Sequence record: NC_061443.1
Strand: one strand, 5' to 3'
Length of the DNA: 64,000 bases
Under the pieces are notes generated by a model that saw nothing but the letters and a program-made list of their open reading frames with translations, had not been told where the DNA came from and ran no database searches. Position numbers and translations under genes: made by a program. Positions 1 to 64,000 of this stretch are shown piece by piece. Within the stretch, counting starts at the first letter, position 1; the number at the start of each line of letters is the position of its first letter.

Positions 1-287
1 GTCAGGACCAGACAGTTCGAGGTCAGCAGTCATTGGCACGGTACCGTCTGCGAGGATAGCACCTTCTACAGAACCACCGCTGCCTCCCAGCTCTTTGATC
101 ACAGTGCCGTTGAAGTATTTGTACTTGTCTTCGGTGCTGTTGTACCAGATACGTGCTGTCTGGGTTGCAACCAGATCACCAACGATAGGGTCGGCAGCAA
201 GAACCTCAGGACGGAAGTTCTTAATCTGGGCGCCGAGCATTAAATCAAGATTACCAGTACGCATTGTAAATCTCCTGTTGCGTGGGA

Positions 288-1031
288 TTAGAAGAAAGTA
301 CCTTCGCAGTCGTCTAGGCTACAGCGTAGCTTTTGATAGGCCGCAATTCGTTCTTCTGTCAGATTGATATACTTATCATCAATGTTGTACTTCACTCTGA
401 TCGGCACGTCGTACCCATCGAGCAGGCCATGTCGCTTATAAGCATTCAGGCGTAGCACAGGTGAACTGACCTGACCGAATTCCATAATAGTCAGGTCAAT
501 CTTGTCGGCGTATATGAACGGTCGCTCTCTCTTACACAAGATATAGTCTATCTCATGCAAATTAAAGAGTGTGAAATTCATATAGCCAATTATGAACTCC
601 GCAATCAGCCTGAATGAATCAAACATGTCAGGCCTAAATTGTTGTGTGAGAATCTGGTCAACATAGGGTCTGACCTCGGTACGCATCTCGTACCAACTCT
701 CACAGAACAATGCAGGGAAGTCTTCAGGGTGATGGGCCATAAGGCCCAACACGTCTTTCTCTGTATCTGCGAAAGAGCTTAGAATGTCAGCCGCATCTTC
801 GGATGCCTCGACGCCTCTCCCAGTTGAAATAAAACGACGTTCAATGTCTCTCAACCAAGACTCTGATGCAGACAGGTATTGAAGCAGTGTTTCTCTCGCG
901 GCAGCCGAAAACTCATGTCTGTTTGAGTCAAGAACCTCACCCAGCATAAAGGCTTTCGCTTTGTAGAAATCACTATAGCGCTCGGCAGTAAATCGTCGAA
1001 ACCCTATGTTATTCCTCAAATAGCCCATCAT
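288..1031 (-). CDS. hypothetical phage protein
   Basis: 247-aa ORF on the coding strand; start overlaps the stop of the upstream ORF (ATGA). No recognisable motif. Confidence 0.7.
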   Translation of the reverse strand: MMGYLRNNIGFRRFTAERYSDFYKAKAFMLGEVLDSNRHEFSAAARETLLQYLSASESWLRDIERRFISTGRGVEASEDAADILSSFADTEKDVLGLMAHHPEDFPALFCESWYEMRTEVRPYVDQILTQQFRPDMFDSFRLIAEFIIGYMNFTLFNLHEIDYILCKRERPFIYADKIDLTIMEFGQVSSPVLRLNAYKRHGLLDGYDVPIRVKYNIDDKYINLTEERIAAYQKLRCSLDDCEGTFF

Positions 1032-1543
1032 CGCAATGCCCTCAGATCATTCAACTCCGTGTTGCCTTGAGCATTAGGAGTTGTATATAGAGAACTGGAG
1101 ATGCTCTGCAACCGAAGCCCGAGCTTCTCAAGTTCTTGCTGGTTGCCGCCCAACTTCTCAAGGACTTCCTTCATTAGTTCGACGGAGCCTTGATGGTCAC
1201 GGGATTGCTGAGAGATGATTCGTTCGAAACGCTGCATCGCGCGGAGAACAGAGTTCAATCCCTCTTTCATATCTAAATTATCGACTGGTGCAGAATCAGA
1301 GATTGACTGAATCATTCGCATCATATGCGCCATGTCGGCTTGTAGCTCGTCACTGTCTGGATTACTTGTCGTGCCGTTCTCCAGCTCCGCGTTACGCGCC
1401 TTAACTTGCTCCAGTTCTTCAAGCTGAGGCAGTAGTTTCAACCAAACGTAGGCACCACCTGCGATCAGCAGAACTACAGAGAAGACAGTCGCGTAGTTGG
1501 ACGCAAGCAACTTGTCTAAAATTTCCGCCCACATTATATTCAA
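1028..1543 (-). CDS. membrane protein with N-terminal TM helix and coiled coil (possible lysis-related protein)
   Basis: Hydrophobic stretch YATVFSVVLLIAGGAYVWLKLL followed by helical heptad-like sequence; coupled to both neighbours by 4-nt overlaps. Confidence 0.6.
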   Translation of the reverse strand: MNIMWAEILDKLLASNYATVFSVVLLIAGGAYVWLKLLPQLEELEQVKARNAELENGTTSNPDSDELQADMAHMMRMIQSISDSAPVDNLDMKEGLNSVLRAMQRFERIISQQSRDHQGSVELMKEVLEKLGGNQQELEKLGLRLQSISSSLYTTPNAQGNTELNDLRALR

Positions 1544-1824
1544 CCCTTACAGGTGTTATCATTGAGATCGACAATGACCCGTTGAGCACCTGGTTCGTTT
1601 ACGTCAGTGGTTTTGTACGTGTGCGCCATCCTAGGCTTGAACTCCAAGCAGCTTTGTCCGTAACGTCCATCGACTACACAAATGGCGGACAGGCAGCTAA
1701 CATCTTCCTTGAGAATCAAGTTTTCAGGAGATTGGTTAACACTCCTAACGGCAGTGATTACGAAACCCACCACAGCGATAGCAATGACAACCACAATGGC
1801 AATCCTAATTCGCTTGGCTTGCAT
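1540..1824 (-). CDS. small membrane-anchored protein
   Basis: Basic N-terminus, then IAIVVVIAIAVVGFVITAV TM segment; four Cys in the soluble part; GAGGT RBS-like sequence upstream. Confidence 0.65.
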   Translation of the reverse strand: MQAKRIRIAIVVVIAIAVVGFVITAVRSVNQSPENLILKEDVSCLSAICVVDGRYGQSCLEFKPRMAHTYKTTDVNEPGAQRVIVDLNDNTCKG

Positions 1825-1859
1825 TTCGGGCTCTACCTCATGGTCCTTTTATCTGAGTG

Positions 1860-1867
1860 AAATTAGC
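1860..1867 (-). promoter_or_regulatory. GCTAATTT motif, putative late promoter
   Basis: Intergenic copy 36 nt upstream of the ATG at 1824; same motif recurs upstream of other operon starts. Confidence 0.45.
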
Positions 1868-1889
1868 GAACCGTGCGTTCTGTGAGGAC

Positions 1890-2918
1890 TTATTCCTCCA
1901 ATACGCCACTAATCTCCGCAAACATATTCTTGTAGACCAAGCTACCGCCCAGCTTGTCCAATCTGTCAACGAGAACATAGAGTTTCGGTGAGGTGCGCAT
2001 GTTAGCCCACGTCTTCTCATTCGGGTCAAGTCCACCAACAGTCGGCACGATGACCATACTGAGGTTGACGTTAGCTCGAACGAAACCAATGTCCATGTGA
2101 TTCCTGTTTATGCTTCTGAAAAGCCTGTTGATTGCGTCCAAACCTACAGGCTTATTGAATTCCGTATCATTAACAGTATTGACCAAACTTACAAGAATAC
2201 CAGGGTCCTTACTCTCTATATCAAACAGTGCTGTCTTGAGGTCACCGAGAGTAGAGGCAGAGTAATACGCCACGTCGTGGCCGAAGTCTTTCAAACAACT
2301 ACCAAGCGCCCTCGAGGATTCAATATGCGCAACGTTATCATCACGCAAGATGTATACAGGAGCATCAGGCTGGTACGTGCGCTTGGTGATCATGTCGATA
2401 AGCTCACAAGAAGGGCGACCAACAGTGGCCAGCCCTTTGTTTGCGATAAAAAACTTATCTTTATACATGCTGTAGATGTTCGGCGGCATGTATTTCATGT
2501 AGTCGTCATCGAGACTAAGAATCATTCGTGGGTGAGTAATCTGGAGAACGAGTTGCATACTACGCAGAGATGCTTTGTACTCCGAATCAGAAAGCACACG
2601 GCTGATCGGGAGATACTGCACAACAACGAACCTGTCGTCGATAGAATCCACAACGGAACGAATCAACGTACTGCCTAGCGTAGGTCCTGCGGAGAACTGA
2701 GTGACTATCATCAAGCTGTTCTTGACCATACCTCCAGACGAGGCAACAGTAACACTGTTACCCGCCTGCTCCACAGAAGACTCCCACGTTATGGCTGGGC
2801 TGTCTCGTCCGATATCGGCATGTACATAAGCTGCGCCACACCAGAGACAGGCTCCAAGAAGGTAAGCAGCAATACGTTGTCCGGATCGGCCTCGGCTGGA
2901 TTGACAGTCTCGGGCCAT
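1890..2918 (-). CDS. secreted/periplasmic hypothetical protein
   Basis: AGGAG 7 nt before ATG 2918; signal-peptide-like N-terminus RIAAYLLGACLWCGAAYVHA|D. Overlaps the upstream gene by 130 nt. Confidence 0.65.
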   Translation of the reverse strand: MARDCQSSRGRSGQRIAAYLLGACLWCGAAYVHADIGRDSPAITWESSVEQAGNSVTVASSGGMVKNSLMIVTQFSAGPTLGSTLIRSVVDSIDDRFVVVQYLPISRVLSDSEYKASLRSMQLVLQITHPRMILSLDDDYMKYMPPNIYSMYKDKFFIANKGLATVGRPSCELIDMITKRTYQPDAPVYILRDDNVAHIESSRALGSCLKDFGHDVAYYSASTLGDLKTALFDIESKDPGILVSLVNTVNDTEFNKPVGLDAINRLFRSINRNHMDIGFVRANVNLSMVIVPTVGGLDPNEKTWANMRTSPKLYVLVDRLDKLGGSLVYKNMFAEISGVLEE

Positions 2919-3616
2919 AGCACTTCTCCTCTCGCGTCAGTGACGTAAGGAATGCCGGCGCCTTTACCCAATCCATGACGTAAGGCCCAAACAGTATCGG
3001 CATTCTCCTGCACGAACACTAACCCTTTGACCTGCACATCAGATGTTGCATTCTCCAGTACCTCAACACGCTTCTCAAGAAGCTCGGCATCAGATTGCAG
3101 CACACGAATAGCAGACAGGTTAGAGTTAACGCGCTGGTTCATGTTGTTGAACATGGTGAAGAACGAGTTGTTCATCGCCGTGCGAACGCCGTCCGTATAG
3201 GACTTAGGAATTAGTTCATCGTTGTCAAACGTTGTTACGCCTGTACGAGCGAGAACTTTACCGGTAAGACGTCCACCACTTGCGCTAATGATTTGAGGGG
3301 CAGGTAAATCTGCTTCGTCCCAAACCTGAACAGTGGTCATCACCGTATTGTAGTCGGTCTCTTCCTGCCACGTATTTTTATACGGAGCAGTTGCTGCTTT
3401 AGACTTACGACGCATGACTTTTTTATAGCCAGCGTTTGAGCCGTCAGCGATGATCCAGAGACCGTTCAGTGGAAATACATGAGTAATCGGTTCGGCAAAC
3501 GAAAGAATGATCGTAACGTCTGCCCCTACCTTGTACGCAATATCGTTCGACGCTGAAAGACCTTGCTGTTGGGCAAGGGCAATCAACGTGTCCACGTAGT
3601 TAGTCAACTGGCTCAT
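2789..3616 (-). CDS. hypothetical virion/fibre-associated protein
   Basis: 275-aa ORF in the fibre cluster; short coiled-coil segment followed by a small beta-rich C-terminal domain. Confidence 0.6.
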   Translation of the reverse strand: MSQLTNYVDTLIALAQQQGLSASNDIAYKVGADVTIILSFAEPITHVFPLNGLWIIADGSNAGYKKVMRRKSKAATAPYKNTWQEETDYNTVMTTVQVWDEADLPAPQIISASGGRLTGKVLARTGVTTFDNDELIPKSYTDGVRTAMNNSFFTMFNNMNQRVNSNLSAIRVLQSDAELLEKRVEVLENATSDVQVKGLVFVQENADTVWALRHGLGKGAGIPYVTDARGEVLWPETVNPAEADPDNVLLLTFLEPVSGVAQLMYMPISDETAQP

Positions 3617-4076
3617 CCGAAACTCCTAACGATAGTAAAATTGAAGAACTTGTATCGGAGAAGGCCTTAGCAATATGAGAGGCAGCAGCCTTATCGACAA
3701 CGAGAGTGCTGATTCGCCCTTTGGTGTTACACACGATAGTCTGAGGAGAGTACGGTGCAAGAGCAAGAGCAAATAGCAGATGGTTGCCGAGATCGCCAGC
3801 GATAGATACATCAACGTCCAATTCAGGAACGTAGATGTTCTGGTTGATTTCAGCAACAAACTGCGCCAGCGCAACAGGGTCGAATTCGGGCAGCGCTGTA
3901 TCATAACCTTCAACAAGATCAATCTGACCTGTCTCAGGGTAGTAACGGAACGCAGCAGGGTCGGAGAGGATTCTGCCGAATAGCTCGTCGCTGACTTCGA
4001 TACAGTCTGCGTCCGTCTTTTCACGTACACGACCAACGACGCTGTTGTTCGCGGGATTGATACGAATGATAGGCAT
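3600..4076 (-). CDS. hypothetical protein, possible tail fibre assembly chaperone
   Basis: 158-aa ORF directly downstream of a collagen fibre gene; function inferred from position only. Confidence 0.5.
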   Translation of the reverse strand: MPIIRINPANNSVVGRVREKTDADCIEVSDELFGRILSDPAAFRYYPETGQIDLVEGYDTALPEFDPVALAQFVAEINQNIYVPELDVDVSIAGDLGNHLLFALALAPYSPQTIVCNTKGRISTLVVDKAAASHIAKAFSDTSSSILLSLGVSDEPVD

Positions 4077-4078
4077 CG

Positions 4079-4900
4079 TTAATCTCCTTGAGCTGTGTAC
4101 CAGAAGTCCCAGCCAACGGTGTTCGTGCCGCTAGACTTAATGGTAAAGCCACCTAACAAGGCGTTCTCGTTCATCGCACTGGTACCGTCCAAGTTGTACA
4201 GCGTGTACGTCTTAGATTGGTTCGTTGCAGCATTCACAAAGGTGATTTGAAGGCTAATACAACGGTTGATGAACGGGCTGTTGAAGATAACGTGAATGGT
4301 ATCAGTTGTAGACTTGTTCACTACGCGACCCATGTTCTGGGTGTAGCCTGTGTTCATGTCTCGATTGCTACCAACCCACGCGTTCACAATAGGCGCGCCA
4401 GTTACTGGGTCAAGTGCCTGCGATGTACGATATTCATCAATCGCAGAGTCACGTCCTGGGTTACCCGTCGGGCCTGTAGCTCCCGTAGGACCTACTGCGC
4501 CTGTGTTACCGGTTGCGCCTACGGGGCCAGTGTTACCAGTAGGACCGTTACGTCCACGAGGACCACGAGGACCCGGGCAGCCATCGGAGCCGTCGCGACC
4601 ATCACGACCGTTAGCACCAGACAGTCCACGCAGACCCTCTTTACCTTGTTTACCTTCACGGCCAGACTTGAGTTGGTCAGAAGTAGGCAAACCAAGAACG
4701 TTTGACTGACTCCCGTCTGGCCAGACGATAGTGAGCGTACCGGTAGTAGTATCGAACTGAGCACCCTGAGAGCCTGGAATCTTCGCAGCTTCCTGCGGGT
4801 CGATGAACGCTACCGCAGTCGAAGTCTTCTTACCCAATACTTTGCCAACGGGGTCTGAACCGCCGTCGATAAGTGAAGGGTTAATTCGTGTTAAAGACAT
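4079..4900 (-). CDS. collagen-like fibre protein (paralog 4)
   Basis: 24 uninterrupted Gly-X-Y triplets (GRE...GRD) after an FD..TG.L...GLPT domain; C-terminal beta domain resembling tail-fibre tip domains. Confidence 0.85.
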   Translation of the reverse strand: MSLTRINPSLIDGGSDPVGKVLGKKTSTAVAFIDPQEAAKIPGSQGAQFDTTTGTLTIVWPDGSQSNVLGLPTSDQLKSGREGKQGKEGLRGLSGANGRDGRDGSDGCPGPRGPRGRNGPTGNTGPVGATGNTGAVGPTGATGPTGNPGRDSAIDEYRTSQALDPVTGAPIVNAWVGSNRDMNTGYTQNMGRVVNKSTTDTIHVIFNSPFINRCISLQITFVNAATNQSKTYTLYNLDGTSAMNENALLGGFTIKSSGTNTVGWDFWYTAQGD

Positions 4901-4910
4901 GGGTGAGCTC

Positions 4911-5114
4911 CTAACCAGTCAGTGTTGTCCAATCAGGTTGACCCGATTGTCCGGCTTCTGGATTTTTGACTTTCGTGTTGTTGATTGTCATGCGAATCCA
5001 ACGAACAGTTCCGTCTGTATCTTGCCACCGGACCTTCGTGCCACCGTATGCTAAATTAGCTACCCATCTGTCTCTGCTAGGGTCTTTGAATGCTAAACGT
5101 GCATATGCAGGCAT
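4911..5114 (-). CDS. small hypothetical protein
   Basis: 67-aa ORF filling the gap between fibre genes; AAGGA RBS-like sequence upstream. Confidence 0.6.
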   Translation of the reverse strand: MPAYARLAFKDPSRDRWVANLAYGGTKVRWQDTDGTVRWIRMTINNTKVKNPEAGQSGQPDWTTLTG

Positions 5115-5123
5115 AAGTTTTCC

Positions 5124-8000
5124 TTACTCGATTTCACTCGGTTCCCAGCAGAGGATAGGTCGACGCCACACTTGGAACACACCAATAGGTGCAGCACGGT
5201 TGTCATCAATGAAGCAGTCCATTGTACGACCTCCGCTGTTACCGCTCTGCATTAACACCTGCAGGTTAGCAATCCACGAAGCACGTCCACCAGAGTCAGC
5301 CTCAAACAACCCTTCCCATACCATGTCGAAAGCACCATTCCACGCATTGAAGTGATGCGAAGAATAAGCGCCGTCGCCTACAGAACACAAGATCATGTAC
5401 TGATAATCTTTGACACAAGGGATGCCGTAGTTGTTACCACGAGGAACAGTCGCACTGTTATTGTTGAAGATACACTCCCAACCAGTACGGTCCGCTGAGC
5501 CTGTTGTCAAGAACAACGGTCTACGGATGATCATCATGATACCGTTCTCACCACCGTTGTTACTGGACTTCTCGCAATACGCATTGCAGCGCAGCGCACG
5601 GTCTACAGTGAATGTAGTCGAGTTGGAGAAGTCACGGCAGTAGTAGTTCGACCCCCACTTAGGCAGATACTCTGCTGGTGGTACAAAGAAGTGGCGTTCA
5701 GCAAGTTCAACATCACCGTAGCGGTCATACGCAAATACGATGTACTCGTAGCCTGCTTCGATCTGAATGTTATGTCCTTGTGTGCCGGGCCCATTCCACT
5801 TCCAGACAACCTGCCAATCGTTCGTGTCACGGTCAGGCATTTCAGTGATAAGCTGATACGGACGCTCATACACATGCCACACTTTCCCTTCTTCTGTCGT
5901 GTTGATATACAGAGAACTAGGGTCGTTGATGTTACCGTTAGACGTACCGCAATATACTTTATGCGATGCACCAGCAGAGTTATAGATAGTGCCTGAGCCG
6001 ATAGAACCAAACATGTCCCAGTTCATCATCAGGTGAGAGGTACACATTTCGTTCTGGCCTGCCCCGTCCGAGGTCGTAAGCAGATACTCGTTAAGGTCCT
6101 TGAACGCATAGCGCACGTAGTTAGAACCTGCACGGTTGACACGATGTACCCAGTCATGAGATTGAACTTTCGGCACAGGGAAGCATGGGTTAGTGACAGA
6201 CACGACGAAGTTTTTAGTTTCGTACATCGGCAGTTTCTTGAAGCGGTTATCACGAATCGTTACTGTGTGCTTCATGCCGTATGTCTGCGCACCGTCCATA
6301 CCACCCAACACTTTGTAGTACGACTCATGCGCACTCTTGGTATTTTCGTACAAACCAGTGATACCAAGACCAACGTTACCTGCACGGTCTGTACCACAGC
6401 AGTAAGGCACATTGCCTGAATCGAAGTCAAAGCCGACCGAGTAGTAACTATCAGGAGAACTCGATTTAGGTCCCCAGTAGAGTTCAGTGTATGCAGAACC
6501 CTCGCCAATTCCAGGCTCACCGAACACGCAGTACGCAGCACGATAAACATACTGGCTGCCTTGGAACACACGGCGCGATGCACCAATGCGATACATAGCA
6601 GCAGGTAGTCCGCCCTGCACACGGTTAACGTCGGCTGTATCATAAGACACAACGAAGACATAACAATCGGTGCCAATCGAATTGAGGAACGCAGCACAGG
6701 CAGCAGCGTTAGCAGCACCTGGGTTAGTACCTTCGGCCGATGCGTGAATGTCAAACGAGCGGCGTTCAAGCAGCGCAAGGTCTGACTTACGAATTTTATA
6801 GACGTTCAGGCCACGAGTGTCGTTGTATTGAGTACCTGCGTATACAGTATAACCTAAATCACCTGTATCGAGATGGCGTTGATATCCTACGACGTGAGAG
6901 AACAGACGGCTTCGTGCCTGTAGCGATTGGCCATTCTGATTCGACCACGAGACTGACACATCGCCCGCAGCAAGGCGAGCGGCCCAGTCGTCAGGCTTGT
7001 AGGGATACGTTGTCACATCGAAATTAACACCGTATGCCGAGCCAGGTTCTACGCAGCACGGGTCACGGTAGATGATAGGCGGATCGATCACAACGTCATC
7101 AGGTATATCAACTTGACCGCAGTATAACTGCTTCCACGTACCTGGCTGACCTCCCAGTGATCCAGGCCCAGCAGCAGGCGTGGTGTTGAACTGATAGATA
7201 GCAGACGTGCGATAGTTAATCTGGTTATGCAGTTGAGGAACGTTAGTCCACGCTACATGGTTACCAAACGAGTTGATACTCTTATCGTGAGCGGCTTTAG
7301 TGGAGACAACATAAGCTTGCCCATTGCTTCGAATACCTAACGGGTTGAAGATAGCATTGAAGTTAACGTTACCTTCATAGGCATTCTTCTGCAACACAAT
7401 CAGACTAACACCGTTACGATGCGCTTCCCGTATTGCAGTCAACATCGCAGTAGGCATACTTTGGTTTGTTGCCGACAGCAGAAGCATTACGCAACTGAAC
7501 TGTTTGAAATAGCGATAGTCACCATTGTAGCCGTATGCACCAGCGTTAATCTCCTGCCAGCTATGTGCTAACATATCTAGAGGCATACGTTGCATATAAC
7601 CTACAAGCTGTCCCCAAGATTCCATTGAGGTATCATCAGAGACAGGAGCAAGGTCAGAGATGACGAGCATTGTGCTGCCATTGGTGATATTCGAATTGTA
7701 GCCGCGCTGTGTCAAGAAGTGGCGTAACACGCCCATATTGTTGATGGATTTGTTTCTGTAATTACCCAACCAACCGTAGTTTGCGTCAACCAGAGGGCTA
7801 CCGTCACGAACGAATTGCCCGTTCATGAACGCTGCACCGAAACCACACACATAAGCCAACGCATGACCATCTACAACGAACGAGGTGAAACGTGAGGCAT
7901 CGACACCCATCGCATCTACCGCAGCCTCTGTACCGTTTCCAGGGCTGCCGCTGAACACTGGAGTAATACCTCTAGCATACAAGCAACTTTGTTGTAGCAT
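5124..8000 (-). CDS. large tail fibre/receptor-binding-like protein with ILEI/PANDER-like domain
   Basis: 958 aa; segment RGLNVYKI...SFDIH...AAFLNSI...VFVVSYD...YRAAYCVFGEPG resembles the ILEI (FAM3/GG-type) motif pattern; aromatic-rich repeated C-terminal modules. Confidence 0.6.
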   Translation of the reverse strand: MLQQSCLYARGITPVFSGSPGNGTEAAVDAMGVDASRFTSFVVDGHALAYVCGFGAAFMNGQFVRDGSPLVDANYGWLGNYRNKSINNMGVLRHFLTQRGYNSNITNGSTMLVISDLAPVSDDTSMESWGQLVGYMQRMPLDMLAHSWQEINAGAYGYNGDYRYFKQFSCVMLLLSATNQSMPTAMLTAIREAHRNGVSLIVLQKNAYEGNVNFNAIFNPLGIRSNGQAYVVSTKAAHDKSINSFGNHVAWTNVPQLHNQINYRTSAIYQFNTTPAAGPGSLGGQPGTWKQLYCGQVDIPDDVVIDPPIIYRDPCCVEPGSAYGVNFDVTTYPYKPDDWAARLAAGDVSVSWSNQNGQSLQARSRLFSHVVGYQRHLDTGDLGYTVYAGTQYNDTRGLNVYKIRKSDLALLERRSFDIHASAEGTNPGAANAAACAAFLNSIGTDCYVFVVSYDTADVNRVQGGLPAAMYRIGASRRVFQGSQYVYRAAYCVFGEPGIGEGSAYTELYWGPKSSSPDSYYSVGFDFDSGNVPYCCGTDRAGNVGLGITGLYENTKSAHESYYKVLGGMDGAQTYGMKHTVTIRDNRFKKLPMYETKNFVVSVTNPCFPVPKVQSHDWVHRVNRAGSNYVRYAFKDLNEYLLTTSDGAGQNEMCTSHLMMNWDMFGSIGSGTIYNSAGASHKVYCGTSNGNINDPSSLYINTTEEGKVWHVYERPYQLITEMPDRDTNDWQVVWKWNGPGTQGHNIQIEAGYEYIVFAYDRYGDVELAERHFFVPPAEYLPKWGSNYYCRDFSNSTTFTVDRALRCNAYCEKSSNNGGENGIMMIIRRPLFLTTGSADRTGWECIFNNNSATVPRGNNYGIPCVKDYQYMILCSVGDGAYSSHHFNAWNGAFDMVWEGLFEADSGGRASWIANLQVLMQSGNSGGRTMDCFIDDNRAAPIGVFQVWRRPILCWEPSEIE

Positions 8001-8020
8001 GTTAAGTCCTTAAGATCGAC

Positions 8021-8043
8021 AAGAGGGGCCGAAGCCCCTTCTT
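8021..8043 (-). terminator. hairpin, possible intrinsic terminator
   Basis: AGGGGC-TTCG-GCCCCT stem-loop immediately after the stop of 8043..10064; U tract is weak. Confidence 0.5.
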
Positions 8044-10064
8044 TATCCAAATACTATTTCAGTGATTGCCAGATAGGTCAAATCGTTTGAGTCACCTCTA
8101 TCCCCGCCACCATGATAGTACAACCACACCTCTTCTCCTACAGGTATGTTCGTATCAAACGTAAAGCGCTGGAGAACGTTGGACCTACTCGCTACATCCT
8201 GTTCTGCTCCTGCACCTGCATAGCGCTCATATATACTGATGCCATGCCAGCCTCCGTTTCGACCGTCATACACCCAGTCGAACGTAATGCTCTTGATTGG
8301 TCTAGTGAAGAAGTTGTTCCACTTGAACCATCCACTGGTGCCGCCCCATAAGTTTTTGTAATCACCATCCCAAGCTGTGAGATTGCTTACGTCACTGCTG
8401 ATACCACGCCCGCCAGTCTGGTCAAACGTGTAGCAATACCAAGGGAATGTATCAGATTCAGGAGGCAGCGCACTACCACCAGCTATCGACACGCAGCGAT
8501 AAGGAACCGTGAAGTCACTTACGTTGATATGTGGAGGCTGAATAGGACAGTACACGTAGTACGACCAATCACATCCGATAGGTGCAGTCACGCGCACAGT
8601 GATGTTAGCGCGAAGCACATGCTCAGGGTATTTCCAAAATTCGAGTGTGCCAGTACGTCCTGCAACAACGATAGCCGTATCAAGCAGGTTCATGTTCTGG
8701 TCAAACACTTCGAACTTGGTATCAAACGAGTTCGCCACACAAACAATAAGCTCGGCGCGAATGTCCGTCTGAGTTCCTAATGCAAAATTATCTTCTGTAG
8801 TTGGATGACCGGCAGAGTAAACGCTGTAGCTCTGGCAAGGGTGCATATACTCACGCGCACCGCGTTCACCAGGACAGTACAGGCTGTAGAAGCAACTAGC
8901 CAGTGACGCAGCATTACCGAAGTCTTTACTGACAACACGCACCATGATATCACACGCAACACCCTGAGGGTCGAAGTAGAAGTACAGGTAACCTTCTCCA
9001 GTCTGAGCATCAAGCGTTGTTGCAATACGACGACCTGATTGATAGATCTCAATGAAGTCGAACGTTTCCCATGAGGTGTAGTCGAGATACATCCAGCCTG
9101 CTACCCAACCGATGAAGTGGTAGTATTCGAAAGCGTTAGAGTTCTGAATACGTTCCGTAATCGGCCAGACAGTCGCATGACACGGCGCAGGGAAGATAGG
9201 GCTGCCGATGTAGTCTGGATGAATGACGTCAGGGAAATTGATAACGTCATAAGCAGCCTGACTATCGAGAGCTAACCCACCACGGTCCGAAGGCGCAGCA
9301 AGACGAGGTGGATAGACTTCAAGGCTCCAACCGTAACCCTGCGTTGTGCGCACACGTACCATGATACGCATATCAGCAGCGTCAGGGTCAAACTGGAATT
9401 TAATGCGAGAACGACCTGCTACTTTACCGCACGTAGAAGCAACACGCACACCCATGTGATATACGTCAACACTCGCACCGGCAGGGGCATACGAAGCAAT
9501 CATCAGTTCGACGTAGCCTTCAATAGCAGGCATCGCATAGATTGTCTCTGTCACTACTGCACCACGTCCATGAGTAGACGCGTATGGTACGTTAGGGTTA
9601 GCGTAGGTACCTAAGCCGGAACGAGAAGCAACACCAACAGGGTCGTAAGTCTCGATGGTTTTGATACCTGGGCGATTAATCGATCTACCAGTCGGAGGAG
9701 CAAAAGAATTAACGAGGCCGAAGCCAGTACGACCAGCGTCAGGCAAGTCGAAGCCAGCTGGATAGCCTTTGAGTATGTCATACTTCTCACGACCTCCTGA
9801 GCCAATCCCGTTACCTGAGCCTTTGGTTGTAGATGTAGGACCGCCACCACATGCACCCGTCTCAACGTTCGAACACGGGTCATCATATGTAGGGTCGAAC
9901 GAGTCATCAATTAGATGCCAGCGCTGACCCCACTGATTACGCACACTGAACTTCTCAGGAACTAGAGGAGTCCAGTCACCTTCTGGTGTGCGTATGAACA
10001 TGGGCGTGTCCACACAGTCATGCCAACCGTTATTCGCAGCATTACGAACGCGAAAACGTGACAT
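8043..10064 (-). CDS. virion structural protein with three internal beta-domain repeats
   Basis: 673 aa; three repeats with pattern (V/I/F)(D/E)(V/I)(Y/F)...(K/Y/E)F..(D)P...I.VRV...W..Y.P. Confidence 0.65.
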   Translation of the reverse strand: MSRFRVRNAANNGWHDCVDTPMFIRTPEGDWTPLVPEKFSVRNQWGQRWHLIDDSFDPTYDDPCSNVETGACGGGPTSTTKGSGNGIGSGGREKYDILKGYPAGFDLPDAGRTGFGLVNSFAPPTGRSINRPGIKTIETYDPVGVASRSGLGTYANPNVPYASTHGRGAVVTETIYAMPAIEGYVELMIASYAPAGASVDVYHMGVRVASTCGKVAGRSRIKFQFDPDAADMRIMVRVRTTQGYGWSLEVYPPRLAAPSDRGGLALDSQAAYDVINFPDVIHPDYIGSPIFPAPCHATVWPITERIQNSNAFEYYHFIGWVAGWMYLDYTSWETFDFIEIYQSGRRIATTLDAQTGEGYLYFYFDPQGVACDIMVRVVSKDFGNAASLASCFYSLYCPGERGAREYMHPCQSYSVYSAGHPTTEDNFALGTQTDIRAELIVCVANSFDTKFEVFDQNMNLLDTAIVVAGRTGTLEFWKYPEHVLRANITVRVTAPIGCDWSYYVYCPIQPPHINVSDFTVPYRCVSIAGGSALPPESDTFPWYCYTFDQTGGRGISSDVSNLTAWDGDYKNLWGGTSGWFKWNNFFTRPIKSITFDWVYDGRNGGWHGISIYERYAGAGAEQDVASRSNVLQRFTFDTNIPVGEEVWLYYHGGGDRGDSNDLTYLAITEIVFG

Positions 10065-10073
10065 ACATTCTCC

Positions 10074-10565
10074 TTATGGACGGACCCAGATGGCACCAGC
10101 TTCGATCTCATTGTCGATGGCAGGGTCAGTGTCTTGCACAAAGACCATCACTTTACCTGGGTTGCCGGGAGCACCTGTTGGGCCTATAGGACCAGTAGGA
10201 CCCGCAGGACCTCTGTTACCGACATAGCCCTGCTTGCCTTGATTACCGTCTGAACCACGCGGGCCCGGGCAACCATCAGTACCACGACGACCGTCACCGC
10301 CCATCAGACCATCAAGACCATCTCGCCCGGAAGCACCTACGCCACCTTCAGGTCCATAGCCGATGCTATGAATAGTAGGCAGCCCTGCGATTTGCAGCTT
10401 ACCGATTGTAGGGATGTTCAGTGCGAGCACACCAGTCAGTTGGTCAAACGACCCACTAAGTGTGCTGTAGTCTTCTTCGATATCGACGGACACGCCGCCT
10501 TGAGTCGCTACTACAGGACCAGAAGCATTAGTCTTGAGTAGCGTAATATCAACCTTCTCTACCAT
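10074..10565 (-). CDS. collagen-like fibre protein (paralog 3)
   Basis: 23 Gly-X-Y triplets after the FD..TG.L...GLPT domain; ends in VFVQDTDP...AGAIWVRP. Confidence 0.85.
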   Translation of the reverse strand: MVEKVDITLLKTNASGPVVATQGGVSVDIEEDYSTLSGSFDQLTGVLALNIPTIGKLQIAGLPTIHSIGYGPEGGVGASGRDGLDGLMGGDGRRGTDGCPGPRGSDGNQGKQGYVGNRGPAGPTGPIGPTGAPGNPGKVMVFVQDTDPAIDNEIEAGAIWVRP

Positions 10566-10574
10566 GATTGCTCC

Positions 10575-11207
10575 TTACGGCCAGGTAGTGCCTTGATCTT
10601 TAGTAGGGTCCACCCAGATAGTCCCGGCAGCAACAGCGCCCGGCTGGGTAGCACTTACGATGATAGACAGACGACCCGCAGGACCTGCTGCGCCTGTAGC
10701 TCCGGTAGGACCTGTAGCCCCTGTCTTACCTGTAGGGCCTGTGCCTCCACGAGGGCCAGTAGGGCCGGTAGGACCCATCGGGCCTGTGCGACCATCTGGT
10801 CCCGTAGGACCTACAGGGCCAGGCAGACCATCGCGACCATCTGGGCCAGGAACACCTTGCTCTCCATCAGGACCGATATCACCATCACAGCCTTGCTCGC
10901 CTGCATTACCGTCACGCCCGTCACGCCCATCTTTACCATCAGCGCCTGTCTCACCTCTACCGCCTTGACGTCCTTCAGGGATATCAGAAGCAGTAGGGAA
11001 GCCACTTACTTTGACAGTCTGGCCGTTAGCGAACTTGAGTGTCAAGATACCGCTAGTCGCATCGAACGACGAATCACCTGTCAGTTCAGAAGGTACTTCC
11101 GAGTCGTCAGGGTTGATGGTTAACGTGCCTTGAGAAGCACGAATGGCAGTAGGCGTAGAAGACGCACCAGCTTGAATGAGGCCAGTATTTACTTTAATCA
11201 GACTCAT
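10575..11207 (-). CDS. collagen-like fibre protein (paralog 2)
   Basis: 34 Gly-X-Y triplets after FD..SG.L...GFPT; ends in IIVSATQP...AGTIWVDP. Confidence 0.85.
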
Positions 11208-12649
11208 TACGTTTTCTCCGCTTTCGCAACAATATCCGTGTTGTGTACAAGCACATCACCAACGAAGTAGCAATCGAATGGGTCAACGTCAATATCAACG
11301 GTCTGCACTTGTTCGTCTACACGGCGCATCTCCGATACAGAGACAGGACCCTTGCGACCAAGAACAGTCTGACCCGCTTGCACATCACGCGCAGGAACAT
11401 AGCGCCACACAGCATCGTCGTAAATCAAAACAGGATGTTCGTGCGTGAACTTCTGTCCATTGATAACGTAATAATGATCTTCTTGACCGAGTACGAGAGC
11501 TTTAACAGTCGCATACACGGTTGTGCCCTTGAGACTAGGCGAAGACCAGTTACGAAACTCTTTAGGCTGGTTAGAATAGCCAAGCAGCGCATCACCTACA
11601 CGCAGTTCTTCGACTTTCTTACGGCCAACAATTGTTTCAACGTCAGAGCCATACACGATACAGCCGGATGTTGCAGTGTTGATAGGGTTACGTGCAACGA
11701 CAGTCAACGCAGACTTAGCAGTGACAGTAGGGCGCGACGTTTGACCCATATCAGTTACCAGACAGCTAATGGTGCCTTTGATGATTCGATCAGCACCCAA
11801 GCCCAGTCTCAGGTAGAAGTTAACAATGCAGGTGTTTGTCTCCGTAGCGTCGAGAGTCACACCTTCTGTGGTAGTGATAGTCCATTTGTACTTATACGGA
11901 CCGACACCGCCACGCGCATTGACAGGGAGATACGCCAGCGACGTAAACACATCAGAGCCTTGCACTGTACGTTGACCAACCATATACAGGCTAGACACTG
12001 ACGCAGCAAGAGGGGTTATCGTAGGCAGAGGAGGTGCAGGAGTAACGTTCGTCGTAGGGTACAACCACACGAATACTTTACTATCGAGTGGCTGGGTAGA
12101 CGATAGCACGGCTGTAGTGATAGGCGCTGGGCCAGTGGCTCCAGTTGCACCCGCAATACAGTTAGGACCGTCATTACCGCGCGGACCGATAGGACCCGTT
12201 GGCCCTGTATTACCGTCAGGCCCTGTAGGACCGTCTGGGCCCATGCGACCCGTGTCCCCATCTGGACCGTCGTCGCCGTCTCGCCCAGGATCGCCTACAG
12301 GACCTGTCTTACCCCTATTACCCACACCACCTGGACAACCTTGTCTGCCAGTCTCACCGTCTCGACCATCACGGCCAGGACGACCGGGAGAACCCGGAGC
12401 GCCGCGACGCCCAGGTTTCCCTTCACCAAATACTGATACAGTAGGCAGACCGGGAACGTTAACTAACGTCCCGTTCTTCTTGATGAAGACCAACACACCT
12501 GTCTTGCTGTTAAATCTTACGCTGGCGAGCTGTGTTAGTGTTGCCACATCGGAGTTTTCAAACTGAACACCTCCGTCAACGCCGACTAAGGATTTACCCT
12601 CGTCATTCTGCGTTGTTTCGATTTGCGAAAGTTTTAACTGTGTTGTCAT
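11207..12649 (-). CDS. collagen-like fibre protein (paralog 1) with C-terminal Hint (intein-like) domain
   Basis: 29 Gly-X-Y triplets, a beta-rich middle domain, then C(IVYGS)...FTHEHP...VDIDV...LVHN/T, the intein block A/B/F/G pattern, at 11240-11662. Confidence 0.8.
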
Positions 12650-14985
12650 TTCGGTTCAACCTTAATGCACAAGTTACCAGTTAGCTTCGAACCGTAGCTA
12701 GTGATCTGCGAATCGGTGATGCGCACCTTAGCGACGATATCAATGAAGCCCTGCGGCTGGTTCTCAATCAGTACAGTGAACATTTGCGTAAGGCTAACGT
12801 TTGAATAAGCAATCACTTCTGTCAGGCTTGCATCAGAAGTAACAACGTTGAACCCTGCGCTGCCCGTACCTTTAAGACCACGACCGTATTCAGCTTCTGC
12901 CGTGCCTGGGATTTTGAATGACAGGACATACTCGATATGCTCTTTCCCGCTGGTGGCCGCAAAGCCAGGACCCAGTTGACACTGGAAGTCAGCGATACAA
13001 GTAAGCATCACACCCTTCGAGAAGTCGATTCGCTGAGTGATTGTCAGCTCCTCTGAATCCGATACAGTCTGGTGTATGTTGAACATGTTCTTCGGGTCAG
13101 CTTCTTCGGCGAGTGCCTGAGTATTGCTGATCGTAATCTCCGGCCACGTACCTTTAATCAGAATACCTTCACCCTGAATGATAGCGGGCGCAGCGATAGG
13201 CACGTCAATCGGAGGCAGACCTTGACGCTTAAACATGTAGCCTGTTGGAGTAGGGATAGCGTCGATGATAACACCATCAACAGAACTATCTTTCGAGCCT
13301 ACTGCCATGACGTTCTCGAAGATTGTGATCTCAACGAGCGTGTCAGCAGGAACAGGTGACGATGTTTTCAACGCATTACCCGCGACAGTAAAGTCCATAG
13401 GGTGTACAGTCAAGCCGCCCATAGCCATAACGCAGTGCGCTTTATTCAGAGGCGTAGTTGGCAGAACAAATGTATCAGCATCATAAGGCAGGCGATACTG
13501 AGCAACACGAATACGAGTAGACCAGTTGGCTCGTTCTTCATAGCGGGCCACATAGAATGAATAGCGTTGACCAGACGGGATAGCTTCGGTCAGCGTTACC
13601 TTGTTACCTGCGTTGAGTTTGTAGACAGTTGTTGGCTGCCACGTACTCCCCACAACACAGAAGACCATATCAACGCTATCAATCGGTTTGTTGCCGAGAG
13701 TAAACGTTGTAGTCTGTCCGTCACCTGTACCTTCGTATGTTTCAAACAGGACGACATGACCTTGAGAAGGCTCGATGCGGAACTGTCTTAGATCAAGCGA
13801 CATACGCTGTTCAGGGAACGATGAAAGCAGAAGCTGGTCATCGACAACGCTGTACGCGGTGCGAGGCTGTAGGACACCTGACGTGCCGACGAATAAATCA
13901 GTCGAGCTATCAAGGTTCTCCGACAGTGTGTAGCGCATCTTGTCAGGAGTTGCAGTTGTCACGACAGAACTAAACAGCATCTTGCCTGGAGGTACAAACA
14001 ACGTCGCAGTAGTCTGACGGGTAGACCCACCAACAGGTGCCCAGTAAGGTTTGTTATCCTTACCGCGCATCAGCGCCCAAGTGTCAGGCACCTCATTGTT
14101 GTCAGGCCAAGGCAGACCCGCAGAAGGCGTAGTCGGGTTAGTGATTCGACGCCAGATAGCGATAGTCGTTTGAGCAGAGATGAATGGGATAGCACCGTCT
14201 TGGTTTACAAGCTGTCCGCCTATGTATTTGAAGTGACGACACGCACCTGCTCCAGTTCCTGCGATTGTCTGAATGAGTACAATCTCATTCTCTTTAAGAA
14301 CACCAGCAAGGCTAGCAATCTTAAACGTGTTAGCGTTGATGAAACCAGCAGTCGTGATCTGACCACTGAACAAACGGTCGTGCTCGCTGAATCCCCAATA
14401 ATAGGAACCAGCACCGTAACGGTAAGCAACACCAGGAGATTTAGAGCCATCCGAGTTAACGTGCATATCAAGTACCGACACGGCATTGAACACGTTATCT
14501 TTTAAGCTCGGCAGATTCTCAAGCGTAGCCACACTCGGGATAGAAGTGTAGTCTGCCATTTTAACAGCAAGAATCTTTTGAATGTCCTGCTGGATATGTA
14601 CGAGCAAGCTCACGCGACTGATACCGTTCGGCACAGCGATGATAGGCTCTTCCAGAACAACGTGCCCAAAAGGACGGTTGTCAGAGAGCATGATCAACAG
14701 CTCACCTACACGCTTCATCTGTTCGCCAGCGACGTAGTTGATTTTAATATCGAAGACAAATCGGGCACTGTTCTCGGTAAGTACCTGAACATAGGACAGG
14801 GCGCCCGACGCAAGCTCGTTGCCAAGTAACTGCTCTGGAACCACTGATGGGTTTGAGCCTACAAAGTCACCTGCTTTAAACGACACTGGCTGAACTGCTA
14901 GTCCGCCAGAGTTAGCGTTCGCAACGGCCTGTTCTCCCTGAGGCGTTAAACGCAGAGCGTCAACGTAGATAGATTCAGTGGCCAT
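12646..14985 (-). CDS. baseplate-attached tail fibre / tail-collar fibre protein
   Basis: N-terminus LTPQGEQAVANANSGGLAVQPVSFKAGD resembles the P2 gpH-type N-terminal (DUF3751-like) region; repeated GDG.TT.F.L...P modules. ATG at 14985 has an AAGGAG RBS (ORF track starts at TTG 14988). Confidence 0.6.
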   Translation of the reverse strand: MATESIYVDALRLTPQGEQAVANANSGGLAVQPVSFKAGDFVGSNPSVVPEQLLGNELASGALSYVQVLTENSARFVFDIKINYVAGEQMKRVGELLIMLSDNRPFGHVVLEEPIIAVPNGISRVSLLVHIQQDIQKILAVKMADYTSIPSVATLENLPSLKDNVFNAVSVLDMHVNSDGSKSPGVAYRYGAGSYYWGFSEHDRLFSGQITTAGFINANTFKIASLAGVLKENEIVLIQTIAGTGAGACRHFKYIGGQLVNQDGAIPFISAQTTIAIWRRITNPTTPSAGLPWPDNNEVPDTWALMRGKDNKPYWAPVGGSTRQTTATLFVPPGKMLFSSVVTTATPDKMRYTLSENLDSSTDLFVGTSGVLQPRTAYSVVDDQLLLSSFPEQRMSLDLRQFRIEPSQGHVVLFETYEGTGDGQTTTFTLGNKPIDSVDMVFCVVGSTWQPTTVYKLNAGNKVTLTEAIPSGQRYSFYVARYEERANWSTRIRVAQYRLPYDADTFVLPTTPLNKAHCVMAMGGLTVHPMDFTVAGNALKTSSPVPADTLVEITIFENVMAVGSKDSSVDGVIIDAIPTPTGYMFKRQGLPPIDVPIAAPAIIQGEGILIKGTWPEITISNTQALAEEADPKNMFNIHQTVSDSEELTITQRIDFSKGVMLTCIADFQCQLGPGFAATSGKEHIEYVLSFKIPGTAEAEYGRGLKGTGSAGFNVVTSDASLTEVIAYSNVSLTQMFTVLIENQPQGFIDIVAKVRITDSQITSYGSKLTGNLCIKVEPK

Positions 14986-15014
14986 CAAAGAACTCCTTGG
15001 GTTTTAACTGTTCT

Positions 15015-15022
15015 AAATTAGC
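15015..15022 (-). promoter_or_regulatory. GCTAATTT motif, putative late promoter
   Basis: Lies between a terminator (15030-15068) and the ATG at 14985. Confidence 0.5.
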
Positions 15023-15029
15023 GTAAATG

Positions 15030-15068
15030 AAAAAGGGAGCCAGGAACAAGCGCTCCAGACTCCCTTTA
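15030..15068 (-). terminator. intrinsic terminator
   Basis: AAAGGGAG...CTCCCTTT stem followed by TTCATTT, directly after the stop of 15071..19606. Confidence 0.7.
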
Positions 15069-15070
15069 TT

Positions 15071-18000
15071 TTACTGATAGCGCACGGTGATTACGGCTGT
15101 ACCGAATGCACGGGCGTTGGTGCGATAAATCAAGACGTTTTCAGTCAAGTTATCGTACACGATTTTACCCACGATAGGTCCTTTCTTTCCGTTATCTCCA
15201 GTGACAGGCCACTGAGCACCATCGAACCCAAGCCATGCTTTATTCACAACACCAGCACTGTCTGCTGCGGCAGCGAATACAGCCTCTCCGTATGACTGTC
15301 TAACAACAAAGTAACCGTATTCATCTGTCTTGGTAGACAACACGAACTGGCCACCCACGTTAGACCGCAAGCGAGTAGGCAACTGAGCAAGTGCGATACT
15401 GACACCAGTAATGCCAAATGGTGCAATGCCGAAACGAGGATAAGAAGACATAGCCTTCATGAAGTGCGTTTGCTGTAGACGTTGCTGTCCTTCGGTATAT
15501 AGAGCTTTCACACCAAAGTCAGTATCGTTCAACAACAGGCCGATGGTCAGGCGCCCAGTCGAAGCGTTGATTGATATGCCTTGCACGTCAACCACATCGC
15601 CTTTACTGTTCGTAATCTGCCACAAGCACTTAGCACTAACATCGTCTTTAACGAACGTGCCAGTACGACCCAGCAGTGCGTTCATCTGCATTGAGCTATC
15701 ATCACGGACGTTGGTGTAACCTCCGACGGTTAAGTCTTGCGGGAAGCCTACGCCAGGACAAGTAATCTCTTGCACCAAACTGATTTCAGTACGCTGCTCG
15801 GTGATGATACATTCAACCTTAACTGTCTGTGGGTCTTTCGATGCAGGGAAACGGAAGGTACCGTCTTGCGCCAAGCTGAATCCACTTACAGACTGGATGA
15901 CGTTCCATTTAAACTTAACCGAGTTCGCATCAGGTAAAGCCGACGAACCACCAGCGCCAGAACGACGTTGATAGTAAGCGATGAAGCGGTAGTCAGTATT
16001 TGGGTTGAGGTTGCCTGCAGGATTCTCTATGTAGCCATTAAGAATCGTGTTCTGCGTCTGCAACTGAATGGTACGAGTACCGGTAATCGTTTCGTCTGCG
16101 AGAGACTGAGGGTTTTGCTTGGTGAATACAGCGCGAAGCCCAATCACACCGTCAGAGAGTTGCGACTGGCCAATGAACAGATGGCCATTGAGGTTATCAA
16201 TAGACACACCGTCCACATTAGTTTCGTCACCAATCGACCACAGTGCATCAGTCGAAAGGAACTCGTCATCAGGGTCGAGGATAACACGCAGCGAGTAAGG
16301 CACGTACCAGCGTCCGTTCTCATATCCGATAGTAGGGTTACGGTCAGACACATCCCACACAACGTCAGGACCTACGATACCAATCTGCCTCAGATACGTG
16401 TTAGCCTGCACGAGGAATACCAGCAGCGTCTTCTCAATCTGATACTGGTCGCAGGTATATCGAGCACGAATCTGCACAGCACCATTTGTGTTTTGTCTAG
16501 GTGTCAACGAACCTTCGGCATCAATCTCTGCAACAATATCTGAGGTCTGTATGAGCACCTGAGAATTGTTTGGACCCTCTTGCGTGTAGTAGTTCTGCAC
16601 TACAGCCCATTCGGAATCCACTTCGAGGTCAAACGTCTTAGGTGTTTCTTCGACATATGAACCATCAAGCGTTCGCATAACGCCACCAGTCTTGTACGTG
16701 TTGACCAGAGTGTACGACTCGGACAGCACATCAGCACTGATTTGCGTTGCACCTTCGATACGACTGTTAATGATGTTGTTCACGCTCTGCTTAGGCGCAG
16801 GCGAAACAATGAGGTCAATCTTGTTACTCACACGGAAGAACGAAGCGATGACCTGCGTATATACATCGTAGTCATACAGGATTTTACCTGTCTGTAGAAT
16901 AGCACCATCGTAATACGCTTTGTCCAAGTCGGCGAGACTGCCAATCGCATTGAACATAGGCAACTTGCTTACGTCCATACTACGGAAGTCTTTGTAGTCG
17001 CTTGGTGTGCGCCCTTCGATGATCTCTACGACAGACGTACCAGAGTATCGTGCAGGACTGAACTGCAAGAACTTGTATTCGTCTGTGTCTTTATCAGGCC
17101 AATTGCCTGTCCACTCAGCAGCAGTCACATACTCCTGAGCACCATCCGCATACGTTGCAAGCAGACGGACGAACGTGCGCGATTTCTCGTACATCGTATC
17201 AGGACACTCAATCGTAATGCTGTCCACCAGAGAACGTGCAGGTATAAGTTGCAGGTCACGGTAGTTATTGAGTGTGTGGCCTTCAAATTCGTAAGTCATA
17301 CTAACACGCGCCGAACCGTGCAGGTCACCCTGGAAATAAAGAGCATACTCTTTCACGCTACGCTTCATTACAGGGTCGTACACATCAATCGTTGAGAAGC
17401 CAACGGACAACGTAACCCAGCGAGCATAATCAGGATGATCAGGGTCGAACTGATTAGGGTCCTGCCCTTGTTCAACTGCTTGTTGCTGTAGACGAATGGT
17501 ACGCGCTCTTGCTTCCTCTTTCGCACTATCAGACGGCATATACTCTACCGTAACAGCAGCAGCGGCGGCATAAGACAGACCATTGTTCCACAGACACAGT
17601 ACAGGCAACATCAACGTCGAACCGCTACTGATAGTAGGCGAACTACGCAGGTCAACCGACTTAGGAATCATGATCGTGTCGTTAATCATGATTGTGCGAT
17701 TGAAGGTCATCGCAGTCGAGCTTTCGATGTAGGTGAAGTTAAGCGCATAAGGCAACGCATCACCATCCACCAGCGGCGCTTCGAACTCACCTGTCTGCTG
17801 GTCAACACGAGGCAGAGCTAACGTGCCTGTCGCAGTGTCCTGACTACTGAACCATATGCCAAACACTTCGGTGTACGCTACGACAATCGCAGGGTCACGT
17901 ACAGCAATTTGGGCAGGAGTAGCAGACGCCAACACATAGAGAGCCATAGCACGAGGACGAATGATATCGCGCTCAACGACCGTCTCAGGGACAACGAGAT

Positions 18001-19606
18001 CAATCGTAGTCAGATTAATCTCTGGAGCTTTCATCGTTACTTGCTTAACGGCCTCGACCGGTACACCTGAACCAAACGCAGCGTAGATGGACGTCATGTA
18101 GTCTTGACGCATAACCTTAGACTTGAGGACGTTCTCAACAATCTCCGTGTGTTCGCTTGTGGTACGTGCTTGGGCGATACCAAGTTTCGATGTACCGTCG
18201 TTGTACGTGACAGCATAGCGCAGACTGAACTCCTCGCCTTGAGGTACTTCATCATCAACGATGATACGCAACTCGGTAGGAACAAGTTCGATCACACTGC
18301 GGTTAACATCGAACTCTTTTGTCTGGGCCATATCAAACTGGCCTTGATATTTGACGCTGATATCGACTGTTGTATCTGCATCAACACTAGGTAGGCTTAA
18401 CGTAGTGCCACTGAATGTACCTAAGGTAGAACTGAGAGCGATCATTCCACTGTCAGTCAGTTCTTTAGTTGCACCAGTAGCGAGATACTTACCGTACACA
18501 CGAACCTTAGCGCTCGCATTGCCGAACAACGTAGAGCACTCAATCATTAGCTCGTCTGGGTCCGGCTCAACTCCCATAGGATAGATGCGAGACTCAAGGA
18601 CTTGACTCGTGGTGTTATACGTCAGGGTCAATTCAATCACAGAGATGGCCAGCGGCTCATTGAAGCGCACGGCATTACCATCACGCTCTGCAATCCAATC
18701 AGAGTCTTCTACCCAGACTTCGACTGTTTCTTCCGTGTTGTCGCTATATTTAACCACAGCGCCAAACGTAGTCCACTCGCCACCGCGAATGAACTCAGGC
18801 TGGATGAATGCGATGGATGATTGTAAAGGTCTGCCAACGTTGAAACGACGAACTGATTCGACAACGACGTGAGCACCGAGGTATAACTTCGCGCCGATAT
18901 TGATCGTGGCATAGACACCTTCCAATACTTCTTCGATTGGCGCCCATTGATAGAACAGGTCAGCAATACGACGCTGGAACATAGCGGTACGTGCTGTGAA
19001 CTGTTCAATATCGTTATTCACAGGTTCGAAGCCGATGTGGTTGTTGAACCAATCTTCCGCTTCTTGCTGAGTCATACCCACTTCTTGCAGTGCGTTAACC
19101 ACATCTGTCTCTGCGTCTTTCGTGATAGTCAGGTCGATACCGCCGTCAATCAGATGCGCGTCAACTTCGAGATTAACTTTATTCGTTTTATACCATTGAC
19201 CGCCGTCTTGAATCAAAGTACCTAGAGGCGTAGGCAAGAACGTTTGATAGTCTGCGGTGTACATGCGCGTAGTGTCGAACTGACCGCCAAGCAACATGCC
19301 CACAAACTTAGGCCATTGAGTTGTACCAGACACTTGCTGCCAGTCAGGCAAGCAGTCGATAACACGTTTCAACGAAGGCAAACGATACTGCATCAGGTCA
19401 CGCGTGATGTTGATACCGAGCTGGCGAATGGCGGCTTCGGCCAGCTCGTCGTTTGTGTCTGCCGTGATGCGACGAAGATCTAACAGTTGTTGAATCGTTG
19501 TCAGGTTCAATTCGTCGTTGTGTGCATCGAGCATCTCGAACAACTCTGCCCACGCTGGATTGCTTTCGAGAAAGTCAATGTTGAAGGCTAGAGTGTTTGA
19601 TTTCAC
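15071..19606 (-). CDS. large baseplate wedge protein with multiple Ig-like repeats
   Basis: 1511 aa directly downstream of the baseplate J/gp6-like gene; helical N-terminal region then repeats such as SITIECPDT, QIGIVGPDVV, LTVGGYTNV. Confidence 0.6.
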   Translation of the reverse strand: MKSNTLAFNIDFLESNPAWAELFEMLDAHNDELNLTTIQQLLDLRRITADTNDELAEAAIRQLGINITRDLMQYRLPSLKRVIDCLPDWQQVSGTTQWPKFVGMLLGGQFDTTRMYTADYQTFLPTPLGTLIQDGGQWYKTNKVNLEVDAHLIDGGIDLTITKDAETDVVNALQEVGMTQQEAEDWFNNHIGFEPVNNDIEQFTARTAMFQRRIADLFYQWAPIEEVLEGVYATINIGAKLYLGAHVVVESVRRFNVGRPLQSSIAFIQPEFIRGGEWTTFGAVVKYSDNTEETVEVWVEDSDWIAERDGNAVRFNEPLAISVIELTLTYNTTSQVLESRIYPMGVEPDPDELMIECSTLFGNASAKVRVYGKYLATGATKELTDSGMIALSSTLGTFSGTTLSLPSVDADTTVDISVKYQGQFDMAQTKEFDVNRSVIELVPTELRIIVDDEVPQGEEFSLRYAVTYNDGTSKLGIAQARTTSEHTEIVENVLKSKVMRQDYMTSIYAAFGSGVPVEAVKQVTMKAPEINLTTIDLVVPETVVERDIIRPRAMALYVLASATPAQIAVRDPAIVVAYTEVFGIWFSSQDTATGTLALPRVDQQTGEFEAPLVDGDALPYALNFTYIESSTAMTFNRTIMINDTIMIPKSVDLRSSPTISSGSTLMLPVLCLWNNGLSYAAAAAVTVEYMPSDSAKEEARARTIRLQQQAVEQGQDPNQFDPDHPDYARWVTLSVGFSTIDVYDPVMKRSVKEYALYFQGDLHGSARVSMTYEFEGHTLNNYRDLQLIPARSLVDSITIECPDTMYEKSRTFVRLLATYADGAQEYVTAAEWTGNWPDKDTDEYKFLQFSPARYSGTSVVEIIEGRTPSDYKDFRSMDVSKLPMFNAIGSLADLDKAYYDGAILQTGKILYDYDVYTQVIASFFRVSNKIDLIVSPAPKQSVNNIINSRIEGATQISADVLSESYTLVNTYKTGGVMRTLDGSYVEETPKTFDLEVDSEWAVVQNYYTQEGPNNSQVLIQTSDIVAEIDAEGSLTPRQNTNGAVQIRARYTCDQYQIEKTLLVFLVQANTYLRQIGIVGPDVVWDVSDRNPTIGYENGRWYVPYSLRVILDPDDEFLSTDALWSIGDETNVDGVSIDNLNGHLFIGQSQLSDGVIGLRAVFTKQNPQSLADETITGTRTIQLQTQNTILNGYIENPAGNLNPNTDYRFIAYYQRRSGAGGSSALPDANSVKFKWNVIQSVSGFSLAQDGTFRFPASKDPQTVKVECIITEQRTEISLVQEITCPGVGFPQDLTVGGYTNVRDDSSMQMNALLGRTGTFVKDDVSAKCLWQITNSKGDVVDVQGISINASTGRLTIGLLLNDTDFGVKALYTEGQQRLQQTHFMKAMSSYPRFGIAPFGITGVSIALAQLPTRLRSNVGGQFVLSTKTDEYGYFVVRQSYGEAVFAAAADSAGVVNKAWLGFDGAQWPVTGDNGKKGPIVGKIVYDNLTENVLIYRTNARAFGTAVITVRYQ

Positions 19607-21066
19607 TGATTCATCTTCCTTTCGCTATACGTGATATTGATGCGAAGGTTACGCAGCGCAACGTATTCGAGTACCGTGTTAGGGATGATATCCTGAACAG
19701 GGCTTGCGATATTGCAGTAGTCCACTACAGGTCTACGTGCAGGTGCATCCGGGTCTGTCCAGTCGTACAACACACGGTCCATAATGTCGGACAGTGCAAG
19801 GCGTTTACCGAGCATCCCTGGGCGGCGCTTGAATAACTCAAGTACGGACGCTTCGAGTGTTGCCTGATTGGACTCGCGTGTACCAGGAGCATCTGCGTAC
19901 AGAGCTACGTCAAGTATGCAGTCAATCTGGAGCTTATCAGGGTTCCATGTCTGCACATCGAGTGGGCTGTGATACTGCGCAAGCCAGTTCAGGAACTTAG
20001 TCCACTGGGCTGACGTCGGGTTAGGGTTGATGCCTCCCCACGTGCTTGTGTTGCGAGGCAGGATGCAGATGCGCACCACTCCTTGCCACTCACGGTCATT
20101 AGGAGCAATCTCTGCTTGTCCCTGCACAACCACATCAGCAACGTCAGGATAGAGCGCACACGCTGCTTTCCATTCGTCACGGCGAATCAGTTTCTTACGA
20201 CTGCGCCCAACGATAGGACTGTAGTTGCGATAGTAGTCAACAGGCGTTTCATCAGAGCCGCCAAGACATGCAGTAACAGTCTTACCCTGTAGCTGTGAGT
20301 TAGCCAAGCACTGCACTTTCAGACCGATACTGTCTGTGTTGCCGCTGGCGCCTAACGCTTTGATGCCTTGCACCTTCAACGTGTAACCGACAGGAGGCTG
20401 CGAACCCCACTGCTCACCACCGAACTGAATCTCAACGTCACCATCGTCGGTTGTTACATCGAGAAAGATTTGTTGATCGGCGTATGCCTCAAACAAACAT
20501 TTGTCGAAGCGCACAAACTCAATGCGCGTACCTGTAGGATGTTCGAACCACACACGCAAGTCATCGGTCAGTTGGAAGTTCTCTGTGCCCAGTCGGATTG
20601 ACATGTAATCCGTAGCGCTAGGAACAATCTGGCTGAACGTAAAAGTCTCAGCGATGATGAAGTCAACGTTCTTAACTTCACCCGGTTCCCATTGAGTAAC
20701 TTCTGCAAGCAACGCATTGAAGTTGCCGATGGTGAACGCCGTGTACTTATCATAGGACTGTTTCACACCGCTAAGGTTAGCAACAGAAGCAGTGACTGTA
20801 GACACTGACTTGCGTCCAATATCAACACCTAAGTAACGGGCGTTGGCGAGAATGGAAGTGTTACGTCTGGCCAGACGACTGAATGCTTCACGCGCAGCAA
20901 TCAAGTTGGCATAAGAGTTCGTCACACCAATATCGCCGAGCGCATCAGCAAGCAATGCAGTCAGTGAGCTAACCTGCGCGTCAGTCCAATAGCTGGAACT
21001 GTTAATGCGATTGAGGAAGTCCTGCGCAAACTCCTCATGCGTGGTGTAGGTATTAAGCATGGACAT
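19603..21066 (-). CDS. baseplate wedge subunit (T4 gp6 / baseplate J-like)
   Basis: ARRNTSILANARYLGV (gp6-like N-terminal motif), G..GN...GG.D.E motif, position next to a gp25-like gene. Confidence 0.75.
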   Translation of the reverse strand: MSMLNTYTTHEEFAQDFLNRINSSSYWTDAQVSSLTALLADALGDIGVTNSYANLIAAREAFSRLARRNTSILANARYLGVDIGRKSVSTVTASVANLSGVKQSYDKYTAFTIGNFNALLAEVTQWEPGEVKNVDFIIAETFTFSQIVPSATDYMSIRLGTENFQLTDDLRVWFEHPTGTRIEFVRFDKCLFEAYADQQIFLDVTTDDGDVEIQFGGEQWGSQPPVGYTLKVQGIKALGASGNTDSIGLKVQCLANSQLQGKTVTACLGGSDETPVDYYRNYSPIVGRSRKKLIRRDEWKAACALYPDVADVVVQGQAEIAPNDREWQGVVRICILPRNTSTWGGINPNPTSAQWTKFLNWLAQYHSPLDVQTWNPDKLQIDCILDVALYADAPGTRESNQATLEASVLELFKRRPGMLGKRLALSDIMDRVLYDWTDPDAPARRPVVDYCNIASPVQDIIPNTVLEYVALRNLRINITYSERKMNQ

Positions 21067-21067
21067 G

Positions 21068-21490
21068 TTACTGTGCCCTCATAGCAAACGTAACGGATTC
21101 TTTCGATTCGAGCTTAGGACAACGCCATGTGATTACGCACACGTAAGTTTGCTCGTATTGGTCGCTCATGGTACACGCTGTCTGTACGTTGGTCACGTCA
21201 TTAGTCAGACCGTTCGCTCTGTCTTCAAGAGCAAGACGCATGTACGTTGCAATCCAGTCGGCAGTAGTCTGGTCGAAAGGCTCAAAGAGATACTGATACA
21301 CATCAGCACCGAAGGACTCACGCCATTTACGTGTTCTCTTCCGCGTACCGACTACCATCAGAATCTTCTGGACGATGCTGTCCATGTTCTGCACGTTATC
21401 GCGCGGCTCAAGCTGAATCCACGCATTGATATCACAATAGACTCGTTCACTAATAGGAACGTCTATCAGTCTGACTCCGATTCCTGCCAT
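21068..21490 (-). CDS. baseplate wedge protein (T4 gp25-like)
   Basis: ILMVVGTRKRTRKWRESFGADVYQYLFEP matches the gp25/GPW pattern (I..IL.T..GER..RP.FG..l...LFEP). Confidence 0.75.
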   Translation of the reverse strand: MAGIGVRLIDVPISERVYCDINAWIQLEPRDNVQNMDSIVQKILMVVGTRKRTRKWRESFGADVYQYLFEPFDQTTADWIATYMRLALEDRANGLTNDVTNVQTACTMSDQYEQTYVCVITWRCPKLESKESVTFAMRAQ

Positions 21491-21780
21491 TAGCCAAATC
21501 TCACGTTAGAACTACCGTTAGAGGCAGTGTCACCACAACTGTTACCATCACCTGCACGTTGCGCAGACTTACCGTTAACACGCACACTCGAACTGGATGT
21601 AGCCTTACCTGTATGGGGTGGCTTATCTTTCTTCCAGTGAGGCATGTACGAGTCACCCTGTCTAACGCTACCCTTTCCATTGACTAGCACGTTAGCAGAT
21701 GCTTGGGCTGCGACAACAGGGAAGTAACCGTTGTGTCCGGTAGACTTGTCTGTGCCTAGTCGAATAGCTTTCTGTCCCAT
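21490..21780 (-). CDS. PAAR-repeat spike tip protein
   Basis: AIRLGTDKSTGH...SANVLVNGKGSVRQGD...H...SSSVRVNGKSAQRAGD...CGD...GSSNVRFG. ATG at 21780 has a GAGGAG RBS (track start is 21804). Confidence 0.85.
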   Translation of the reverse strand: MGQKAIRLGTDKSTGHNGYFPVVAAQASANVLVNGKGSVRQGDSYMPHWKKDKPPHTGKATSSSSVRVNGKSAQRAGDGNSCGDTASNGSSNVRFG

Positions 21781-21802
21781 GATTATCTCCTCTGTTAGAC
21801 AC

Positions 21803-21810
21803 AAATTAGC
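21803..21810 (-). promoter_or_regulatory. GCTAATTT motif, putative late promoter
   Basis: 23 nt upstream of the PAAR ATG and just downstream of a terminator. Confidence 0.5.
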
Positions 21811-21826
21811 TTGTTAAGCCGCAGAA

Positions 21827-21856
21827 ACAAAAACGGGCAGCCTAATGGCCACCCAG
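21827..21856 (-). terminator. intrinsic terminator
   Basis: GGGTGGCC-ATTA-GGCTGCCC followed by GTTTTTGTTT on the minus strand. Confidence 0.65.
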
Positions 21857-21890
21857 TTTCTGTACGCTTGGATTTTGTGTCGTCGCTCCC

Positions 21891-22034
21891 TTACGCCCGA
21901 TGCAAGTGCCCGTCAGCTTTCGCTGGTGAGCCGGAGTGAGTAACAAACAGGTTAACATCATGAGGCCTGTTTGACCATGCAAGCAATAGACCAAACATCG
22001 CTATCGCTAACATCGACACTAAGAACAAAAGCAT
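21891..22034 (-). CDS. small membrane protein, 47 aa (absent from ORF track)
   Basis: AAGGAG 6 nt before ATG 22034; MLLFLVSMLAIAMFGLLLAWSNRPHDVNLFVTHSGSPAKADGHLHRA* with a hydrophobic N-terminus. Confidence 0.6.
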   Translation of the reverse strand: MLLFLVSMLAIAMFGLLLAWSNRPHDVNLFVTHSGSPAKADGHLHRA

Positions 22035-22049
22035 GTTTCGCTCCTTGTG

Positions 22050-23085
22050 TCATACTTTAAGAACTTACGTTTGATCGACGGTTACTTTATTCTGCTCATT
22101 GCCCAACATCACTTGAGTTTCAGAACGTTTCTCTATCTTTACCGCCTACGGTGCGGAAGGCCGCGCACAACACTCACATATCAAGGACACTCGGCGGAAA
22201 AGGGAAGTTCCGAATGCCCTAACAACATGAGTGAAGCGAAGGAGGTCCCGTATCGGTGATCTGCAGGGGTTCATGCACGTTTAACATTCGCTTCTTTGTG
22301 CGTTAAACCCTCTAGGACCCGAATGCCCTGCTAATCATTCCACGAGGATATTGCACACCTTAGTGAACAAGGTTTCAAGCTATGGCAGTACGTCAACAGT
22401 CAACAGCAGCGGACACACTCCACTGCAATCTGTTAAGGGCAGAATGCAGCAGGCTGTGAACAGCTCGGCCGGAATAGGTTTCGCTCGTCGCCCAACTTCA
22501 CTTGAGTATCTCGACCTAGACTTTTACTCTCCACGCGAACTACAAGGAGGTGCTCACGTTTCTGTGGCCTGCGGATGTTTATCACTCTCAGACTCTTTGC
22601 TCCTGTCTGGAAATTAACACGCTGAGTCGTCCGCTGGATGACGTGTTAACTCTCCTCACCTCGTCAGTACGAAAGGCCAGAACAGGTGCCGATGGAATTG
22701 TCATGAAGGAATCCCTGGGGGTCATCGCTTCCCAATGCACACAGGATGATCGCCTATGCACATCAGGCAGCGTCTGCTGCGATACTGCTATTCCCTACTA
22801 GACTGCCCACAATGTTGAGAACACACTCCAACAGTCTACGTGCCTAAGAGGTATATGCCGTGCCTATGTCTGTATTCAGCATGGTTCCATTGCTGGGCCT
22901 TCTGGGCGTCAGCGACAGAGCATATATCTATCACGTGGGTGCCGGGGTTGTCCTCACGATTACAGAGCGTTAACTCAAACCGGCTGGAGGCTTGCATGTT
23001 CAAAGATACACATGCAAGTTTGGTTAACAGCGAAGGCCGCTATGACACTTCGTTGTCAGACATATTGATATTACTATCTGCAATT
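22050..23085 (-). ncRNA. putative large structured non-coding RNA / regulatory region (family unknown)
   Basis: Only ~1 kb gap without a >=60-aa minus-strand ORF in the window; many hairpins, an internal 28-nt imperfect repeat and a downstream terminator. Strand inferred from context. Confidence 0.45.
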
Positions 23086-23099
23086 TTTATTTACAGATT

Positions 23100-24863
23100 T
23101 CAAAATACTTTTCGTTCCACATTCGAATAATAAGTTTCGTATGGGTCAGAGTACAACTCAGGACCACGTTGAGCACGTACAGTCACGTAACCCGTGTGGC
23201 GATTGAATGCAATGATTTCTACTGTAGGCTGTTTAGGCTTGATGGTCGCATAAATCGGAGCGTTCATTGTTGGTTCGTCTGTCTGAATCTTATTTACAGA
23301 TTTCAGAGCATCGCCTGTCAACGTAGGAAGATTAAATCTGATCTCCGCACGTTTCTGACCAAACGCAATCTTGATAGCCCCTGCAGGCATTTCAACGCCG
23401 TTCTGTTTCATGTACGCACCAATGCGACGAGCGATGCCCGTCAACTGGTCGCGAGTACGTGGGTCGAACGTGCCTTCGAAACTGATTGCTTCATTAGGCT
23501 GGCGTACAGACAGATGCAGACCTGTATTGAAGTAGCCTTCGGCAAGCAGACGCATCACTTCCTTCACGATTTCTTTCGTGTTAGATTTGATTGCTGCGAT
23601 ACGCAACTCAGGCACATCAGCTTTCACAGGGTCTTTGAGTTCTGTCTGGTTATCCATGTAGCCGAGTGATACGTGCTTCGCTTTGGCATACGTGTGCTGG
23701 AGAACGCCAGTAGCGCGAATCAGTACCGAGCCAGACTTAGACTGATCGTACAGTTCATCGCTGGTGGTTGTGCTGAACAGGTAATAGTCTGTAGGCACGG
23801 CCATGCGATTGACAGCTTCGACCGCTTTAGTCTGCGCTTCTTTCACTGTCTTGCCGAATACGACACGACTGCGGTTAGGCTGCGAGGCCGATACAGGGAA
23901 GAATGCGCCGTACACAACCTGCACGTTCTTTTGAATAGGCTTATCAGACTGAACTTTGATACCACCTTTAAGAGGTGGCAGTTTCATGCCCACCAGCTTA
24001 CCACTAACGATTGCTTTGTTAGCGACAACAGGTTTCAGACCGGACAGCAGTTTCTGCAACTCAGCGCCGTCAAGAATCTTCTCCAGCGGAACAGCGAGGT
24101 TCTGCGGCAGATAGTGTTTCTTGCGGAACGAGTAGATAACGGTGTCTTTCTTGATCTGCAACGGTGTAGCCATGTTGCGACCAATCTGACCAACAGGCGC
24201 GAATGTGTTGCTCTTGTCGTCTGCGATAGACCCGTACGCTTTAGGGAACTCTGACTGACCGATGATGTTTGCAACACGCTGGTGGCCACGAACGATGAAG
24301 ATAATCTTCGGGTCGTCCTTCATGCGCAGTTCATAACGATCTCGGTTGAGATACGTCATGCTGTACTTGTCGCCTTTTTCCAGCTCAAGGTCGTATTCAT
24401 CGTTGGCATCATCGACAACAACTTTCTTACCCTGATAGGTTGCGTACTGACGAGCAGGCGCGGAGGTCGAAGCGATCTCCATTGCTTTGCCTGTGTTAGA
24501 CAGCGCAACGGCGAAGTCAGCCACGGCAGGCATCAGGTCAACAGCAGAGGCAACCGCGTAGCTACTGCGATGCTCACCGAGATGCAGATGCACGGCAGAG
24601 GACGCAGACATGAATACAGTGTTACCTGTGTCTTCATGTTTACCTGCGAAGTTCATGCCGCTAATGCGTTCGATGATGTTTGCGCTTAACGCAGGGAAAG
24701 AGATATCACTACCAGCAGTGAAGTCGAAGATCTCACCCTGACGCCATGCGTAGGCAACGTTGTTAGAACTAAGTCCGATAAACGCATCGCCGACCTGTTT
24801 AACAGTCATCGGCATAATACTCAAGTCACGAATGACTGAGTTTTGCTTTTGAATAAGATTCAT
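23100..24863 (-). CDS. hypothetical protein (candidate internal head protein; carries shared ~70-aa domain)
   Basis: 587-aa ORF; contains YQGKK...LEKGDKYSM...Y.L..KDDPKIIF segment shared with three other ORFs. Confidence 0.7.
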   Translation of the reverse strand: MNLIQKQNSVIRDLSIMPMTVKQVGDAFIGLSSNNVAYAWRQGEIFDFTAGSDISFPALSANIIERISGMNFAGKHEDTGNTVFMSASSAVHLHLGEHRSSYAVASAVDLMPAVADFAVALSNTGKAMEIASTSAPARQYATYQGKKVVVDDANDEYDLELEKGDKYSMTYLNRDRYELRMKDDPKIIFIVRGHQRVANIIGQSEFPKAYGSIADDKSNTFAPVGQIGRNMATPLQIKKDTVIYSFRKKHYLPQNLAVPLEKILDGAELQKLLSGLKPVVANKAIVSGKLVGMKLPPLKGGIKVQSDKPIQKNVQVVYGAFFPVSASQPNRSRVVFGKTVKEAQTKAVEAVNRMAVPTDYYLFSTTTSDELYDQSKSGSVLIRATGVLQHTYAKAKHVSLGYMDNQTELKDPVKADVPELRIAAIKSNTKEIVKEVMRLLAEGYFNTGLHLSVRQPNEAISFEGTFDPRTRDQLTGIARRIGAYMKQNGVEMPAGAIKIAFGQKRAEIRFNLPTLTGDALKSVNKIQTDEPTMNAPIYATIKPKQPTVEIIAFNRHTGYVTVRAQRGPELYSDPYETYYSNVERKVF

Positions 24864-24871
24864 ATAAATCC

Positions 24872-25306
24872 CTAATACGAAACAAGGCGGAAGGCGTTCT
24901 GCTTGAGCAGATTGAGATTGCCTAGCATCAGGCTATAGGCCAATGTGCCGTGCTGTTCAAGCAGACTATCAGGAACGATAGACCCGAAGTAAATCGAGTT
25001 CTCTGGTCGAACGTTAATCTCTTCACCACTAGACTTCATTGCGTCAGGGACAACGAAGCACCACGGTTCAGCGACGTACTTACCTTTCACGTACTGAATC
25101 CTATAGCCAACAGCCATGTGCTGGCCTTTGGTCGGGCGGCACGAAAAGACATCCGTGTTCTGGTTACGCGACTTGCGAACCGCGAACAGCGCCATAGTCA
25201 AAAAGCGCTGTTCGAACTGAGGGATGAATGCGTTATCTTCGCAAATCTTTTTCAGAACCGCCTCTTGTCGAGCTTTGGGCATCGACGAGAACAGGTTTAA
25301 ATTCAT
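24872..25306 (-). CDS. hypothetical protein
   Basis: 144-aa ORF coupled to tmk by an ATGA overlap. Confidence 0.65.
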   Translation of the reverse strand: MNLNLFSSMPKARQEAVLKKICEDNAFIPQFEQRFLTMALFAVRKSRNQNTDVFSCRPTKGQHMAVGYRIQYVKGKYVAEPWCFVVPDAMKSSGEEINVRPENSIYFGSIVPDSLLEQHGTLAYSLMLGNLNLLKQNAFRLVSY

Positions 25307-25917
25307 GACAGCTTGGCGAGAATCTGGCGAACAACGTCAGACACCGAATTGACCTCAGTATCAATAATCAAATCGAATCCGCCTGGAACTTCAAGGTAGC
25401 GTTGATTGTATTGCTCATACACTTCCTTGGTCTGGCGTTTTTCGATACGGTCTTCGCCGCCAATGCGAATCTTCCGACGTTCAATGGAAGTTTCATAGCT
25501 ACACGTCAGCAGCACAGTCAAGCGATTCTCAGGAGCAAGTGCTTCCCAAGTGTGCTGATAGATCTGCGCGTTAACGTCTGACTCACCCGCCTGATAAACG
25601 TAGGTGGATGGATATCCCCGATCAGCAATAATGATCGTGTTCGGCTCATTGGCGAGGATGCGCTCATACGCAGTCATCGTTGAAGACCGGGCGGCAAGGA
25701 AAAGGAGCAGCTCTGTTCGAGGGTCCATATCCTCGTTAAGAGGATTGGAATTAGACAGCAGCACGTCACGGATGTGTTCCGCGAGCGGCGTACCACCAGG
25801 CTCACGTAGACGCAGAGTGTTAACACCGCGTTGCGTTAGAATCTCGGACAAAGAAGTACATACGGTAGACTTACCACCGCCTTCGCCGCCTTCAATTAAT
25901 ACATAGGTTGGTTTCAT
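25303..25917 (-). CDS. tmk: thymidylate (dTMP) kinase
   Basis: P-loop IEGGEGGGKST, LREPGGTPLAEHIR, ELLLFLAAR and DRGYPSTYVYQ motifs. Confidence 0.92.
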   Translation of the reverse strand: MKPTYVLIEGGEGGGKSTVCTSLSEILTQRGVNTLRLREPGGTPLAEHIRDVLLSNSNPLNEDMDPRTELLLFLAARSSTMTAYERILANEPNTIIIADRGYPSTYVYQAGESDVNAQIYQHTWEALAPENRLTVLLTCSYETSIERRKIRIGGEDRIEKRQTKEVYEQYNQRYLEVPGGFDLIIDTEVNSVSDVVRQILAKLS

Positions 25918-25926
25918 AATGATTCC

Positions 25927-26415
25927 TTAGGCAAAACGCCCACCACGCCATGCGGCCTTAATGAGCAACTTTGCCACGATTTCGTTCTTCATTGTCTTTC
26001 GCTTGGCGTTGCTTCTGACAAATGCAGAGCCGAACTTATTCACGACGATTAGGCCGCAGCCTAACTCTTTAATGCGACCAATAATCTTATCGCCGTGAGT
26101 CTCAAACAGTCGTTCATCAATGATGAAGTACATACGCATACAGAAAGGCAAATACTTGTGCCACTTCTTATCGGTGTTGAAGTCAGCCCAGCAACTCTTA
26201 ACCTCAGTGATAATCATATCACACTTGGTATTCAGGCAGAACACGTCAGCCCTTAAGTTACCATGCTTAATCAAACCGAGTTCAACGTGGCAGGAATAGC
26301 GTTTGTCAATCCAGTAGCGCTGTGCAGCTTCGGTGAGAAATGCCGTCTTATCAGGACGGCTCATTGATTTAAATACTGCTTGAAGGGGTTCAGCCTTGCG
26401 CCGCTTATAAGCCAT
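25927..26415 (-). CDS. MmcB-like PD-(D/E)XK endonuclease
   Basis: RADVFCL...IITEVKSCWADFNTDKKWHKYLPFCMRMYF matches the MmcB family pattern. Confidence 0.7.
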   Translation of the reverse strand: MAYKRRKAEPLQAVFKSMSRPDKTAFLTEAAQRYWIDKRYSCHVELGLIKHGNLRADVFCLNTKCDMIITEVKSCWADFNTDKKWHKYLPFCMRMYFIIDERLFETHGDKIIGRIKELGCGLIVVNKFGSAFVRSNAKRKTMKNEIVAKLLIKAAWRGGRFA

Positions 26416-26863
26416 ACGATTCGATAATGTCCAGGGCCTGCTCTACAATTGGACGGAGTTTCTTATCCAACTTGTTGAGAGCTTTATCCGCTCTAAACCA
26501 TTTGCGTTCACGGGTCAGGGCTTCGTCATATTCGGTCAACATGGTCTTGACCTTCATGACGTACCATTCAACGTGTTGCTCACGGCCGGTCTTGCCTTTG
26601 ACATAACGCATGATATCTACGAAGTCTTTAGGCTTACCGAGAACACCAGCTTCTTCCATTGCTTCTTTAAGCGCACTGTCGAGCGCAGTCATTCCCTTTT
26701 CCACGCCGCCTTTTGGGAGACCCCAATTGCCTGCGTGAGTCGTACGGATGAGCAGCAACTCAATCGTACCGTCCTTTTTCTTGCGATATGGGATGACACC
26801 AGACTGCTTACGTGCTTTCTTTTCACTCGGCAGTTTGGCTGACAATGATACGGTAATCTTCAT
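26405..26863 (-). CDS. Nudix hydrolase
   Basis: QSGVIPYR...LLLI...WGLPKGGVEKGMTALDSALKEAMEEAGV: slightly variant Nudix box (first Glu replaced by Met, RE by KE). Confidence 0.88.
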   Translation of the reverse strand: MKITVSLSAKLPSEKKARKQSGVIPYRKKKDGTIELLLIRTTHAGNWGLPKGGVEKGMTALDSALKEAMEEAGVLGKPKDFVDIMRYVKGKTGREQHVEWYVMKVKTMLTEYDEALTRERKWFRADKALNKLDKKLRPIVEQALDIIESYGL

Positions 26864-27363
26864 AGGGAATCAAGCCCTCTCGGGAGGTCAACATCCCACG
26901 AGCCAGCGTTGTCTTTCCACAGACCCTGATTCTGCAATTCTTTATACGCATCATAAAGAGTCACACGAGCCTGCACAGAAACTTCGTTGGTACCCGCGGC
27001 ACCTAGGCTGTAGCTGTACATACAGCCAGGGAAGTATTGTGTACGATTTGCCTCGTGAGAGTCAAACACAATCTGGCCCTCGCTGTTGGAAATAACAGCA
27101 TGAGATGCCATACCACCCTGTCCGAGAATGACGATTTCATATTCAGGATGCTTGTTATAGCAACGCTGAACGAACTCGGCGCAGTCTGCAAATGGTCGAG
27201 CTACGGCAGCAGCACGATTGCAGTTGAACTGGGCAGCAGACTCAGAAAGAGAACGCGCACCAGTCAGATTCATAGCCGAGGCAAAGATAAGAGTTGCGAG
27301 CGATTCAGGCTCAACGGCAGTGGGGAAAAACTTTGTGCCCCACGCTTGTGATAGCGAAAGCAT
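26860..27363 (-). CDS. hypothetical protein
   Basis: 167-aa ORF with AAGGAG RBS; coupled to the Nudix gene. Confidence 0.65.
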   Translation of the reverse strand: MLSLSQAWGTKFFPTAVEPESLATLIFASAMNLTGARSLSESAAQFNCNRAAAVARPFADCAEFVQRCYNKHPEYEIVILGQGGMASHAVISNSEGQIVFDSHEANRTQYFPGCMYSYSLGAAGTNEVSVQARVTLYDAYKELQNQGLWKDNAGSWDVDLPRGLDSL

Positions 27364-27392
27364 GGACGTCTCCTTATACGATAGTCTCAGCT

Positions 27393-27400
27393 AAATTAGT
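27393..27400 (-). promoter_or_regulatory. ACTAATTT variant of the putative late promoter
   Basis: Intergenic, 30 nt upstream of ATG 27363; one mismatch to consensus. Confidence 0.4.
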
Positions 27401-27404
27401 GTGC

Positions 27405-27692
27405 TTAGTCTTCTGGGCAGATAAGCACTTGACGACCGTGTTGATAATAACTGTCGGGCGCTCGGCCTATTACGATAGCTCGTTTGCACATAAAGGCAGG
27501 CTTGCGTAAAGCTACATTGCAGCCACCATGCGAGAGTACAGCCATCGCTTCTGCTTTGGCGGGACCCGTCAAACATAGCGTATGTGAGTAGAAAGGCTTC
27601 TGCGCTTTCTCCATCGTGCGTGACATTAAAGCACGAATACGTTCCGCCTGTTGTGCAGTAGGTACGCGGTCGCAGTACACAGCGAAATTCAT
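27405..27692 (-). CDS. hypothetical protein
   Basis: 95-aa ORF coupled to the upstream ORF by an ATGA overlap. Confidence 0.55.
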   Translation of the reverse strand: MNFAVYCDRVPTAQQAERIRALMSRTMEKAQKPFYSHTLCLTGPAKAEAMAVLSHGGCNVALRKPAFMCKRAIVIGRAPDSYYQHGRQVLICPED

Positions 27693-28414
27693 TTGCCAGC
27701 TCCTTTGATGTTCAGAATACCATTGAGAACACTGAACTTATCAGAGAAACTGCCGACCACATTACCGAGACTATGCACATCACCATGGCCGCCGTAAGGA
27801 TTAAAATCTGCGACGTTGATTTGCAGATGCGATGCACTGATGGGATTGAATCCTGTCTCCTTAATGATAATGGTATGGCCATCATAACGAGGCTTATCAG
27901 TAAAGAGCACACCCATGTTAGTCCACGTATTGGAGCTGGACTCCAGCACGAAGACAGACGCCTGGTAAAACTTCGCTCCCAGGTCTGGTGCCGTGTCTTG
28001 GACGTAGTGGTAATCTTCATGATCAGCAACGATAACGTCCACAGTAATGAGTTCCGCTTCATTTCTACGGTTGCGCAACCAGCTCTGCATACAGCGCGTA
28101 AAGTAGTCAGCCATTGCGCAACAAATGCAGCTACGGTTCGACGGGTCTTTATCGGCACGAGGGATGGCAGTGACGTTGCGGTCGGAGAATTTCCATGTGA
28201 CATGATCAGTTACCAGATTACCAGATTGGAACTCAAACTCCTCGTCATTGATAACGAAGATGTTTTTACGCTGCATTACGATGTTCGACAATACATGGGC
28301 CGCGCTGTTCTGCAAGCCCATAGGATATTGAAGTAACACGCGAGCCGTGACGACACGAGGAACACCGTTTTCGAGATAAGCGAAGTTCATTGTGCGATGC
28401 GCTACAGAAAGCAT
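27689..28414 (-). CDS. hypothetical protein
   Basis: 241-aa ORF with AAAGGA RBS. Confidence 0.65.
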   Translation of the reverse strand: MLSVAHRTMNFAYLENGVPRVVTARVLLQYPMGLQNSAAHVLSNIVMQRKNIFVINDEEFEFQSGNLVTDHVTWKFSDRNVTAIPRADKDPSNRSCICCAMADYFTRCMQSWLRNRRNEAELITVDVIVADHEDYHYVQDTAPDLGAKFYQASVFVLESSSNTWTNMGVLFTDKPRYDGHTIIIKETGFNPISASHLQINVADFNPYGGHGDVHSLGNVVGSFSDKFSVLNGILNIKGAGK

Positions 28415-28424
28415 GGTACGTCCT

Positions 28425-29213
28425 TTAGTTCAGGTTGATAGTCTGTCCATTTACAGTTACTTCCTGACCTGCATCGATCTTAACTGAGCCCTTAACATCA
28501 AGCACGTCATCGCCCTTGACAGTGACTTTGCGACTACCACCAATCTCAACAGTCTGGTTGCCTGTGATCTTAGTGTACTGATTACCTGCATCGTTCTTGG
28601 CTGTACCCTTGAACTTGATACGCTTCTTAGGGTCTGGCTTCAAACTCTTGGGCGTCATCACAGGGTCATTCAGAATGTAGTCAGGGATATCGTTCTTACT
28701 GCCAGTGATAATCAGTTGCTGGTTGCCTACGATGGTCTGGTTAACGTCCCCCATGATTGTCATGTTGAAGTCACCAGAGGTCACGAGGAAGTGCTCGTTA
28801 GTCAGTCGGTCGATGATAAGCTGGGTTCCCGTAGACAGTCTCACACCAATACGATGTGGATAGTTGACAAGGAACTCAGGCAACATATCTGCGTCTGTCA
28901 TGCGCACGTTAGTATTGTACATACCTTCGTGTAGCTGTCCTGTAGGAAACTTCACGCTGACTTTAGCGCCACGCGTAGGGATGAAAGACGCACCAAACGT
29001 CACGCCCTGATTGCCTCCCTTGAGTCCTTCAAGATGACCAACAGCAGGACGAATCCACGGAATCATTTCATCAGCAATGTCATCAGTCAGACCCATGATA
29101 CGCGCACGAATCTGACCTATCTTTCGAGGGTCGTTATTGTCGATAACGATAGCCTCATAATCCATTTGAGGGTCAATGCCTTTCTTGGCGTTCACACTAT
29201 TCAGAGGAATCAT
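28425..29213 (-). CDS. baseplate central spike (T4 gp5 / VgrG-like)
   Basis: OB-fold start YEAIVIDNNDPRKIGQIRARI...W and P.RGAKVSVKF..G; C-terminal beta-helix repeats (GNQTVEIGGSRKVTVKGDD). Confidence 0.8.
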   Translation of the reverse strand: MIPLNSVNAKKGIDPQMDYEAIVIDNNDPRKIGQIRARIMGLTDDIADEMIPWIRPAVGHLEGLKGGNQGVTFGASFIPTRGAKVSVKFPTGQLHEGMYNTNVRMTDADMLPEFLVNYPHRIGVRLSTGTQLIIDRLTNEHFLVTSGDFNMTIMGDVNQTIVGNQQLIITGSKNDIPDYILNDPVMTPKSLKPDPKKRIKFKGTAKNDAGNQYTKITGNQTVEIGGSRKVTVKGDDVLDVKGSVKIDAGQEVTVNGQTINLN

Positions 29214-31105
29214 TTGTTCACCCGTGGCATATACATTTCAAGACGCTCTCCGTCAGGTGTACCGTTCTTGCTTGAACCGTCTACAGTACCATCGCCAAGA
29301 GAACACAGGAAGTTACGCAGATTCTCTTCCTGCTGACGAATGAGCTGACTCAGGTTCGTACTCGGACCCAAGAGCTTGCTGATAGACAGAGCATCGAGAC
29401 ATTTATCAGGCAGAGCATCGGACACCATGCGGTTCATATCGTCCAGTTTGTTACTGACGCAACGCTGGTTGATTTGAGGTCCGTCGAGGTACTCAGCAGG
29501 GATATCGCCGTTAGCAATCAGGCCGTTCACATCGTTCGTGAATCCACCAAGCATATTCTCCATGCTATCCAAACGCGATGCAAGTCCGTCGAGTATGCCA
29601 CCCTTGTAGTTGATTGCAAGATTGACGCTCAACTTCTCCAGAGAGTTCAGAGCGTTACAGATGCCTGTCAGATACTTAGCCATATTGAACTCTTGCATCA
29701 GCGCATTCAGATAGTCGGCTCCTTCGCCATACTTAGCCGCAAGCTCTGGGAACTTGAATGCTTCTGATTCTGTCTGGAACTGGTCAAGCATTACATCCAG
29801 TTGCAGGTTGTGTTGCTGCGATAACCAATCAATGGGATTCGAACCATCGAGCGCCTGTTTGATATTCGCGTTAATCTGGAATGGACGCAAGACGTTAGCG
29901 ACAGTAGACAGCGGAGTCTGGATGATGTTCGATCCACCACCAATGTTCGACGTTCCTTCAACAGGAGTGAAGTTACGACTCAGCAGGAACGCTTCGCTAT
30001 ACATGCCACCAGAGAACACGCGAGTACGACCAATGACAAGCCACTTGCCAGATACCTTGATATCAGTTTCAACTTCGCGCTGTCCGTTGATGACACCCGC
30101 AGATACTTCGACAATATCAAAGATATCTACCTCAGGACATCCGCCTAAGATAAGAGCGCGGGCTGTCTCGGTGTAAGCCATAGACTGGCGCTTGTTGTTG
30201 TAGTACGCTTCCATGTACTTGTCATGGATGTTGATATCGTTCGTTGGTCGCGCATACGCCTTACGGGCACCTGCGATATCACCACGCGTGTCGCTGTTAA
30301 TGTTCAGCGGGTCACGTCCTTTAACGGTAACGGTAGACAGTTCGTTTGTCTTGCCCTTTGAGTCAGACCACAGCAACTTCTCGCCGTAGTTAGACATACC
30401 GTTGAAGATACCGCTCATGGATTTGGGCCTAAACTCATGAACGTTATAGATAGGAGTATCGCCCGTAGGCTTGTGGTTGAATAGCCAGTATGCCTTCGGT
30501 TCTTCGTCAAACAGCTTGTTGATATCACGCACAACCATACGCTTGTCAGCAGTGATAAACATCTTCGGCAGGGCTTCTTCTGAGACCCACATATGCTGTT
30601 CAATTTCGTGCGCAAACTTTTTAGGAGAGCAAGTGGCAGACACCCAGCTCATGATATCTTTTGTTTGCAGATCGCCGAAATCAGGCGTCAAGCCACCGAA
30701 AGAGGCAACTTGCTTTAAAGCGTCAAGGGAGGTTCCACGAATAGCGAAGCTACGTGTATCAAACAGGAAGGCGGGTGCGTCGAGAGCACACAGAACGGTA
30801 AGCATCGGGCTACCACCGTCACCGGATTCGCGTACAGCAAACACAGAGAACGTGAACGTAGAGGCCGATTCAGAATCGGGGCCTAATACCAATGTTATCT
30901 TCGTACCGTCCACAATCGCGTGGGTAGAGCGTAGTACGTTCGTCTGGTCAGAGAATACGATCAGAGCGCAGGGCACAGCGAATGTGTTTTCAAACACTTG
31001 AACGGAACGAATGAGATTCGGCATAGACGGCGGTGCTTTGCCGTCTAACAAAAGACCAAGAAAACCTTGGTCTTTTACGCCGCCAGATGTAGCTTGGTCA
31101 GCCAT
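29210..31105 (-). CDS. baseplate hub protein (gp27/gpD-like)
   Basis: 631 aa directly upstream of the spike gene; VQVFEN start and GKWLVIGRTRVFS...YSEAFLLSR motif typical of hub proteins; long C-terminal extension. Confidence 0.6.
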   Translation of the reverse strand: MADQATSGGVKDQGFLGLLLDGKAPPSMPNLIRSVQVFENTFAVPCALIVFSDQTNVLRSTHAIVDGTKITLVLGPDSESASTFTFSVFAVRESGDGGSPMLTVLCALDAPAFLFDTRSFAIRGTSLDALKQVASFGGLTPDFGDLQTKDIMSWVSATCSPKKFAHEIEQHMWVSEEALPKMFITADKRMVVRDINKLFDEEPKAYWLFNHKPTGDTPIYNVHEFRPKSMSGIFNGMSNYGEKLLWSDSKGKTNELSTVTVKGRDPLNINSDTRGDIAGARKAYARPTNDINIHDKYMEAYYNNKRQSMAYTETARALILGGCPEVDIFDIVEVSAGVINGQREVETDIKVSGKWLVIGRTRVFSGGMYSEAFLLSRNFTPVEGTSNIGGGSNIIQTPLSTVANVLRPFQINANIKQALDGSNPIDWLSQQHNLQLDVMLDQFQTESEAFKFPELAAKYGEGADYLNALMQEFNMAKYLTGICNALNSLEKLSVNLAINYKGGILDGLASRLDSMENMLGGFTNDVNGLIANGDIPAEYLDGPQINQRCVSNKLDDMNRMVSDALPDKCLDALSISKLLGPSTNLSQLIRQQEENLRNFLCSLGDGTVDGSSKNGTPDGERLEMYMPRVNK

Positions 31106-31107
31106 GA

Positions 31108-31572
31108 TTAACCCTCAGCATCAAGCTCGATAGCAATGGCTTTAAGTTTCGCAGCAAGCAACTTGAGTTCAGAAGACTTAGGCTGCATGTTAAAGCCACC
31201 ACTCCCCGGCCTGATTTCAGAATCGTTTTTGGTGTTGTACCACTTACGCACCTCAACAACACGGTTACCGGCATCGTCATTAGCGAGGTCAACAGACAGG
31301 AAGCCATGCGGACCGATTTGAATGCGAAACAGCTCAGGCTCAGAAGTCTCTTTACGAGTCTTCTTCTTCGGTTCTTCTGCCTTAGCCTTCTTCTCTTTAG
31401 GGCGCTTGAGTTCAGCGTCTTTACCTACCAGAGGCTTATCAGACTTCTTGGCTTTCTTCTCTTTGGCCTTCTTGAGTTCAGCCGCCTGCTCTGCTAAAGG
31501 CTTATCGCGCTTCAACGTCCGTTTAATCTTCTTCGCCTTCTCACCAACAATTTTGCCGTTAACCATAGCCAT
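31108..31572 (-). CDS. Lys-rich protein with C-terminal PC4-like ssDNA-binding domain
   Basis: VVEVRKWYNTKNDSEIRPGSGGFNM resembles the PC4/YdbC core (vdiRewy...kPg.kGi.l); N-terminal half is Lys/Glu-rich. Confidence 0.6.
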   Translation of the reverse strand: MAMVNGKIVGEKAKKIKRTLKRDKPLAEQAAELKKAKEKKAKKSDKPLVGKDAELKRPKEKKAKAEEPKKKTRKETSEPELFRIQIGPHGFLSVDLANDDAGNRVVEVRKWYNTKNDSEIRPGSGGFNMQPKSSELKLLAAKLKAIAIELDAEG

Positions 31573-31865
31573 TAGATTTGCGTCCTCTTAACTTTTTTGA
31601 TAGCAGCGCTAGGCCGCTTTTGCGGGAGAACGACTAGCATCCCCGCTTTAAGTTCAGAAGGGTGCATAAGAGCGTTCGCCACCAGGATGAAATTCCAGTA
31701 GACGTTTGAACCGTAGTTGTCTACTGATAACAGTTGTGGATTACCCTCGATTGAGGCGTCAATGCGCTTGGACGTTCCCGTCTGCGCTGCATCAACATCA
31801 TCGAATAGCTTCATGCTAAGAGGGTCAATTCCCCACTTGTCGATTACGCCGATTGTTTCAGCCAT
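31572..31865 (-). CDS. baseplate LysM-like protein (gp53 / tail X-like)
   Basis: LLSVDNYGS..YWNFILVAN.LMHPSELKAGMLVVLP. Confidence 0.65.
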   Translation of the reverse strand: MAETIGVIDKWGIDPLSMKLFDDVDAAQTGTSKRIDASIEGNPQLLSVDNYGSNVYWNFILVANALMHPSELKAGMLVVLPQKRPSAAIKKVKRTQI

Positions 31866-32656
31866 TTACGCAGGTCCTCACGAGTAACAGCGAAGTAACT
31901 ACTCACCTGAAGGATGAAGTCTACGCTGATTGGGTTCCCTGTGCCATCTTCCCACACGTTATCGAAGTTAGCGCTAACGCTATCGACTACGCACGGACTC
32001 ATGGAGAAGAAATTACCAATATCGACAAAGAACGCTTCACTGTCCTCCAGAATGCCACCCATCGCAGCGTTGGCGGCATCAGCAGTACCACCACCGGCAG
32101 CAAGTGTCATTGATTCCATACTGACTGACTTCAAAGGACTCGGGCCAGGAGGTAGCAGCAAGCCACCCTGTTCGGAAGGAGCGCACAACGACAGCAGATT
32201 GATTGTTGTGTCTACTACTTCGCTTTTCGTGTCAGAGTAAGCATCAACAAAGATAGGAAGGTCGATCGATAAGAAGCTCGGCCCTCCCCATACTCGCGCA
32301 CTTGCCAGCTTGTGCATAGAACTAGCACCAGCGAACTTGAGTGCTTTGTCCATTGAGCCAGCAGTGTTTCCAATGAAACCACCAACAGCACCTAACTTGC
32401 CACCTGCACCAGACAGAGCGTTACCAGCAGCGCCAGCAACATCAGCAAGTGAAGTGTTCATGAAAGGCGCTTCCCACGAAGAAGCAAGGCTGAAAGTGAA
32501 GTCAGGTGGAATGAATCCCGTAAACTTAATCGTACCACTCTTGTTGTAGATTTTGACTCGGTACATGTTATCGACAGAGATAATGTCATCACGCGACCGA
32601 GTCGTACCTACAGCAGTGGCTTGCCCGCCATCGGCAGGCATTAGGTAGTTAGCCAC
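31844..32656 (-). CDS. tail tube initiator-like baseplate protein (gp48/gp54-like)
   Basis: Position between tape measure and LysM genes; CVVDSVSANFD...GNPISVDFILQV resembles tube-fold motif. Confidence 0.5.
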   Translation of the reverse strand: MANYLMPADGGQATAVGTTRSRDDIISVDNMYRVKIYNKSGTIKFTGFIPPDFTFSLASSWEAPFMNTSLADVAGAAGNALSGAGGKLGAVGGFIGNTAGSMDKALKFAGASSMHKLASARVWGGPSFLSIDLPIFVDAYSDTKSEVVDTTINLLSLCAPSEQGGLLLPPGPSPLKSVSMESMTLAAGGGTADAANAAMGGILEDSEAFFVDIGNFFSMSPCVVDSVSANFDNVWEDGTGNPISVDFILQVSSYFAVTREDLRKWLKQSA

Positions 32657-32668
32657 ACAGACTCCTTA

Positions 32669-35326
32669 TCACATATAGCCCATAGTGATCATGTTCAGCA
32701 TCGGGTCATCCATGAAGATTGGAATCGCGTCAAGTGAATGACCAGCAGCAGGGCTACCGCTACTGTTACCGGATGAAGTTGGCTTAGATACAGCAGCCGC
32801 TTTCGGTTGATTAGCAACAGATTGAGGTGCAGCAGAAGGCTGTGGAGCAGCAGGAGGTTCTGACCGAGCGACGTCACCAGCAGTAACAAGTGGTTGACGT
32901 TCTACGGCAGCTTCCGGCTGTACGGTCGGTTCGATGCGATTGACCTCAGGAGCTTTCATTAATGCTGTAGGCTCTTGACCGCCGAACTGTTCGTTACGCA
33001 CATTGCGTCTAGCATCAGCCAGAGCTTCTGGAGTTGCTGCGCGTTGTGTGTCAGTTTCAGGCGGTCGATAGTCAGAAGGTTTGTTTCCATCTGCTACCTG
33101 TTGAGGCTTCGCTACGTCCGACGGTAGTTGCTCACTATTTACAGCTTTCTTCTTGCGTTCCGCCTCTGCAACCTTAAGCAATACGTCCTTCTCGTTCTGC
33201 GCTCGCGTTGCCACAGATTGTTGCGTCTGCGCCGAACTTGATTTGAAGTAACGATCAGTTGTCGCCGCCTTGTAGTCCTGAATGGTCTTAATCAGATCAT
33301 CATCGGACATGGCGTTAACGTCTTTGCCTTGCAGCGCATTAGAGATAACGCTTGTGCCTGCACCGTACTGTACTGCCGTACTGTACATCAGTTCTTTGAC
33401 GCCAGCACCACGCTTCGTCAAGTCTACACCCACTTCATTCTGCATCTTAGCGGCAAGAGGAGCATAGTGGGTGCGCGTGATATAGTCCGATTGTGCTTTA
33501 TCGAACTCGGCGCTGTTATTACTCGCTACGTCTTTGTAGACAGAGTTGAACTGGGCTGTCCCTGGAGCGAGTCCACCGAAACGTTGAAGGAACGGTTTAC
33601 CTTCAGGGCTGTTCAGGAAGTTCATCATACTGCCGTTGTTCGTAGCAAGCTGGTGCTTACCGTAAGACACACCGCCAGCATCACCCTGACCAGTAGAGAC
33701 AGTACCAACACCACGACCACCAGACTCAAACTGTTCTGATACTGAACCAAGACCACCTTCGGCAATCGCACGACTAGCGATATCAGTTACTTGTTTGCTG
33801 TCCATACGACGAGCTGGTTGTGCTCTCATAGGACCTGCATACGTTCCAGCACCAGAGCCTGGCATTCCCATCATACCACCGAAGTTGAATGGCATGATTG
33901 TAGGAGCAGGGAACTTCGCTTTGTCTTGGTTCTCTGATTTAGTGTCGTTGTAGTCTTCCATCTTCTCCTGACGGTCTTTCTCTCCGTCAGCAAGCATCTT
34001 GTCAGACTCGTCGGTAATCTTATCAGCAACGTATTCGCCTACAGAACTACCGAAGTAATCACCGAGAATACCACCGATAGTAGCGCCCAAGGCAGCACCA
34101 GCAGCAGTACCGGCAACAGGAACTACTGAGCCGAGAATACCGCCAATCCAGCCGCCTGCGATAGCACCCATCGAGCCACCAGCAGCACCACCGATTGCAG
34201 AGCCACCAGCTTCTTTCTTAGCTTGTGCTTTCTCTGCGTCAGTCATATCCGTATCGGCATCAATGTGGCTTACGTTGTTCGCGTACTGCAAACCGTTACC
34301 AAGCACTGAGCCTACGATAGGGATTTTCTTCGATGCACCAGCGAGCAGTACAGTAGCACCATCTACTGCGCTATCCTGTACGATAGAAGGAACACGAGGA
34401 GTATCGGTGTCTATCTTCTCTTTGGCGGCATCGTCTGCGCGTTGTACTTCTGCGCTTTGGACAGGAGCAGGGGCAGCAGGGGCAACCTGATTGTCAGGAG
34501 TACCTACACCGCCATTCTCTGCGTTCTGTTGCTCGAAGTCTTCTTGCGATCTGTTCTTTAACCACAGACCTCCTGCGAGTGCAGCGCCAGCAGCAGCAAG
34601 ACCTAACAAAGCACCCGCTTTACCTTTCAGACGAGGGAAACGTGTACGTTTAGGCAGCCTACGACCAGGACCTCTGCGTTCGCCTCGATTACGACCATAG
34701 CGTTTACCGCGGCGTCGAGAGCGACGTTCATCAGGACCGAAATCGGGTCCACCATCGTTGCTGTTATCAGGACCTGAGTCATCGTTAGCAGAGTCAGGTC
34801 CACCTGCACCACCAGCTCCAGGCTGATTACCATGCGGGTCAGACTTAGCGCGATTCTTCTCTTTGAATGCTTCGCGCTTCTCCCATTCAAGCCAGTCTTC
34901 GAGAGCTTTCTGAGTCTTGGTCGATACTGCGTTACCGTCACGAATTGCTTTAACGATATCTTCGCCAGACTTCTCACCTGCAATGAACAGGTCTTCCAGA
35001 GCAGATTCTACTTCACGAGGATTAGGCTGTTGTGACACAGGACGTGGAGAAGATGGAGCAGCCTCACTAGACTCGGGTGCATAGCGCACACGAGTATTAG
35101 CCATCTTCTCACGAGCAGCTTTGGCCGCCCTATTCTTAGCGCGCGATCCCGGTCCGACGTACACAACTTCTTCGTCGTACATCTCCGGATCATAATCTTC
35201 AACGTCATTCGCAGGACGACGCTTGCGCTTTGCTTTAGGCATGCCAGCTACTGAGGAACTAACGCTGTCCGCATGTTCGATCATTAGTTCGAGTGCGGTC
35301 AACTCTTTCTCTTGGGGCTTAGCCAT
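32669..35326 (-). CDS. tape-measure-like protein with muramidase-type peptidoglycan hydrolase domain
   Basis: Gly/Ala-rich hydrophobic segments (GGAAGGSMGAIAGGWIGGILG) and a lysozyme-like region GLGSVSEQFESGGRGVGTVSTGQGDAGGVSYGKHQL; downstream of tube and chaperone genes. Confidence 0.6.
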   Translation of the reverse strand: MAKPQEKELTALELMIEHADSVSSSVAGMPKAKRKRRPANDVEDYDPEMYDEEVVYVGPGSRAKNRAAKAAREKMANTRVRYAPESSEAAPSSPRPVSQQPNPREVESALEDLFIAGEKSGEDIVKAIRDGNAVSTKTQKALEDWLEWEKREAFKEKNRAKSDPHGNQPGAGGAGGPDSANDDSGPDNSNDGGPDFGPDERRSRRRGKRYGRNRGERRGPGRRLPKRTRFPRLKGKAGALLGLAAAGAALAGGLWLKNRSQEDFEQQNAENGGVGTPDNQVAPAAPAPVQSAEVQRADDAAKEKIDTDTPRVPSIVQDSAVDGATVLLAGASKKIPIVGSVLGNGLQYANNVSHIDADTDMTDAEKAQAKKEAGGSAIGGAAGGSMGAIAGGWIGGILGSVVPVAGTAAGAALGATIGGILGDYFGSSVGEYVADKITDESDKMLADGEKDRQEKMEDYNDTKSENQDKAKFPAPTIMPFNFGGMMGMPGSGAGTYAGPMRAQPARRMDSKQVTDIASRAIAEGGLGSVSEQFESGGRGVGTVSTGQGDAGGVSYGKHQLATNNGSMMNFLNSPEGKPFLQRFGGLAPGTAQFNSVYKDVASNNSAEFDKAQSDYITRTHYAPLAAKMQNEVGVDLTKRGAGVKELMYSTAVQYGAGTSVISNALQGKDVNAMSDDDLIKTIQDYKAATTDRYFKSSSAQTQQSVATRAQNEKDVLLKVAEAERKKKAVNSEQLPSDVAKPQQVADGNKPSDYRPPETDTQRAATPEALADARRNVRNEQFGGQEPTALMKAPEVNRIEPTVQPEAAVERQPLVTAGDVARSEPPAAPQPSAAPQSVANQPKAAAVSKPTSSGNSSGSPAAGHSLDAIPIFMDDPMLNMITMGYM

Positions 35327-36204
35327 TATCCACCTCTACGACCTCGCTGCGCTGCAAGAGCAAGCGCTCGCTGTTCCTCGGCTTTGTTCTTATCGTGAAC
35401 GTAAGCACTATGCCAGTACAGCAATTTGTTGATCGTTATATCATCTGGCACGTAGATGTTTTTGGCGCTCGCAAGGTCAAGCGTCATGTTCATCATTGAC
35501 GTATCAGAGAACACACGGAAGTAGCCTAAGATATCAATTGGAGTTTTATACTTATACGTGCGGAAGCATTTGTTGCACTTGTGGGCTGTCTCCAACTCAC
35601 AGCTAACATAGCCATGACTGCCCGCATCCATCAATTCGATTGGGTCGGCGTACTCAAGCGTTTGCTCAAGAGGCAGGTCGCTGTCCATATACATTGCATT
35701 CATGACCTGAGTACGGTCACGGTCTTCCGCAAGTGTTTCAGCATCAATCCAGCGTTGAACGGTAGGATGGCGCAAGCCTTGTGGAAGGTCGCGCCATTTG
35801 TTGGTCACTACGTTTTGTCGCATGACTTCTTCGGTATTAAGCAGGTTGCAGTCTACTTCTACGAATTTGCAACCACGTGGCCTGTCATAGTAACGCTCTC
35901 CTCGCATGTCAACGAAGAACGTTTGGGTGCATCGCCATTCGTACAGACGATGCGACTTCGGCCAACTATTAGCGTCAAACATTGCCAGCATATAACGGAA
36001 GTCTTCGAGGTACATATCTCGGATTCTAACGTTGGTGAAGCGCTGCAACGTATCGACAAAGAGTTCAGGCAGTCTATACTTCTGGGCGTTGAACAGGCTA
36101 GACATTGCATCCGCAGTTATCTGGCTGATACGCACATCAGACCTACCTGATGGTAGATATATCTCTAACATTAGCGCACGAACATCGAAGGGTTCATATC
36201 CCAC
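35326..36204 (-). CDS. tail/baseplate assembly chaperone (T4 gp26/gp51-like) with CxxC
   Basis: W-R-C and C-N-K-C motifs; C-terminal TINKLLYWH motif; paralogous to 36171..36854. Confidence 0.5.
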   Translation of the reverse strand: MGYEPFDVRALMLEIYLPSGRSDVRISQITADAMSSLFNAQKYRLPELFVDTLQRFTNVRIRDMYLEDFRYMLAMFDANSWPKSHRLYEWRCTQTFFVDMRGERYYDRPRGCKFVEVDCNLLNTEEVMRQNVVTNKWRDLPQGLRHPTVQRWIDAETLAEDRDRTQVMNAMYMDSDLPLEQTLEYADPIELMDAGSHGYVSCELETAHKCNKCFRTYKYKTPIDILGYFRVFSDTSMMNMTLDLASAKNIYVPDDITINKLLYWHSAYVHDKNKAEEQRALALAAQRGRRGG

Positions 36205-36854
36205 GCACGAACGCTTTTGCGTTTACATGCAGGGCATTCGAGACTGATATCGGTGAGCACACCATGACGTGATGCAAGCACCCACTCAGACAGTTCAAGC
36301 CAGAGTTTCAAGTCTTCCTGTTCTTCCAGGCGTGCTACGTTTCGGTCGAACTCGCGTCCCATGTGGGCTACGTGCCAACTGAACATATCTTCCGACGCAC
36401 GTTCGTAGTGACGCATACGAGGCAGGTCAAACGTTTCATGCTCGGCATTGAGTTGCGCTACAGTCAGTGATGTTTCATCGACAACACCGACGTTGTTGGC
36501 AGCACACGGAAACGTGTTGATAGCTCCTCCGTCAGGACGCAGTTCATTCACGATACCGTCGGAATATTCAAACAGCGGTTTATTGCAACGCCAGTGCGTC
36601 ATCAGAGGCATCACGGAGTTCATCCACATACGCTGCTGGAAGACGAGCGCATAGGCATCAGGCACAGTCAGTTCTTCGAGAGGAATAGACAGGCAGGGCG
36701 CTAGAGCATCGAGCAGGATGTACTTCATATCCTTCGCATCAATCGCTTTCGCAATCGCACGGTTCTCTTTGCCACTAAAGCGACGCATCGTGAACACGTC
36801 AGGAAGTTGTGCCTTGTAACCATGCGACGGTAAACTCGCTGTTTGAATTTCCAT
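36171..36854 (-). CDS. tail/baseplate assembly chaperone (T4 gp26/gp51-like) with CxxC
   Basis: SLPSHG...MRRFSGKE start, LTVPDAYALVFQQR, W-R-C and CPAC motifs. Confidence 0.5.
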   Translation of the reverse strand: MEIQTASLPSHGYKAQLPDVFTMRRFSGKENRAIAKAIDAKDMKYILLDALAPCLSIPLEELTVPDAYALVFQQRMWMNSVMPLMTHWRCNKPLFEYSDGIVNELRPDGGAINTFPCAANNVGVVDETSLTVAQLNAEHETFDLPRMRHYERASEDMFSWHVAHMGREFDRNVARLEEQEDLKLWLELSEWVLASRHGVLTDISLECPACKRKSVRAWDMNPSMFVR

Positions 36855-36865
36855 TTGTTCTTATC

Positions 36866-37378
36866 TCACATCAGAGGACGGGAAACATCGAGAGCCATTT
36901 GCACAGACCACATCGCCCTACCGCCGGTGCCGTTAAGCGTAATGCTTTGACCACCGATAGGCCAACAGTTGCGGAGCTGTTGTTCGCCAACCATTTGCCC
37001 TTGGTTGTCGTATAGCTCAATGATAATGTTTTTCTTATACACAGAGGGAAGTCTAAAGCCTCCAGTGTATGGGTTCTGAATCAAACTCTGCCACGCATTC
37101 ATATACTTCATGACTGCGAGCTTTTGGTCAAGGCCAAACAGTAGACTGAATCCATCTACACTCGAACCGTGTGGCCAGTTGATTTGCACAGTGGCCACTT
37201 CTTTCGATTTCGACTGATAGACAGAGAACGGCAGGTCGACTTCTTCACACGCGAACGGGCTTAACGATATATTACCAATAACAGGAAATTCTCGCACACG
37301 CCACTTGTCTTGCATGAAAGGATCGTCAAGGCCAGGAGCAGAGGAATCATTCAGATCGTCAAGTGTCGGTAGCGGCAT
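36866..37378 (-). CDS. tail tube protein paralog
   Basis: W...IQNP.TG....P..YKKNIIIELYDNQG......LRNCWP: gp19-like tube motif. Confidence 0.65.
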   Translation of the reverse strand: MPLPTLDDLNDSSAPGLDDPFMQDKWRVREFPVIGNISLSPFACEEVDLPFSVYQSKSKEVATVQINWPHGSSVDGFSLLFGLDQKLAVMKYMNAWQSLIQNPYTGGFRLPSVYKKNIIIELYDNQGQMVGEQQLRNCWPIGGQSITLNGTGGRAMWSVQMALDVSRPLM

Positions 37379-37380
37379 GA

Positions 37381-38052
37381 TTATTCCTCTACTATGACAA
37401 GCACAGGTCGAACATCGTTATCGAGTTTGAGGAACGTAGCGCCAACCAGATAGCCGCCTTTCTCAATTTGCTTCACCACTGCTTTTTCGTAGTCCGTTTC
37501 CCATTGCTCACGTTGAGAGGCCTTGTAGCCTTCGAACGTTTCAGATGCGTCATAATAGTTATAGACGCCACCGGTCGGCATAGGGATACGTGCAAGGAAC
37601 TGAATGCGACCAGCGTTCTTAAACTTAGCCTTATGCAGTTCTTGAGTCAGCTTAGTGTTCTCGGCCTTAGAGCCAGGAACAGCTTTGAAAGGTTTCTTCG
37701 GTTGTGGCTCTTTAGGCGCAGCAGGGAGTTTCTCACGCGCAGGAGTGTTCTTATCAGAGGCTTTCTTAACGCGAACACCACTGACCGTTCCTGTGAATGG
37801 ACGACTGCGACTTAACAGTGAACGCGCAACTGGCGCATCAACGGTGAAGACTACAGACGGGTCATCCTTGTGCAGCACATAGAACTTGTTACGCTTCGCA
37901 GCAACGATACCAAACACATCTTTTTCTTCGATATCGGCTTCGTGCTCTTTGTTCTCGATACTGACCTTGCGCTTACCTTCGAAGCGATACCAGTCGCAGT
38001 CTTGAATAGACACGTCAGGCTTACGTGCGCTTTCGCTCAGTAAAATAAGCAT
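37381..38052 (-). CDS. hypothetical protein (candidate internal head protein; shared domain)
   Basis: 223 aa; N-terminus MLILLSESA, then WYRFEGK...DVFGI...KDDPSVVF...SRSRPF. Confidence 0.7.
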   Translation of the reverse strand: MLILLSESARKPDVSIQDCDWYRFEGKRKVSIENKEHEADIEEKDVFGIVAAKRNKFYVLHKDDPSVVFTVDAPVARSLLSRSRPFTGTVSGVRVKKASDKNTPAREKLPAAPKEPQPKKPFKAVPGSKAENTKLTQELHKAKFKNAGRIQFLARIPMPTGGVYNYYDASETFEGYKASQREQWETDYEKAVVKQIEKGGYLVGATFLKLDNDVRPVLVIVEE

Positions 38053-38061
38053 AGAGTCTCC

Positions 38062-38095
38062 AAAACGAAAAGGGCCAGAACGAATCTTGGCCCTT
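38062..38095 (-). terminator. intrinsic terminator after tail tube gene
   Basis: AAGGGCCAAGA-TTCG-TTCTGGCCCTT followed by TTCGTTT. Confidence 0.7.
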
Positions 38096-38103
38096 GTGTT
38101 TTC

Positions 38104-38613
38104 TTACACGCGTTCTGCGTAGTCGAAGGACCATTCGATTGATACCGGAACAGCCTGCGCAGCACCAGAGAAGTTCAAGTCTGGTACCTGTTTCGGCCAC
38201 ACGCCGTAGATGTTGTACTCAGCAACAACTGAACCATCCATGTCGAACACACGGAAGATAGCTTTGGTTGAGTAGTCAGCTTTACGTGCGCCCAACTGGG
38301 TTTGCGTAGCACGAACGAACTCATGCCAGTCTTCCAGTTGTTTGTACACGGCCATCTCAGAGTTTTCGTTGTACTCAGTGGACAGCGCGTGAGAGAAGAT
38401 CTTACGACCAGCGTAGTTGAGCTGGTGGCCGAACGCTTCTTTCAACACTTCTTCCAGAGTAGAACCTGGCTTGATACCGGTCTTACAGAACAGACGCAGT
38501 GTACGTGCGTAGTCCGAACCACCGACAGGCGGGTTAGGAATCAGGAACTCGAAGTTGTCATCGAGTAACGGATCTTTCGTAGACGAAAATTCGTCAAGAG
38601 TTACCTTTGGCAT
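38104..38613 (-). CDS. major tail tube protein (T4 gp19-like)
   Basis: Immediately downstream of sheath; YAGRKIFS...LEDWHE...YNIYGVWPKQVPDLNF...FDY. Confidence 0.8.
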   Translation of the reverse strand: MPKVTLDEFSSTKDPLLDDNFEFLIPNPPVGGSDYARTLRLFCKTGIKPGSTLEEVLKEAFGHQLNYAGRKIFSHALSTEYNENSEMAVYKQLEDWHEFVRATQTQLGARKADYSTKAIFRVFDMDGSVVAEYNIYGVWPKQVPDLNFSGAAQAVPVSIEWSFDYAERV

Positions 38614-38624
38614 CTAAAAGCTCC

Positions 38625-40310
38625 TTAGAGTGCACCAGAGTTGATCAATTGCAGTGCGTACTGGATATCGCCGACAGGTGGCACGATAGCAGTTACGTGA
38701 ATGCGTTTGGTGTAGCGAGTAGGATCAAGGAACACGTCGATGATCAGGTCGCCACGCGCTTCGTCTTCTGCGGTGTTGTTCTTGTAGTCACATTCGACTG
38801 CATACCAACGCAGACCACGGCCGAGTTTAATCGGTTCGAGGATTGCTTCCATCGCAGACTTCTGGCGCTGTTTCAGAATGTCATCGTTCGGTTCGAACAC
38901 GGCACTCAGGTTGTTAGCACGGGCAGAAGCATGAAGCATTGCCAGCAGACGACGCACACCGATATCCTGAAGAGGAGACTTCGTAGTGTAAGTGGTATCA
39001 GCACCCCACATGAAGATACCTTCACCTTCGAAGATAGCAATCGGGTTAATCTGGTTATCCACCAGAATGTCGCGGTCGTTCTGCTTGAAGCGATAACGCA
39101 CGTCAGTTGCGAAGTCCAGCTTACCGCGTTGCATACCGCCAGGAGCAAGCCACGAAGCAACTTGGTCAGCGGTCAACATGCAGTATGCCATACAAACAGA
39201 CGCAGGAACATAGAAGTCACGAGCGTTGGTATTGTCACGCGCTTTAACGTCAGAGTTCGACAGCGCAGACCAAGAACCGATGATAGAGAACTCGGCCTCT
39301 TTGTACGGCTTGTTGCCACGGCGATACGCAACAGAAGCGTCACGTGCCTGCATTGATACAGGTACACCGTGCGTTGCGATACAGTCCATGCGTGTTTCAG
39401 CAAGGTCATCAATCTTATTCGCAACAACAGGATGCTCCAGACCACCAGCACACAGGATGCCGGCCTGAACGTCTTCCCAGTCGCGGTAGTTATCCCACGC
39501 AGTCAGAACAGCAGACAGGCTACGGTTAGAGATGATTGGGTCTGAATGATCGATATCAATCAGGTCGCCATCGCTACCGCCGGTGAACTGACCATTAGGT
39601 GCAGTCGGGTTCGTTGGGTCAGCAGGGCCACCGCCGATAGAGTTGATGACCACGAAGTTCGGGTCTTCTACCAGCTTGTAGTGGTTCTCATTCAGCTTAA
39701 CGCGAATATACTTCGAGTTAACGTTGATAACGTCTTCAATGAAGAACTGATTGCCCGCGTCGTCTTTGTAGTAACGAGTAGTCACCACGTGAGTTTCAAG
39801 CGGCGTCAGGTAGCCTGTCATGTACACTTTGATGATGGACTTAATGCCCAGCGCATCAGTCACGTCTGGTTCGAACGTGATGTACATGTTGTTCGCGTCG
39901 GTGTACTGAGACATGGAATAGAGCAGGCAGATATCGCGATCAGAGAAAGCAATCTGCTCCGGGTCAACCAGTCCAGCATCGCCCAGAGGACGGCAGGTAG
40001 CAAAGTTGTTGTACGTTGTGAGATACACACCTGCATACTTCACGGACAGAGCGACACGAGTAATGTTCAGTCTGGTCGCTTTCGTCATCAGAAGTTTTGC
40101 ACTCTGAACGTTGTTAGCGTATTTACCAGTGGCTGGACCGAAGATAGCGTCGATCTCGTCTTTAGAGGTAACAGTTGTGTTCACACCCACAGGACCTCGC
40201 GGGAACGGCAGAACCAGAGTACACATGCCGTACTGGACAAGTGACGCTTGGTTCGAGCGGTCGTTCTCCTGCGAGTATACCCCCGGAGAGGGGTGATTAG
40301 GTTGTAGCAT
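38625..40310 (-). CDS. tail sheath protein
   Basis: PSPGVYSQEND start; WLAPGG..RG, NQINPI...GIFMWGADT, IGVRRLL, FEPND motifs. Confidence 0.92.
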   Translation of the reverse strand: MLQPNHPSPGVYSQENDRSNQASLVQYGMCTLVLPFPRGPVGVNTTVTSKDEIDAIFGPATGKYANNVQSAKLLMTKATRLNITRVALSVKYAGVYLTTYNNFATCRPLGDAGLVDPEQIAFSDRDICLLYSMSQYTDANNMYITFEPDVTDALGIKSIIKVYMTGYLTPLETHVVTTRYYKDDAGNQFFIEDVINVNSKYIRVKLNENHYKLVEDPNFVVINSIGGGPADPTNPTAPNGQFTGGSDGDLIDIDHSDPIISNRSLSAVLTAWDNYRDWEDVQAGILCAGGLEHPVVANKIDDLAETRMDCIATHGVPVSMQARDASVAYRRGNKPYKEAEFSIIGSWSALSNSDVKARDNTNARDFYVPASVCMAYCMLTADQVASWLAPGGMQRGKLDFATDVRYRFKQNDRDILVDNQINPIAIFEGEGIFMWGADTTYTTKSPLQDIGVRRLLAMLHASARANNLSAVFEPNDDILKQRQKSAMEAILEPIKLGRGLRWYAVECDYKNNTAEDEARGDLIIDVFLDPTRYTKRIHVTAIVPPVGDIQYALQLINSGAL

Positions 40311-40352
40311 CGTGAATCTCCATGAGAATGGGCATCGTGAAACGACTGTATG

Positions 40353-40360
40353 AAATTAGC
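40353..40360 (-). promoter_or_regulatory. GCTAATTT motif, putative late promoter
   Basis: Intergenic, 43 nt upstream of the sheath ATG. Confidence 0.5.
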
Positions 40361-40366
40361 GTGTTA

Positions 40367-40711
40367 TCAGTAGCAAATCACATTAACGCGCTGGTCTACG
40401 TCACTTACCAATACCGATTGATCCATTTTGCCTGTGAGCGTGAACTGACCTTCAATGATCATCTGCCCACCAGCGAACTGGAGGATGATAGGTTCAGCCG
40501 TATCAATATACAGCAGACCTTTAATAGCAGGCAGTTGGTAGCCTTTCGCCCCTACGATGATTGATTGCTGCATGAACATGCCGTCTTCGGGAATACCTAC
40601 AGCAGACGACTGACGTTTCATGACAGCGTTCTGTTGGCCCGATACGGAACGTACACGGCTATCAACGACGAGCGTACGGTCTAGCTTGCGATACTTCTCG
40701 CGTGTGTACAT
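40367..40711 (-). CDS. hypothetical virion protein
   Basis: 114-aa ORF between tail completion and sheath genes. Confidence 0.6.
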   Translation of the reverse strand: MYTREKYRKLDRTLVVDSRVRSVSGQQNAVMKRQSSAVGIPEDGMFMQQSIIVGAKGYQLPAIKGLLYIDTAEPIILQFAGGQMIIEGQFTLTGKMDQSVLVSDVDQRVNVICY

Positions 40712-41406
40712 TAGTCCGTCTCCTCTTCATCTTCGTCCTGAGTCTGCGCAGCCATAGCACGAGGACCCAAGTCCATATCGATCTCAACGTTCTCGGTAAT
40801 CTCACCGTAGTTGTTGATCTTAGCCTGTTCCATGTTGAATCCAATCTGGGAGTTAATCGTGATTGGAATCTCCAGCTCGAAGCTACCCGGTGTACTGCCG
40901 TCATCGAGGTCATCAATGTTAGGCATAGGCAGAGTATCATCCAGCTTAACACGCACTGTCCACTTAGCTGTAGGCATCTCAATAGAGAAGCTCATTAAGT
41001 CAGTCAGTCCAGCAACCATTAGCTGTTGAACACACAGCAATGCTTGGTCAATGTTCATGAACTTAAGGTACAGCGAACCAGACAGCGTTATCGGGAAGTA
41101 ATAGTTCGTTACTACGATAGCATTAGTGCCATCGTTACCCAACGCCCAGCCTGAGCCGTGACGTGCAATGTTCTTTATGTTGACAGACTGTTCACGGTTG
41201 AAAGCCATAGTCGGCAGTTTGAACCAACCGTACGGATAGTCAGTGCTTTGATTGTTCGTTGCACGAATACCCTGCTTAGGGTTATTATGCACAGACCAAA
41301 CAAAACGCTTTAACCCGAAGCCTTGTCGGAATTGGCGTTGAAAGCCAAATATGGTTGCTCGCAGCGATGTGCTGTTCTTGAGCATACCAGCAAGGTTTGC
41401 ACTCAT
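40711..41406 (-). CDS. tail completion / terminator-like protein (gp15-like)
   Basis: Position upstream of sheath; beta-rich fold-like pattern with acidic C-terminus. Function inferred. Confidence 0.45.
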   Translation of the reverse strand: MSANLAGMLKNSTSLRATIFGFQRQFRQGFGLKRFVWSVHNNPKQGIRATNNQSTDYPYGWFKLPTMAFNREQSVNIKNIARHGSGWALGNDGTNAIVVTNYYFPITLSGSLYLKFMNIDQALLCVQQLMVAGLTDLMSFSIEMPTAKWTVRVKLDDTLPMPNIDDLDDGSTPGSFELEIPITINSQIGFNMEQAKINNYGEITENVEIDMDLGPRAMAAQTQDEDEEETD

Positions 41407-41424
41407 TTGTCGTGCTCCAGATAC

Positions 41425-41452
41425 GAAAAAGGGCAGCCGAAGCCACCCTTTT
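41425..41452 (-). terminator. intrinsic terminator
   Basis: GGGTGGC-TTCG-GCTGCCC followed by TTTTTC. Confidence 0.75.
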
Positions 41453-41471
41453 GGTTACCCGTAATCGGGTG

Positions 41472-41885
41472 CTAGTCGAATCGTAAACGAATCAGTGAAG
41501 AAGCAGTGGCAGAGTCAGATTCAATTGTGATATCTTCTTCGTCTTCCAGATCATCTTCATCAAGGTCTTCATCTTCGTCCTCGTCGGAGTCAGAGTTCAG
41601 ACTAATGATTTCGTCATCGCCGTATAACGACGCGACTTGTTCTTCCTCGGCATTAAGCGCTAAAGCAGCAGATAACGCAGCGACGGATTCATTCATACCC
41701 GATGCAGAACTCACGGAGTTAACGAGGCATGACGCTTCGAAGTTGTCTGAGAGTTCACAGCAGAGAAAGTCCTCAGTGTCTGGCGCTACAGCAGCTTGAG
41801 CAAGCAAGCGGGAAGCATCCATCCACTGTCCGTCACGCGCTGCGACGATTGCCAGTGCAGCTAAGGAACCAGATAAAGTCTTCAT
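41472..41885 (-). CDS. small acidic protein (possible head core component)
   Basis: 137 aa with a D/E tract and SxS motifs (LVNSVSS, ISLNSDS, ITIESDSA). Confidence 0.65.
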   Translation of the reverse strand: MKTLSGSLAALAIVAARDGQWMDASRLLAQAAVAPDTEDFLCCELSDNFEASCLVNSVSSASGMNESVAALSAALALNAEEEQVASLYGDDEIISLNSDSDEDEDEDLDEDDLEDEEDITIESDSATASSLIRLRFD

Positions 41886-41902
41886 GCTTGGTCCTCAGTT
41901 AA

Positions 41903-41925
41903 GAGGGCAGCAGAGCGCTACCCTC
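41903..41925 (-). terminator. hairpin after major capsid gene, possible terminator
   Basis: GAGGGTAGC-GCTCT-GCTGCCCTC stem-loop; short U tract. Confidence 0.5.
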
Positions 41926-41938
41926 GATGCACAAACAA

Positions 41939-43039
41939 TTATCCGCGAACTGCTTTAGCCACAGAACGCACGTTCGCCAGAGTGAAGGAGAAGGTGCTAG
42001 ACAGCAACCAACCGCGGTCGGTGTTGCCCTGGTTTGCGCCGGAAGTCGGAGTAGACTGGGTGCCGCCACGAGTGGTGTACACTGCGTGGTAGTCCTGGTC
42101 AGCCAGAACGTACAGCTCGCCGTCTTGCAGAACGCGGTGCTCTGGAGCGCGGAAGCCGTCAGTTACCAGTTCCATACCCAGCAGGGTACCCAGACGACCT
42201 GTGGTGATCAAGTCATACTTAGACACTGGGTCCAGAGCAGAGCTGAACTGATCGTTACCAACGATATCGTTCCAGTAGTCCTGCGCCATCACAGCGGTGC
42301 TAACAGGCAGCGGCCATGAAGACACAGAATTTTTCAGAGTAGACAGCAGACGCGGAGTCAGGTCACCGTGAACGAAGGTCATCGGGTTAGCAACGCCGAC
42401 TGCCTGGTCACAAGCACGTTTCCACAGACGGTCTTCTGCAACCATGATAGAAGACAGGCCGTCTTGCTGCGCACGGTCCAGCAGGTCGCCGTTGATCTGG
42501 TCCAGATCCATTTTGCTGACGCGGATGTTGGATTTCAGTTCGAACTCAGCAGGCGTGTATACACGACCGCGGAATTGGTAGTAACCCATGTCAGAAGGAC
42601 CGGTAGCGATGATTGCTTCCGCCTGGTGAATTTTCAGTTCGATACGAGCGATATCGCCCTGACGAACGGTAGCGCCTTTACACACTTTGCGCAGCAGGCC
42701 AGCACGTTCTGCACGGTCTTCGATAGATGCAACGATAGAAGCACCCAGAGAAGCCCACTTTTCACCAGAGCTGTCAGCTACAGCTTCCTGGAACAGTTCA
42801 ATCTTCTCTTGCTCTGACAGGCCGCCAGCGTTTGCAGAGGTAGAGTGAACCAGTTCGCCGTTCTGGAACGCGCCCATCAGCTTGGTGATTTGGCCCAGAA
42901 GGTCTTTTTGGCTCGATGCGTTGATCTCACCAGTGGAAGAGGAAAGCGCCAGCTCACCTTTACCACCAAAACGCAGGTCTTCGATTGGCGCGCCGTTACG
43001 CAGGGTTACTTTAGCGCCGCGCATTAAAGAGTTGTTCAT
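41939..43039 (-). CDS. major capsid protein
   Basis: 366 aa; AGGAG RBS; strongly biased codon usage; position in head module; C-terminal HK97-fold-like pattern (GWLLSSTFSFTLANVRSVAK). Confidence 0.75.
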   Translation of the reverse strand: MNNSLMRGAKVTLRNGAPIEDLRFGGKGELALSSSTGEINASSQKDLLGQITKLMGAFQNGELVHSTSANAGGLSEQEKIELFQEAVADSSGEKWASLGASIVASIEDRAERAGLLRKVCKGATVRQGDIARIELKIHQAEAIIATGPSDMGYYQFRGRVYTPAEFELKSNIRVSKMDLDQINGDLLDRAQQDGLSSIMVAEDRLWKRACDQAVGVANPMTFVHGDLTPRLLSTLKNSVSSWPLPVSTAVMAQDYWNDIVGNDQFSSALDPVSKYDLITTGRLGTLLGMELVTDGFRAPEHRVLQDGELYVLADQDYHAVYTTRGGTQSTPTSGANQGNTDRGWLLSSTFSFTLANVRSVAKAVRG

Positions 43040-43101
43040 TAGTTGCTCCTGAGATTAATCTCGTAAGTTTTCAGATACTAAACAGTCACGGTGCGCGACG
43101 A

Positions 43102-43809
43102 TTAGGCGCCGTAAGAGGAAGTGGTTTCGATGATCAGGTAGCCGCGCTCAGTAGTAGGCGCTTGCTTGATGATCAGACCTTTCAGCTCGGTACCGTTACC
43201 ACCGATGGTCAGCAGACCGTTCGGGCCCAGAGTTGGGTGCAGTACGTTGTCAGCAGACCAGTCAGCGGTTGGGTCAAACATAGAGGTAGCAACGTTACCC
43301 AGTTTGATGTACGCGATACGACCTTCAACGTTAGAAGGCAGGCCACCGATAGGAGCATCAGCAGTGTACGAACGCGCTTCGGTCACGGTCAGTTCGTAAG
43401 CATACTGGATGCGAACTTTCTTACCAATGTCGTCAGCGTGGAAGTACAGGTCAGCACCCTGAACACCGACTTTACCTTCAGCAGTAGGAGCAGCGTTAGC
43501 TTCCTGGTCTGCTTTAGTACCGTCGATTTTAACCAGCAGTGCGCCAGCGTTAGGAACGCGGGATGCAGTGAATTTTTTGGTAGCGTCGATAACGAACTCT
43601 TCAACGCGGTTCATGTTCGCAGGTGGCATAGAGCGAGCCAGAGCGAAACCGGCGAATACTTCGTCAGCAGCACCAGTAGACAGACGCAGGAAGGAGTGGC
43701 CGCCTTCGCGAGTCCAAACCAGTGCAACGCCTTCTTCGTGGATTACTTCACCCGGCAGCAGATCAGCTTCCTGGGTCTGTACGATTGCGGTAGCATTTTG
43801 AAACAACAT
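43102..43809 (-). CDS. head decoration / capsid-associated structural protein
   Basis: Between scaffold and MCP; strongly biased codon usage; ATG 43809 has a GGAG RBS (track start is 43824). Confidence 0.55.
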   Translation of the reverse strand: MLFQNATAIVQTQEADLLPGEVIHEEGVALVWTREGGHSFLRLSTGAADEVFAGFALARSMPPANMNRVEEFVIDATKKFTASRVPNAGALLVKIDGTKADQEANAAPTAEGKVGVQGADLYFHADDIGKKVRIQYAYELTVTEARSYTADAPIGGLPSNVEGRIAYIKLGNVATSMFDPTADWSADNVLHPTLGPNGLLTIGGNGTELKGLIIKQAPTTERGYLIIETTSSYGA

Positions 43810-43860
43810 AATCAGATTCTCCAATGAGAGATTGTGCGATTAACTGACGCCCGCCTTCAA

Positions 43861-45906
43861 TTAGAAGGTCAGACGTTTCAGTTTGTCGTCGAAGGATGAG
43901 CCAGTGGAAGCTGAACTCTGGGATTGAACAGACTCTTGGTCCTGATTCAGAAGTTCCGCAGCAGAAGGCTGTTTGACCGGAGCGGTCGCTACCTGCTGTT
44001 GAACAACCGCCGGACGCTCGGCACTAACAGTACCCGCAGCGGCGTCGATAGATTCAGAGATTTCGTTCTGCGCGACTTCTGATTTGCTCATAAGCTCATT
44101 GGCTTTGGACAGAGCAGTAGTCAGGAAGTCTTTACCGTGAGCGATGAATGCACGTTCAATCAGAGCGCGAGGCTCTTTGATACCAGCGGCAGACAGTGAG
44201 CCGGCCAGGCTATCAACGATTGGGTTGCGAGTATCACCCCAGTAGTTTTTCGTAACACCCAGCTGGGCAGAAGACAGAGCCGCGATGAAGCGTTCGCTGT
44301 GATTAGCAACGGCGTCTTCGATGGTTGAAGTAACGTTCGCAGTAGCTTCGCTAATACGCGCGTCGGCATCAGCCACCAGCATTTTATCAACTGGCAGTTC
44401 GAACTGGTGCGGCATAAAGCCGAACGATTCACAAGTACCGGTAACGCCCGTGTTGTTTAACGAGTGCGATACGGCACGGATGAAATTATCAGTATCGAAA
44501 GATTTCACCGCATTTTCTTCGCCAACTGCATTAGATACAGAAGCGAGAGTTGCGCGGGCCAGAGGTTCGCCGTCGTAGAACATGTGAACGGTGTTCACTT
44601 TGCCAGTGACGCGGCTCAGGCTTACCAGAGCTGGGTCCAGCGTACCATGCGTGGCAGACGCAGAAGACAGACTGTTGAAGGTACGGCTGACTGCTTTGCT
44701 TTCAGAATCGAAATCGTCTTCGTCTTCATCGTCGAGGTCGAAATCATCTTCTTCAAGTTCTTCGTCGTCGTCGTCCAGATCTTCGTCTTCGTCGGAGCCT
44801 GATTCAGAATCGAAATCGTCTTCGTCTTCGTCATCCAGGTCTTCTTCGTCGTCGAGATCATCTTCTTCGTCGTCGAGGTCTTCGTCGTCTTCTTCGTCGT
44901 CTTCTTCGTCGTCGTCAGAACTGGATTCAGAATCGAAGTCATCATCTTCTTCATCATCCAGGTCTTCGTCGTCGAGGTCGTCTTCATCCAGATCTTCGTC
45001 GTCGAGGTCGTCTTCGTCGTCGATATCATCTTCATCATCGTCAGATGATTCGGAATCAAATTCGTCGTCTTCGTCTTCGTCGTCTTCGTCATCGAGATCG
45101 TCTTCATCAACGATATCAATGTCGCTGTCATCGCCAGACTGGGATTCGATAGGTTCATCGACCAGCGCTGCGGAACAATGAGCACAGAACACAGGCTCGT
45201 CATCGGAGCTTACAGTGAACGGCTGTTCGCAGTTAGCGGAGCAGCTATAGATGTGCGCGTCAACTTCGTCGCCAGCAGAAGACAGAGCAGCGATTGCTTC
45301 TGGTGCTTCTTGCGGCTCACAGGAAGTAACTTCCTGACCGGTGTACGGGTCGAAGTTCGCAGCAGTAGCAGCGTTGAAGCTACCAGTGCCAGACAGCGCG
45401 GTAAACGTGTGTGCGTTGCTCAGAGCCAGCGCGAAGTTACGTTGAGCATCTTCGGCAGTTTTGCCCGTTGCAACCAGACCAGCGTGTTCAATTTGCTCGT
45501 CGGCAGAAGCGGATTCGGCCAGAGCTTGAGTAACACGTTCGTCAGTGATTTCGGACAGGTCAGCAGAGCACGATGGGCAGGAGCCCTGAACCAGTGCAGA
45601 ACTGTCGGAAATAACGTGGCAACCACATCCATCTAAACAGATGGTGTAATGTGCTTTCACGTCACCCGCAGATGACTGCGACTGGACTTCGGCTTTCTCA
45701 ACCAAATCAGGATGCTCTACCAGCAGTTCTTCACCGCCGTTAGGATTGTAAAGGTCCGCGCCACTCTGCGAAGCAAAGCCTACACCAGCAGAGTTCCCGA
45801 AAATCATCAGGTTCTGACCGAGTGCAGTTTGGCGAAAGTTCTCTACTGCCTGATTATGGTTTTTACCGACACACAGGATACCCGCGAGTTGGGTAATCTT
45901 TGGCAT
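43861..45906 (-). CDS. prohead scaffold/core-like protein with very long acidic tract and Cys-rich motifs
   Basis: About 140-aa D/E tract (44690-45120) punctuated by FDSES; CxxxC/CxxC clusters; located between protease and MCP. Probable ATG at 45906 (track start is 45921). Confidence 0.6.
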   Translation of the reverse strand: MPKITQLAGILCVGKNHNQAVENFRQTALGQNLMIFGNSAGVGFASQSGADLYNPNGGEELLVEHPDLVEKAEVQSQSSAGDVKAHYTICLDGCGCHVISDSSALVQGSCPSCSADLSEITDERVTQALAESASADEQIEHAGLVATGKTAEDAQRNFALALSNAHTFTALSGTGSFNAATAANFDPYTGQEVTSCEPQEAPEAIAALSSAGDEVDAHIYSCSANCEQPFTVSSDDEPVFCAHCSAALVDEPIESQSGDDSDIDIVDEDDLDDEDDEDEDDEFDSESSDDDEDDIDDEDDLDDEDLDEDDLDDEDLDDEEDDDFDSESSSDDDEEDDEEDDEDLDDEEDDLDDEEDLDDEDEDDFDSESGSDEDEDLDDDDEELEEDDFDLDDEDEDDFDSESKAVSRTFNSLSSASATHGTLDPALVSLSRVTGKVNTVHMFYDGEPLARATLASVSNAVGEENAVKSFDTDNFIRAVSHSLNNTGVTGTCESFGFMPHQFELPVDKMLVADADARISEATANVTSTIEDAVANHSERFIAALSSAQLGVTKNYWGDTRNPIVDSLAGSLSAAGIKEPRALIERAFIAHGKDFLTTALSKANELMSKSEVAQNEISESIDAAAGTVSAERPAVVQQQVATAPVKQPSAAELLNQDQESVQSQSSASTGSSFDDKLKRLTF

Positions 45907-45951
45907 GGTTAAAACCCTCATAGAATTTTTAGTCGTTGAATCGACAGGTTA

Positions 45952-45959
45952 AAATTAAC
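45952..45959 (-). promoter_or_regulatory. GTTAATTT variant of the putative late promoter
   Basis: Intergenic, upstream of the scaffold-capsid operon; one mismatch to consensus. Confidence 0.35.
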
Positions 45960-45984
45960 GATTGCAGAAAAAATTCAGGTATTT

Positions 45985-47106
45985 TTAAACTTTTCTGCTA
46001 TCAATGTCAGCTTGCGGAATATAGCGATTTTCGAAGTATTTATTGACCACTTCTACTCCGTTTAACGAGTAAACGTTACGCATACTATCACCCCAAACCA
46101 TTAGCTCTGCAAGGGTAGCGAAGTGCTCCGTAGGAACGGATTTCATTGTCCTTGCATCAAGCGAATCCGGGTGGATTTTCTTGCCACGAATAGCCTGTTC
46201 GAACTTCATACGGTCAACGTTTCGTATCATCGTATGGTCCACAAAGTGAGCCAATTCGTGCGTCATCGCATGGCCAAATGAGCGGCTATTATAACCACCA
46301 AACAGCTCGACCAATTGCTTCGGACTCATTGAAATTACACCATACAGGAATCCTGACACGGTATAAGTCATTATATGAGAACCGCCAACATCGTTGCCTT
46401 GTTTAACGATACCTACGTACAGCCGTTTGAAAGGCAGAGGCACATTAAGACCAATGCCAGGCATAACGTTTTCCTGAATGTCTTTGAGTACATAATCAGG
46501 AGGACTAACGCCTTCGAGCAGTATCTTACGTCCACCTATCAGGAGGTCATCGGCACCTAATACTTCGAGATGCACATTACCGCACTTAGGTATCTTTTGG
46601 ACAGCGTAGTTGTTCGGCGTACCGCCCGGATAGTTCGCGTTAGCATACACCAGAGCTTTCTTTGTGCCAAACAGAGGCATGTCTTGCAGACGACGCATAC
46701 GGGCTTTAAGGGATTCTGGAGTACCGCCACCTTCGGGCACAGGGTCTGCTTGTGGTGCAGGTTGCTCAGGTTCTGGTTGCACTTTGACAGGCACAGGCTT
46801 CGGTTTAGGCTTAGGTGCAGCTTCTTTCTTCTTCTCCTCGTAAGGAGTGAAGTCGAATCCTGGCTTAAAGAGGGCGTCAGGCTTAGCAGTGAATGGGCGA
46901 CTGTTTTCAATAATGCGAGCGCCGTCTTCTCCACTGATTGCATAAGCCATGTCGTATTTAGGATGGGCTATATAGTACAGGTCGTCACTTACCTTGAGCA
47001 GACCCACAACCTCGCGTGTTTGCATATGCACACCGTTTGAGATCATGGCATCTGGCCCTAGATAACGAAAGTACGAATAGTCTACAATGAATAGACCTTC
47101 GATCAT
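45985..47106 (-). CDS. hypothetical protein with shared N-terminal domain and C-terminal HExxH zincin-like metallopeptidase motif
   Basis: HAMTHELAHFVD and a downstream EHFA; Pro/Lys linker. ATG 47106 overlaps the upstream stop (TAATG); track start is 47148. Confidence 0.6.
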   Translation of the reverse strand: MIEGLFIVDYSYFRYLGPDAMISNGVHMQTREVVGLLKVSDDLYYIAHPKYDMAYAISGEDGARIIENSRPFTAKPDALFKPGFDFTPYEEKKKEAAPKPKPKPVPVKVQPEPEQPAPQADPVPEGGGTPESLKARMRRLQDMPLFGTKKALVYANANYPGGTPNNYAVQKIPKCGNVHLEVLGADDLLIGGRKILLEGVSPPDYVLKDIQENVMPGIGLNVPLPFKRLYVGIVKQGNDVGGSHIMTYTVSGFLYGVISMSPKQLVELFGGYNSRSFGHAMTHELAHFVDHTMIRNVDRMKFEQAIRGKKIHPDSLDARTMKSVPTEHFATLAELMVWGDSMRNVYSLNGVEVVNKYFENRYIPQADIDSRKV

Positions 47107-47885
47107 TACTTCATCCGCATCAGGTGTTCTTTGTACGTTGCAGCACACGCGAATGCTGGATCATCGACAGAGCTACATTCAAAGCCAGTCAACATCTTGC
47201 AGTCACGATATACCAGACGGCCTGTACGTCCGTCGAGATACGTTGGCTTGTTGAATGCAGTGTGTGAACAGAAGTTACGATGACGCGGAGTAACCAACTG
47301 ACCACAGATGCTGCATTTGTATGCCTTGTACGTTGTACCTTTCGAATACGTGTTAAGCTCACCACTCAGGATGCGGTCACAACGTTCCTGACAACGTGTA
47401 CGGTCAAACGCTAACAGCAGAGTTAGACGCGCATGGTTGCCACGGAAGTTCTGGAGCTTAGACAGGTTCGAGTCGAAGATCATGCCCATTGCTTGGCGAT
47501 AATCTTTGTTATTGTGCTCAATGAACGTTGGCTTGCCGATGAACGTCTGGTACGCAAGACGGCCTTGGTCAGGGTTAAACGTCAACCACTCTTCCAGACT
47601 GAATGCGTCACCGTTCGTGTTAGGCAGCTCGGTGATGTTTACAGGCACAGGCACGATAACGTAATCACGAATATTGCGTGACGTGTTGTACTGCTCGGCC
47701 GCTTTAGACAACCACACGTTCACGTCAAGATTGAATGAACCTGATTGCAGTCCCAACCGCGAAGGGTCCACACGAATAGACTTAGCAGTTTGGCTAACAT
47801 CTTCTTTGTGCATATCAATCGCGGTCAGTCCAACTAGGCCCATGTCCGAGGTATCAAACGACTCGGAACGAATGGACTTGTCCAT
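47106..47885 (-). CDS. prohead maturation protease (HK97/T4 gp21-like serine protease)
   Basis: FIEHNN (His) and FECSSVDDPA (E.S.V..PA catalytic-Ser pattern); inserted CSIC...CSH. ATG 47885 has a GGAG RBS (track start is 47957). Confidence 0.65.
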   Translation of the reverse strand: MDKSIRSESFDTSDMGLVGLTAIDMHKEDVSQTAKSIRVDPSRLGLQSGSFNLDVNVWLSKAAEQYNTSRNIRDYVIVPVPVNITELPNTNGDAFSLEEWLTFNPDQGRLAYQTFIGKPTFIEHNNKDYRQAMGMIFDSNLSKLQNFRGNHARLTLLLAFDRTRCQERCDRILSGELNTYSKGTTYKAYKCSICGQLVTPRHRNFCSHTAFNKPTYLDGRTGRLVYRDCKMLTGFECSSVDDPAFACAATYKEHLMRMK

Positions 47886-47895
47886 CGTGTTCTCC

Positions 47896-48315
47896 CTATT
47901 GGAAATTGTTGATGTTATCTGGCCCTGCATTCGCAAGACGAACACAACCTTCTTCAACTTGGAAGGCGTTGAGTCCGTCCATAGTGCTCAGCCAGTAACG
48001 TAAGCGTCCATCTGAAATTACTGCGTTCTCAACATATGCAGGAACTTCTTTGCCTGAATCCTTCATCACGGCAATGACTTCGACGCCAGGGTAGAACACG
48101 TCAAAAGACTTCGTACTGAAAATCGGTTTAACGATATCAGTCTCGGACACAGGGTGCATAGCGTAGCGACTTTGAATCATATAGATCGCTTCGTTAGCGC
48201 CAATCAAAATCGAGTTGATAGTGCCACGCAGTTTACAACACGCACCATCAGGTGTACGTCCATACAGGAACGTAACAATATCCCCGATGTTATACGCGAA
48301 AGAGAATTGAGCCAT
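47896..48315 (-). CDS. hypothetical protein with two SH3/KOW-like halves
   Basis: YNIGDIVTF...Y.I and FYPGVEVIAV...YWL look like a tandem small beta-barrel; GAGG RBS. Confidence 0.6.
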   Translation of the reverse strand: MAQFSFAYNIGDIVTFLYGRTPDGACCKLRGTINSILIGANEAIYMIQSRYAMHPVSETDIVKPIFSTKSFDVFYPGVEVIAVMKDSGKEVPAYVENAVISDGRLRYWLSTMDGLNAFQVEEGCVRLANAGPDNINNFQ

Positions 48316-48316
48316 G

Positions 48317-49192
48317 TTAACCTCTCAGTGCACCACGCGCCCAGGACTTAGCGAGAGCCAGAGTCATGCGGCTTGGGTTTTGCAGTTTGACTTCACCTTT
48401 GTGGACAGCAGTGAACGGTTCATGCGCGTTCTCTCCGCGACCCGAACGATAGGCTGCTTCATTGAAGCCGTCGAATAACGTCACGACCCAGCCTGTGGAT
48501 TTGTCAGAACACTCACCGCAGGCTTTGTCCCAGCTAATCTTACCGCACACACGTCCACCCGCATTAACCGCGTAGCTTACTTGCTCAGTGCCTTTATAAA
48601 CGTCTTGAGCTTTCAGCGTTTTGAACGTCACACGCGCAGCAGACTCAGAACGCGGCGTCATCTTCTCTTTCAGTGCTTCAATATCAAGTGAAGACCAGAA
48701 GGATTCAAACAGTGCCGCGAACTTCTGTTCGATAGGCAGGTCGATAGCATTGATCTGTGCGATGGTGCTTGAGCTATCGTTGAGCACACGGTTGATAAAG
48801 TACCCACCGAGGATGATTGGCATTTGAGTGCCTTGATCTCCAGTCGTTAGCCCAGCACGTTTCGCATACATCTCACACATCCCGATAGCAAGACGCGCCA
48901 TAGTCTGGAACGTCTGCTTCTCGGTACTGTTGGCGATCTCAGTGTAGATACGGCTTGCAATTGCAGGAACAACTGTACGCTTCGCTACACTAAGAATGTC
49001 TTCTGGTGTGATTGATTGACCGAGTTTCTTCTTGGCCGCGAGTTCGAAAGCGTTAATCAGGCTTGCTTTGTTCGCTGGTGTCAGAGACTCGCTCAACTTG
49101 ATAGTTGTCTCCTCCGAGCTGTTCACCAGACTCGGCTGCGGTGCCACCTTCAGTCTGCGAACTCCCGTCGTCTTCAATCGAGCTACTGTCAT
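48317..49192 (-). CDS. hypothetical protein (candidate head protein)
   Basis: 291-aa ORF with CAGGA RBS; IKLSESL motif near the N-terminus. Confidence 0.65.
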   Translation of the reverse strand: MTVARLKTTGVRRLKVAPQPSLVNSSEETTIKLSESLTPANKASLINAFELAAKKKLGQSITPEDILSVAKRTVVPAIASRIYTEIANSTEKQTFQTMARLAIGMCEMYAKRAGLTTGDQGTQMPIILGGYFINRVLNDSSSTIAQINAIDLPIEQKFAALFESFWSSLDIEALKEKMTPRSESAARVTFKTLKAQDVYKGTEQVSYAVNAGGRVCGKISWDKACGECSDKSTGWVVTLFDGFNEAAYRSGRGENAHEPFTAVHKGEVKLQNPSRMTLALAKSWARGALRG

Positions 49193-50297
49193 TTGTTTCT
49201 TCCTGATTAGGAGCCTGCATGTACTGCAACAGGCCAGAGTTCATAATCTCCTCGTTAACGTCAAGGCCACGGAGCGTAGCCAGATTAGCGAGGTAATTGA
49301 GAGCAGGTTCGACCATACCCAGATTACGACAGCCCCAGTAGGCAATGTCATAGCACAGGTCTAAATTAATAGCAGTCTGGTCGAACAAGAAACTTTTTGG
49401 ATTCTGCTTTGTAGCTTCAATCCCTTGAATCGCTTGTCCGATAGCATTGATGTTATCGCCACGGCGGTAGAAGATATCAGACAGCATAGCATACGCTTCA
49501 ATACGATCAGGGCGGAATGCAATCGCACGATAACAAGCGCACACAGCCTCATGAATGAAGCCTTGTTTGAACGTAGCTTTCGCCAGTTCGATGTTAGCGA
49601 TTGTAACGTAATCAGGCCACTTAGCAATGCCAGTCAGTCTGTCTACCTCACGGCGCGCATCTTCCAGCAGGTCAGGACGTTCATAATAGATGACTGAATA
49701 GCAGAGTTCACGCGCATAGTAGAAACTGCAACGGTCATCATGCGGATAGTCACCTACATCCAGACCGAGTTCCAGCAGATAGTTACGTGCTTTTTCGTGG
49801 TCTGGATAGTGGTCAGTTGCGAACGGCGCTTCAACCGATTTCAGTTGCTGACCAGGCTTACGCGAGGACAGGACTTCATGCGCACGATATTTCCAGAAGT
49901 AAGAGCGACGACGATACGCTTTCATCTGCTGGTAGTGACTGTCACCGTTACGCATCAGAATCCAAACAGCTTCTGCTTTCTTGATGCCTTGCGTATTGCG
50001 TAGCGCCTCAACCCAGTTAGGGTCATCGAAGCGCTCGTCAATATCGAGCCACACTACAAGGTCGTCTTCCGAGAAAGGCGTAGCGGCCAACTCACGGCTT
50101 GCACCTAAGTTACGTTCAGGACTAACGTCGAACGTATGATAGATGTTAGGGTGAACGAACGCCGAGATGATGTTCGTGGTTTGGTCTTCGCTGCCTGTGT
50201 CAACGATACTGATAGCGTCAGCACCAGCAACGTGTTTCAACCACTCACCGATATTCTTTTCTTCATTACGGCAGATAGCCGCTACGCAGATTCTCAT
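49053..50297 (-). CDS. glycosyltransferase family 2 with C-terminal TPR repeats
   Basis: ICRNEEKNI, IVDTGSEDQT, DxD motif WLDIDE, HYPD..K.RNYL, then helical repeats (..YR.IAFRPDRIEAY). GAGG RBS. Confidence 0.88.
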   Translation of the reverse strand: MRICVAAICRNEEKNIGEWLKHVAGADAISIVDTGSEDQTTNIISAFVHPNIYHTFDVSPERNLGASRELAATPFSEDDLVVWLDIDERFDDPNWVEALRNTQGIKKAEAVWILMRNGDSHYQQMKAYRRRSYFWKYRAHEVLSSRKPGQQLKSVEAPFATDHYPDHEKARNYLLELGLDVGDYPHDDRCSFYYARELCYSVIYYERPDLLEDARREVDRLTGIAKWPDYVTIANIELAKATFKQGFIHEAVCACYRAIAFRPDRIEAYAMLSDIFYRRGDNINAIGQAIQGIEATKQNPKSFLFDQTAINLDLCYDIAYWGCRNLGMVEPALNYLANLATLRGLDVNEEIMNSGLLQYMQAPNQEETNDSSSIEDDGSSQTEGGTAAESGEQLGGDNYQVERVSDTSEQSKPD

Positions 50298-50312
50298 GTT
50301 TGCCTCATTGGA

Positions 50313-51230
50313 TTATACTAAAACGTTACCGCTGTCCCACCAACGCTTACCATAGATATCAGACACACGGTAATCGAGGATAAGAGGTTGGTCCAGGTCG
50401 ACTTGTGTTATATAGCGCCCTAAGTAAGGACTCCACACTGTTTTCTCCTCAGTGTAAAGCCGTATCTCAAGCTCTATGTCGCCTTGTGAGTTCTTCGGCA
50501 CGAACGGATGCGAATAGTCTCCATCGAAACCCGCGCCGAGAGAGTCGTCAAAGTAAGTGTACGCACGAACTTCTTCACCAGAGTTGATGATGGTCGGCGC
50601 ATATACTTTGCGGTTGTAGTACGAGGTGTAATCTGCAACAGTTGATTGCCAGATGACACGTCGCTTATAAATACGAGTCACGCCTTTGCTGTCCGTCTCA
50701 GCACGGTACTGGTTATAATACCAAGTTACCTCTGCGAACTTGACAGGCTTCAATTGCGCTTGCCCAGGAGCATAGCGCATGAACGGCTTCGCAGTGAAAC
50801 GATGATATGTCTTCTGCGTGTTCAGGCGATACAGCAGAACCTGATACGTGTACCACTGATAAATATCCAGGGTAATCGTACCACTATCCGATTGCTGCGT
50901 ACCGTTGGTCAGTATGTAAGAGAAACAGTCTGCACCAACGTAACCGCTTCGTGGGCTATAGAGAAACGCATCGTTGAAATAGTTCAGACGCACGGTACCT
51001 ACCATTGGGTCATTGACCTTAATAGCAGAAAGGCGCCAACCTCTTTGAGCTGGCACCTTATCGAGTACACCCTCTGTAGGGCTGTGCAACGTTACTTCAT
51101 CACGAGCGCCTTGTAAGATCTTTTCGAGTGTTATCTCGGATTCACCCGAGTTACGCACCCGCACCGTAATGTTCGGAGCTAGTGGCTTGTAGTTTCGCCA
51201 GTAGTCGAACGTACAAGGCAAAGAGAGCAT
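50313..51230 (-). CDS. virion protein with cadherin/Ig-like (Big_9-like) domain
   Basis: P..GTVRLN....FLYSPRSGYVGADCFSYILTNG..S..GTITLDI. Confidence 0.55.
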   Translation of the reverse strand: MLSLPCTFDYWRNYKPLAPNITVRVRNSGESEITLEKILQGARDEVTLHSPTEGVLDKVPAQRGWRLSAIKVNDPMVGTVRLNYFNDAFLYSPRSGYVGADCFSYILTNGTQQSDSGTITLDIYQWYTYQVLLYRLNTQKTYHRFTAKPFMRYAPGQAQLKPVKFAEVTWYYNQYRAETDSKGVTRIYKRRVIWQSTVADYTSYYNRKVYAPTIINSGEEVRAYTYFDDSLGAGFDGDYSHPFVPKNSQGDIELEIRLYTEEKTVWSPYLGRYITQVDLDQPLILDYRVSDIYGKRWWDSGNVLV

Positions 51231-51232
51231 AG

Positions 51233-53179
51233 TTACTCCAGTTTGTACTTGCTCTTAAACTCTGCGAGTCCCATAACAGGGATGCCTTTGTCCATCGCTT
51301 TCTGGAGTTTCGCAGAACCAGAGCCAGGGTCTTTTGCGATCAGTATCGTCGTATCGGACTTCATGCTATCAGAAGCAGTTCCACCGAGTTCGACAATACG
51401 CTTCATCAAGTCACGGTCACGAATGCCAGTGAATGCAACGTTAATGCCTTTGAGCTTCGCACTAACCACTTTCACCTTCTTCGGAGGAACGAGAGTCACG
51501 CCCATGTTCGCAGCCATTTCGTAGGACTTCACGGCAGCTTCTGCAATGGCAGGTCCGAGTTTATCAATGCCGTGCATAGCGCTAATCTTCAACGTCAGGT
51601 CAGCGGTATAACCACGCTTGAGGTAATACTCAAGATTAGGGATAGCATCAACAACTTTGTCGAACGTAGTGTTAGCACCGCGCATAAAGAATGACGCTGT
51701 AGCTCTCAACCACGTATTCATAGGCACGCCCGCTTTCAACGACTTGAGGTCTTTCGCCAACTGACGACCACGAGAGTCACCAACTATCTCACGCAACGCA
51801 CCCATTGAAGCATCAAACAATTGCTCAGGCGTTTTAATACCAGACGCAATAAGCATTTTGCAGGTACCCGGTCCCGTATTCGCAACGTCAAGCCCTTTCA
51901 AGAACGAGCCAAGCATACGCGCATCAGCAGCAGATGATTTCGTTTTGACAACGAACTCTACACCACTAATCTTGTATGGCACGTCAGGCAGCTGAGGCTT
52001 CTTAGCAGGCTTGAGAATCTCCATGATGTATGGGATGACCTTGCCGCTTCGAATCAATTTAACCTTAGCTCCAGGACCGAGTGGCCGCTTAGGACCAAGC
52101 ACTGTGCCTTTCTTCTTCGGCTTGAGATAGCCGTGCTCAACATAGAAACCGTTGTGCGCAGAAGCACGTTCAACTGTCACACCGCCCGGCATGATAGTTG
52201 GCGGGAAGATAGCAACAGGAGCCATCACGCCGTACTTGGACTCTTGGTAGATGATCTCTTTGACAGTCACGATAACCGTATCAGACTCAACGTTCATCTT
52301 GAACTTAAAGGCGTGTCGTGGGTTAGACGCTGTAGCTTTTGGAGTTGCTACGTCGCGTGTCATCACGATGCCGTCGAGTTCATACTTCGCCTTAGCGATA
52401 CGCTTGTCCAACCAAGGAATGAGTTCTTCCTGATTGGCGAAACGCAGCGGACCGAAGTGACGAACTACCTCGAATCCCCAACGCTCCAGTAGCTCAAACT
52501 GCTTAGACTGTTTGTCCGTTGCACCTTTACCTGCAAGAATACCGAAGCACACCATGTGGACGTACTTGAACTCTTTAGGAGTTTCGAAGTTACGCACAAG
52601 GCCGGACGCAGCATTACGTGCAGCCTTATACTTCCCACCAGCAGACTCGTGCATCTTCGCCATGAAGGTCTTATAGGGAATCAGCGCTTCGAAGCGCATG
52701 ATGACCGTACCTTTCTCAGGTATCTTCTGAGGGATACTCATGGCGGGTATATGGTGAGAAACATCTTTACCGTGAGTAGCATCACCACGAGTGAACGCTT
52801 GTACTGGCACGCCTTTTTCATAAACGAGTTCAATGCTCAGGCCATCCAGTTTGTCTGTAAGAATCCAATCAACGTCTTCGGCCAAGGCTTTAGACAGTTG
52901 CTTACCGCCGAGCGTATACTGATCGAGACTTGCCATAGGCACAGGCAGCTTAACATCGGAGTCGTCACGCGCGCCAACCTTGCGCGCCAGCTTTGACTTA
53001 GGCCAACGCGTGTCGATGTAGCGACGAATATGGTCATAGACCGCATCCGATATCAAGCCTTCCGAATCAGTGTGAAACGCATCATCAAGATGCGCCACAA
53101 GTTTCGTTGTCTGCGTCAGATTGAGCGTGTCCAGAACCTTATCGGGATTCCTTTCGAGCCGCTTCAATGAGATTTGCAT
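51233..53179 (-). CDS. ligA: NAD-dependent DNA ligase
   Basis: SDAVYD (domain Ia), MASLD, KLDG active site, TRGD..HG, DGIV, AFK, OB fold (RSGKVIP), HhH and C-terminal BRCT. ATG 53179 has a GGAG RBS (track start is 53203). Confidence 0.93.
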   Translation of the reverse strand: MQISLKRLERNPDKVLDTLNLTQTTKLVAHLDDAFHTDSEGLISDAVYDHIRRYIDTRWPKSKLARKVGARDDSDVKLPVPMASLDQYTLGGKQLSKALAEDVDWILTDKLDGLSIELVYEKGVPVQAFTRGDATHGKDVSHHIPAMSIPQKIPEKGTVIMRFEALIPYKTFMAKMHESAGGKYKAARNAASGLVRNFETPKEFKYVHMVCFGILAGKGATDKQSKQFELLERWGFEVVRHFGPLRFANQEELIPWLDKRIAKAKYELDGIVMTRDVATPKATASNPRHAFKFKMNVESDTVIVTVKEIIYQESKYGVMAPVAIFPPTIMPGGVTVERASAHNGFYVEHGYLKPKKKGTVLGPKRPLGPGAKVKLIRSGKVIPYIMEILKPAKKPQLPDVPYKISGVEFVVKTKSSAADARMLGSFLKGLDVANTGPGTCKMLIASGIKTPEQLFDASMGALREIVGDSRGRQLAKDLKSLKAGVPMNTWLRATASFFMRGANTTFDKVVDAIPNLEYYLKRGYTADLTLKISAMHGIDKLGPAIAEAAVKSYEMAANMGVTLVPPKKVKVVSAKLKGINVAFTGIRDRDLMKRIVELGGTASDSMKSDTTILIAKDPGSGSAKLQKAMDKGIPVMGLAEFKSKYKLE

Positions 53180-53220
53180 GTTGTTCTCTCCAATCGTCAT
53201 CAATACTGGTATTTACAGCA

Positions 53221-55083
53221 TTAGGAGGCGATAGGGTCTTTGTTGACAGGGTAATCTTCCACCATGTCGTACACGCGATTGAACAACTTAGGCGTCATAT
53301 CTTTCACATGTTCGGCGTAGTCAAAGAGGTTCTGTTTACGCGCACGGTTCACACGGACCTGACGTACTTCATCTGGACTGTTGGTGATATCGTACAGCGT
53401 ATAGATAACGATGTTGTCAGAAGCGTTATGCGTACTCACACGGACAACCAACCAGTCACGTTTGAGTTTAGCATCTGCCTTGAACTGCAACACATCACCT
53501 TCTTCTGCCTCTTCGGCGCGAGCGCTCGGAGTAGATTGGTTAGCAGCCGCAATCTTCTTGGCAGTTTCGTTGGCTTCCTGTTCAGCCGCAGCAACGTCAG
53601 AGTCTTGGTCTTCGTCAGCACCAGCTTCATCTACTGCGTCAGTAGCATCTGCCTCTGAGTCATCGTCAGCCGATTCGTCATCTTCGCTTCCGTCACCTTC
53701 TGAATCAGCTCCTTCGTCGTCAGCATCCTCATCAGCCACGGATTCATCGTCGCTTCCATCGGATTCATCATCCCCATCTGATTCATCATCAGTGTCTGAA
53801 TCGCTATCGTCAGGATCTTCTTCTGCATCCGTTTCTTCCTCTTCTTCGCCGTCTGAGGAGTCTTCTTCCTCTTCTTCTGGCGGGGCTTCGGCAGGCTTCT
53901 TACCTTTCTTCGCACGTACCTTAGACGGCGCAACATCTTCTTCGTCGTCTTCTGGTTCGTCGATATCAGACAGGTCAAGCGCAGGCTCGTCGTGGTCTTG
54001 CGAATCATCGCCTCCAAACAAGTTGCCGATGGAGTCTTCGATGTTAAACATGTCACCCGCGAACGGACTACGCGATAGGACGTCTTCGAGTTTCTGCTCG
54101 TCAAAGTCCAAATCAACTTCTACTTCTTCAATCGCATCGTCCAGTTCTTCGTGCTCGATAACACGCACACGCTTACCACGTTTGTCGATCCCATCAGAAT
54201 AGACAGTACGGACTTCGGCCTTAGGAGCTTCAATCTCACCGCGCTTAACCTTGTTGCGAAGATCACGCATCTCAGCAGAGCGTTCCGCAGCAGTCTTACG
54301 CGCCTGCTTCTGGAGCTCTTTGCGTTGTTGCTTCTGCTCCAGGATTTTAGCGTTGTTGGCGAGGCGTACTGATTCTTCCTCTTCCAACTGCGAACGCTTG
54401 CGACGTCGGCGCACTTGCTTGCGATACGCTTTGACCGTATCGACGTCAACTTCACCCTTAGGCCAATCATTGAAAGGCAGGATGTTAGTGTCGTGGACAA
54501 GCAGGTCGTACTGCGCATCATCAATTTTGACATACAGTCCTTCGGTATTGATGACAATGCCACCTTTACCTTGACGCAAGAAACGTACACCAATCATGTC
54601 GTTCTTGTAGAGCTTGAGCATACCCTTAGATGTTTTCACAGGGTATTCCATGCTCGGAACCATACGCCACTGGTAGTTATCGAAGTTGATACCGTTCACA
54701 GCCTCAGCCTTCACAGACTTAGGAGCGAAACGGGCAGCATCGAACTGCACACGATTAAGCTGGCGTTGCAGCGTTTGAGCACCAGCAGTCTTCGTGCGTG
54801 AATCACGTTGAACAACATCAGGCACTTTGCGCAGCTTTGAACTACGCTCCATCAGGAACAGACCAGTAGTCTTATCCAGAGGGAAATCAACGTGAGGCAT
54901 GTCAGCAAAGATAAGCGTGTAGCGTCCGCCATTGCGCAGCGGGAGAATGCCGAAAGTATCTCCTTCACGAATCATACGTTTATGAGTTCGTTGAGATACT
55001 TCTTTTCCGCGTGAACCTTTGTACTTCATCCACGCGTACTTCGTTACTGCATCTTCGTGAGATGCGGACACGGAAAGTATCAT
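53221..55083 (-). CDS. hypothetical protein with two copies of the shared domain, coiled coil and long acidic tract (candidate internal head protein)
   Basis: Starts MILSVSASH at ATG 55083 (track start is 55110); D/E-rich region about 53560-54130. Confidence 0.7.
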   Translation of the reverse strand: MILSVSASHEDAVTKYAWMKYKGSRGKEVSQRTHKRMIREGDTFGILPLRNGGRYTLIFADMPHVDFPLDKTTGLFLMERSSKLRKVPDVVQRDSRTKTAGAQTLQRQLNRVQFDAARFAPKSVKAEAVNGINFDNYQWRMVPSMEYPVKTSKGMLKLYKNDMIGVRFLRQGKGGIVINTEGLYVKIDDAQYDLLVHDTNILPFNDWPKGEVDVDTVKAYRKQVRRRRKRSQLEEEESVRLANNAKILEQKQQRKELQKQARKTAAERSAEMRDLRNKVKRGEIEAPKAEVRTVYSDGIDKRGKRVRVIEHEELDDAIEEVEVDLDFDEQKLEDVLSRSPFAGDMFNIEDSIGNLFGGDDSQDHDEPALDLSDIDEPEDDEEDVAPSKVRAKKGKKPAEAPPEEEEEDSSDGEEEEETDAEEDPDDSDSDTDDESDGDDESDGSDDESVADEDADDEGADSEGDGSEDDESADDDSEADATDAVDEAGADEDQDSDVAAAEQEANETAKKIAAANQSTPSARAEEAEEGDVLQFKADAKLKRDWLVVRVSTHNASDNIVIYTLYDITNSPDEVRQVRVNRARKQNLFDYAEHVKDMTPKLFNRVYDMVEDYPVNKDPIAS

Positions 55084-55116
55084 GTTATTGTCTCTATGTT
55101 GTACTGTCACTCGTTG

Positions 55117-55124
55117 AAATTAGC
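55117..55124 (-). promoter_or_regulatory. GCTAATTT motif, putative late promoter
   Basis: Between a terminator-like hairpin and ATG 55083 (34 nt upstream). Confidence 0.5.
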
Positions 55125-55134
55125 TTACTCAAGG

Positions 55135-55159
55135 TAAAGCGGGGATTAACCCCCGCTTA
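55135..55159 (-). terminator. hairpin, probable terminator
   Basis: AAGCGGGG-GTTAAT-CCCCGCTT followed by TAC, overlapping the stop of 55146..59285. Confidence 0.55.
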
Positions 55160-58100
55160 AATATCCTCTTGCAGCGCATGACATAGAGCCACAAGATTCC
55201 TCGCACACGGTGATTTGTGCCCACGTCCAGTAACCATTAGGCTGCTGGATAGCATACACAACGGACGGGTCGAAGCCCCAGATCTGCGTAGCGTTTTGAA
55301 GCGCCAGCAATTCTGTTTCGAAATAACCTTCTTCGAGTGGCTTGTCAATCGAACCATGATTTGGCTCAACAGACCACATCTCAACCACAGGTGCAACAAC
55401 GGCATATGCTTTGTTGTTGTCTGTCTTACGAGACTTCCTGATCTCGACTGCGATAGGAGCACGATAAGCAGGAGCACCTGCGGCACGGGCAACAGGAATG
55501 GTCTTCGCCGTGACTACCTGACGAATACCTAACTCCTCTGTCTTCGCTGTCTGAGAACTCTCTATGAACTTACCGCGAATCAAGCTTAGGTACACAGCAG
55601 GAGTCTTAGCGCCGATAGGACTATGAGGCACAACAGGGGCAGCAATCAGCTTGAGTTGTTCGAACACACCCGGCGCAGGACTCACAGGGTACTTAACAAG
55701 ATGTTCCATACGCAGTGGCGTAGATGGTTCATAATGATAAATCTGCGAAGGCTTCAACCAACGAGTAAACGGAATCTCAGGCATGAACAGCACAACAGGA
55801 TGGTAGTCTGGATCGACATACTTCGCTGGGGCTGCACCTACTTTGTATGTCACACTGACAGGACGCCATAGTGGACGGGCCCAGCCAACATGATACACCG
55901 CAGATGGTTCAACGTACTGACCTTCTGACATTTTCTGAGGGAACACACCACCTTGATTAGCGTGACGAGCCTCAGTGCTTCCCTGTTGGAACAGGCCACC
56001 CGCGTCTACTTTCTTAGGCGCAAGAGCGTCCGCAGGGTAGATGCCTTTAGTGTCCGTAAACTTAGGCAGTATCTGGTCAGACTTCGCTTCGATGGTTGTA
56101 CGATACACAGGGTCTCGAAGATCGAAATACTGCGGCGCATCATCCATATGCTCTACGAAGTTATTAATGAACGTGCCATTAACCGTAGTCACATCTGTGG
56201 CGAAGTTCGGCCAGAACCAATCAGAGACAACATCCGCACCCACAATAGACTCAAACAGTGGGAACTCAGCAGCAGTGTCGTGTTGGCCTTGCGTAAGTTC
56301 AAACAGAGGGAAGGTGTCAGTTGCTGCGCCTTCGTTTGTTCCGATAAAGGCAGGCAGGGGCGTAACGGTGATAACGTCCTTCTGGCCCTCAGTCAGTTCA
56401 AACAATGCGAAGCGGTCATAGATGATATCAGACCTGTCAATCAGATCGGCCATGCGGAAGTTATCCACAAAGTCCTTATGGCCTGTATCGAAGTCGTTAC
56501 CGTTAATGACCTGCACAACGTTACGGTCGCCAGTAGCAATAACTCGATCAACAGCAGACGCAGTGTGCGTCACGGCGTCTTCAAAGTCAAGCCACTGTAG
56601 CTGAACGTCAAGCTCAGGGTCATATACTGGGGTTAGTACGATGTTCTGGTCAGAGGCAGCCACGTATGTCTTAGCAGTAAACACAGCCACAGCGTCGGTG
56701 GTCGCATCCAGATACGATACGTCGAACAACTGCACGGAGTCGGTGCCGTACGCGGTGTACGTAGGGTCAACCGTCATGTCATACAGCCAGCCGACTTTCG
56801 CATTACCGAACTGCAACGTGTGCGGTTGATTGTGCGAAGGAAGGCCGTAGATCTTGAGCATCGTGTCAGCGCACTCGAACGGACCGACTGTCAGGCCTTG
56901 CTCTTTATACACACCACGACTATCAAGCTCTTGTTCAACACGCACACCATCAATGTCCAGCAACATGCCTGCAGGAATAGTGAAGTACGTCCAGAAGTTA
57001 TCTGGGATGTTGTCGATGAAGAACGTACCGCTATCTCCCATGACATAACGTTCAGCACGTTTAGTCGTAGGCACTGTACCCAGCCACTGCTTGTCTGCCC
57101 ACACGTACCACTCGTATGTATACTGCTCCGAGCGGAACTTAACAGCGTACTGCTTGTTCTCGGTAGGCGTGAACTTAATGCTGGTGGTTGCGTTAACAGC
57201 CAAAGTAATCGTCTGCGTACCGTTAGAGAACACGGCATCGGTATCAGTGATAGTCAGTACGAGCGGAATGGTGCCTGTGTTCTTCAACACATCTGACTGC
57301 ACTTGCTTACCGATAGGCACGTATGCCCAGTGACGACCTACGTCCAACTGCGCTTCGACGATAGTGAACACGCTAAAGTGTGATGTACCCTGACCGACGT
57401 CTACGTCAATGCCGGACGTGTCGTTCTCATGCAGAATTTCAAAGCCGAGCTTCTGATTGTTGCGAATGAGCACAGGCATTGCTGTCTCTACACCATCCAC
57501 ATAAATCTTAACGCGACTATAATCCTCTACACCGTCCACCAGCACACTTACGGGAACAGCAACGTTAATGCCACTGATCGTAACGTCTTCGGTGCGGTTC
57601 CAAGTATCGTTATCAACACCCAGAATGTTCTGCCACGAGAAAGCGTTAGGTGTGTCGTCTGCTTTCATCTCAAACTGATAGACAGTGTGACCGATAGCAA
57701 CAGGGAACGACGAGCTGGTGATGTACGCATGGCTCAACGTGATAGTAACTTCCTGCCCGTCATATACCTTAGTAACAGGCACAGTCGTGACAGTAGTAAC
57801 CTCTTTACCATCTACGATATCGATCGTGGTGACGTCAATCGTTGCAGACACAGTAACGCCTGCAGGTGCAGTGATAGGCAGAGGGATATCAGGGTCGCCG
57901 GCATCAACAAGCACTTTGAATTTAACACTCGGTCCGAGTTCTGTACTGGACAGGTCAGGCCATACGATATCGTAGTTACGAATCGCTAAGTGCTTCAAGC
58001 CTGTAGTCGGACGCGCAACGTAATAGAACAGACGGTCATACGTGTCGGCTTGCGTGTACGGAGGAGTAATCAGTTCGATGTACGGCCAGTTCGAGCGCGT

Positions 58101-59285
58101 CTGCGTAGGTGTTTCAGCAGATGCAAAGTTGAACAGAGCGTTACTGCCGTTCGTGTCCATACCAGCAACGAGCTTACCACCTTTGTCAGTCCATGCAGCA
58201 GTCGTGTTGAATACCACGAGGTCGTTTGCCACAAGAGGACGCGCTGCAACGTTCTGTACGTTGTCACGGAGGTTGAACTGATAGACGTTTGTACCATCGT
58301 GACCCATCACCAACAGTGAGCTTGGGATGAACTGGTACCAGAAGACAGACGCAGGAGCAGCGGCAGTGTTACCACCCACCAGCTTACCGTCCAGAGTTGA
58401 CAGCACATCGTAACTGTCTGAGCCGTTAACATAGAACTGGTCGGACTTGACCGAAGTCTCTACGAAACTCGCATTGAGATAGTGCGCACGGCCGTCTTTG
58501 TCGAAAGCCACGTAGCTATCAACGGTGTTTGTGCCAACGCCAGCACGACGACAGATAACGCGATTGACTTCATAGCCTAATTGCTTAGGTTCACCGAACT
58601 GCGTCATCGCTTCGTCGAGTACATCAACCTGACCAGACGTGTGGAAGACTACGGCGCTGCGTTTATTGTTTGTGTCGTAACTGACTTTATAGCCAGCGAT
58701 ATCAACGTCTTCCATGCCACCGAAGATTGTCGTGTTAGAAGCATCACCATCAGTGTGAAGGTAATACATCGCACGACTCTGGCGATCATAGACGATTGAG
58801 ATAGGCTTGGTTAAATCAAAGAACGTGCTATCAAAGTCCGAGAACTTCGCTACACTACTTTGCTGCATGTCCTGAGTAGTAGGGATGCGTACACCGCCAC
58901 CGAGAACAAGACCACCATAGGTAGGATTGAGTGCAGCGCCCAGAGGCATTGCGTCCATACCTTTTGTGACAAGACGATAGTCCAGCTCTTTCGTTTGAGG
59001 ACGAATGAAGATGCGAGACAGCGAATGCACAAGCACCCACAGGTCACCGTCAAGATAATACAGCAGAACAGGTTGCGTAGCGGCGGCTGAGACTGTGACA
59101 GTAGCCATGAGACTAACATCATAGTCAGAACCAGAACTCGGCGTGATATCTTTCTCTGTAGAAGCATCAGCAAATGTACCGCCAACAACACGGAACTTGA
59201 GGACGTCAGTATGGCCCAGAGCTGTTACGCTACCTGACCAAGACTGCGCACCTGTCGCTGATACAACAGGAATCATTTCAGCCAT
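55146..59285 (-). CDS. large virion structural protein (tail/fibre-associated)
   Basis: 1379 aa; beta-propeller-like N-terminal region, DDTPNAFSW...V.ISGIN module, Pro-rich C-terminal region. Confidence 0.65.
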   Translation of the reverse strand: MAEMIPVVSATGAQSWSGSVTALGHTDVLKFRVVGGTFADASTEKDITPSSGSDYDVSLMATVTVSAAATQPVLLYYLDGDLWVLVHSLSRIFIRPQTKELDYRLVTKGMDAMPLGAALNPTYGGLVLGGGVRIPTTQDMQQSSVAKFSDFDSTFFDLTKPISIVYDRQSRAMYYLHTDGDASNTTIFGGMEDVDIAGYKVSYDTNNKRSAVVFHTSGQVDVLDEAMTQFGEPKQLGYEVNRVICRRAGVGTNTVDSYVAFDKDGRAHYLNASFVETSVKSDQFYVNGSDSYDVLSTLDGKLVGGNTAAAPASVFWYQFIPSSLLVMGHDGTNVYQFNLRDNVQNVAARPLVANDLVVFNTTAAWTDKGGKLVAGMDTNGSNALFNFASAETPTQTRSNWPYIELITPPYTQADTYDRLFYYVARPTTGLKHLAIRNYDIVWPDLSSTELGPSVKFKVLVDAGDPDIPLPITAPAGVTVSATIDVTTIDIVDGKEVTTVTTVPVTKVYDGQEVTITLSHAYITSSSFPVAIGHTVYQFEMKADDTPNAFSWQNILGVDNDTWNRTEDVTISGINVAVPVSVLVDGVEDYSRVKIYVDGVETAMPVLIRNNQKLGFEILHENDTSGIDVDVGQGTSHFSVFTIVEAQLDVGRHWAYVPIGKQVQSDVLKNTGTIPLVLTITDTDAVFSNGTQTITLAVNATTSIKFTPTENKQYAVKFRSEQYTYEWYVWADKQWLGTVPTTKRAERYVMGDSGTFFIDNIPDNFWTYFTIPAGMLLDIDGVRVEQELDSRGVYKEQGLTVGPFECADTMLKIYGLPSHNQPHTLQFGNAKVGWLYDMTVDPTYTAYGTDSVQLFDVSYLDATTDAVAVFTAKTYVAASDQNIVLTPVYDPELDVQLQWLDFEDAVTHTASAVDRVIATGDRNVVQVINGNDFDTGHKDFVDNFRMADLIDRSDIIYDRFALFELTEGQKDVITVTPLPAFIGTNEGAATDTFPLFELTQGQHDTAAEFPLFESIVGADVVSDWFWPNFATDVTTVNGTFINNFVEHMDDAPQYFDLRDPVYRTTIEAKSDQILPKFTDTKGIYPADALAPKKVDAGGLFQQGSTEARHANQGGVFPQKMSEGQYVEPSAVYHVGWARPLWRPVSVTYKVGAAPAKYVDPDYHPVVLFMPEIPFTRWLKPSQIYHYEPSTPLRMEHLVKYPVSPAPGVFEQLKLIAAPVVPHSPIGAKTPAVYLSLIRGKFIESSQTAKTEELGIRQVVTAKTIPVARAAGAPAYRAPIAVEIRKSRKTDNNKAYAVVAPVVEMWSVEPNHGSIDKPLEEGYFETELLALQNATQIWGFDPSVVYAIQQPNGYWTWAQITVCEESCGSMSCAARGYLSGG

Positions 59286-59304
59286 TGTTCACCTCACGAT
59301 GTAG

Positions 59305-59333
59305 AAACGAAAAAGGGCGGCCGAAGCCACCCT
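59305..59333 (-). terminator. intrinsic terminator
   Basis: GGGTGGC-TTCG-GCCGCCC followed by TTTTTCGTTT. Confidence 0.75.
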
Positions 59334-59346
59334 GTGAGGAATAGGC

Positions 59347-60528
59347 TTAGCCGCCTGATACTTCTGGTGCTTTGTAGCCCTGCAGGAAGAAGATACGCAT
59401 ACCGGTGTTGTTCGGACTGTTAGCAGTCAGAGCTTTGTAGGTACGTTTCTTCGCAGTGGTATTGTCGTCTTCTGTCTCGTTGTACACCTGCACGTCGATC
59501 AGGGTGCCGTTGGAGATAACATCAGAAGACGCATAACCCACGATATCCATTTCGTACGGATAGCTGTAGCGCTGGGTGTTGAAGCCCGCAGGCAGACGGA
59601 AGTCGAAGTGGTTGTCTTCGGAGAACGGAACCATCTGGTACGGGTTGATAACTGCGTAGCTATCAGCGCTGTGTACGTGAGCTGGAACAGGCAGAGTTGG
59701 TGCGTTCACATCAGCTTCGCGTACAGTGTAGCGCATAATCTGGAAGCTACCCGGGCTGTTGGTTGCCGGACGAACTTCGAGATCGTTGTTCATGGAGCCG
59801 CCTCCGTTAACTGAGAACATACAGAACAGAGGTGCTTTACCATCAACAACCACAGTACCATCAGAGTTGATAGCGCGTTGCACTACCAGCCACGCACCAC
59901 GACAGCCGTCAGAATCGCGACCTTCAATCGCAATATGCAGAGCAAAGCCGTGCTCAGTCAGAGAGATGTGGTAAGTGAATGGAGATGCTTCCGGGTCAGC
60001 CCAAATCAGGCTGTCTGGGTTCTGCTGACCAGCAGTAGCATTTGTGGCGTTGGTTGGGTACGCCATTGTACCACCGTAGTAAACAGCGCCGTTGGTGTTA
60101 GCAATACCGCGATGCCAGAAGCATACATCGTAATCGCCAGTAGTACCACCAGTGTTACCGTTAAAACGAGCGCCTACCTGACCGGCATACTCTGCGAGAG
60201 AAGTACCGCCAATAGTAACAGTACCAGTCTTAGCGATGGTGCCTGTGTCAGAGATCTGCTCAGGAGCAGCAACGTACAGGTTAGTACGCTTGTCTGTGAC
60301 TTTACAGGCTACACGCCAGCGTTGCTTGCCCGCACCAGTGCCTGCCAGGGGATCGATAGTAGCAGTCGCTTCAACAACGAACGCAGTCAGGTCCGTAGAA
60401 GGAATAGTCGAAGCGATAGTGCCGTTAACACTCACCAGCTGGAAACCATTATCCACCAAGTCCTGCAGGATAGATTTCCACATCTTGATGTTGCTGGTGA
60501 ATCCGGATTTTACAATCAGTTTGTTCAT
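59347..60528 (-). CDS. virion structural protein (paralog A), probably abundant
   Basis: 393 aa; strongly biased codon usage; shares motifs with 60548..61534 along its length. Confidence 0.65.
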   Translation of the reverse strand: MNKLIVKSGFTSNIKMWKSILQDLVDNGFQLVSVNGTIASTIPSTDLTAFVVEATATIDPLAGTGAGKQRWRVACKVTDKRTNLYVAAPEQISDTGTIAKTGTVTIGGTSLAEYAGQVGARFNGNTGGTTGDYDVCFWHRGIANTNGAVYYGGTMAYPTNATNATAGQQNPDSLIWADPEASPFTYHISLTEHGFALHIAIEGRDSDGCRGAWLVVQRAINSDGTVVVDGKAPLFCMFSVNGGGSMNNDLEVRPATNSPGSFQIMRYTVREADVNAPTLPVPAHVHSADSYAVINPYQMVPFSEDNHFDFRLPAGFNTQRYSYPYEMDIVGYASSDVISNGTLIDVQVYNETEDDNTTAKKRTYKALTANSPNNTGMRIFFLQGYKAPEVSGG

Positions 60529-60547
60529 GAGTCGTTATCCCTTAAGA

Positions 60548-61534
60548 TTAAGCCGCATCACCAGTGCCGATAGGAAGCATCAAACGCATACCACGGTTGT
60601 CTTTACCGTTAGCGTTCATGCCCAGATACTTGGTTTTGTTGGTCTGTTTCAGAGGATTCAACTGAACTTCTGAACCAGCAGACAGAACGTCGGCAGAAGT
60701 ATAGCCCAGCATATCCAGTGTGGCGAAGTACACATAGCGCTGGGTGTTGATCATCTGAGGGAACAGTACGATAGCACGGTTACCTTCGGCAATCATAACC
60801 TGCTGGAGCGGGTTAATGATTGGAGCTGCGTCAGGGCTCGCCTGTACAGCAGACAGAGGAACAGTTGCAGAGTAGATGCCAGCTTCGATAACAGTGAAGC
60901 GCTGAATTGCTTCAGGCTTGATTGTATCTGGGTCGCCAGCCAGACCGCCACCACATGAGAAGATACAGAATAGAGGGCTGTGATCGCCGGGCTTAGTATC
61001 ACCGGTCTGTACGCCACGCTGTGCAACGAACCAACTGAACGCTGTGCCCGTGTTGTCGAAGCCTTCTGCATTGATGTGCAGTGCGATACCGTGATCTGTG
61101 GTGATGAAGTCATAGGTCAGCGGGTATGCAGCCAGGTCAGCAGTAGCGTCCATCTTCCAGTCAGCAACCAGATCGATAAAGCTACTTGCAATCAGACCAC
61201 CTTTAGCCAGACGGCCAATCTCCACAGTAGCAGAACGCTTAGCCGCAGAGTAGTCCGTTTCACTTACCTGCAGGTCAGGCAGCACGTTGATCGCCAGAGT
61301 TTTAGCAGTGTTGTCAGCTTTGAGGATGATACCCCATTGCTGATTGTCGAACAGTGGGTCAACTGCATCAGATGCCAACAGGTAGAATGCTTTACCGTCC
61401 GGTTTAATCTGAGTTCCAGCGACACCATCGACTGCGACGAGTTCAAAACCCGCAGCAACCATTTTTGCCACCAGATCACGGGTCAGAGCTTCCAGACCAA
61501 TAATCTTAGTGGCTGTTACACGTTGAATAGCCAT
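60548..61534 (-). CDS. virion structural protein (paralog B)
   Basis: 328 aa; DLVA...GF.LVAVDG, DPL, THG.ALHI..EG.D, W.V.QR, PLFC.FS..GG shared with paralog A. Confidence 0.65.
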   Translation of the reverse strand: MAIQRVTATKIIGLEALTRDLVAKMVAAGFELVAVDGVAGTQIKPDGKAFYLLASDAVDPLFDNQQWGIILKADNTAKTLAINVLPDLQVSETDYSAAKRSATVEIGRLAKGGLIASSFIDLVADWKMDATADLAAYPLTYDFITTDHGIALHINAEGFDNTGTAFSWFVAQRGVQTGDTKPGDHSPLFCIFSCGGGLAGDPDTIKPEAIQRFTVIEAGIYSATVPLSAVQASPDAAPIINPLQQVMIAEGNRAIVLFPQMINTQRYVYFATLDMLGYTSADVLSAGSEVQLNPLKQTNKTKYLGMNANGKDNRGMRLMLPIGTGDAA

Positions 61535-61541
61535 ATGTTAA

Positions 61542-62327
61542 TCACTCCATTACCAGATAGGTTACAGTGAGTTTCGGTTTCGATGGTGATGTACCGATAT
61601 TCTTCATACGCCACGAAATCGTAGGCGAGTTGTCTTTGTTGGACAAGAAGCTATATCGACGCAGCTTACGAATAACAGGATTACCCTCGCTATCCACATC
61701 TGTGAACACGCCATCATCTTCGAGGAAATTAGCAGTGGAGCGGAATAAATACGGGTTTCTGTCATCTCGTTGTGCGGTAGGGAACGCAGAGAGTTCCACG
61801 TCAAACGCATTGAGTTGGACAGACAGCAACATCACCGTACGGTTCATCTGCAAGTCAAAGTCAACCTGCTGTCCCGGAGTGATGTAGGCAGGAGATTCAT
61901 ACTCCACCGTCTTACGCACACCTGCACTTTCATTGCCACTCAAGTCAGCCCAGAACATCGTACCGTTAGCACCAGACACTAGGGTCATACCCGCGTATTC
62001 AGGTTCAGGCACTTGCTTACTTGGGTCGAGGCCTACAACAGTCAGACCTGTTTCATCCACAGCGGTGACGAATGGCGATTCGAACTTATACTCCGAGCCA
62101 CCAAACTTCGCTTCTTCCCACGTCACGTTGTCAGCACCAAGTTGATACATCTTCTTGGTCTCGGTGACGTAACACAACATCCCAGGCTTTTTATTACCTA
62201 CGGACATTGCATCACGTAACGCGAGTGTAGCAAGACAACGCATACCCCCACGAAGATATACGTCTTCGAGGAGGTATGGAAGCGCTGCGGATGCTGGCAA
62301 CAGGAACGAAGTCATGTATACCGGCAT
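61542..62327 (-). CDS. fibre-associated structural protein
   Basis: N-terminal LRGGMRCLATLALRDAM...GMLCYVTETKKMYQL module of a type common at fibre N-termini. Confidence 0.55.
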   Translation of the reverse strand: MPVYMTSFLLPASAALPYLLEDVYLRGGMRCLATLALRDAMSVGNKKPGMLCYVTETKKMYQLGADNVTWEEAKFGGSEYKFESPFVTAVDETGLTVVGLDPSKQVPEPEYAGMTLVSGANGTMFWADLSGNESAGVRKTVEYESPAYITPGQQVDFDLQMNRTVMLLSVQLNAFDVELSAFPTAQRDDRNPYLFRSTANFLEDDGVFTDVDSEGNPVIRKLRRYSFLSNKDNSPTISWRMKNIGTSPSKPKLTVTYLVME

Positions 62328-62337
62328 CTCTTTCTCC

Positions 62338-64000
62338 TTACGCGATACCTGAACTTGGGTTCGATGAACCGTAGGTCAGTTTAAACGTATACGCCAAGCT
62401 ATCGAATGGGAAGTCGTTACGGTAGATAACGTAATCGACACCGTTGATAACGACCTCAGCAGGACCTGCAAAGTTGAAGTCATCGAACTCCAACGCACCA
62501 TCCCATGAACCAGCGAAGCCCTGAACAGATTCGACAAAGTAACCATAGCCGAGAGACTTAGGCCACGCGACGTAGAAGAACACGCCGTTCGAACTCGTAC
62601 TGGTATTCGCAGGACAGTTCAAGAGTTGCTGTCCTGTCAGAGTCAACGCAGTTTGCAGACCTGCAACGAACGCAGCATCGTAGCCAGAGATAGCTTTGAT
62701 TTTAGAATGCGAACCGAAGCGAGCACCCAGATCAGAAACCTGCTCAGGCTTGAGCGTAACGTCTTTAGTTGCCGTAACAGTCTTACCGTTCTTAACGTAA
62801 GTCACGGTGATTGTCACTACAGCGTCAGCAGTCACCTTGTTGGATTTCAACGAACCGCCTACAACACTCAGGCCAGTCACAGTACCAGACTTCACAGCTA
62901 CTGCCCACGTGGTGCCAGAATCAGCAGTCACATCAGGAGTAGTACCATCAGACATAGTAGCCGTTGCAGTGTATGCAGTAGTCACGCCGCCGATGATTGA
63001 AGCAGGACCCGTGATGGTTACAGAGTCAGGGGTCGCAGGAGCTGGAGTGTTCGTTACAGTCAGGGTCGCTGTTTGCGTCTGGCTATTATACGAAGCAGTA
63101 CCAGTAATCACCGCAGTCTGAACCGTAGTCACAGTGTTACCTGTGATGGTGTTGTTGCCGTTGAACGTAAAGCCAGTAGTAGAACCGGAGCTACGCGTAA
63201 CAACAGGCGTCAGGTCAACCGTCGTACTGTCTGAGAAAGTCAGGCGAAGAATGTAAGTACCAGTCTCACCTTTGTTCACAGCAGTCGGACCGATAAGCTC
63301 GCGCTTAGTGATGGTCGCAGACTGGTTGATAATCTGAATCGTCTTCTCAGGCGCATACGTCTGGCCATCAACAACGACGTTAGCAGCGCGAAGAATCACG
63401 GTCTGGTTCTGAGTGATGGAGTTCGGAGCAGAGGTCAGCTTCGCACGAGTCGAAGTAGTACCAACACCCAGAGTCACATACGCAGCACCTTGAGGCAAGG
63501 ACCAAGTAGGCAGGGAAGCATACTCAACCTGTGCACCAGACAGACGAGTCACACGCACCAGATAGTCACCAGAAGCAGTGCCCTCAGTGATAGAGTCTGC
63601 ACCAATGACTTCAACAGCACTCACATCATCGGTAGGACCGACTACGGTGAATTGTACGCTGCCAGTTTTCGATACAGCACCAACAGTTGCTACAACGTTA
63701 AGCTGGAAGGTCAGTGTGCCGAAGAATCCGGTCAGTGCCGTCTTAGTGCGGATGCGCCAGCCAGTTGTTCCACCAGCAACGATCTCAAAGTAGGTCTGAG
63801 CCGCAGTGGAGAGCGTGTAGCTGAGTTCGCCGCTTGTACCCTCACGGGTAGATGAATCAGAGAACGTCAGGGTACTATGCAGATCGCGTGTTACAGCAGC
63901 CGCAGTACCGAAGTCGAACGCAGGAGCTGGAGCCAGAGGCTGGACACTCAACAGCGTAATGACAATGATATTCTTAATCAGCACGGACTTCTGCGCGTTA
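62338..64000 (-). CDS. Ig-like repeat virion protein (5' partial; frame stays open to the window edge)
   Basis: Repeats (V/L)(E/T)(V/L/I)(I/T)G(A/P).S(I/V)..G; reading frame continues NAQKSVLIK to position 63999; C-terminal domain resembles that of 15071..19606. Confidence 0.7.
   Translation of the reverse strand, partial: NAQKSVLIKNIIVITLLSVQPLAPAPAFDFGTAAAVTRDLHSTLTFSDSSTREGTSGELSYTLSTAAQTYFEIVAGGTTGWRIRTKTALTGFFGTLTFQLNVVATVGAVSKTGSVQFTVVGPTDDVSAVEVIGADSITEGTASGDYLVRVTRLSGAQVEYASLPTWSLPQGAAYVTLGVGTTSTRAKLTSAPNSITQNQTVILRAANVVVDGQTYAPEKTIQIINQSATITKRELIGPTAVNKGETGTYILRLTFSDSTTVDLTPVVTRSSGSTTGFTFNGNNTITGNTVTTVQTAVITGTASYNSQTQTATLTVTNTPAPATPDSVTITGPASIIGGVTTAYTATATMSDGTTPDVTADSGTTWAVAVKSGTVTGLSVVGGSLKSNKVTADAVVTITVTYVKNGKTVTATKDVTLKPEQVSDLGARFGSHSKIKAISGYDAAFVAGLQTALTLTGQQLLNCPANTSTSSNGVFFYVAWPKSLGYGYFVESVQGFAGSWDGALEFDDFNFAGPAEVVINGVDYVIYRNDFPFDSLAYTFKLTYGSSNPSSGIA

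Follow-up and report, generated by a model that had tools for sequence, protein, structure and literature searches.

Four Collagen-Stalk Fiber Paralogs of a Hairy Jumbo Phage Share a Cysteine in the Tenth Gly-X-Y Triplet

Why should four divergent fiber proteins of one phage carry a lone cysteine at the same place in their collagen helices? This question is raised by the 64-kb stretch of DNA analyzed here (the window), which comes from the "hairy" jumbo myovirus pEa_SNUABM_2 (Alexandravirus), an Erwinia phage. It contains four collagen-stalk genes, all on the minus strand: gp104, gp108, gp109, and gp110, referred to below as A, B, C, and D, with the cysteine designated Cys10 after its triplet. 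A first-pass annotation of this locus had suggested that the four chains either co-assemble into disulfide-registered heterotrimeric fibers or plug interchangeably into a common socket on the virion.

Gene Context and Shared Anatomy

The anatomy described in that annotation was borne out, and the case proved stronger than first described. All four of its ORFs are present on the minus strand, and in each a script recovers an F(D/N)xx(T/S)GxL...G(L/F)PT domain, then exactly six residues, and then the helix, a Gly-X-Y run without interruption that counts 24, 23, 34, and 29 triplets in A, B, C, and D, respectively. The sole Cys of each run occupies the X position of triplet 10 (GCP, GCP, GCD, and GCP in the same order), both the charged first part and the later part rich in GPT and GAT are present, and so are the post-helix W-x-x-P cores WVRP, WVDP, and WLYP. 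All four proteins score above the gathering threshold of Pfam Collagen (PF01391; 43–55 bits vs. a cut-off of 27.2), and besides them the 64-kb window contains no ORF with 12 or more Gly-X-Y triplets.

4079..4900, minus strand: A, gp104, 273 aa; N-domain, 24-triplet helix, and C-terminal beta-sandwich knob; RefSeq "tail fiber protein"; Pfam Collagen E 7.5e-15
4664..4900, minus strand: A N-domain and six-residue linker, aa 1–79
4448..4663, minus strand: A Gly-X-Y helix, 24 triplets, aa 80–151
4577..4579, minus strand: A Cys108 codon, X of triplet 10; in 17/17 distinct ortholog helices and invariant in alignment A2
10074..10565, minus strand: B, gp108, 163 aa; N-domain, 23-triplet helix, and 24-aa tail ending in WVRP; Cys99 is its sole Cys
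10149..10355, minus strand: B Gly-X-Y helix, 23 triplets, aa 71–139
10269..10271, minus strand: B Cys99 codon, X of triplet 10
10575..11207, minus strand: C, gp109, 210 aa; N-domain, 34-triplet helix, and 30-aa tail with WVDP; Cys107 is its sole Cys
10668..10973, minus strand: C Gly-X-Y helix, 34 triplets, aa 79–180
10887..10889, minus strand: C Cys107 codon, X of triplet 10; in 18/18 distinct ortholog helices
11207..12649, minus strand: D, gp110, 480 aa; N-domain, 29-triplet helix, junction Cys, hairpin motif (WLYP), Ig-like domain, and C-terminal Hint/BIL domain
12161..12421, minus strand: D Gly-X-Y helix, 29 triplets, aa 77–163
12335..12337, minus strand: D Cys105 codon, X of triplet 10; in 16/17 distinct helices and nearly invariant in alignment A3

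The N-domain measures ~70 aa and makes up, together with the six-residue linker, ten charged triplets, and the Cys, a proximal module. The first ten triplets are Arg/Lys-rich at X and Asp-rich at Y, with a conserved Arg/Asp stripe at triplets 4–8 flanking Cys10, which lies ~8 nm from the N-domain. Beyond the Cys, the stalk has a fixed length in each paralog, of 13, 14, 19 (plus four pseudo-triplets), or 24 triplets. The helix regions have a pLDDT below 50 in single-chain AF2 models, as expected for a lone chain; the triple winding is predicted.

On one side A–D are flanked by PAAR, gp25-like, and baseplate-wedge genes and on the other by more fiber-like genes, in an order common to all relatives (PAAR, gp25-like, wedge, 1511-aa tail protein, gp111, D, C, B, gp107, gp106, gp105, A). 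The start of D overlaps the stop of gp111 (ATGA) and its stop overlaps the start of C (TAATG), and several of the cysteines of gp106 and gp107 are invariant. By gene position the four belong to the baseplate/tail-fiber module; their presence in the virion is putative, following the RefSeq labels ("virion structural protein," "tail fiber protein"). As far as the accessible part of a PaBG virion gel study goes, 14 abundant proteins were found and no collagen-like one is evident in its table.

12646..14988, minus strand: gp111, 780 aa; weak tail-collar-fiber N-terminal match; directly upstream of D and overlapping it
8043..10064, minus strand: gp107, 673 aa, 14 Cys; between B and A
5124..8000, minus strand: gp106, 958 aa, 22 Cys; ILEI-like domain

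Conservation of the Triplet-10 Cysteine

The first-pass annotation had named a Cys position varying among orthologs as an argument against its proposal; in 18 related phages from at least nine genera, with 71 distinct helices, 69 of the helices carry Cys at the X position of triplet 10 (A 17/17, B 18/19, C 18/18, and D 16/17). Of the two exceptions, Lu11 gp238 also places its Cys in the tenth triplet slot if a Gly-to-Ala break is counted. The codons TGT and TGC both occur in every family, indicating that selection acts on the amino acid. Cys10 is the only X/Y position invariant across all four families, and within single families other X/Y positions are invariant too, for example several Asp in C. 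Judged from these alignments, the triplet-10 Cys is more than a chance feature.

A wider set of 55 representative proteins with this layout, drawn from 1.84 billion, comprises 40 with Cys at X of triplet 10, four near-misses, and 11 in which Cys10 is absent. In two of the near-misses the linker is longer by three residues, which preserves the spacing between PT motif and Cys, and L021 likewise preserves it with a longer linker; this suggests that the distance from the N-domain is the conserved feature. D lacks Cys10 in JA11-like and L021-like phages, the JA11-like A, B, and C retaining it; these losses, together with the 11 representatives, show that Cys10 is not indispensable.

Divergence of the N-Domains

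Within a genome the N-domains of the paralogs are ~23% identical (maximum 39%; C vs. D ~20%), nearest-neighbor tests cluster the orthologs by paralog in 47/50 cases, and all four paralogs are retained in every genome examined, which points to four old, distinct docking roles. Of the common-socket idea, the homologous proximal module shared by the four proteins stands, whereas their interchangeability does not agree with N-domains of such low identity that group by paralog. By analogy, the shared proximal module would represent the usual design of phage fibers that dock by their N-terminus. Helix length is constant per paralog down to N-domain identities of ~17%; the A helix reaches 48–49 triplets in Lu11 and HRDY3, with B, C, and D unchanged there.

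A profile of the four N-domains retrieved no more than 66 representatives from 1.84 billion proteins. The N-domain matched no family of Pfam or NCBIfam, and Pfam PF19079 (CFSR) gave no match to any of the four even at E up to 10, its match in the distant relative P0024 being sub-threshold (21 vs. 27 bits). The NCBIfam Scl1/Scl2/Lcl models scored 32–64 bits against cut-offs of 325–500 and covered the Gly-X-Y part only. The AF2 model of the N-domain is of moderate confidence (pLDDT 52–74), and no structural relative was found for it. In other proteins the core of the N-domain is repeated, alternating with short stretches of collagen, as would suit a trimeric unit that nucleates the helix.

Distal Domains

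The paralogs differ at their distal ends, with a putative receptor-type knob in A, an Ig-like domain plus a putatively self-cleaving Hint domain in D, and only a short Trp-containing hairpin tail in B and C, where a distal receptor-binding domain is absent. The C-terminal domain of A (AF2 pLDDT 71–90) has weak fold matches to the R2 pyocin tail fiber 6ct8 (E 9e-4, TM 0.24–0.26) and to Gp53-like C-terminal domains in BFVD; on these models, the knob resembles homotrimeric tail-fiber tips and is putatively of receptor type. The B tail found no match by sequence in the PDB.

10077..10148, minus strand: B post-helix tail, T-x-P ... W-x-x-P motif
10578..10667, minus strand: C post-helix tail, T-Q-P ... 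W-V-D-P motif

The lack of a distal binding domain in B and C is also what would be expected if some or all of the four, and above all these two tip-less proteins, were tail "hairs" docked on sheath subunits and not on the baseplate. Stalks 20–30 nm long and 1.5 nm wide would resemble hairs, descriptions of Y3, AD1, the JA phages, and Lu11 call them hairy, and tail fiber proteins have been named as candidates for the hair proteins of these phages (PMC6143709). We consider this location doubtful, as the genes lie in the baseplate/fiber module and do not adjoin the sheath genes, and the description of PaBG mentions no appendages other than small ones at the end of its tail.

In D, a second Cys marks the helix end and is invariant in 27 sequences and in distant orthologs; two further domains follow.

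12158..12160, minus strand: D Cys164 codon, Gly slot of the would-be triplet 30, at the helix-end junction
11684..12037, minus strand: D Ig-like beta-sandwich middle domain, ~aa 205–322; AF2 pLDDT 80–94; Ig-fold matches
11240..11662, minus strand: D Hint/bacterial-intein-like domain, aa 330–470, Cys ... His-Asn

The last of these has a Hint fold with a first-residue Cys and a C-terminal His-Asn. It matches PDB 2lwy (BIL) by sequence (E 1.2e-4) and by fold (E 1.3e-8, TM 0.79), and residues C330, H469, and N470 are nearly invariant. Its Pfam scores lie under the gathering thresholds (PT-HINT 23.8 vs. 27.7 and Hint_2 21.3 vs. 28.4 bits), and that of the relative P0101 clears the cut-off (28.6 vs. 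28.4 bits). The domain is putatively self-cleaving, an indirect sign being that the JA11 D ortholog stops eight alignment columns ahead of the Hint Cys.

Mixed or Single Chains

Disulfide-registered heterotrimers of all four chains, as first proposed, are not supported by the sequence comparison: The helix lengths differ per paralog, A alone lengthens, and the distal parts are unlike one another (knob in A, Ig-like and Hint domains in D, short tail only in B and C). In addition, JA11-like D has lost Cys10 while A, B, and C have kept it. The chains of heterotrimeric collagens are equal in length; A–D are not, and only C and D become so when the four pseudo-triplets of D are counted. A crude charge-pair score, which combines arbitrary weights with contact rules from the collagen-peptide literature and compares phages that are not independent samples, ranked the A–C and B–C mixes below homotrimers in 12/12 phages and left A–B and A–D neutral; it serves as a lead only.

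In the same score the C–D mix is better than separate homotrimers in 11/12 phages (mean +3.1 vs. +0.9 for cross-phage pairs), and it is conceivable, if distinctly improbable, that gp109 and gp110 share one mixed triple helix, for example of two C chains and one D, its register locked by Cys10 and the junction Cys of D, with A and B forming separate trimers. The homotrimers of D score near zero or negative; however, the score is crude for the reasons given, and the C homotrimer is the top combination in 11/12 phages, so that C has no drive to mix. Structurally, the helix ends of C and D align triplet by triplet, with few exceptions among the 19 phages 91 residues in C and 90 in D separate X of triplet 10 from the first post-helix Trp, and a Gly-slot Cys present in one chain only would disturb a mixed helix less; yet identity between the C and D N-domains is only ~20%, and JA11 has a D without Cys10 beside a C with it. 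The overlap of the D stop with the C start would suit a pair, but it is missing in Y3, JA11, and PaBG. To our knowledge, there is no natural heterotrimeric collagen of a prokaryote or phage, which also counts against the pairing. More improbable still is a natural mixed-chain C/D collagen, its register held by the triplet-10 Cys and the D junction Cys, in which the self-cut of the Hint domain could hand the D end covalently to another virion protein; if true, it would mark the first case outside animals of a heterotrimeric collagen with covalent wiring.

Role of the Triplet-10 Cysteine

From the sequence comparisons, the fixed Cys points to a cross-link of fibers to the particle or to each other, not to mixed chains. 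We tentatively favor a reading of A–D as four homotrimeric fibers of the baseplate/tail-fiber module with a common proximal module, whose outward Cys10 forms an intermolecular disulfide to a neighboring fiber or a Cys-rich protein. Ancient duplication would have given this "hairy" jumbo myovirus its four collagen-stalk fibers, each probably a homotrimer, and the beta-rich N-domain would dock the fiber and start the triple helix in a fixed register; such a start would explain the invariant six-residue linker. X-position side chains face outwards on a collagen triple helix, so each trimer would display three thiols at one axial level. Once the particle meets oxidizing surroundings, these may form intermolecular disulfides, with an adjacent fiber or the Cys-rich gp106 or gp107 as candidate partners, and would fix the fibers covalently at a set height, like the single in-helix Cys of collagen VI. 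In B and C, which have no second Cys, any disulfide must involve Cys10. Against this reading, particles assemble in the reducing cytoplasm, and we only infer the disulfide and its partner Cys; moreover, three thiols per trimer are an odd number, and at least one would stay free unless trimers pair.

The constant spacing of Cys10 from the register-setting N-domain would also suit a disulfide, transient or permanent, inside each homotrimer, which would aid chain alignment and zipping with no external link. We regard such an internal staple as unlikely: X side chains lie outside and about one-third of a turn apart, so by geometric reasoning a same-level X–X disulfide within one canonical helix would be strained, and an odd number such as three leaves a Cys unpaired. 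In known collagen knots each chain contributes two Cys, placed at the end of the helix, and not a single one within it; assignment of A–D to this cystine-knot class was rejected, their one Cys sitting at an exposed X position 29 residues inside the helix. The second invariant Cys of D, at the helix end, does look like a junction staple, and there is a precedent in the cysteine annulus of the P22 tailspike, where transient interchain disulfides arise in the cytoplasm and are tied to chain registration (PMC3357383).

Cytoplasmic assembly would likewise agree with Cys10 forming no disulfide at all and acting as a free thiol, either as a small, polarizable side chain packed on a docking partner or as a metal ligand shared with one, at the edge of a buried proximal segment. 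The Arg/Asp stripe at triplets 4–8 looks like a binding surface with the Cys at its distal edge, and metal sites are common in phage fibers. This, too, seems quite unlikely to us: The residues found in place of a lost Cys10 are Asn, Glu, Trp, Arg, Phe, and Pro, whereas a packing role predicts Ser or Ala, and strict retention of Cys across four families with 23% identical N-domains is more often a sign of chemistry than of packing.

Comparison with Known Systems

The collagen fibers of Escherichia coli prophages are homotrimers with terminal trimerization domains (PMC3368898). EPclA and EPclB of E. coli O157 prophages resemble A–D in their N-terminal globular domain, ~30 nm collagen stalk, and C-terminal trimerizing end, as well as in the presence of several paralogs per genome built of shuffled modules (PMC3368898). 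EPclA differs in having a coiled coil between N-domain and helix and a PfC domain, whereas the helix of A–D starts six residues after an unrelated N-domain; the conserved in-helix Cys and the fixed length per paralog belong to A–D. Bacillus BclA and streptococcal Scl1/Scl2 likewise have triple helices without hydroxyproline, charged or Thr-rich triplets, and a globular trimerizing domain, but they have no conserved in-helix Cys, and A–D have no cell-wall anchor.

The C-terminal 141-residue domain of D shares with BIL/Hint domains (PDB 2lwy; Tetrahymena BUBL BIL2, 6y75) the Hint fold, the first-residue Cys, and the terminal His-Asn; it differs in ending a phage fiber protein, with only ten residues after it, and in its sub-threshold Pfam scores. 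Functional disulfides despite cytoplasmic assembly are formed by tail, baseplate, or adhesin cysteines of phage Milano, which has disulfide networks in its tail and baseplate (PMC10811340), and of the P22 tailspike (PMC3357383), although neither has a collagen helix or any sequence relation to A–D.

Among animal proteins, C1q, collectins, and fibrillar and FACIT collagens also combine a collagen stalk with a globular head and with Cys near the stalk that fix the chains covalently. In all of these the Cys are placed beyond the helix or right at its end, as a rule with two or more per chain, in contrast to the one X-position Cys inside the helix of A–D, and their co-assembling chains are equal in helix length, those of A–D being unequal except for C and D. 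Collagen VI is an animal extracellular heterotrimer whose chains are chosen by a Cys-rich coiled coil, and its homology to A–D is limited to Gly-X-Y. It nevertheless carries, as A–D do, a single in-helix Cys per chain at a fixed distance from the end (30 residues in for alpha3 and 29 for A–D), and uses it for disulfides between molecules, in dimers and tetramers, rather than within the trimer (PMC12354898), which is the kind of bond that we infer for A–D.

Four Collagen-Stalk Fibres of Common Design

The window matches, at 100% identity, Erwinia phage pEa_SNUABM_2 (NC_061443, genus Alexandravirus, 265 kb), which infects bacteria; record base 62001 corresponds approximately to window base 1, and the region contains no broken genes. 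The four collagen-stalk fibre paralogs, designated A to D, and two features of D are located as follows:

4079-4900, minus strand: A (gp104), ORF of 273 aa
10074-10565, minus strand: B (gp108), ORF of 163 aa
10575-11207, minus strand: C (gp109), ORF of 210 aa
11207-12649, minus strand: D (gp110), ORF of 480 aa
11240-11662, minus strand: Hint/bacterial-intein-like domain of D, from fold and sequence matches
12158-12160, minus strand: codon of D Cys164, in the Gly slot of a would-be triplet 30

All four proteins pass the Pfam Collagen threshold, and scripted parsing gives them a common layout: a domain of about 70 residues (the N-domain) ending in G(L/F)PT, exactly six further residues, and an unbroken Gly-X-Y run of 24 (A), 23 (B), 34 (C), or 29 (D) triplets. 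The sole Cys within each run occupies X of triplet 10 (Cys10), and B and C have no other Cys at all. Triplets 1-10 are rich in Arg/Lys and Asp/Glu and the remainder in Pro and Thr, and a post-helix motif, T-x-P ... W-x-x-P, is common to B, C, and D. The first-pass annotation had described coordinates, layout, helix lengths, Cys register, composition, and post-helix motif from the sequence, and every detail was borne out by ORF calling and script; long Gly-X-Y runs are absent from all other ORFs of the 64-kb window. Gly-Pro-Thr and Gly-Ala-Thr abound in the distal halves of the stalks, and such Thr triplets are known to carry sugars in Bacillus BclA. Among the head genes, gp147 (window about 49053-50297, minus strand) is annotated as a beta-1,4-glycosyltransferase; a link to the stalk triplets is speculation.

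Conservation of Cys10 and Stalk Length

We compared the same module from 18 other phages, representing the genera Alexandravirus, Sasquatchvirus, Snuvirus, Rivsvirus, Salmondvirus, Yoloswagvirus, and Baikalvirus as well as Lu11, HRDY3, NCTB, Yersinia phage fHe-Yen9-02, and Alcaligenes phage Afa-NA1; the hosts of this clade are Erwinia, Dickeya, Yersinia, Pseudomonas, and Alcaligenes. Every genome encodes the four paralogs in identical gene order. The Cys position is invariant among orthologs almost without exception, X of triplet 10 being Cys in 69 of the 71 distinct helices. The exceptions are the D ortholog of JA11 and Lu11 gp238, where a Cys still falls in the tenth slot if a Gly-to-Ala break is counted. 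The number of triplets is likewise fixed for each paralog (B 23, C 34, D 29, A 24-25), the sole change being the A helix of Lu11 and HRDY3 with 48-49 triplets.

Each family uses both Cys codons, and no long stretch of DNA identity is shared between paralogs, which indicates that selection acts on the Cys residue. A DNA-level origin of the shared Cys was dropped on the same codon usage and on finding no trace of recent gene conversion; repeat comparison of the paralogs returned only collagen periodicity at 60-76%. A profile of the four N-domains, searched against 1.84 billion proteins, recovered only 66 representatives, and among the 55 with the same layout the Cys occupies X of triplet 10 in 40, lies within a triplet or so of it in 4, and is missing in 11. 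Two of the near-misses and the B-type protein of the related contig L021 have a linker longer by three residues and the Cys one triplet earlier, so that the conserved quantity is the distance from the N-domain to the Cys.

Collagen-like stalks are common in phage fibres and are usually regarded as passive spacers. The clade-wide fixation of both the Cys and the stalk lengths in four paralogs points to a precise, probably covalently tied fibre architecture. Collagen-like phage fibres as a kind are already known; our literature search found neither Cys10 nor the length rule described, and no structure for any of these phages.

Several further features of the module were noted. The Afa-NA1 locus (PV550095) is a record of only 78 kb with the same baseplate and collagen-fibre module, in which the match to the N-terminal half of C has 54% identity; the record may be partial, or else the module is present outside jumbo phages. 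The protein gp102 (window 2789-3616, minus strand) is named 'HNH endonuclease' by RefSeq and PHROG 24148. No Pfam domain was found in it, and over roughly the first 110 residues it matches PHROG families labelled tail protein; its location in the fibre module in all relatives makes the name doubtful. In pEa_SNUABM_2 the stop of gp111, the gene upstream of D, and the D start overlap (ATGA, window 12646-12649), as do the D stop and the C start (TAATG, 11207), which suggests coupled translation of gp111, D, and C; these overlaps are absent from Y3, JA11, and PaBG.

Paralog Relationships and the N-Domain

Within one genome the N-domains are on average about 23% identical (maximum 39%), and in comparisons between genomes 47 of 50 nearest neighbours belong to the same paralog, the domains forming four clades in a neighbour-joining tree. 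On these sequence comparisons the duplications are older than the spread of the phage group, with no concerted evolution and all four copies retained, which argues for four distinct roles within a common design. The suggestion that the four chains plug interchangeably into one virion socket sits poorly with this divergence, with the clustering by paralog, and with the retention of all four copies.

The N-domain has no family match in Pfam or NCBIfam. Sequence searches of the PDB with C and D found nothing matching it, the hits being only animal collagens (through Gly-X-Y) and, for D, a bacterial intein-like (BIL) domain; fold searches with the models of A and D likewise gave no N-domain match, the confidence of the modelled N-domains being only moderate. 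The core of the domain at F-D-x-x-T-G-x-L recurs between short collagen runs in three unrelated proteins from the profile search (P0024, P0030, and P0038), and P0024 has a sub-threshold match to the Pfam 'collagen-flanked surface repeat'. These three metagenomic proteins carry three to five copies each of the core, as F-D-x-x-T-G-x-L-T-L .... The observations fit an N-domain that is a small trimer unit starting the triple helix in fixed register, from which the invariance of the six-residue linker would follow. PDB 8zxl / 9ius ('spindlefibril / axialfibril'), a solved chain of 780 residues, also matches the collagen part of D, at E 6e-24, a much stronger hit than most collagen chains gave.

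Distal Ends

AlphaFold2 models, built with small alignments, show a confident beta-sandwich at the C-terminus of A and confident Ig-like and Hint domains in D. The A fold bears a weak resemblance to the tip of the R2 pyocin tail fibre, a homotrimer (6ct8, E 9e-4), and to 'Gp53-like C-terminal' fibre domains. Bacterial intein-like domains give the D Hint domain its best matches (2lwy, fold E 1.3e-8, TM 0.79; sequence E 1.2e-4), followed among the folds by the BIL domains of the Tetrahymena BUBL locus. It has a nearly invariant first Cys and a His-Asn end with only 10 residues after it, and the JA11 D ortholog terminates just before the Hint position, which makes this domain most likely a self-removing C-terminal module. 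Cys164 of D is invariant in all D orthologs, including those lacking Cys10, and is followed by three more Gly-X-Y triplets; it is a helix-end junction cysteine. B and C have only a 24-30-residue tail beyond the helix. A likeness of the post-helix motif to known C-terminal trimerisation hairpins (e.g., the T4 fibritin foldon) was considered but lacks sequence support, a profile of the motif finding no match in the PDB.

D-type proteins without Cys10 occur in the related loci L012 and L021 and in the search representatives P0004, P0016, P0041, P0056, P0061, and P0062, and the Hint domain is absent in all of them; PaBG, Lu11, HRDY3, P0047, and P0043 have D-types without the Hint domain but with Cys10. 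A link between Cys10 and the Hint domain was therefore rejected: Cys10 is lost only in Hint-less D-types, yet several of these keep it.

Homotrimers or Heterotrimers

The first-pass annotation had raised a disulfide-registered heterotrimer of the four chains. Such a mixed helix is unlikely given the unequal but fixed helix lengths, the independent lengthening of A, the unlike distal domains, the loss of Cys10 from D in two lineages in which the other paralogs keep it, and the presence of a single exposed Cys in place of a two-Cys knot. As a lead, interchain charge contacts were counted crudely by script under contact rules from the collagen-peptide literature, in phages related to each other: in 12 of 12, mixes of A with C and of B with C fell below the separate homotrimers.

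A heterotrimer of C and D alone is possible but unlikely. The two agree in length: from X of triplet 10 to the first post-helix Trp, C spans 91 and D 90 residues in almost all of the 19 phages, against 30 fewer in B. Triplet for triplet, the helix ends of C and D align, and in pEa_SNUABM_2 the D stop overlaps the C start, although this overlap is not general. In the same crude score D homotrimers are poor and C/D mixes exceed the separate homotrimers in 11 of 12 phages, but C homotrimers rank top of all combinations in 11 of 12, and the phages sampled are related.

A Proposed Role for Cys10

In the geometry of the collagen triple helix, X-position side chains are solvent-exposed, so that a homotrimer presents three thiols at one level. 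This level lies 29 residues, or ~8 nm at 2.9 Å per residue (PMC3368898), from the N-domain and coincides with the distal limit of the conserved Arg/Asp stripe. Between B and A are encoded two large proteins, gp106 (window 5124-8000, minus strand) and gp107 (8043-10064, minus strand), with 22 and 14 Cys, several of which are invariant among relatives; an ILEI-like domain in gp106 narrowly passes the Pfam threshold. Such Cys richness is unusual for proteins made in the cytoplasm. We found no unique conserved partner Cys in the neighbouring proteins, gp106 and gp107 being the candidates.

We infer that the fibres are homotrimers docked by their N-termini, the shared module forming the proximal, docked part of each, Cys10 being joined by an intermolecular disulfide to an adjacent fibre or protein, and the stalk past Cys10 serving as a ruler particular to each paralog. 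The disulfide is proposed on the exposed X-position thiols, the Cys-rich gp106 and gp107, and precedents in collagen VI and phage Milano. Cys10 could instead close a disulfide within the trimer as a folding staple, for which a counterpart has been discussed in the P22 tailspike (PMC3357383); we regard this as improbable, and a free thiol acting as a contact or ligand as less probable still. There is also a small chance that the fibres are the 'hairs' of the sheath and not part of the baseplate (PMC6143709); in that study three of the proteins are named only 'tail fibre one, two, three' and the hair proteins are called unknown. Cys10 offers a concrete handle on both the hairs and the adsorption apparatus, as a residue to seek in maps and by disulfide mapping, and natural triple helices of defined length, free of hydroxyproline and with a register domain built in, are of interest for collagen engineering.

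For the proposed intermolecular disulfide, phage Milano provides an example of structural disulfides in tail and baseplate (PMC10811340). The best precedent for Cys10 is collagen VI, where each chain has a single in-helix Cys, in one of them 30 residues in, that ties molecules together and has no role in setting register within the trimer (PMC12354898). If true, the cross-link would be a prokaryotic-virus counterpart of the collagen VI route to higher-order assemblies.

Follow-up and report, generated by a model that had tools for sequence, protein, structure and literature searches.

A Hint domain of the type A BIL kind, with a lysine-bearing tail, at the C-terminus of a jumbo phage fibre protein: a candidate self-processing module

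The gp110 fibre protein of Erwinia phage pEa_SNUABM_2 ends in a Hint domain that, judged by its sequence and those of its relatives, is not a mobile intein: it matches the type A bacterial intein-like (BIL) domains, and is one member of a large clade, residing mostly in phages, in which the domain is followed by a short tail with a conserved lysine. The C-terminal 151 residues of gp110 may constitute a single-turnover self-processing module, a cap that serves assembly or quality control and then removes itself; on this specific proposal we are evenly divided. That the module either excises itself or ligates the end of the fibre during virion assembly appears probable.

The gp110 protein and its Hint domain

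The window (i.e., the whole 64-kb stretch of DNA that was analysed) comes from the jumbo phage pEa_SNUABM_2, and its gp110 is 100% identical to that of NC_061443.1. Gp110 (YP_010300551.1; minus strand, 11207..12649, stop codon at 11207-11209; all of its parts listed below lie on the same strand) is a collagen-like chain of 480 aa with a predicted mass of 50.5 kDa, annotated as a "virion structural protein" and matching phrog_38766 over its full length (E 2e-255). (A plus-strand ORF at 11243-12001 was taken as an antisense shadow.) Residues 1-75 (12425..12649) are likely to be the attachment part: this N-terminal domain also occurs in both downstream collagen-like paralogues (a BLASTP match to gp109, E 3e-22, starts at residue 46), and residues 40-74 form a small β domain in the AF2 model (pLDDT ~75). 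The collagen-like region, residues 76-175 (12125..12424; Pfam Collagen, E 8.6e-14), contains an unbroken G-X-Y run at residues 77-163. It is followed by a middle region, residues 176-329 (11663..12124), which is modelled with β strands throughout (pLDDT 80-95) and, at residues ~215-321, as an Ig-like β-sandwich with weak Foldseek matches to Ig repeats. The last residue of this region, Gly329, occupies the -1 position and is conserved in at least 90% of 33 aligned homologues.

The Hint domain occupies residues 330-470 (11240..11662). The initial annotation had placed it at the tip of a collagen fibre; it is indeed C-terminal in a virion fibre protein that contains collagen, but it does not cap the collagen directly, since ~150 residues of the β-rich, Ig-like domain come in between. 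The sequence features on which that annotation was built are all present: a minus-strand frame in which ATSG precedes Cys330 (11660..11662), the predicted nucleophile of an N-S acyl shift; block B, T402-H-E-H405 (11435..11446); a block F-like stretch, VDIDV..FDCYFVG; the terminal His469-Asn470 (11240..11245), the predicted site of Asn cyclisation and C-terminal cleavage; a length of 141 aa with no endonuclease insert; and a very short C-flank, the 10-residue tail 471-480 (11210..11239), which begins with Thr471 (+1). The lysines of the tail occupy +6 and +9. C330, T402, H469 and N470 do not vary among the 33 aligned homologues, and H405 is retained in at least 90% of them.

As modelled, the Hint fold of this domain is secure (AF2 pLDDT 90.9, pTM 0.85). 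A Foldseek search with the model places the C. thermocellum BIL domain 2lwy on top (E 3.4e-9, TM 0.82) and BUBL BIL2 second, with true inteins among the weaker matches and 58 Hint structures of the PDB at E<=1e-3. Comparison of the single sequence with Pfam is less emphatic: two families are matched, each under its gathering score, PT-HINT (PF07591) with E 5.7e-5 and 23.8 bits (the cut-off being 27.7; 135 of the 137 positions of the profile are covered) and Hint_2 with E 3.7e-4, and NCBIfam yielded no match for the Hint part of gp110. Taken together, the matches far exceed what chance would give. The single sequence matches 2lwy end to end in the PDB (E 2.7e-5), and a profile of 42 relatives raises this to E 1.9e-19, with BUBL BIL2 following at E 2.3e-16 and the best true intein, a partial match, at E 1.1e-11.

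In the clade as a whole (189 domain copies) conservation of these columns runs to ~93-99%: among the copies aligned at each position, Cys1 is found in 123 of 125, the block B Thr in 173 of 184 and His in 170 of 185, and the terminal His and Asn in 171 of 174 and 172 of 173, respectively. The domain is under strong purifying selection (dN/dS 0.070 against SNUABM_35, 0.074 against Alexandra and 0.086 against Y3) that equals the selection on the remainder of gp110, the Hint domain being no more variable.

The phage is a "hairy" jumbo myovirus, and gp110 is part of its baseplate/fibre gene module. The gp110 gene is flanked by that of a tail-collar-like protein and by two collagen "tail fiber" genes encoding the Hint-free, collagen-like paralogues gp109 (210 aa; 10575..11207, minus strand) and gp108 (163 aa; 10074..10565, minus strand). 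(A gp110/gp109/gp108 heterotrimer was considered and set aside; the G-X-Y runs of the three differ in length.) A six-frame search of the 64-kb window found no second Hint domain. None was found in gp107 either, though its homologues are annotated "large intein domain protein", a label that derives from a fusion protein of phage NCTB, in which the same Hint domain caps a different, gp107-like tail protein. The module is portable: phages sampled in many environments carry it on unrelated fibres, and the N-terminal parts of its carriers contain collagen, fn3, Ig, PKD, tail-collar and BACON domains. Among 79 relatives, 46 match PT-HINT at E<=1e-3, the best of them reaching E 1e-39. Of the relatives, P0032 is the final gene of a baseplate/fibre module, adjoining a Peptidase_S74-carrying fibre, and P0028 lies downstream of a T4 gp13-like neck gene.

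Predicted processing and the lysine of the tail

Programmed auto-processing of the fibre, as first suggested for this protein, fits the conservation of the catalytic columns and the dN/dS values of 0.07-0.09; classical splicing to Thr+1 is an unlikely candidate for the selected reaction, Val, Ala, Met or Ser taking this position in relatives. The first interpretation is in this sense partly supported. The sequence of events that we envisage is as follows. After folding and, probably, trimerisation of the chain, Cys330 would attack the carbonyl of Gly329 (the N-S acyl shift) and generate a thioester; cyclisation of Asn470 would cut the chain after the Hint domain; water or an amine, either the freed α-amine or that of a tail Lys, would resolve the thioester; and the Hint domain (15.9 kDa) would leave, so that the mature fibre would end at Gly329 (residues 1-329, 33.6 kDa) or, if the 1.1-kDa tail is attached, have a mass of 34.6 kDa.

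The role proposed for this device, that of a self-removing C-terminal cap for assembly or quality control, and with it any chaperone function, is suggested purely by analogy. The Peptidase_S74 domains found as intramolecular chaperones in phage tail fibres and in endosialidases are, like the C-propeptide of procollagen, C-terminal modules of trimeric fibres that aid assembly and are then removed. They would be functional analogues of the gp110 Hint domain, with no relation in sequence or fold (Peptidase_S74 has no Pfam match in gp110), and the chemistry differs: S74 employs a Ser-Lys dyad, a separate protease removes the C-propeptide, and the Hint domain would use a thioester and Asn cyclisation. 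At one locus (L007) the gene of a Peptidase_S74-bearing fibre adjoins that of a Hint-capped protein.

What would resolve the thioester? The tails of the clade are suggestive. Among the best 150 matches of at least 555 clusters we counted at least 109 protein clusters (50% identity) that terminate in the Hint domain and a tail of 1-20 aa (median 7 aa), and many of them contain domains of the phage fibre type; their representatives are mutually related rather than independent, and the query contained the tail, which introduces a small bias. With these reservations on the same sample, Lys is present in 107 of the 109 short tails, and is last or next-to-last in 67; some tails consist of a single Lys, which is all that the tails of the clade have in common. 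Of 88 other phage ORFs, 24% have a Lys within their last 7 residues and 8% within the final two (Fisher p 4e-31 and 1e-15, respectively), and a general bias of C-termini or ribosome-binding sites toward Lys was on that account rejected as the whole explanation. Arg almost never substitutes (3 and 0 cases at -1 and -2, and 2.0% of tail composition as against 14.4% for Lys, among the same best 150 of at least 555 clusters), which points to a chemical role rather than one of charge. Internal and tandem copies of the domain carry Lys at +1, the position of the intein nucleophile, at 59 of 110 sites.

There is a likeness here to BIL2 of the polyubiquitin-like BUBL1 locus of Tetrahymena thermophila (6y75, 6tmm) and its Lys-directed isopeptide splicing. 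BIL2 is the second-best structural and profile match of the gp110 domain and has, like it, a small residue (Gly) at -1, as do 76 of 115 aligned copies of the clade. BIL2 is reported to join the upstream C-terminus to the ε-NH2 of a downstream Lys by an isopeptide bond (PMC8616854), which sets a precedent for assigning a function to the downstream Lys that is conserved here. The Gly329 thioester might likewise be transferred to a Lys ε-amine, either in its own tail (generating a branched cap), in a neighbouring chain or in a partner protein, with the conserved tail Lys as acceptor; the Hint domain would then be a single-use protein ligase, operating without ATP, that covalently locks the fibre tip. 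We consider this possible, if on the doubtful side, and extend to it with equal reserve the broader notion that the Hint domain and its Lys tail are a widespread phage-borne ligase, serving virion assembly with an isopeptide lock. The argument for it is drawn wholly from sequence statistics, and several considerations weigh against it. 1) In the gp110 lineage conservation of the tail is confounded by the ribosome-binding site of gp109 (GGAG, 11216..11219, minus strand, 8 nt before the gp109 ATG at 11205-11207), which lies within the tail codons, and by the low dS of these codons; tail identity stays at 90-100% even in Yoloswag, whose Hint domain is at 66%. (In P0032 the downstream gene is convergent and imposes no such constraint, yet the Lys is kept.) 2) AF2 does not place the tail with confidence, either in the model of the whole protein (pLDDT <50) or in that of the domain (~61), nor does it put the tail Lys confidently near Cys330. 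3) A 1-kDa branched peptide on the end of a fibre is of no clear benefit. BUBL BIL2 itself differs from gp110 in being eukaryotic and in its ubiquitin-like flanks; Zn regulation has been reported for it.

Alternative fates and the relation to inteins

The conservation of catalytic residues on which the self-removing cap is founded is also compatible with a domain that stays on the virion until it is triggered. An uncleaved Hint domain would be a distal structural or receptor-binding knob or, alternatively, a latent thioester "warhead" set off by contact with the host surface. Its distal location on a fibre protein and the label "virion structural protein", carried in both RefSeq and PHROG, are consistent with such a role, and Hedgehog-type Hint domains transfer an acyl group to an outside nucleophile. 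The Hedgehog Hog domain (1at0) shares the Hint fold with the gp110 domain (E 1.4e-5, TM 0.71) as well as the Gly-Cys cleavage site, but has a sterol-recognition region and no C-terminal His-Asn, while gp110 has His-Asn and the 10-aa tail. We regard retention as rather unlikely: at both junctions it is the catalytic residues that are chiefly conserved, among them a His-Asn pair that is required only for C-terminal cleavage, and the same domain is found on unrelated fibres from phages of many environments. Receptor-binding tips are usually the fastest-varying parts between phages of different hosts; the Hint domain is no more variable than the rest of gp110.

If the domain is "merely" a class 1 mini-intein, a selfish element that splices through Thr471 and leaves its 10-residue C-extein joined to Gly329 by a peptide bond, why is it never missing? 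In each of the 55 phage records that match the Hint query, the match extends over at least 80% of the query; a search with the middle region of gp110 alone found no Hint-free allele, the 18 homologues all having the 477-480 aa of a gp110 that includes the Hint domain. The window copy, taken by itself, has the fold and catalytic residues of canonical mini-inteins (gp41-1, DnaB, RecA), with Cys1, TxxH, His-Asn and even Thr at +1, which is kept in the relatives P0001-P0019; true inteins do figure among its weaker structural matches. However, relatives with an otherwise intact Hint domain have Val (fHe-Yen9-02), Met (Afa-NA1), Ala (NCTB and P0020) or Ser at +1, and +1 is C, S or T in only 15 of 109 short tails (clusters among the best 150 matches of at least 555), so that classical splicing at Thr+1 is unlikely to be the reaction under selection. 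What would be the C-extein is, clade-wide, 1-20 variable residues, rather than the functional C-extein, with a conserved Cys, Ser or Thr at +1, of an intein; there is no homing endonuclease (which is optional, and absent in mini-inteins); the domain is neither sporadic nor lodged inside a conserved enzyme site; and it caps unrelated fibre proteins. The mini-intein accordingly strikes us as decidedly improbable.

Presence in every homologue found, purifying selection, the missing endonuclease and the loss of the +1 nucleophile in relatives are instead what assigns the gp110 domain, by sequence comparison, to type A BIL domains. These are defined by features that include an intein-like C-terminal His-Asn and the lack of a conserved nucleophile at +1, and mostly cleaving activity has been reported for them (PMC4031507). 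The gp110 domain has the His-Asn; its profile matches BILs more closely than inteins (E 1e-19 to 1e-16 for the former, 1e-11 at best and in partial matches for the latter); and its family has no conserved +1 nucleophile, though the window copy has Thr. Like type A BILs it is fixed in surface or extracellular-type proteins and not in housekeeping enzymes. The C. thermocellum BIL (2lwy), its best match in sequence, profile and fold, has the same Cys1, TxxH and His-Asn at ~25% identity. Where the present domains part company with type A BILs is in being carried by phage fibre and tail proteins and in being the last folded unit, with 1-20 residues and a near-invariant Lys (across the clade) to follow.

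PT-HINT domains, finally, are described as processing peptidases near the C-terminus of filamentous proteins (PMC3482391), but in polymorphic toxins their context is a secretion system and a toxin domain follows, while gp110 sits in a phage virion gene module and has just 10 residues after the Hint domain. That the C-terminal 10-mer is freed as a small functional peptide, a notion encouraged by PT-HINT being the best Pfam family (46 of 79 relatives match it as well) and by the tail being well conserved within the gp110 lineage, is barely credible, given that no toxin or other domain follows, that clade tails share nothing beyond Lys and that the overlapping ribosome-binding site partly explains the local conservation.

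Prior knowledge and implications

The GenBank record of phage Y3 already mentions an "intein domain" in its gp110 orthologue. A literature search found no paper on this Hint family or its Lys tail, and none that joins BIL or Hint domains with tail fibres or collagen; pairing PT-HINT with phages, or intein domains with tail fibres, led to unrelated work only. (The word "intein" in the papers on phages CBB and PaBG refers to terminase inteins or their absence.) Nor did it find biochemical or proteomic work on gp110-type processing in this phage group, or virion proteomics for the group of Y3, Yoloswag or Alexandra. What is new here is the Hint domain with its short Lys tail as an ending of many phage fibre-type proteins.

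Phage fibres are known to mature with the help of separate chaperones or of the self-cleaving S74 chaperone; a thioester-forming Hint cap, if that is what gp110 carries, would add a third route. If the last ~150 residues are absent from virions, then the masses and tip structures currently predicted for such fibres are wrong. BIL domains have, to our knowledge, been without a clear biological role, and the clade supplies hundreds of natural examples that share one defined setting, all being C-terminal in phage fibre and adhesin-like proteins. The near-invariance of the tail Lys, and its almost never being replaced by Arg, furnish a testable prediction about the nucleophile that would resolve the thioester, and tie the BIL domains of phages to the BIL2 of ciliates. 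Small, endonuclease-free and naturally C-terminal, these Hint domains may also be of interest as tools of protein chemistry. And should the isopeptide ligase turn out to be real, one could think of it as the bacterial-virus counterpart of the "ubiquitination by protein splicing" of BUBL proteins, so far reported from ciliates.

The gp110 fibre gene and its neighbours

Window positions 10000-15000 are 100% identical to NC_061443.1, the 265-kb genome of Erwinia phage pEa_SNUABM_2 (genus Alexandravirus); window positions are those of the record minus 62000. Gene gp110 (11207-12649, minus strand) encodes a 480-aa protein that is annotated as 'virion structural protein' and matched over its full length by phrog_38766 (E 2e-255). 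It is placed in a run of tail genes, all on the minus strand, in a region without broken genes. The stop of the upstream gene, gp111, which weakly matches a tail-collar-fibre N-terminal domain, overlaps the gp110 start (12646-12649, minus strand); farther upstream come the genes of a 1511-aa tail protein and of a PAAR protein. On the downstream side gp110 is followed by gp109 and gp108, both short, collagen-like and annotated 'tail fiber'.

With gp110 these two genes make three consecutive collagen-like paralogues (10074-12649, minus strand: gp110, 11207-12649; gp109, 10575-11207; gp108, 10074-10565) that have in common an N-terminal domain, a short motif following the collagen run, and a lone Cys roughly ten triplets from the start of the G-X-Y run; Ig-like and Hint parts are found only in the first, gp110. 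The lineage of Y3, AD1, Yoloswag and Alexandra constitutes the 'hairy Myoviridae' group (PMC6143709); speculatively, the three proteins could make up the unexplained 'hairs' of the Y3/Yoloswag/Alexandra phages. The fibre gene cluster also harbors free-standing HNH endonuclease genes, whose location differs between phages: between the gp108 and gp107 homologues in Yoloswag (locus L011, 4190-5047), and at about 2789-3616 (gp102) in the window. A 252-aa ORF antisense to the Hint-coding region (11243-12001, plus strand) was treated as a shadow ORF.

The Hint domain and its place in the fibre protein

The full-length AlphaFold2 model and Pfam together delimit the parts of gp110: a small N-terminal β domain (residues about 40-74; also in gp109 and gp108); a collagen G-X-Y run (residues 77-163, within a 76-175 region, from Pfam and reading of the sequence); a β-rich middle stretch that includes an Ig-like sandwich (about 179-321; pLDDT 80-95, weak Ig matches); the Hint domain (330-470; pLDDT 84-94); and a tail (471-480) modeled without confidence, whether in the full-length or the domain model. 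The Hint domain therefore occupies the distal end of gp110. The initial annotation had put it at the tip of a collagen fibre: the terminal location stands, but about 150 residues intervene between collagen and Hint.

The sequence features on which that annotation relied are all present: Gly329/Cys330, with the Cys1 codon at 11660-11662 (minus strand); block B, T402-H-E-H405; block F, the VDIDV..FDCYFVG stretch; His469-Asn470 (11240-11245, minus strand) followed by Thr471, the first residue of a 10-residue tail that runs up to the stop codon (11207-11209, minus strand). The domain is 141 aa long and has no insert. In the HMM search that the annotation had proposed, the single sequence matches PT-HINT (E 5.7e-5, 135/137 profile positions) and Hint_2 (E 3.7e-4), neither match reaching its gathering score, and it matches the C. 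thermocellum bacterial intein-like (BIL) domain 2lwy in the PDB along its entire length (E 2.7e-5). The profile built from 42 relatives retrieves 2lwy at E 1.9e-19 and Tetrahymena BUBL BIL2 at E 2.3e-16, while true inteins match only partially, at 1e-11 or weaker. Structure prediction also yields the Hint fold (AlphaFold2, residues 317-480; pLDDT 90.9, pTM 0.85); with this model, Foldseek ranks 2lwy first (E 3.4e-9, TM 0.82), BIL2 next, with inteins and the Hedgehog Hog domain behind them. The presence of an intein-like Hint domain in gp110 is thus confirmed. The clade profile also matches residues 1077-1224 of PDB 8w20_A, a 1368-aa 'Intein C-terminal splicing domain-containing protein' (E 1.3e-14), possibly the closest multi-domain relative with a solved structure.

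Is it a mobile intein? The evidence speaks against it: the domain is present in all homologues found, its dN/dS is in the purifying range, and the +1 residue (the first after the terminal Asn) varies. The Hint query matched 55 phage records, each over at least 80% of its length (48 Erwinia, 2 Dickeya, 1 Yersinia, 1 Alcaligenes, 1 Salmonella, NCTB, and an uncultured 484-kb phage). The gp110 middle region alone retrieved 18 homologues, all 477-480 aa long, as is gp110 when its Hint domain is counted; no Hint-free allele was found among them. Hint dN/dS (Nei-Gojobori) is 0.070 against SNUABM_35, 0.074 against Alexandra and 0.086 against Y3, similar to that of the rest of gp110. An alignment of 33 homologues shows no change at C330, T402, H469 or N470; position +1 has no conserved nucleophile, being Thr in close relatives, Ala in NCTB and in the relatives P0020 and P0022, Ser in P0021, Met in P0023 and Afa-NA1, and Val in Yersinia phage fHe-Yen9-02. 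A missing +1 nucleophile is what sets BIL domains apart from inteins. Type A BILs retain His-Asn and mostly cleave, splicing being possible via the freed α-amine (PMC4031507). This evidence classes the gp110 domain as type A BIL-like and not as an intein.

A C-terminal module and its lysine tail

The 164-residue C-terminal piece, tail included, was run with phmmer against 1.84 billion cluster representatives and matched 555 clusters at E<=1e-3. In 189 domain copies from the best 150 of these, Cys1 is retained in 123/125, block B Thr in 173/184 and His in 170/185, the penultimate His in 171/174, the terminal Asn in 172/173, and Gly at -1 in 76/115. The stop follows His-Asn by only 1-20 residues (median 7) in 109 proteins of the same 150 clusters. 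Upstream of Hint, 79 short-tail proteins have collagen (14 proteins), fn3, Ig, PKD, Calx-beta, BACON or phage tail-collar domains, and 16 short-tail relatives have G-X-Y runs positioned as in gp110. Genomic context was read for two relatives: P0032 closes a baseplate/fibre module (Phage_base_V, gp25-like, Tail_P2_I), where the gene immediately before it encodes a fibre with a Peptidase_S74 self-cleaving chaperone, and P0028 follows a T4 gp13-like neck gene. BFVD fold matches are mostly to 'Hint domain', 'Fibronectin type III' and 'PASTA' proteins of uncultured tailed phages, along with three NCTB proteins. A 1304-aa NCTB protein (locus L003, 569-4483) ends in the same Hint domain, and its first 470 residues are homologous to gp107 (35% identity, E 8e-75). 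Hint plus tail thus forms a portable module at the C-termini of phage fibre and tail proteins.

Alcaligenes phage Afa-NA1 (L002, 78 kb) and Salmonella phage Sen-NF (H73, 108 kb) are both small, and their stated hosts are unrelated, yet their Hint-query scores are identical (35% identity, E 3e-23). Afa-NA1 has the four-gene cassette order of the jumbo phages: a Hint-capped collagen protein, two short collagen proteins and a gp107-like protein. These observations point to a fibre cassette that is shared or has been transferred, or else to faulty records. Elsewhere (P0024, P0047, P0054, P0057, P0090, P0128 and others) two to six Hint copies occur in tandem, separated by Gly/Ser-rich linkers that begin with Lys; in P0054 only three residues separate His-Asn-Lys from the Cys of the next Hint.

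The tails are rich in lysine. Among the best 150 of the 555 clusters, whose representatives are mutually related and were found with a query that included the tail, Lys is present in 107/109 short tails (last residue in 26, next-to-last in 42; the final Lys is at one or the other position in 67), and at internal or tandem sites, which are set by sequence pattern, it directly follows His-Asn in 59/110. Lys makes up 14.4% of tail residues versus 4.2% of whole proteins, and Arg 2.0%; Arg occupies the last two positions 3 and 0 times. In 88 other ORFs from the window and the fetched phage loci, a Lys falls within the last 2 residues in 8%, the last 3 in 15% and the last 7 in 24% (Fisher p against the tails 1e-15, 2e-14 and 4e-31). 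A second constraint bears on the gp110 tail: GGAG at 11216-11219 (minus strand), inside the A-E-K codons and 8 nt before the gp109 start, is the gp109 ribosome-binding site, and the gp109 start codon overlaps the gp110 stop (site and start lie within 11205-11221, minus strand). Tail dS is unusually low, 0 to 0.58, versus 0.7 to over 2.7 in Hint. Tail conservation within the gp110 lineage is confounded by this arrangement, part of it lying at the RNA level. P0032 keeps its tail Lys although the next gene is convergent.

The Hint/BIL kind itself is already well known, and the word intein has been attached to these genes before: the gp110 orthologue in the Y3 GenBank record (locus L010, 1556-2992) is a 'putative phage tail protein, contains intein domain', and 'large intein domain protein' labels occur in NCTB and other records. 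The latter label is also carried by homologues of gp107 (8043-10064, minus strand) in Yoloswag (L011, 5057-5483) and Afa-NA1 (L002, 5649-6875); no Hint domain was found in gp107, and the label traces to the 1304-aa NCTB protein, gp107-like at its N-terminus and Hint-capped at its C-terminus. The open-access literature yielded no description of the C-terminal Hint cap as a recurrent phage-fibre feature, of its assignment to the type A BIL-like domains instead of the inteins, or of the Lys-tail rule.

Proposed processing of the fibre

The best-supported reading is that the gp110 Hint domain acts as a single-turnover self-processing cap. An N-S acyl shift would occur at Gly329-Cys330, Asn470 would cyclise, and an amine or water would resolve the thioester; loss of the 15.9-kDa Hint would leave a fibre chain of 33.6 kDa, or of 34.6 kDa with the tail attached (masses calculated from the gp110 sequence). 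Lysine-directed ligation is a serious alternative, or a refinement of the same reading: the tails strictly prefer Lys to Arg, internal copies have Lys at +1, and the gp110 domain is close to BUBL BIL2, which is reported to form a Lys(ε)-to-C-terminus isopeptide bond (PMC8616854). Less likely are classical splicing by a selfish mini-intein, a Hint domain that remains as the permanent tip of the fibre, and Hint-mediated release of a free peptide. By analogy with S74 chaperone domains and the procollagen C-propeptide, the cap is inferred to aid or check folding and trimerisation before its removal.

Follow-up and report, generated by a model that had tools for sequence, protein, structure and literature searches.

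What fills a kilobase without an apparent gene in the middle of a tightly packed phage genome? The window that we analyzed is a 64-kb segment (NC_061443.1) of the 265-kb genome of Erwinia phage pEa_SNUABM_2, an Alexandravirus. By both the annotation and the ORF list, its minus-strand genes are packed with gaps of <100 nt, the sole exception being positions 22035 to 23099, 1,065 nt between a 47-aa ORF (21891 to 22034) and a 587-aa gene (23100 to 24863). This is the largest unannotated stretch seen in the pEa_SNUABM_2 genome. An earlier note, made from the sequence alone, had pointed to a kilobase gap among packed minus-strand genes and to the absence of any minus-strand ORF of ≥60 aa within it; both claims held, the longest such ORF being 57 aa. 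Its placement of the gap inside the virion module failed: the gap lies at a border, with nucleotide-metabolism genes (NUDIX, MmcB-like, dTMP kinase) on one side and baseplate genes on the other.

The gap is conserved in every relative found. Its identity to relatives ranges from 0.93 to 0.58; for the same pairs, third codon positions in the 587-aa gene give 0.74 to 0.51, and those in the PAAR and 140-aa genes behave likewise. Purifying selection on the gap exceeds that on synonymous sites. At the same time, 3-nt periodicity is absent, no frame is open across relatives (14 genomes), and 1,932 of 2,743 pairwise indels are of length 1 mod 3, mostly 1 nt. Because there is no codon periodicity and the indels are mostly single nucleotides, we conclude that the gap is not coding. 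In relatives, several annotations place short ORFs in the gap; eight ORF pieces from the gap, searched separately, gave no PHROG match at E<0.05. The first 1 kb of the RNA region described below has no coding signature, and the 47-aa ORF at its 3′ end is the exception.

An alignment of the minus strand of 16 genomes yielded a consensus fold of 266 pairs, 142 of which keep pairing through two-sided changes. The consensus energy is −257.6 kcal/mol, against −73 ± 7.4 in 30 refolded column shuffles (z about −25), and compensatory pairs number 145, against 18 ± 3.5 in refolded column shuffles (z about +36); a slid-partner control gave 35 to 43% pairing. More than 30 covarying helices make up the ~1-kb fold, including long-range nested helices up to 400 nt apart. 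Standard pairs occupy 95.4% of cells on the minus strand versus 81.9% with the structure mirrored to the other strand, a G-U asymmetry indicating selection on gene-strand RNA. Folded as a consensus, the antisense strand reaches −145 kcal/mol, versus −258 for the minus strand. These statistics rest on custom column shuffles, which are not phylogeny-aware. The earlier note had called for conservation and R-scape covariation among relatives: the former was found, and the latter was seen by shuffles, not by R-scape. It had also held that a folding energy no better than that of dinucleotide shuffles would refute a structured RNA; the window sequence alone is marginally better (z −1.89, with 1 of 20 shuffles as good), and the antisense sequence is at z +0.37.

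Thus, we conclude that approximately positions 21826 to 23066 of the minus strand form a conserved RNA fold of ~1.24 kb under purifying selection. That a structured RNA exists is very likely, although we have no expression data. The inference of a large structured RNA made in the earlier note is therefore strongly supported, by selection, lack of a coding signature, covariation, and strand asymmetry; its suggestion of possible coexpression with late genes is neither supported nor refuted without expression data. From 5′ to 3′, the layout is a 5′ hairpin, a 5′ domain, two tandem paralogous units, a 3′ domain with the ORF, and an intrinsic terminator. Each paralogous unit consists of a CCUG...UGG hairpin and a three-way module, and each module shows an invariant hairpin, a GUAAA junction, and a CCUCCUU-type pyrimidine element. 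The features are as follows.

23067..23099, minus strand: invariant 33-nt box, abutting the stop codon of the 587-aa gene; starts AATCTGTAAAT, ends TAGTAATATC.
23021..23062, minus strand: 5′ stem-loop, an 8- to 14-bp hairpin at this place in 16/16 sequences.
22992..23017, minus strand: helix H3, the CTTGCATGT/ACATGCAAG stem; 8/8 pairs with two-sided changes.
22800..22990, minus strand: 5′ domain, helices H4 to H9; 46 consensus pairs, 22 compensatory; contains invariant CCUCCAGC.
22702..22798, minus strand: 5′ arm of H10 and hairpin H13 (CCUGAUG...CAUUGGG), the first copy of the paired hairpin.
22611..22652, minus strand: hairpin H16 plus H17, the TTAACACG/CGTGTTAA stem around TCGTCC/GGATGA; 10/10 H16 pairs compensatory.
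22466..22586, minus strand: module 1, a three-way element; model R1, 97 bits.
22415..22457, minus strand: hairpin H25, the second CCUG...UGG copy; 15 pairs, 8 compensatory.
22307..22349, minus strand: hairpin H26; 10 pairs, 7 compensatory.
22089..22292, minus strand: module 2, helices H27 to H34, paralogous to module 1 and carrying a long hairpin insertion; supported by a direct repeat and HMM/CM matches.
21891..22034, minus strand: 47-aa ORF with a hydrophobic N-terminal segment, preceded by AAGGAG.
21866..21997, minus strand: 3′ RNA domain, H37 to H41; helices with compensatory changes, overlapping the ORF tail.
21826..21860, minus strand: intrinsic terminator, a 9-bp stem with 6 GC pairs and a U tract, ending the unit.

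Most individual elements proposed earlier recur in this list. The stem at 22991 to 23018 is H3, that at 22614 to 22649 is H16 plus H17, with two-sided changes at all 10 H16 pairs, and the terminator proposed at 21827 to 21856 was found at 21855 to 21834, with a U tract. The sequence GCTG-TGAA-CAGC (22453 to 22464) is present but nearly invariant, and in the consensus fold it provides the 3′ arm of a long-range helix, H10, in which 22787 to 22794 pair with 22458 to 22464. The imperfect stem at 22266 to 22310 held in part, only a portion of it (H27, H28) being in the consensus fold. The proposed extent, 22050 to 23085, was too short, as the unit spans ~21826 to 23066 plus the upstream box to 23099.

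The 33-nt box is invariant or nearly so across 20 relatives, and phages of the Yoloswag, SNUABM_5, and JA types retain its core, AAATCTGTAAAT. The window has no other copy of it except one inside coding sequence. No sigma-70 consensus was found in the box region, the box and its submotifs are not repeated upstream of other genes, and a promoter-motif search found no enrichment of TATAAATA or TGTAAATA. The box is possibly a promoter, a role that we only infer, or the 5′ edge of the RNA unit. Immediately downstream, the stem sequences of the 5′ stem-loop vary between lineages; the 5′ domain is highly conserved in sequence even in relatives L029, L030, and L033.

The two paralogous units can be traced with models R1 and R2. 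R2 recovers the H10/H13 region in L035 (E 7e-8), the Yoloswag phage L042 (3e-5), L034 (1.5e-4), and L049 (1e-8), and it has a second match at H25, weaker in the window (E 0.07) and clearer at the corresponding position of L033 (E 0.0017) and of L049 (E 0.00068). One pair of H16 is seen as CG, UA, GC, AU, and GU. Module 1 comprises a 3-bp hairpin with a AUAAACAUC loop, the pyrimidine loop CCUCCUUG, a GUAAAAG junction, and the invariant hairpin CUCAAGUGAAGUUGGGCGACGAG; module 2 holds the invariant elements GCAGAUCACCGAU, CCUCCUUCGC, and AGGCGGUAAA. A direct repeat of 28 nt (86% identical, 389 nt apart) links them, and the HMM and CM of module 1 match module 2 in L004 (E 4e-8), L033 (7e-8), and the window (22090 to 22125, E 0.0055). 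Across the module family (29 copies), 91.3% of cells are paired versus 70.5% in shuffles, with 0 of 500 shuffles reaching this value, and two-sided changes occur at 22 of 27 pairs. No extra module copies occur in the rest of the pEa_SNUABM_2 genome. Resemblances to the 16S rRNA 3′ end and to a hammerhead were noticed by eye; they have no model support and are a lead only. CUGAUG in H13 was considered as a hammerhead core and rejected, as no hammerhead model matched.

Does the 47-aa ORF encode a real peptide? In all relatives for which the 3′ part is available, it has 47 to 53 codons and ends within two codons of the same point, with the SNUABM34 type reading 3 codons past that shared end. Its indels are all multiples of 3. 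By codon position, the first 22 codons show 647/300/710 differences, a coding-like pattern, versus 1274/1485/1516 in the tail. The first 19 residues have a mean hydropathy of 2.67, and the peptide has no family match. We consider it likely that this is a genuine single-pass membrane peptide, an inference made in the absence of translation data. Its tail overlaps the 3′ RNA domain, which is recognizable in L034, L042, L043, and L040 and is likely closed by the invariant runs GCUUGG...CCAAGC, as inferred from complementarity only. The terminator lies 46 nt upstream of the start codon of the PAAR gene, beyond which PAAR and baseplate genes follow; its stem covaries, and it is conserved in all genera.

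Beyond Alexandravirus, Yoloswagvirus and Rivsvirus also carry the module, again downstream of the 587-aa gene. R1 and R2 match L043, L034, L042, and L035, and the Yoloswag-type trio gives a fold z of −7.1. The natural variant L049 lacks one whole unit, including module 1, and keeps the rest, showing that one of the two tandem units is dispensable in nature. A further match, L048, from a scan of bacterial genomes was discarded as a chance match inside a coding region.

Is this a known RNA? The Infernal cmscan against Rfam that had been suggested returned 0 matches for the whole window at the gathering thresholds of Rfam 15. At E up to 10, a scan of 21700 to 23300 gave only a chance mir-2066 match (23.6 bits versus a gathering score of 100), and the GOLLD, ROOL, OLE, HEARO, and raiA covariance models did not match even at that level. 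No Rfam model of a self-splicing intron, ribozyme, riboswitch, T-box, RNase P, tmRNA, rRNA, or pRNA matched. The literature that we searched does not mention this RNA, and no transcriptome of these phages was found in it. The RNA likely belongs to no described family, and the claim that it is new held as far as it could be checked.

The closest analogies are GOLLD and ROOL, which are likewise kilobase-class, multidomain, heavily covarying, and phage-borne, with no enzyme or guide function evident in their sequences and with an unknown role. OLE, HEARO, and raiA are other large bacterial RNAs. By cryo-EM, GOLLD, ROOL, and OLE form RNA-only homo-oligomers (PMC12286853). GOLLD is ~800 nt long, and the RNA described here is longer. 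Unlike GOLLD and ROOL, which are frequently found near tRNA genes, it has none nearby (ARAGORN found no tRNA genes in the window or in a further 189 kb, 95% of the genome having been scanned), and it resides in lytic jumbo phages of Erwinia and Dickeya, with an internal duplication and an embedded small ORF. Dual-function RNAs such as SgrS/SgrT, SR1/SR1P, and staphylococcal RNAIII also combine a conserved fold and a short ORF in one transcript; these are 200 to 500 nt long and pair with known targets, whereas the present fold is several times larger, has no known target, and includes part of the ORF itself in covarying helices. Type I toxin-antitoxin mRNAs of the hok/sok type likewise carry a small hydrophobic peptide on a highly folded mRNA, and in both cases long-range pairing could control access to the ribosome-binding site. 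However, the hok/sok type measures ~0.15 to 0.4 kb versus 1.24 kb here, no antisense RNA gene is evident here, and the anti-Shine-Dalgarno-like element here is conserved independently of the Shine-Dalgarno sequence. The phi29 prohead RNA is a phage structural RNA in a virion-assembly machine, and this locus also adjoins virion genes, but phi29 pRNA is ~170 nt long, its own Rfam family finds no match here, and the neighbors here are baseplate rather than packaging genes.

What, then, might the RNA do? In the explanation that we propose, the region would be its own transcription unit, starting at the invariant box next to the upstream stop codon. This reading draws on the terminator hairpin that precedes the box in Yoloswag-type relatives, the 5′ hairpin present throughout the alignment, and the terminator at the end. 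In the Yoloswag/SNUABM_5 type (L042, L043, L034), the box core follows the terminator hairpin of the upstream 587-aa gene, which was seen by folding and missed by a simple terminator scan. In Alexandravirus, the RNA follows the 587-aa gene with no intervening terminator and could therefore be a 3′ extension of the 587-aa mRNA. The RNA would act in trans as a scaffold: during infection, its duplicated modules would bind a protein or RNA partner from the phage or the host. The same transcript would be the mRNA for the small peptide, making it a dual-function RNA. The always adjacent 587-aa protein would be the first candidate partner, for which there are no binding data. It matches only an unknown family in PHROGs, nothing in NCBIfam, PADLOC, or a PDB sequence search, and, as an AlphaFold model (pLDDT 71.5, pTM 0.34), nothing in Foldseek at E<0.001; without a recognizable fold or family, it gives no functional clue to the RNA.

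Function and transcription are inferred here, there being no expression data. We regard the case for a stand-alone scaffold or RNP RNA that is also a peptide mRNA as evenly balanced, and the stand-alone scaffold reading as falling just short of probable. Against it, the promoter is recognizable neither as sigma-70 nor as a repeated phage motif, no partner is known, and a small ORF with a Shine-Dalgarno sequence directly downstream leaves a cis-regulatory reading possible. A bolder version, which we advance tentatively and would not bet on, makes this RNA the first member of a class of giant phage RNAs not described before, built from duplicated modules and acting late in the infection cycle of lytic jumbo phages, and not a peptide leader; it would be a trans-acting RNA that may oligomerize or be catalytic, or else the RNA core of a particle with the adjacent 587-aa protein.

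The principal rival is a cis-acting leader, a giant 5′ UTR timing translation of a holin-like or type I toxin-like peptide that acts on the bacterial host. For example, CCUCCUU would pair with AAGGAG until a signal or processing event frees the ribosome-binding site. In its favor, the conserved ORF, which encodes a hydrophobic N terminus, comes directly after the fold on the same strand, ahead of the only terminator; CCUCCUU is complementary to AAGGAG; and the Shine-Dalgarno sequence and start codon sit in the loop of helix H35. However, this would be a leader of 1 kb with >30 covarying helices and a duplicated module, and no leader is known to us that is anywhere near this large. CCUCCUU stays invariant in SNUABM_3, SNUABM_34, and L026, in which the AAGGAG of the small ORF is lost; the RNA and the small ORF are three to six annotated small genes apart in Yoloswag and SNUABM_5; and L049 dispenses with a whole unit while keeping the rest. 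We consider a leader unlikely.

Less likely still in our assessment is a decoy or sponge RNA for host takeover or counterdefense, in which exposed pyrimidine elements, equal to 16S rRNA 3′-end sequence, and duplicated hairpins would titrate a host RNA-binding protein, a nuclease, or ribosome-binding sites. Supporting it are the invariant ACCUCCUUCGC in a junction, UUCCUUG/CCUCCUUG in a hairpin loop of module 1, and the position of this lytic-phage RNA beside early or middle metabolism genes; sponge RNAs typically contain repeated modules. On the other hand, the pyrimidine loop of module 1 is not conserved in L033 or L007, and no defense-related neighbor was found. GGA, the CsrA/RsmA type of site, is not enriched (15 observed versus 18.6 expected in 1,042 nt), which rules out a CsrB/RsmB-type, CsrA-binding sponge. 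The sponge is also a subcase of the stand-alone reading, and sequence alone cannot tell the two apart.

Two further alternatives are all but excluded. A DNA-level element (replication origin, packaging site, or recombination hotspot), its inverted repeats conserved as DNA, would suit a large gene-free, repeat-containing region at a gene-module border, but the strand difference in canonical pairing produced by G-U pairs is a signature of RNA selection, long-range nested helices covary, and composition and GC skew run through the gap without a break. A decayed or unconventionally decoded protein gene (pseudogene, frameshifted, or intron interrupted) would account for the gene-length gap and the short ORFs called in relatives, but it is contradicted by the lack of periodicity, of a shared open frame, of PHROG matches, and of any intron, ribozyme, or other Rfam family match, by the mostly 1-nt indels, and by conservation above that of synonymous sites, which disfavors a decaying gene.

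Outside rRNA, RNase P, and introns, RNAs of more than ~500 nt with conserved intricate folds are very rare, and each class so far (OLE, GOLLD, ROOL, HEARO, raiA) has started a line of work; GOLLD and ROOL proved to form RNA-only cages. For the phages themselves, the finding corrects the annotation of >40 genomes, some with spurious short ORFs called inside the RNA gene. The RNA is found in cultured, plaque-forming lytic phages of Erwinia amylovora and Dickeya solani, with dozens of sequenced isolates at 58 to 99% identity and a natural one-unit-deletion variant. Genetics, RNA-seq, pull-downs, and cryo-EM are therefore immediately feasible, as they were not for the metagenome-derived classes.

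Position 1 of the window is record position 62,001 of MZ443786 (pEa_SNUABM_2, Alexandravirus, 265,442 bp), and the two sequences are identical. Throughout the 64 kb, every annotated gene is on the minus strand and intergenic gaps stay at <100 nt, the sole exception being 22035-23099 (1,065 nt), the largest unannotated stretch in record 12-265 kb (runner-up, 623 nt), where the longest minus-strand ORF is 57 aa. An earlier note had claimed here a kilobase-scale gap inside the virion module, ending at a terminator and holding a candidate new large structured RNA. The gap held against the annotation and the ORF list, as did the terminator, located at 21855-21834 with a U tract. The placement failed: judged by its neighbors, the gap is a border between gene modules, with genes for a NUDIX hydrolase, an MmcB-like protein, dTMP kinase, a 144-aa protein, and a 587-aa protein upstream and the PAAR spike tip followed by gp25-like and gp6-like baseplate genes downstream. 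The 587-aa protein (23100-24863, minus; PHROG 32352, unknown function) accompanies the RNA in strict synteny even where its identity falls to 42%; neither its sequence nor its predicted fold has a relative among solved structures, its model is of low confidence (pTM 0.34), and no functional clue was obtained from it. There are no tRNA genes near the RNA or in the scanned 95% of the genome.

The 587-aa-to-PAAR interval was compared among 14 Alexandravirus and related isolates, phage Y3, and contigs from IMG/VR and metagenomes. A lack of conservation among relatives would have refuted the earlier claim; this was not borne out, as the interval is conserved, with a similar length of 1,267-1,465 nt, wherever a relative has it complete. 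Identity of the interval to the window sequence ranges from 0.93 to 0.58. For the same genome pairs, the 587-aa gene reaches only 0.74 to 0.51 at third codon positions, and a similar pattern is seen at those of the other two flanking genes. Because the gap evolves more slowly than these nearly neutral sites, we conclude that purifying selection acts on it. Conservation is uneven along the gap, with 85-98% blocks alternating with variable, indel-rich ones. Substitutions lack three-base periodicity; among 2,743 pairwise indels, 1,932 are of length 1 mod 3; relatives share no open frame; and eight ORF pieces from the gap, searched singly, matched no phage protein family. Short ORFs annotated within the gap of some relatives fall on either strand and are unconserved; these “hypothetical proteins” (pEa_SNUABM_16, L013:2816-3380; 22, L014:2903-3379; 35, L002:2638-2799; 17, L006:2798-2947; 32, L007:3194-3337; L numbers denote relatives’ loci) are likely spurious calls.

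We aligned 16 nonredundant sequences spanning the TAGTAATATC box through the terminator (window 21823-23076, minus; alignment A3) and folded them with RNAalifold, obtaining a consensus of 266 pairs at -257.6 kcal/mol, of which 142 stay paired through two-sided changes in at least one sequence. The actual structure has 95.4% of cells paired, versus 35-43% when 3' partners were slid by 1-3 columns. Thirty refolded column shuffles, preserving gap pattern and conservation class, reached only -73 ± 7.4 kcal/mol (z about -25) and 18 ± 3.5 compensatory pairs (maximum 25, versus 145; z about +36); these shuffles and slides were our own. The opposite strand folded to a consensus of its own at -145 kcal/mol, and the minus-strand structure mirrored onto it was only 81.9% canonical, as G-U pairs turn into C-A. 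This asymmetry indicates selection on the RNA of the gene strand, not on DNA. Folding of the single sequence exceeded dinucleotide shuffles by only a small margin (z -1.89; antisense, +0.37), a comparison that the earlier note had offered as a possible refutation and that is inconclusive on its own. Comparative evidence decides for a conserved RNA fold where single-sequence thermodynamics cannot. The proposed large structured RNA thus held as a conserved, selected, strand-specific fold; its expression is not shown.

Features of the RNA unit, 5' to 3' (H, helices of the consensus fold)
23099-23067, minus: invariant 33-nt box abutting the stop codon of the 587-aa gene
5' of H3, minus: 5' hairpin, in 16/16 sequences with unrelated stem sequences
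22990-22800, minus: 5' domain (H4-H9), preceded by H3
22794-22787 with 22464-22458, minus: long-range helix H10, enclosing H13, H16/H17, and module 1
Inside H10, minus: hairpin H13 (CCUGAUG...CAUUGGG)
Inside H10, minus: hairpin H16/H17
22586-22466, minus: module 1, inside H10
3' of the H10-enclosed elements, minus: hairpin H25, resembling H13
Between H25 and module 2, minus: hairpin H26
About 22292-22089, minus: module 2
21997-21866, minus: 3' domain, overlapping the small ORF
21855-21834, minus: terminator, closing the unit

Yoloswag-, SNUABM_5-, and JA-type phages still retain the box core AAATCTGTAAAT. In Yoloswag (L042), SNUABM_5 (L043), and a metagenomic relative (L034), the upstream gene’s terminator hairpin precedes the box, which argues for a separate transcription unit. 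The box neither matches the sigma-70 consensus nor recurs ahead of other genes; that it is a promoter is a possibility inferred without expression data. ATCTGTAAAT recurs exactly at 23292-23301 (minus), 203 nt upstream of the box; this copy sits within the 587-aa gene, at its 3' end, and codes for part of a conserved SVNK motif. JA-type phages likewise have two copies, ~110 nt apart. The extra copy could be chance or a second regulatory site, and we cannot resolve which. Two kinds of insertion flank the unit: 76 nt between the 587-aa stop codon and the box in SNUABM_16 and 22, and ~125 nt between terminator and PAAR, holding an ORF of ~41 codons, in AD1 (L004:1855-2000), SNUABM_33 (L005:1852-1980), SNUABM_3 (L009:1857-1979), and L033 (3810-3945). 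The window lacks the latter.

Part of the RNA is duplicated. A 28-nt direct repeat, 86% identical, has copies 389 nt apart; the module-1 profile detects module 2 in nearly all genomes; R1, the covariance model of module 1, spans full-length module 2 in L004 (E 4e-8) and L033 (7e-8), long insertion included; and R2, the model of the H13 region, yields second matches at H25. The repeated unit therefore combines the CCUG hairpin with a three-way module. Four features recur in every module: a 3-bp hairpin whose loop is 9-10 nt long, a CCUCCUU or UUCCUU pyrimidine element, a GUAAA(A/G) junction, and the nearly invariant hairpin CUCAAGUGAAGUUGGGCGACGAG. Alignment of 29 module copies to R1 gives 91.3% paired cells, versus 70.5% in shuffles (0/500 reach it) and 24-42% in slid controls; 22 of the 27 pairs show two-sided changes. 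No further copies occur in 253 kb of genome. Elsewhere in pEa_SNUABM_2, beyond the window, R1 found nothing in the unannotated stretches of 623 nt (L054:7930-8551, record 233929-234552), 473 nt (record 177857-178330), and 393 nt (record 183750-184143), and R2 gave one weak match (L054:8872-8930, E 0.14) just outside the first. An exact 31-nt module-2 motif match in a Terracidiphilus MAG (L048:1811-1841) is due to chance, lying in a GC-rich coding region without other similarity. By eye, GCAGAUCACC...CCUCCUU of module 2 (22236-22264, minus) and CACCUCCUUG of module 1 (22540-22552, minus) resemble the 16S rRNA 3' end (anti-Shine-Dalgarno); rRNA models did not match there, leaving a lead only.

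A natural variant lacks one unit. The copy at L049:6837-7855, on a 34.7-kb contig (JAVWLC010000001) filed under a Raoultibacter sp. MAG, is evidently from a mis-binned relative of these jumbo phages, with a 587-aa homologue of 73% identity. It lacks profile positions 354-611 (~260 nt; H16-H24 including module 1) and retains H13, both H10 arms, and module 2, so one unit is dispensable; the deletion matches the predicted domain boundary. A DNA-level search of a phage collection found the RNA in Erwinia and Dickeya phages only. R1 and R2 place the module and CCUG hairpin, in the same order, directly downstream of 587-aa homologues (42-51% identical) in SNUABM_5 (Rivsvirus; R1 E 2e-6, R2 only E 0.12), Yoloswag, and L034, with weaker signal in JA-like metagenomic contigs L035, L038, and L040. 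Three Yoloswag-type sequences fold at z -7.1 versus shuffles; their RNA of ~650-700 nt is followed by several small annotated genes, then the 3' domain, small ORF, and terminator.

Wherever the 3' part of a relative is available, the annotated 47-aa ORF (21891-22034, minus) persists with 47-53 codons, ending within two codons of the same point (three codons beyond in the SNUABM34 type). An AAGGAG or AGGAG site is present in most copies, and all internal indels are multiples of three. The first 22 codons, encoding a hydrophobic segment, are coding-like, since their differences (647/300/710 by codon position) fall mostly at positions 1 and 3; the tail (1274/1485/1516) shows no such bias and lies in covarying helices. 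No family matched. From these patterns we infer that the ORF likely encodes a real single-pass membrane peptide, its tail region doubling as RNA structure.

No Rfam 15 family matches, so the RNA’s newness stands on this score; as far as models tell, GOLLD, ROOL, OLE, HEARO, raiA, introns, ribozymes, riboswitches, pRNA, and rRNA are excluded. GGA motifs are not enriched, and the literature searched did not mention this RNA. It differs from all described large ornate RNAs in sequence, fold, host group, internal duplication, and the small ORF it carries. Pending evidence of expression, it very likely represents a new family of this kind.

The evidence establishes an RNA fold that is conserved, under selection, and specific to one strand; its modules are duplicated, and its 3' end carries a small ORF. 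The main rival to a stand-alone RNA, a cis-acting leader for the small peptide, is unlikely; we favor the stand-alone reading because known leaders are far smaller and far less ornate, the pyrimidine element stays conserved in relatives whose ORF no longer has a ribosome-binding site, other genes come between RNA and ORF in related genera, and a whole unit can be lost without losing the remainder. A decoy or sponge role, a sub-case of the stand-alone RNA that sequence alone does not distinguish from it, is less likely still. A DNA-level element is all but ruled out by the strand asymmetry of G-U pairs, and a coding gap by the missing periodicity, indel lengths, and lack of a conserved open frame. 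As a stand-alone RNA, the unit would be transcribed on its own, beginning at the box, its modules may act as binding platforms for a partner, and the peptide would be a second product of the same transcript; without expression data, we hold this model as no better than evenly balanced. In the C-terminal half of the small ORF, coding and structural constraints appear to overlap.

Follow-up and report, generated by a model that had tools for sequence, protein, structure and literature searches.

Twin hairpin tips in a ~1-kb structured RNA of Erwinia and Dickeya jumbo phages as candidate recognition sites

Two 28-nt elements in a non-coding gap of an Erwinia jumbo phage are the tips of homologous bulged hairpins in a ~1-kb RNA, and we consider it somewhat probable that they act as equivalent recognition sites for one partner. 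The DNA analysed here (the window, 64,000 nt of NC_061443.1) is 100% identical to Erwinia phage pEa_SNUABM_2, a jumbo phage of 265 kb that belongs to the genus Alexandravirus. The repeat pair is carried by a minus-strand gap of ~1.07 kb without a long ORF, which lies downstream of a gene for a 587-aa protein and is followed on its 3' side by a 47-aa ORF and then by the baseplate genes PAAR and gp25 (Table 1). An equivalent gap, 1.27-1.46 kb from the stop codon to the PAAR start, is found in 46/46 related phage records. Of the phage records, 57 contain the gene for the 587-aa protein, and in each of them it is the immediate upstream neighbour of the RNA. Searches of PDB and the Atlas found no relatives of the 587-aa protein, and its AlphaFold model (pLDDT 53, pTM 0.30) is too poor to be informative.

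Table 1. Positions of the features discussed in the text (coordinates of the window)
Feature	Position	Strand	Remarks
587-aa protein gene	23100-24863	minus	upstream of the gap; KMPT-N is the sole Pfam domain
Promoter-like motif TCTGTAAATA	23088..23097	minus	directly past the stop codon of the upstream gene
Putative structured non-coding RNA, ~1.05 kb, holding both hairpins	22035..23085	minus	covariation, strand asymmetry
A-rich linker GAGUAAAA	22522..22529	minus	immediately 5' of the m1 hairpin, within the ~50-nt extended repeat
Full m1 hairpin	22475..22518	minus	5-bp covarying outer stem, CG/CG pairs, AGAUA bulge, CUC(A)/(C)GAG helix, apical element
Repeat copy 1 (m1), 28-nt apical element	22483..22510	minus	nearly invariant in 13 Alexandravirus genomes
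Linker counterpart GGCGGUAAAGA	around 22137-22147	minus	before m2
Full m2 hairpin	22088..22126	minus	6-bp covarying outer stem, AAA bulge, CUCA/UGAG helix, apical element
Repeat copy 2 (m2), 28-nt apical element	22094..22121	minus	conserved; compensatory changes in the closing helix
47-52-aa ORF, hydrophobic N-terminus, putative membrane protein	21891..22034	minus	same inferred transcript, downstream
Intrinsic terminator, 9-bp stem and T-run	21824..21855	minus	ends the unit; compensatory changes in the stem (alignment columns 1337-1358)

An earlier, sequence-only reading of this DNA had pointed out a 28-nt repeat with 24/28 identity and a start-to-start distance of 389 nt, and both our reading of the strand and a repeat search agree with it. 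m1 and m2 are the sole direct-repeat family within 21780-23110, and the chance expectation for such a pair in 1,066 nt is 1.4e-5. Across the 265 kb of the phage genome, a pattern search and a covariance model (R1; E-values of 3e-9 and 5e-8 for the two copies) each recovered only these two. Both copies are present in 13/13 Alexandravirus lineages and in the SNUABM_34 group, where the stems are compensated. The sequence of both is strongly constrained in these relatives, and they behave as homologous hairpin-tip modules on an RNA. The repeat unit reaches ~20 nt further upstream, to a common A-rich linker GUAAA(A)G, and its local self-alignment is ~50 nt long in AD1 and SNU3. A profile built around copy 1 also matches, weakly (nhmmer, E ~0.007), a second collinear place before copy 2, which is suggestive of an older and larger domain duplication without establishing one.

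The gap was aligned as RNA across 13 Alexandravirus genomes that are 70-100% identical. Invariant blocks lie between variable, compensating stems, and RNAalifold predicted 305 pairs, 82 of them with compensatory double changes. The fold energy of the sense strand is -200 kcal/mol vs -148 kcal/mol for the antisense strand, and the sense strand has 427 G.U cells vs 14 A.C cells. The difference in energy and the G.U/A.C asymmetry indicate that the RNA is read in the gene direction. From these comparisons the minus strand appears to carry a structured RNA, and we infer that it is transcribed. Sequencing-run matches to parts of the region are DNA contigs from wastewater and food metagenomes that represent ~92%-identical relatives, and none of them is RNA. 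Rfam 15 gave no match at the gathering threshold in the window, none that was relevant at E<=10 in the non-coding island and, in six related loci, nothing at E<=1. A cloverleaf was detected neither by ARAGORN nor by the Rfam tRNA models. Our literature search found no ncRNA described in these Erwinia/Dickeya jumbo phages, and we regard their ~1-kb structured RNA as previously undescribed. Short CDSs for a 'hypothetical protein' are annotated on either strand inside the structured RNA at loci L004, L005, L006, L008, L009 and L034 (for example pEaSNUABM35_00112, pEaSNUABM16_00118/119, pEaSNUABM17_00113 and pEaSNUABM5_00121). The genomes do not share these CDSs, which probably do not represent genes.

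To examine the fold of the tips, we pooled 24 copies, 14 of them distinct, which came from SNUABM_34 and from 11 genomes of Alexandravirus. The hairpin CUCAA-GUGAWG-UUGGG, which had been proposed from the letters of the two copies, showed 0 compensatory changes and a covariation score equal to that of shuffled alignments, and one of its pairs is broken in 8/14 distinct sequences. The CUCAA/UUGGG complementarity exists, and RNAfold chooses it for copy 1 folded alone. The comparative data argue against its being the conserved fold. The helix that does covary is an outer one, CYM-W/W-KRG, which closes a 15-17-nt apical element. Three of its four pairs are changed on both sides (CUC/GAG, CCC/GGG, CCA/UGG and CCU/AGG, and also A-U vs U-A), and its signal collapses once the partner strand is slid. 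Its covariation score is 0.459 vs 0.188 for shuffles, and 0/500 shuffles reach 0.459; the 13 aligned genomes are phylogenetically related, and here as below the shuffle controls overstate independence and are not to be read as probabilities.

Extending the hairpins outwards gave the same result. For the full m1 hairpin, 86% of the cells are paired, five pairs are double-changed and the covariation score is reached by 0/500 shuffles, and for the full m2 hairpin 92.5% of the cells are paired and 8/10 pairs are double-changed, again with 0/500 shuffles. A metagenomic relative adds one more compensated change in copy 2, from U-A to C-G. The 5' bulge is AGAUA in copy 1 and AAA or AUA in copy 2, and the outer stem beneath it covaries freely. 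Above the lower helix, the comparison suggests an irregular segment made of a bulged A and of G.A, U.G, G-C and A.G pairs, topped by a hexaloop WGUYGG, which is AGUUGG at 22492-22497 in m1 and UGUUGG at 22103-22108 in m2. Copy 2 of phage Y3 has Watson-Crick pairs where the Alexandravirus tip reads irregular, and SNUABM_2 and SNUABM_3 have, at loop position 15 of copy 2, an A in place of G, by which U.G becomes U-A; both fit the irregular-pairing reading. In the alignment of the copies (A3), C at hexaloop position 4 occurs only alongside A at position 1, in copy 1 of SNUABM_30/phB78 and SNUABM_34 and in copy 2 of SNUABM_17 and SNUABM_1. This suggests that positions 1 and 4 share a contact or interact.

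Related hairpins are found in more distant phages. Y3 (Sasquatchvirus) also has a hairpin at each of the aligned positions, in which the bulge is AGA, the 8-bp stem is regular and the hexaloop is AGAUGG or AGUUGG, and the one at the m2 position has a regular stem GUGAC/GUCGC beneath AGUUGG. A second type of hairpin (type B, as distinct from the type A of Alexandravirus), in which an 8-bp stem with an A-N-A bulge carries the hexaloop AGUNGG, occurs in Yoloswag, SNUABM_5, JA11, JA29 and the metagenome contig L044. The type-B hairpins sit in a non-coding stretch past the homologue of the 587-aa gene, and TCTGTAAATA precedes each stretch. Taken together, the hairpins of Y3, Yoloswag, SNUABM_5, JA11, JA29 and L044 have 94.8% of cells paired and 7/12 pairs double-changed. 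The hairpin is present twice in each of them, with the exception of JA11, which has one copy, and both copies within any genome are of the same type. The spacing between copies is 261-393 nt across relatives. Scans of IMG/VR and of metagenomes with the pattern gave no new diversity except one metagenome contig.

The type-B model scored the type-A copies at 8-8.6 bits (E 5-9), and the type-A model did not detect the type-B and Y3 copies. The equivalence of the two types therefore rests on position and architecture and not on score. From the aligned position in Y3 and the common architecture, we argue that type-A and type-B tips may be equivalent. The layout common to both consists of a bulge, a lower helix, four further positions and a hexaloop. 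As a new hairpin motif of the jumbo-phage RNA it can be written as an A-N-A bulge, a stem of 8-9 pairs and a WGUNGG hexaloop. A covarying outer stem, an A-rich 5' bulge and a GG-ending hexaloop at a fixed distance were found throughout, except in m2 of phage Alexandra, which has a 1-nt insertion and AG instead of GG. A scan of 185,579 prokaryote genomes for the tip motif gave 0 matches for type B and one for type A. This lone match lies inside a coding sequence, the translation around it resembles what we take to be an AMP-binding-enzyme motif, and it was judged to be due to chance (~4 expected). The lack of a cellular copy in these genomes argues against a borrowed cellular element.

What is conserved in these hairpins is the loop, the irregular upper stem, the distance of the bulge from the loop and the copy number of two. 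Conservation does not extend to the outer stems, to the spacing or to the greater part of the RNA around the hairpins. This pattern, together with the fact that both copies within a genome are of the same type, leads us to the reading that the tips are equivalent sites for one partner. Each hairpin consists, from base to tip, of a covarying outer stem, a 3-5-nt A-rich 5' bulge, a 4-bp helix, an invariant segment whose pairing we read as irregular, and the hexaloop WGUYGG, and the large RNA would present both tips in a fixed geometry. Their single common partner could be a phage or host protein, perhaps a dimer, or the contact could be a symmetric one between RNAs. The earlier proposal of a binding or docking loop thus keeps one of its parts, since the copies are RNA hairpin tips under constraint; the role that it gave them is plausible only, and its fold has to be replaced. 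Gene conversion or a recent duplication, and not a common ligand, might also explain why the copies within a genome are alike.

The main rival to a common partner is intramolecular docking, in which each tip contacts a receptor of its own in the same RNA and aids folding, with no external partner. We regard this as a real possibility, though the less probable one. In large RNAs, elements that make tertiary contacts typically have covarying stems with conserved, non-Watson-Crick tips. Other loops of this RNA, such as UGCCCUUAACA, are invariant too, and C-rich single strands could pair with the GG(G) of the hexaloop. However, no column was found to covary with the variable loop positions, where a search for a tertiary partner column gave lineage-specific coincidences only, and Y3, SNUABM_34 and Yoloswag, which keep the hexaloop, have either lost or altered the CCC loop that is the candidate receptor. 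Moreover, two different receptors would not need a joint switch of type in every lineage, and an equivalent site for one partner remains the reading that we prefer. The loop UGCCCUUAACA is exact even in SNUABM_5, JA11 and JA29. The same three phages also have an exact copy of an 11-mer hairpin loop, TGCCCTTAACA, at ~22432-22442 (minus strand), which is located at 4948 in L034, 5061 in L035 and 5334 in L036, where the remaining RNA barely aligns. TGCCCTTAACA is a further candidate functional loop.

The tRNA D-stem and loop, CUC-AGUUGGGA-GAG with G18-G19, resembles the CUC-AGUUGG-GAG of the distant phages. Unlike a tRNA D-arm, the distant-phage loop is 2 nt shorter and there is no cloverleaf. 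A bolder proposal, which we hold to be doubtful, is that the ~1-kb RNA represents a new class in jumbo phages and that the tips serve as its symmetric 'handles'. The handles would either build an RNA-only multimer or clamp a dimeric phage protein in late infection or baseplate assembly, with the D-loop-like AGUNGG hexaloops docking as in the tRNA elbow. RNA-only multimers that form through repeated structural elements have been described for GOLLD and ROOL (10.1101/2024.12.08.627333). Like GOLLD, ROOL, OLE and raiA, the RNA found here is long (~1 kb), highly structured and rich in covarying helices, and it is phage-encoded. Unlike them, it has no Rfam match at the gathering threshold or at E<=10, and it occurs in jumbo phages of Enterobacterales, between the KMPT-N gene and a baseplate module and not beside tRNAs.

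It is improbable, in our view, that the apical element is a kink-turn or k-loop of the box C/D kind, bound by a k-turn protein or fixed by tertiary contacts. A kink-turn is defined by a 3-nt bulge followed by G.A and A.G pairs (PMC4316175). The type-A tip can be laid out in this way, with CYM-W/W-KRG, which covaries, as the C helix 5' of the bulge, AGU as the possible 3-nt bulge and the tandem G.A/A.G formed from the GA of GUGA and of GCGA; its C-box-like GUGAUG and 3' GA occupy the places that they have in a k-turn. Of the 24 pooled type-A copies, 21 have a sequence compatible with this definition (PMC4316175). The departures are m2 of SNUABM_2 and SNUABM_3, which would give A.A, and m2 of Alexandra, in which the first GA differs. 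For the A that the m2 copies of SNUABM_2 and SNUABM_3 have at the 2n position, there is a precedent in nature (PMC3985660). The C-box-like GUGAUG also drew a weak Rfam alignment to archaeal sR17, the best Rfam match, but this is noise (E = 9.8; 12 bits vs a 36-bit threshold). Against the C box RUGAUGA the tip matches at 6/7 positions, and the D box CUGA is absent. Unlike a k-turn, the tip has no NC helix and only a short loop, with 8 nt between the two GA dinucleotides. The aligned m2 copy of Y3 and all copies of the distant phages are regular hairpins without the bulge or the tandem GA. The phage genome gave no match to the L7Ae family (PF01248), a model that matched 8/14 control genomes from a list that names no E. 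coli.

We consider it very unlikely that the copies are paired DNA sites, such as operator, recombination or replication sites for a DNA-binding protein. The sequence-only reading had offered paired operators as an alternative, and two similar sites in a non-coding region would agree with it. But changes in the flanks preserve RNA pairs, including G.U pairs whose counterpart on the opposite strand is A.C, the element lacks the symmetry of a palindrome, the spacing differs among relatives, and the whole island behaves as a structured RNA. The operator alternative is contradicted by this compensation and by the variable spacing, and the RNA-type covariation together with the strand asymmetry effectively excludes DNA operators. 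A protein sponge, also suggested earlier, is unlikely with two sites only; a multimerising RNA, suggested alongside it, is possible. A sponge of the CsrA type was dropped because of the small number of sites, two, and because in most genomes the loops read GGG and not GGA. A CRISPR-repeat or anti-CRISPR RNA mimic of 28 nt was likewise dropped, as there is no array and the two copies are embedded in covarying stems.

The design of the tips may have counterparts among known protein-binding operator hairpins with a 5' bulged purine. In the coat-protein sites of PP7 and MS2 and in HIV TAR, a set number of pairs separates a 5'-strand bulge from a small loop of specific sequence, and the stems are free to covary, a design that the tips would share. 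The tips differ from these in the sequence of the loop and of the bulge, and two copies are embedded in a 1-kb RNA. To our knowledge, few large structured RNAs from phages of Gram-negative bacteria are known. No other surface-like feature of this RNA is as constrained in sequence as the twin tips, and they are kept as a duplicate in at least six genus-level lineages. This constraint and the retention of the duplicate make the tips a natural entry point for tests of partner binding, mutation and multimerisation, and the corrected fold puts probes and mutants on the right helices.

The genome contains 27 copies of the promoter-like motif CTGTAAATA, where 1.4 would be expected, and for 70% of them an ORF starts no more than 120 nt downstream, compared with 17% when the motif is permuted. 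Most copies are 30-120 nt upstream of ORF starts, often just past terminators, and they usually have A/T-rich bases (aAaT) before them, as at 23088-23096 (minus strand). A sigma-70 promoter scan of the island found none. We take CTGTAAATA to be a likely promoter consensus of the phage's own, possibly of the late type, and the RNA may start near the motif listed in Table 1. CTGTAAATA is also found after the homologous gene in Yoloswag, SNUABM_5, JA11 and JA29. A second exact CTGTAAATA with the prefix AAAT lies at 23291-23299 (minus strand), inside the 587-aa gene ~190 nt before the stop codon, and may be an internal promoter or a chance copy. The first 33 nt past the upstream stop (23067-23099, minus strand) are invariant in the 13 Alexandravirus genomes, and Y3 and SNUABM_34 each differ from them by 1 nt. 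Both the promoter motif and a hairpin of 8 bp, AUCUGUAA/UUGCAGAU, fall within these 33 nt.

The small ORF downstream of the RNA had no match in Pfam or PHROG. It is kept in 15/15 genomes, Y3 and SNUABM_34 among them, and its variable columns are distributed 14/4/13 over the three codon positions, which is a coding-like pattern. Its N-terminus is conserved as M-I/L-L-F-x-V-S-L-I-A-I-A-M-L-G, and its 3' half overlaps covarying hairpins.
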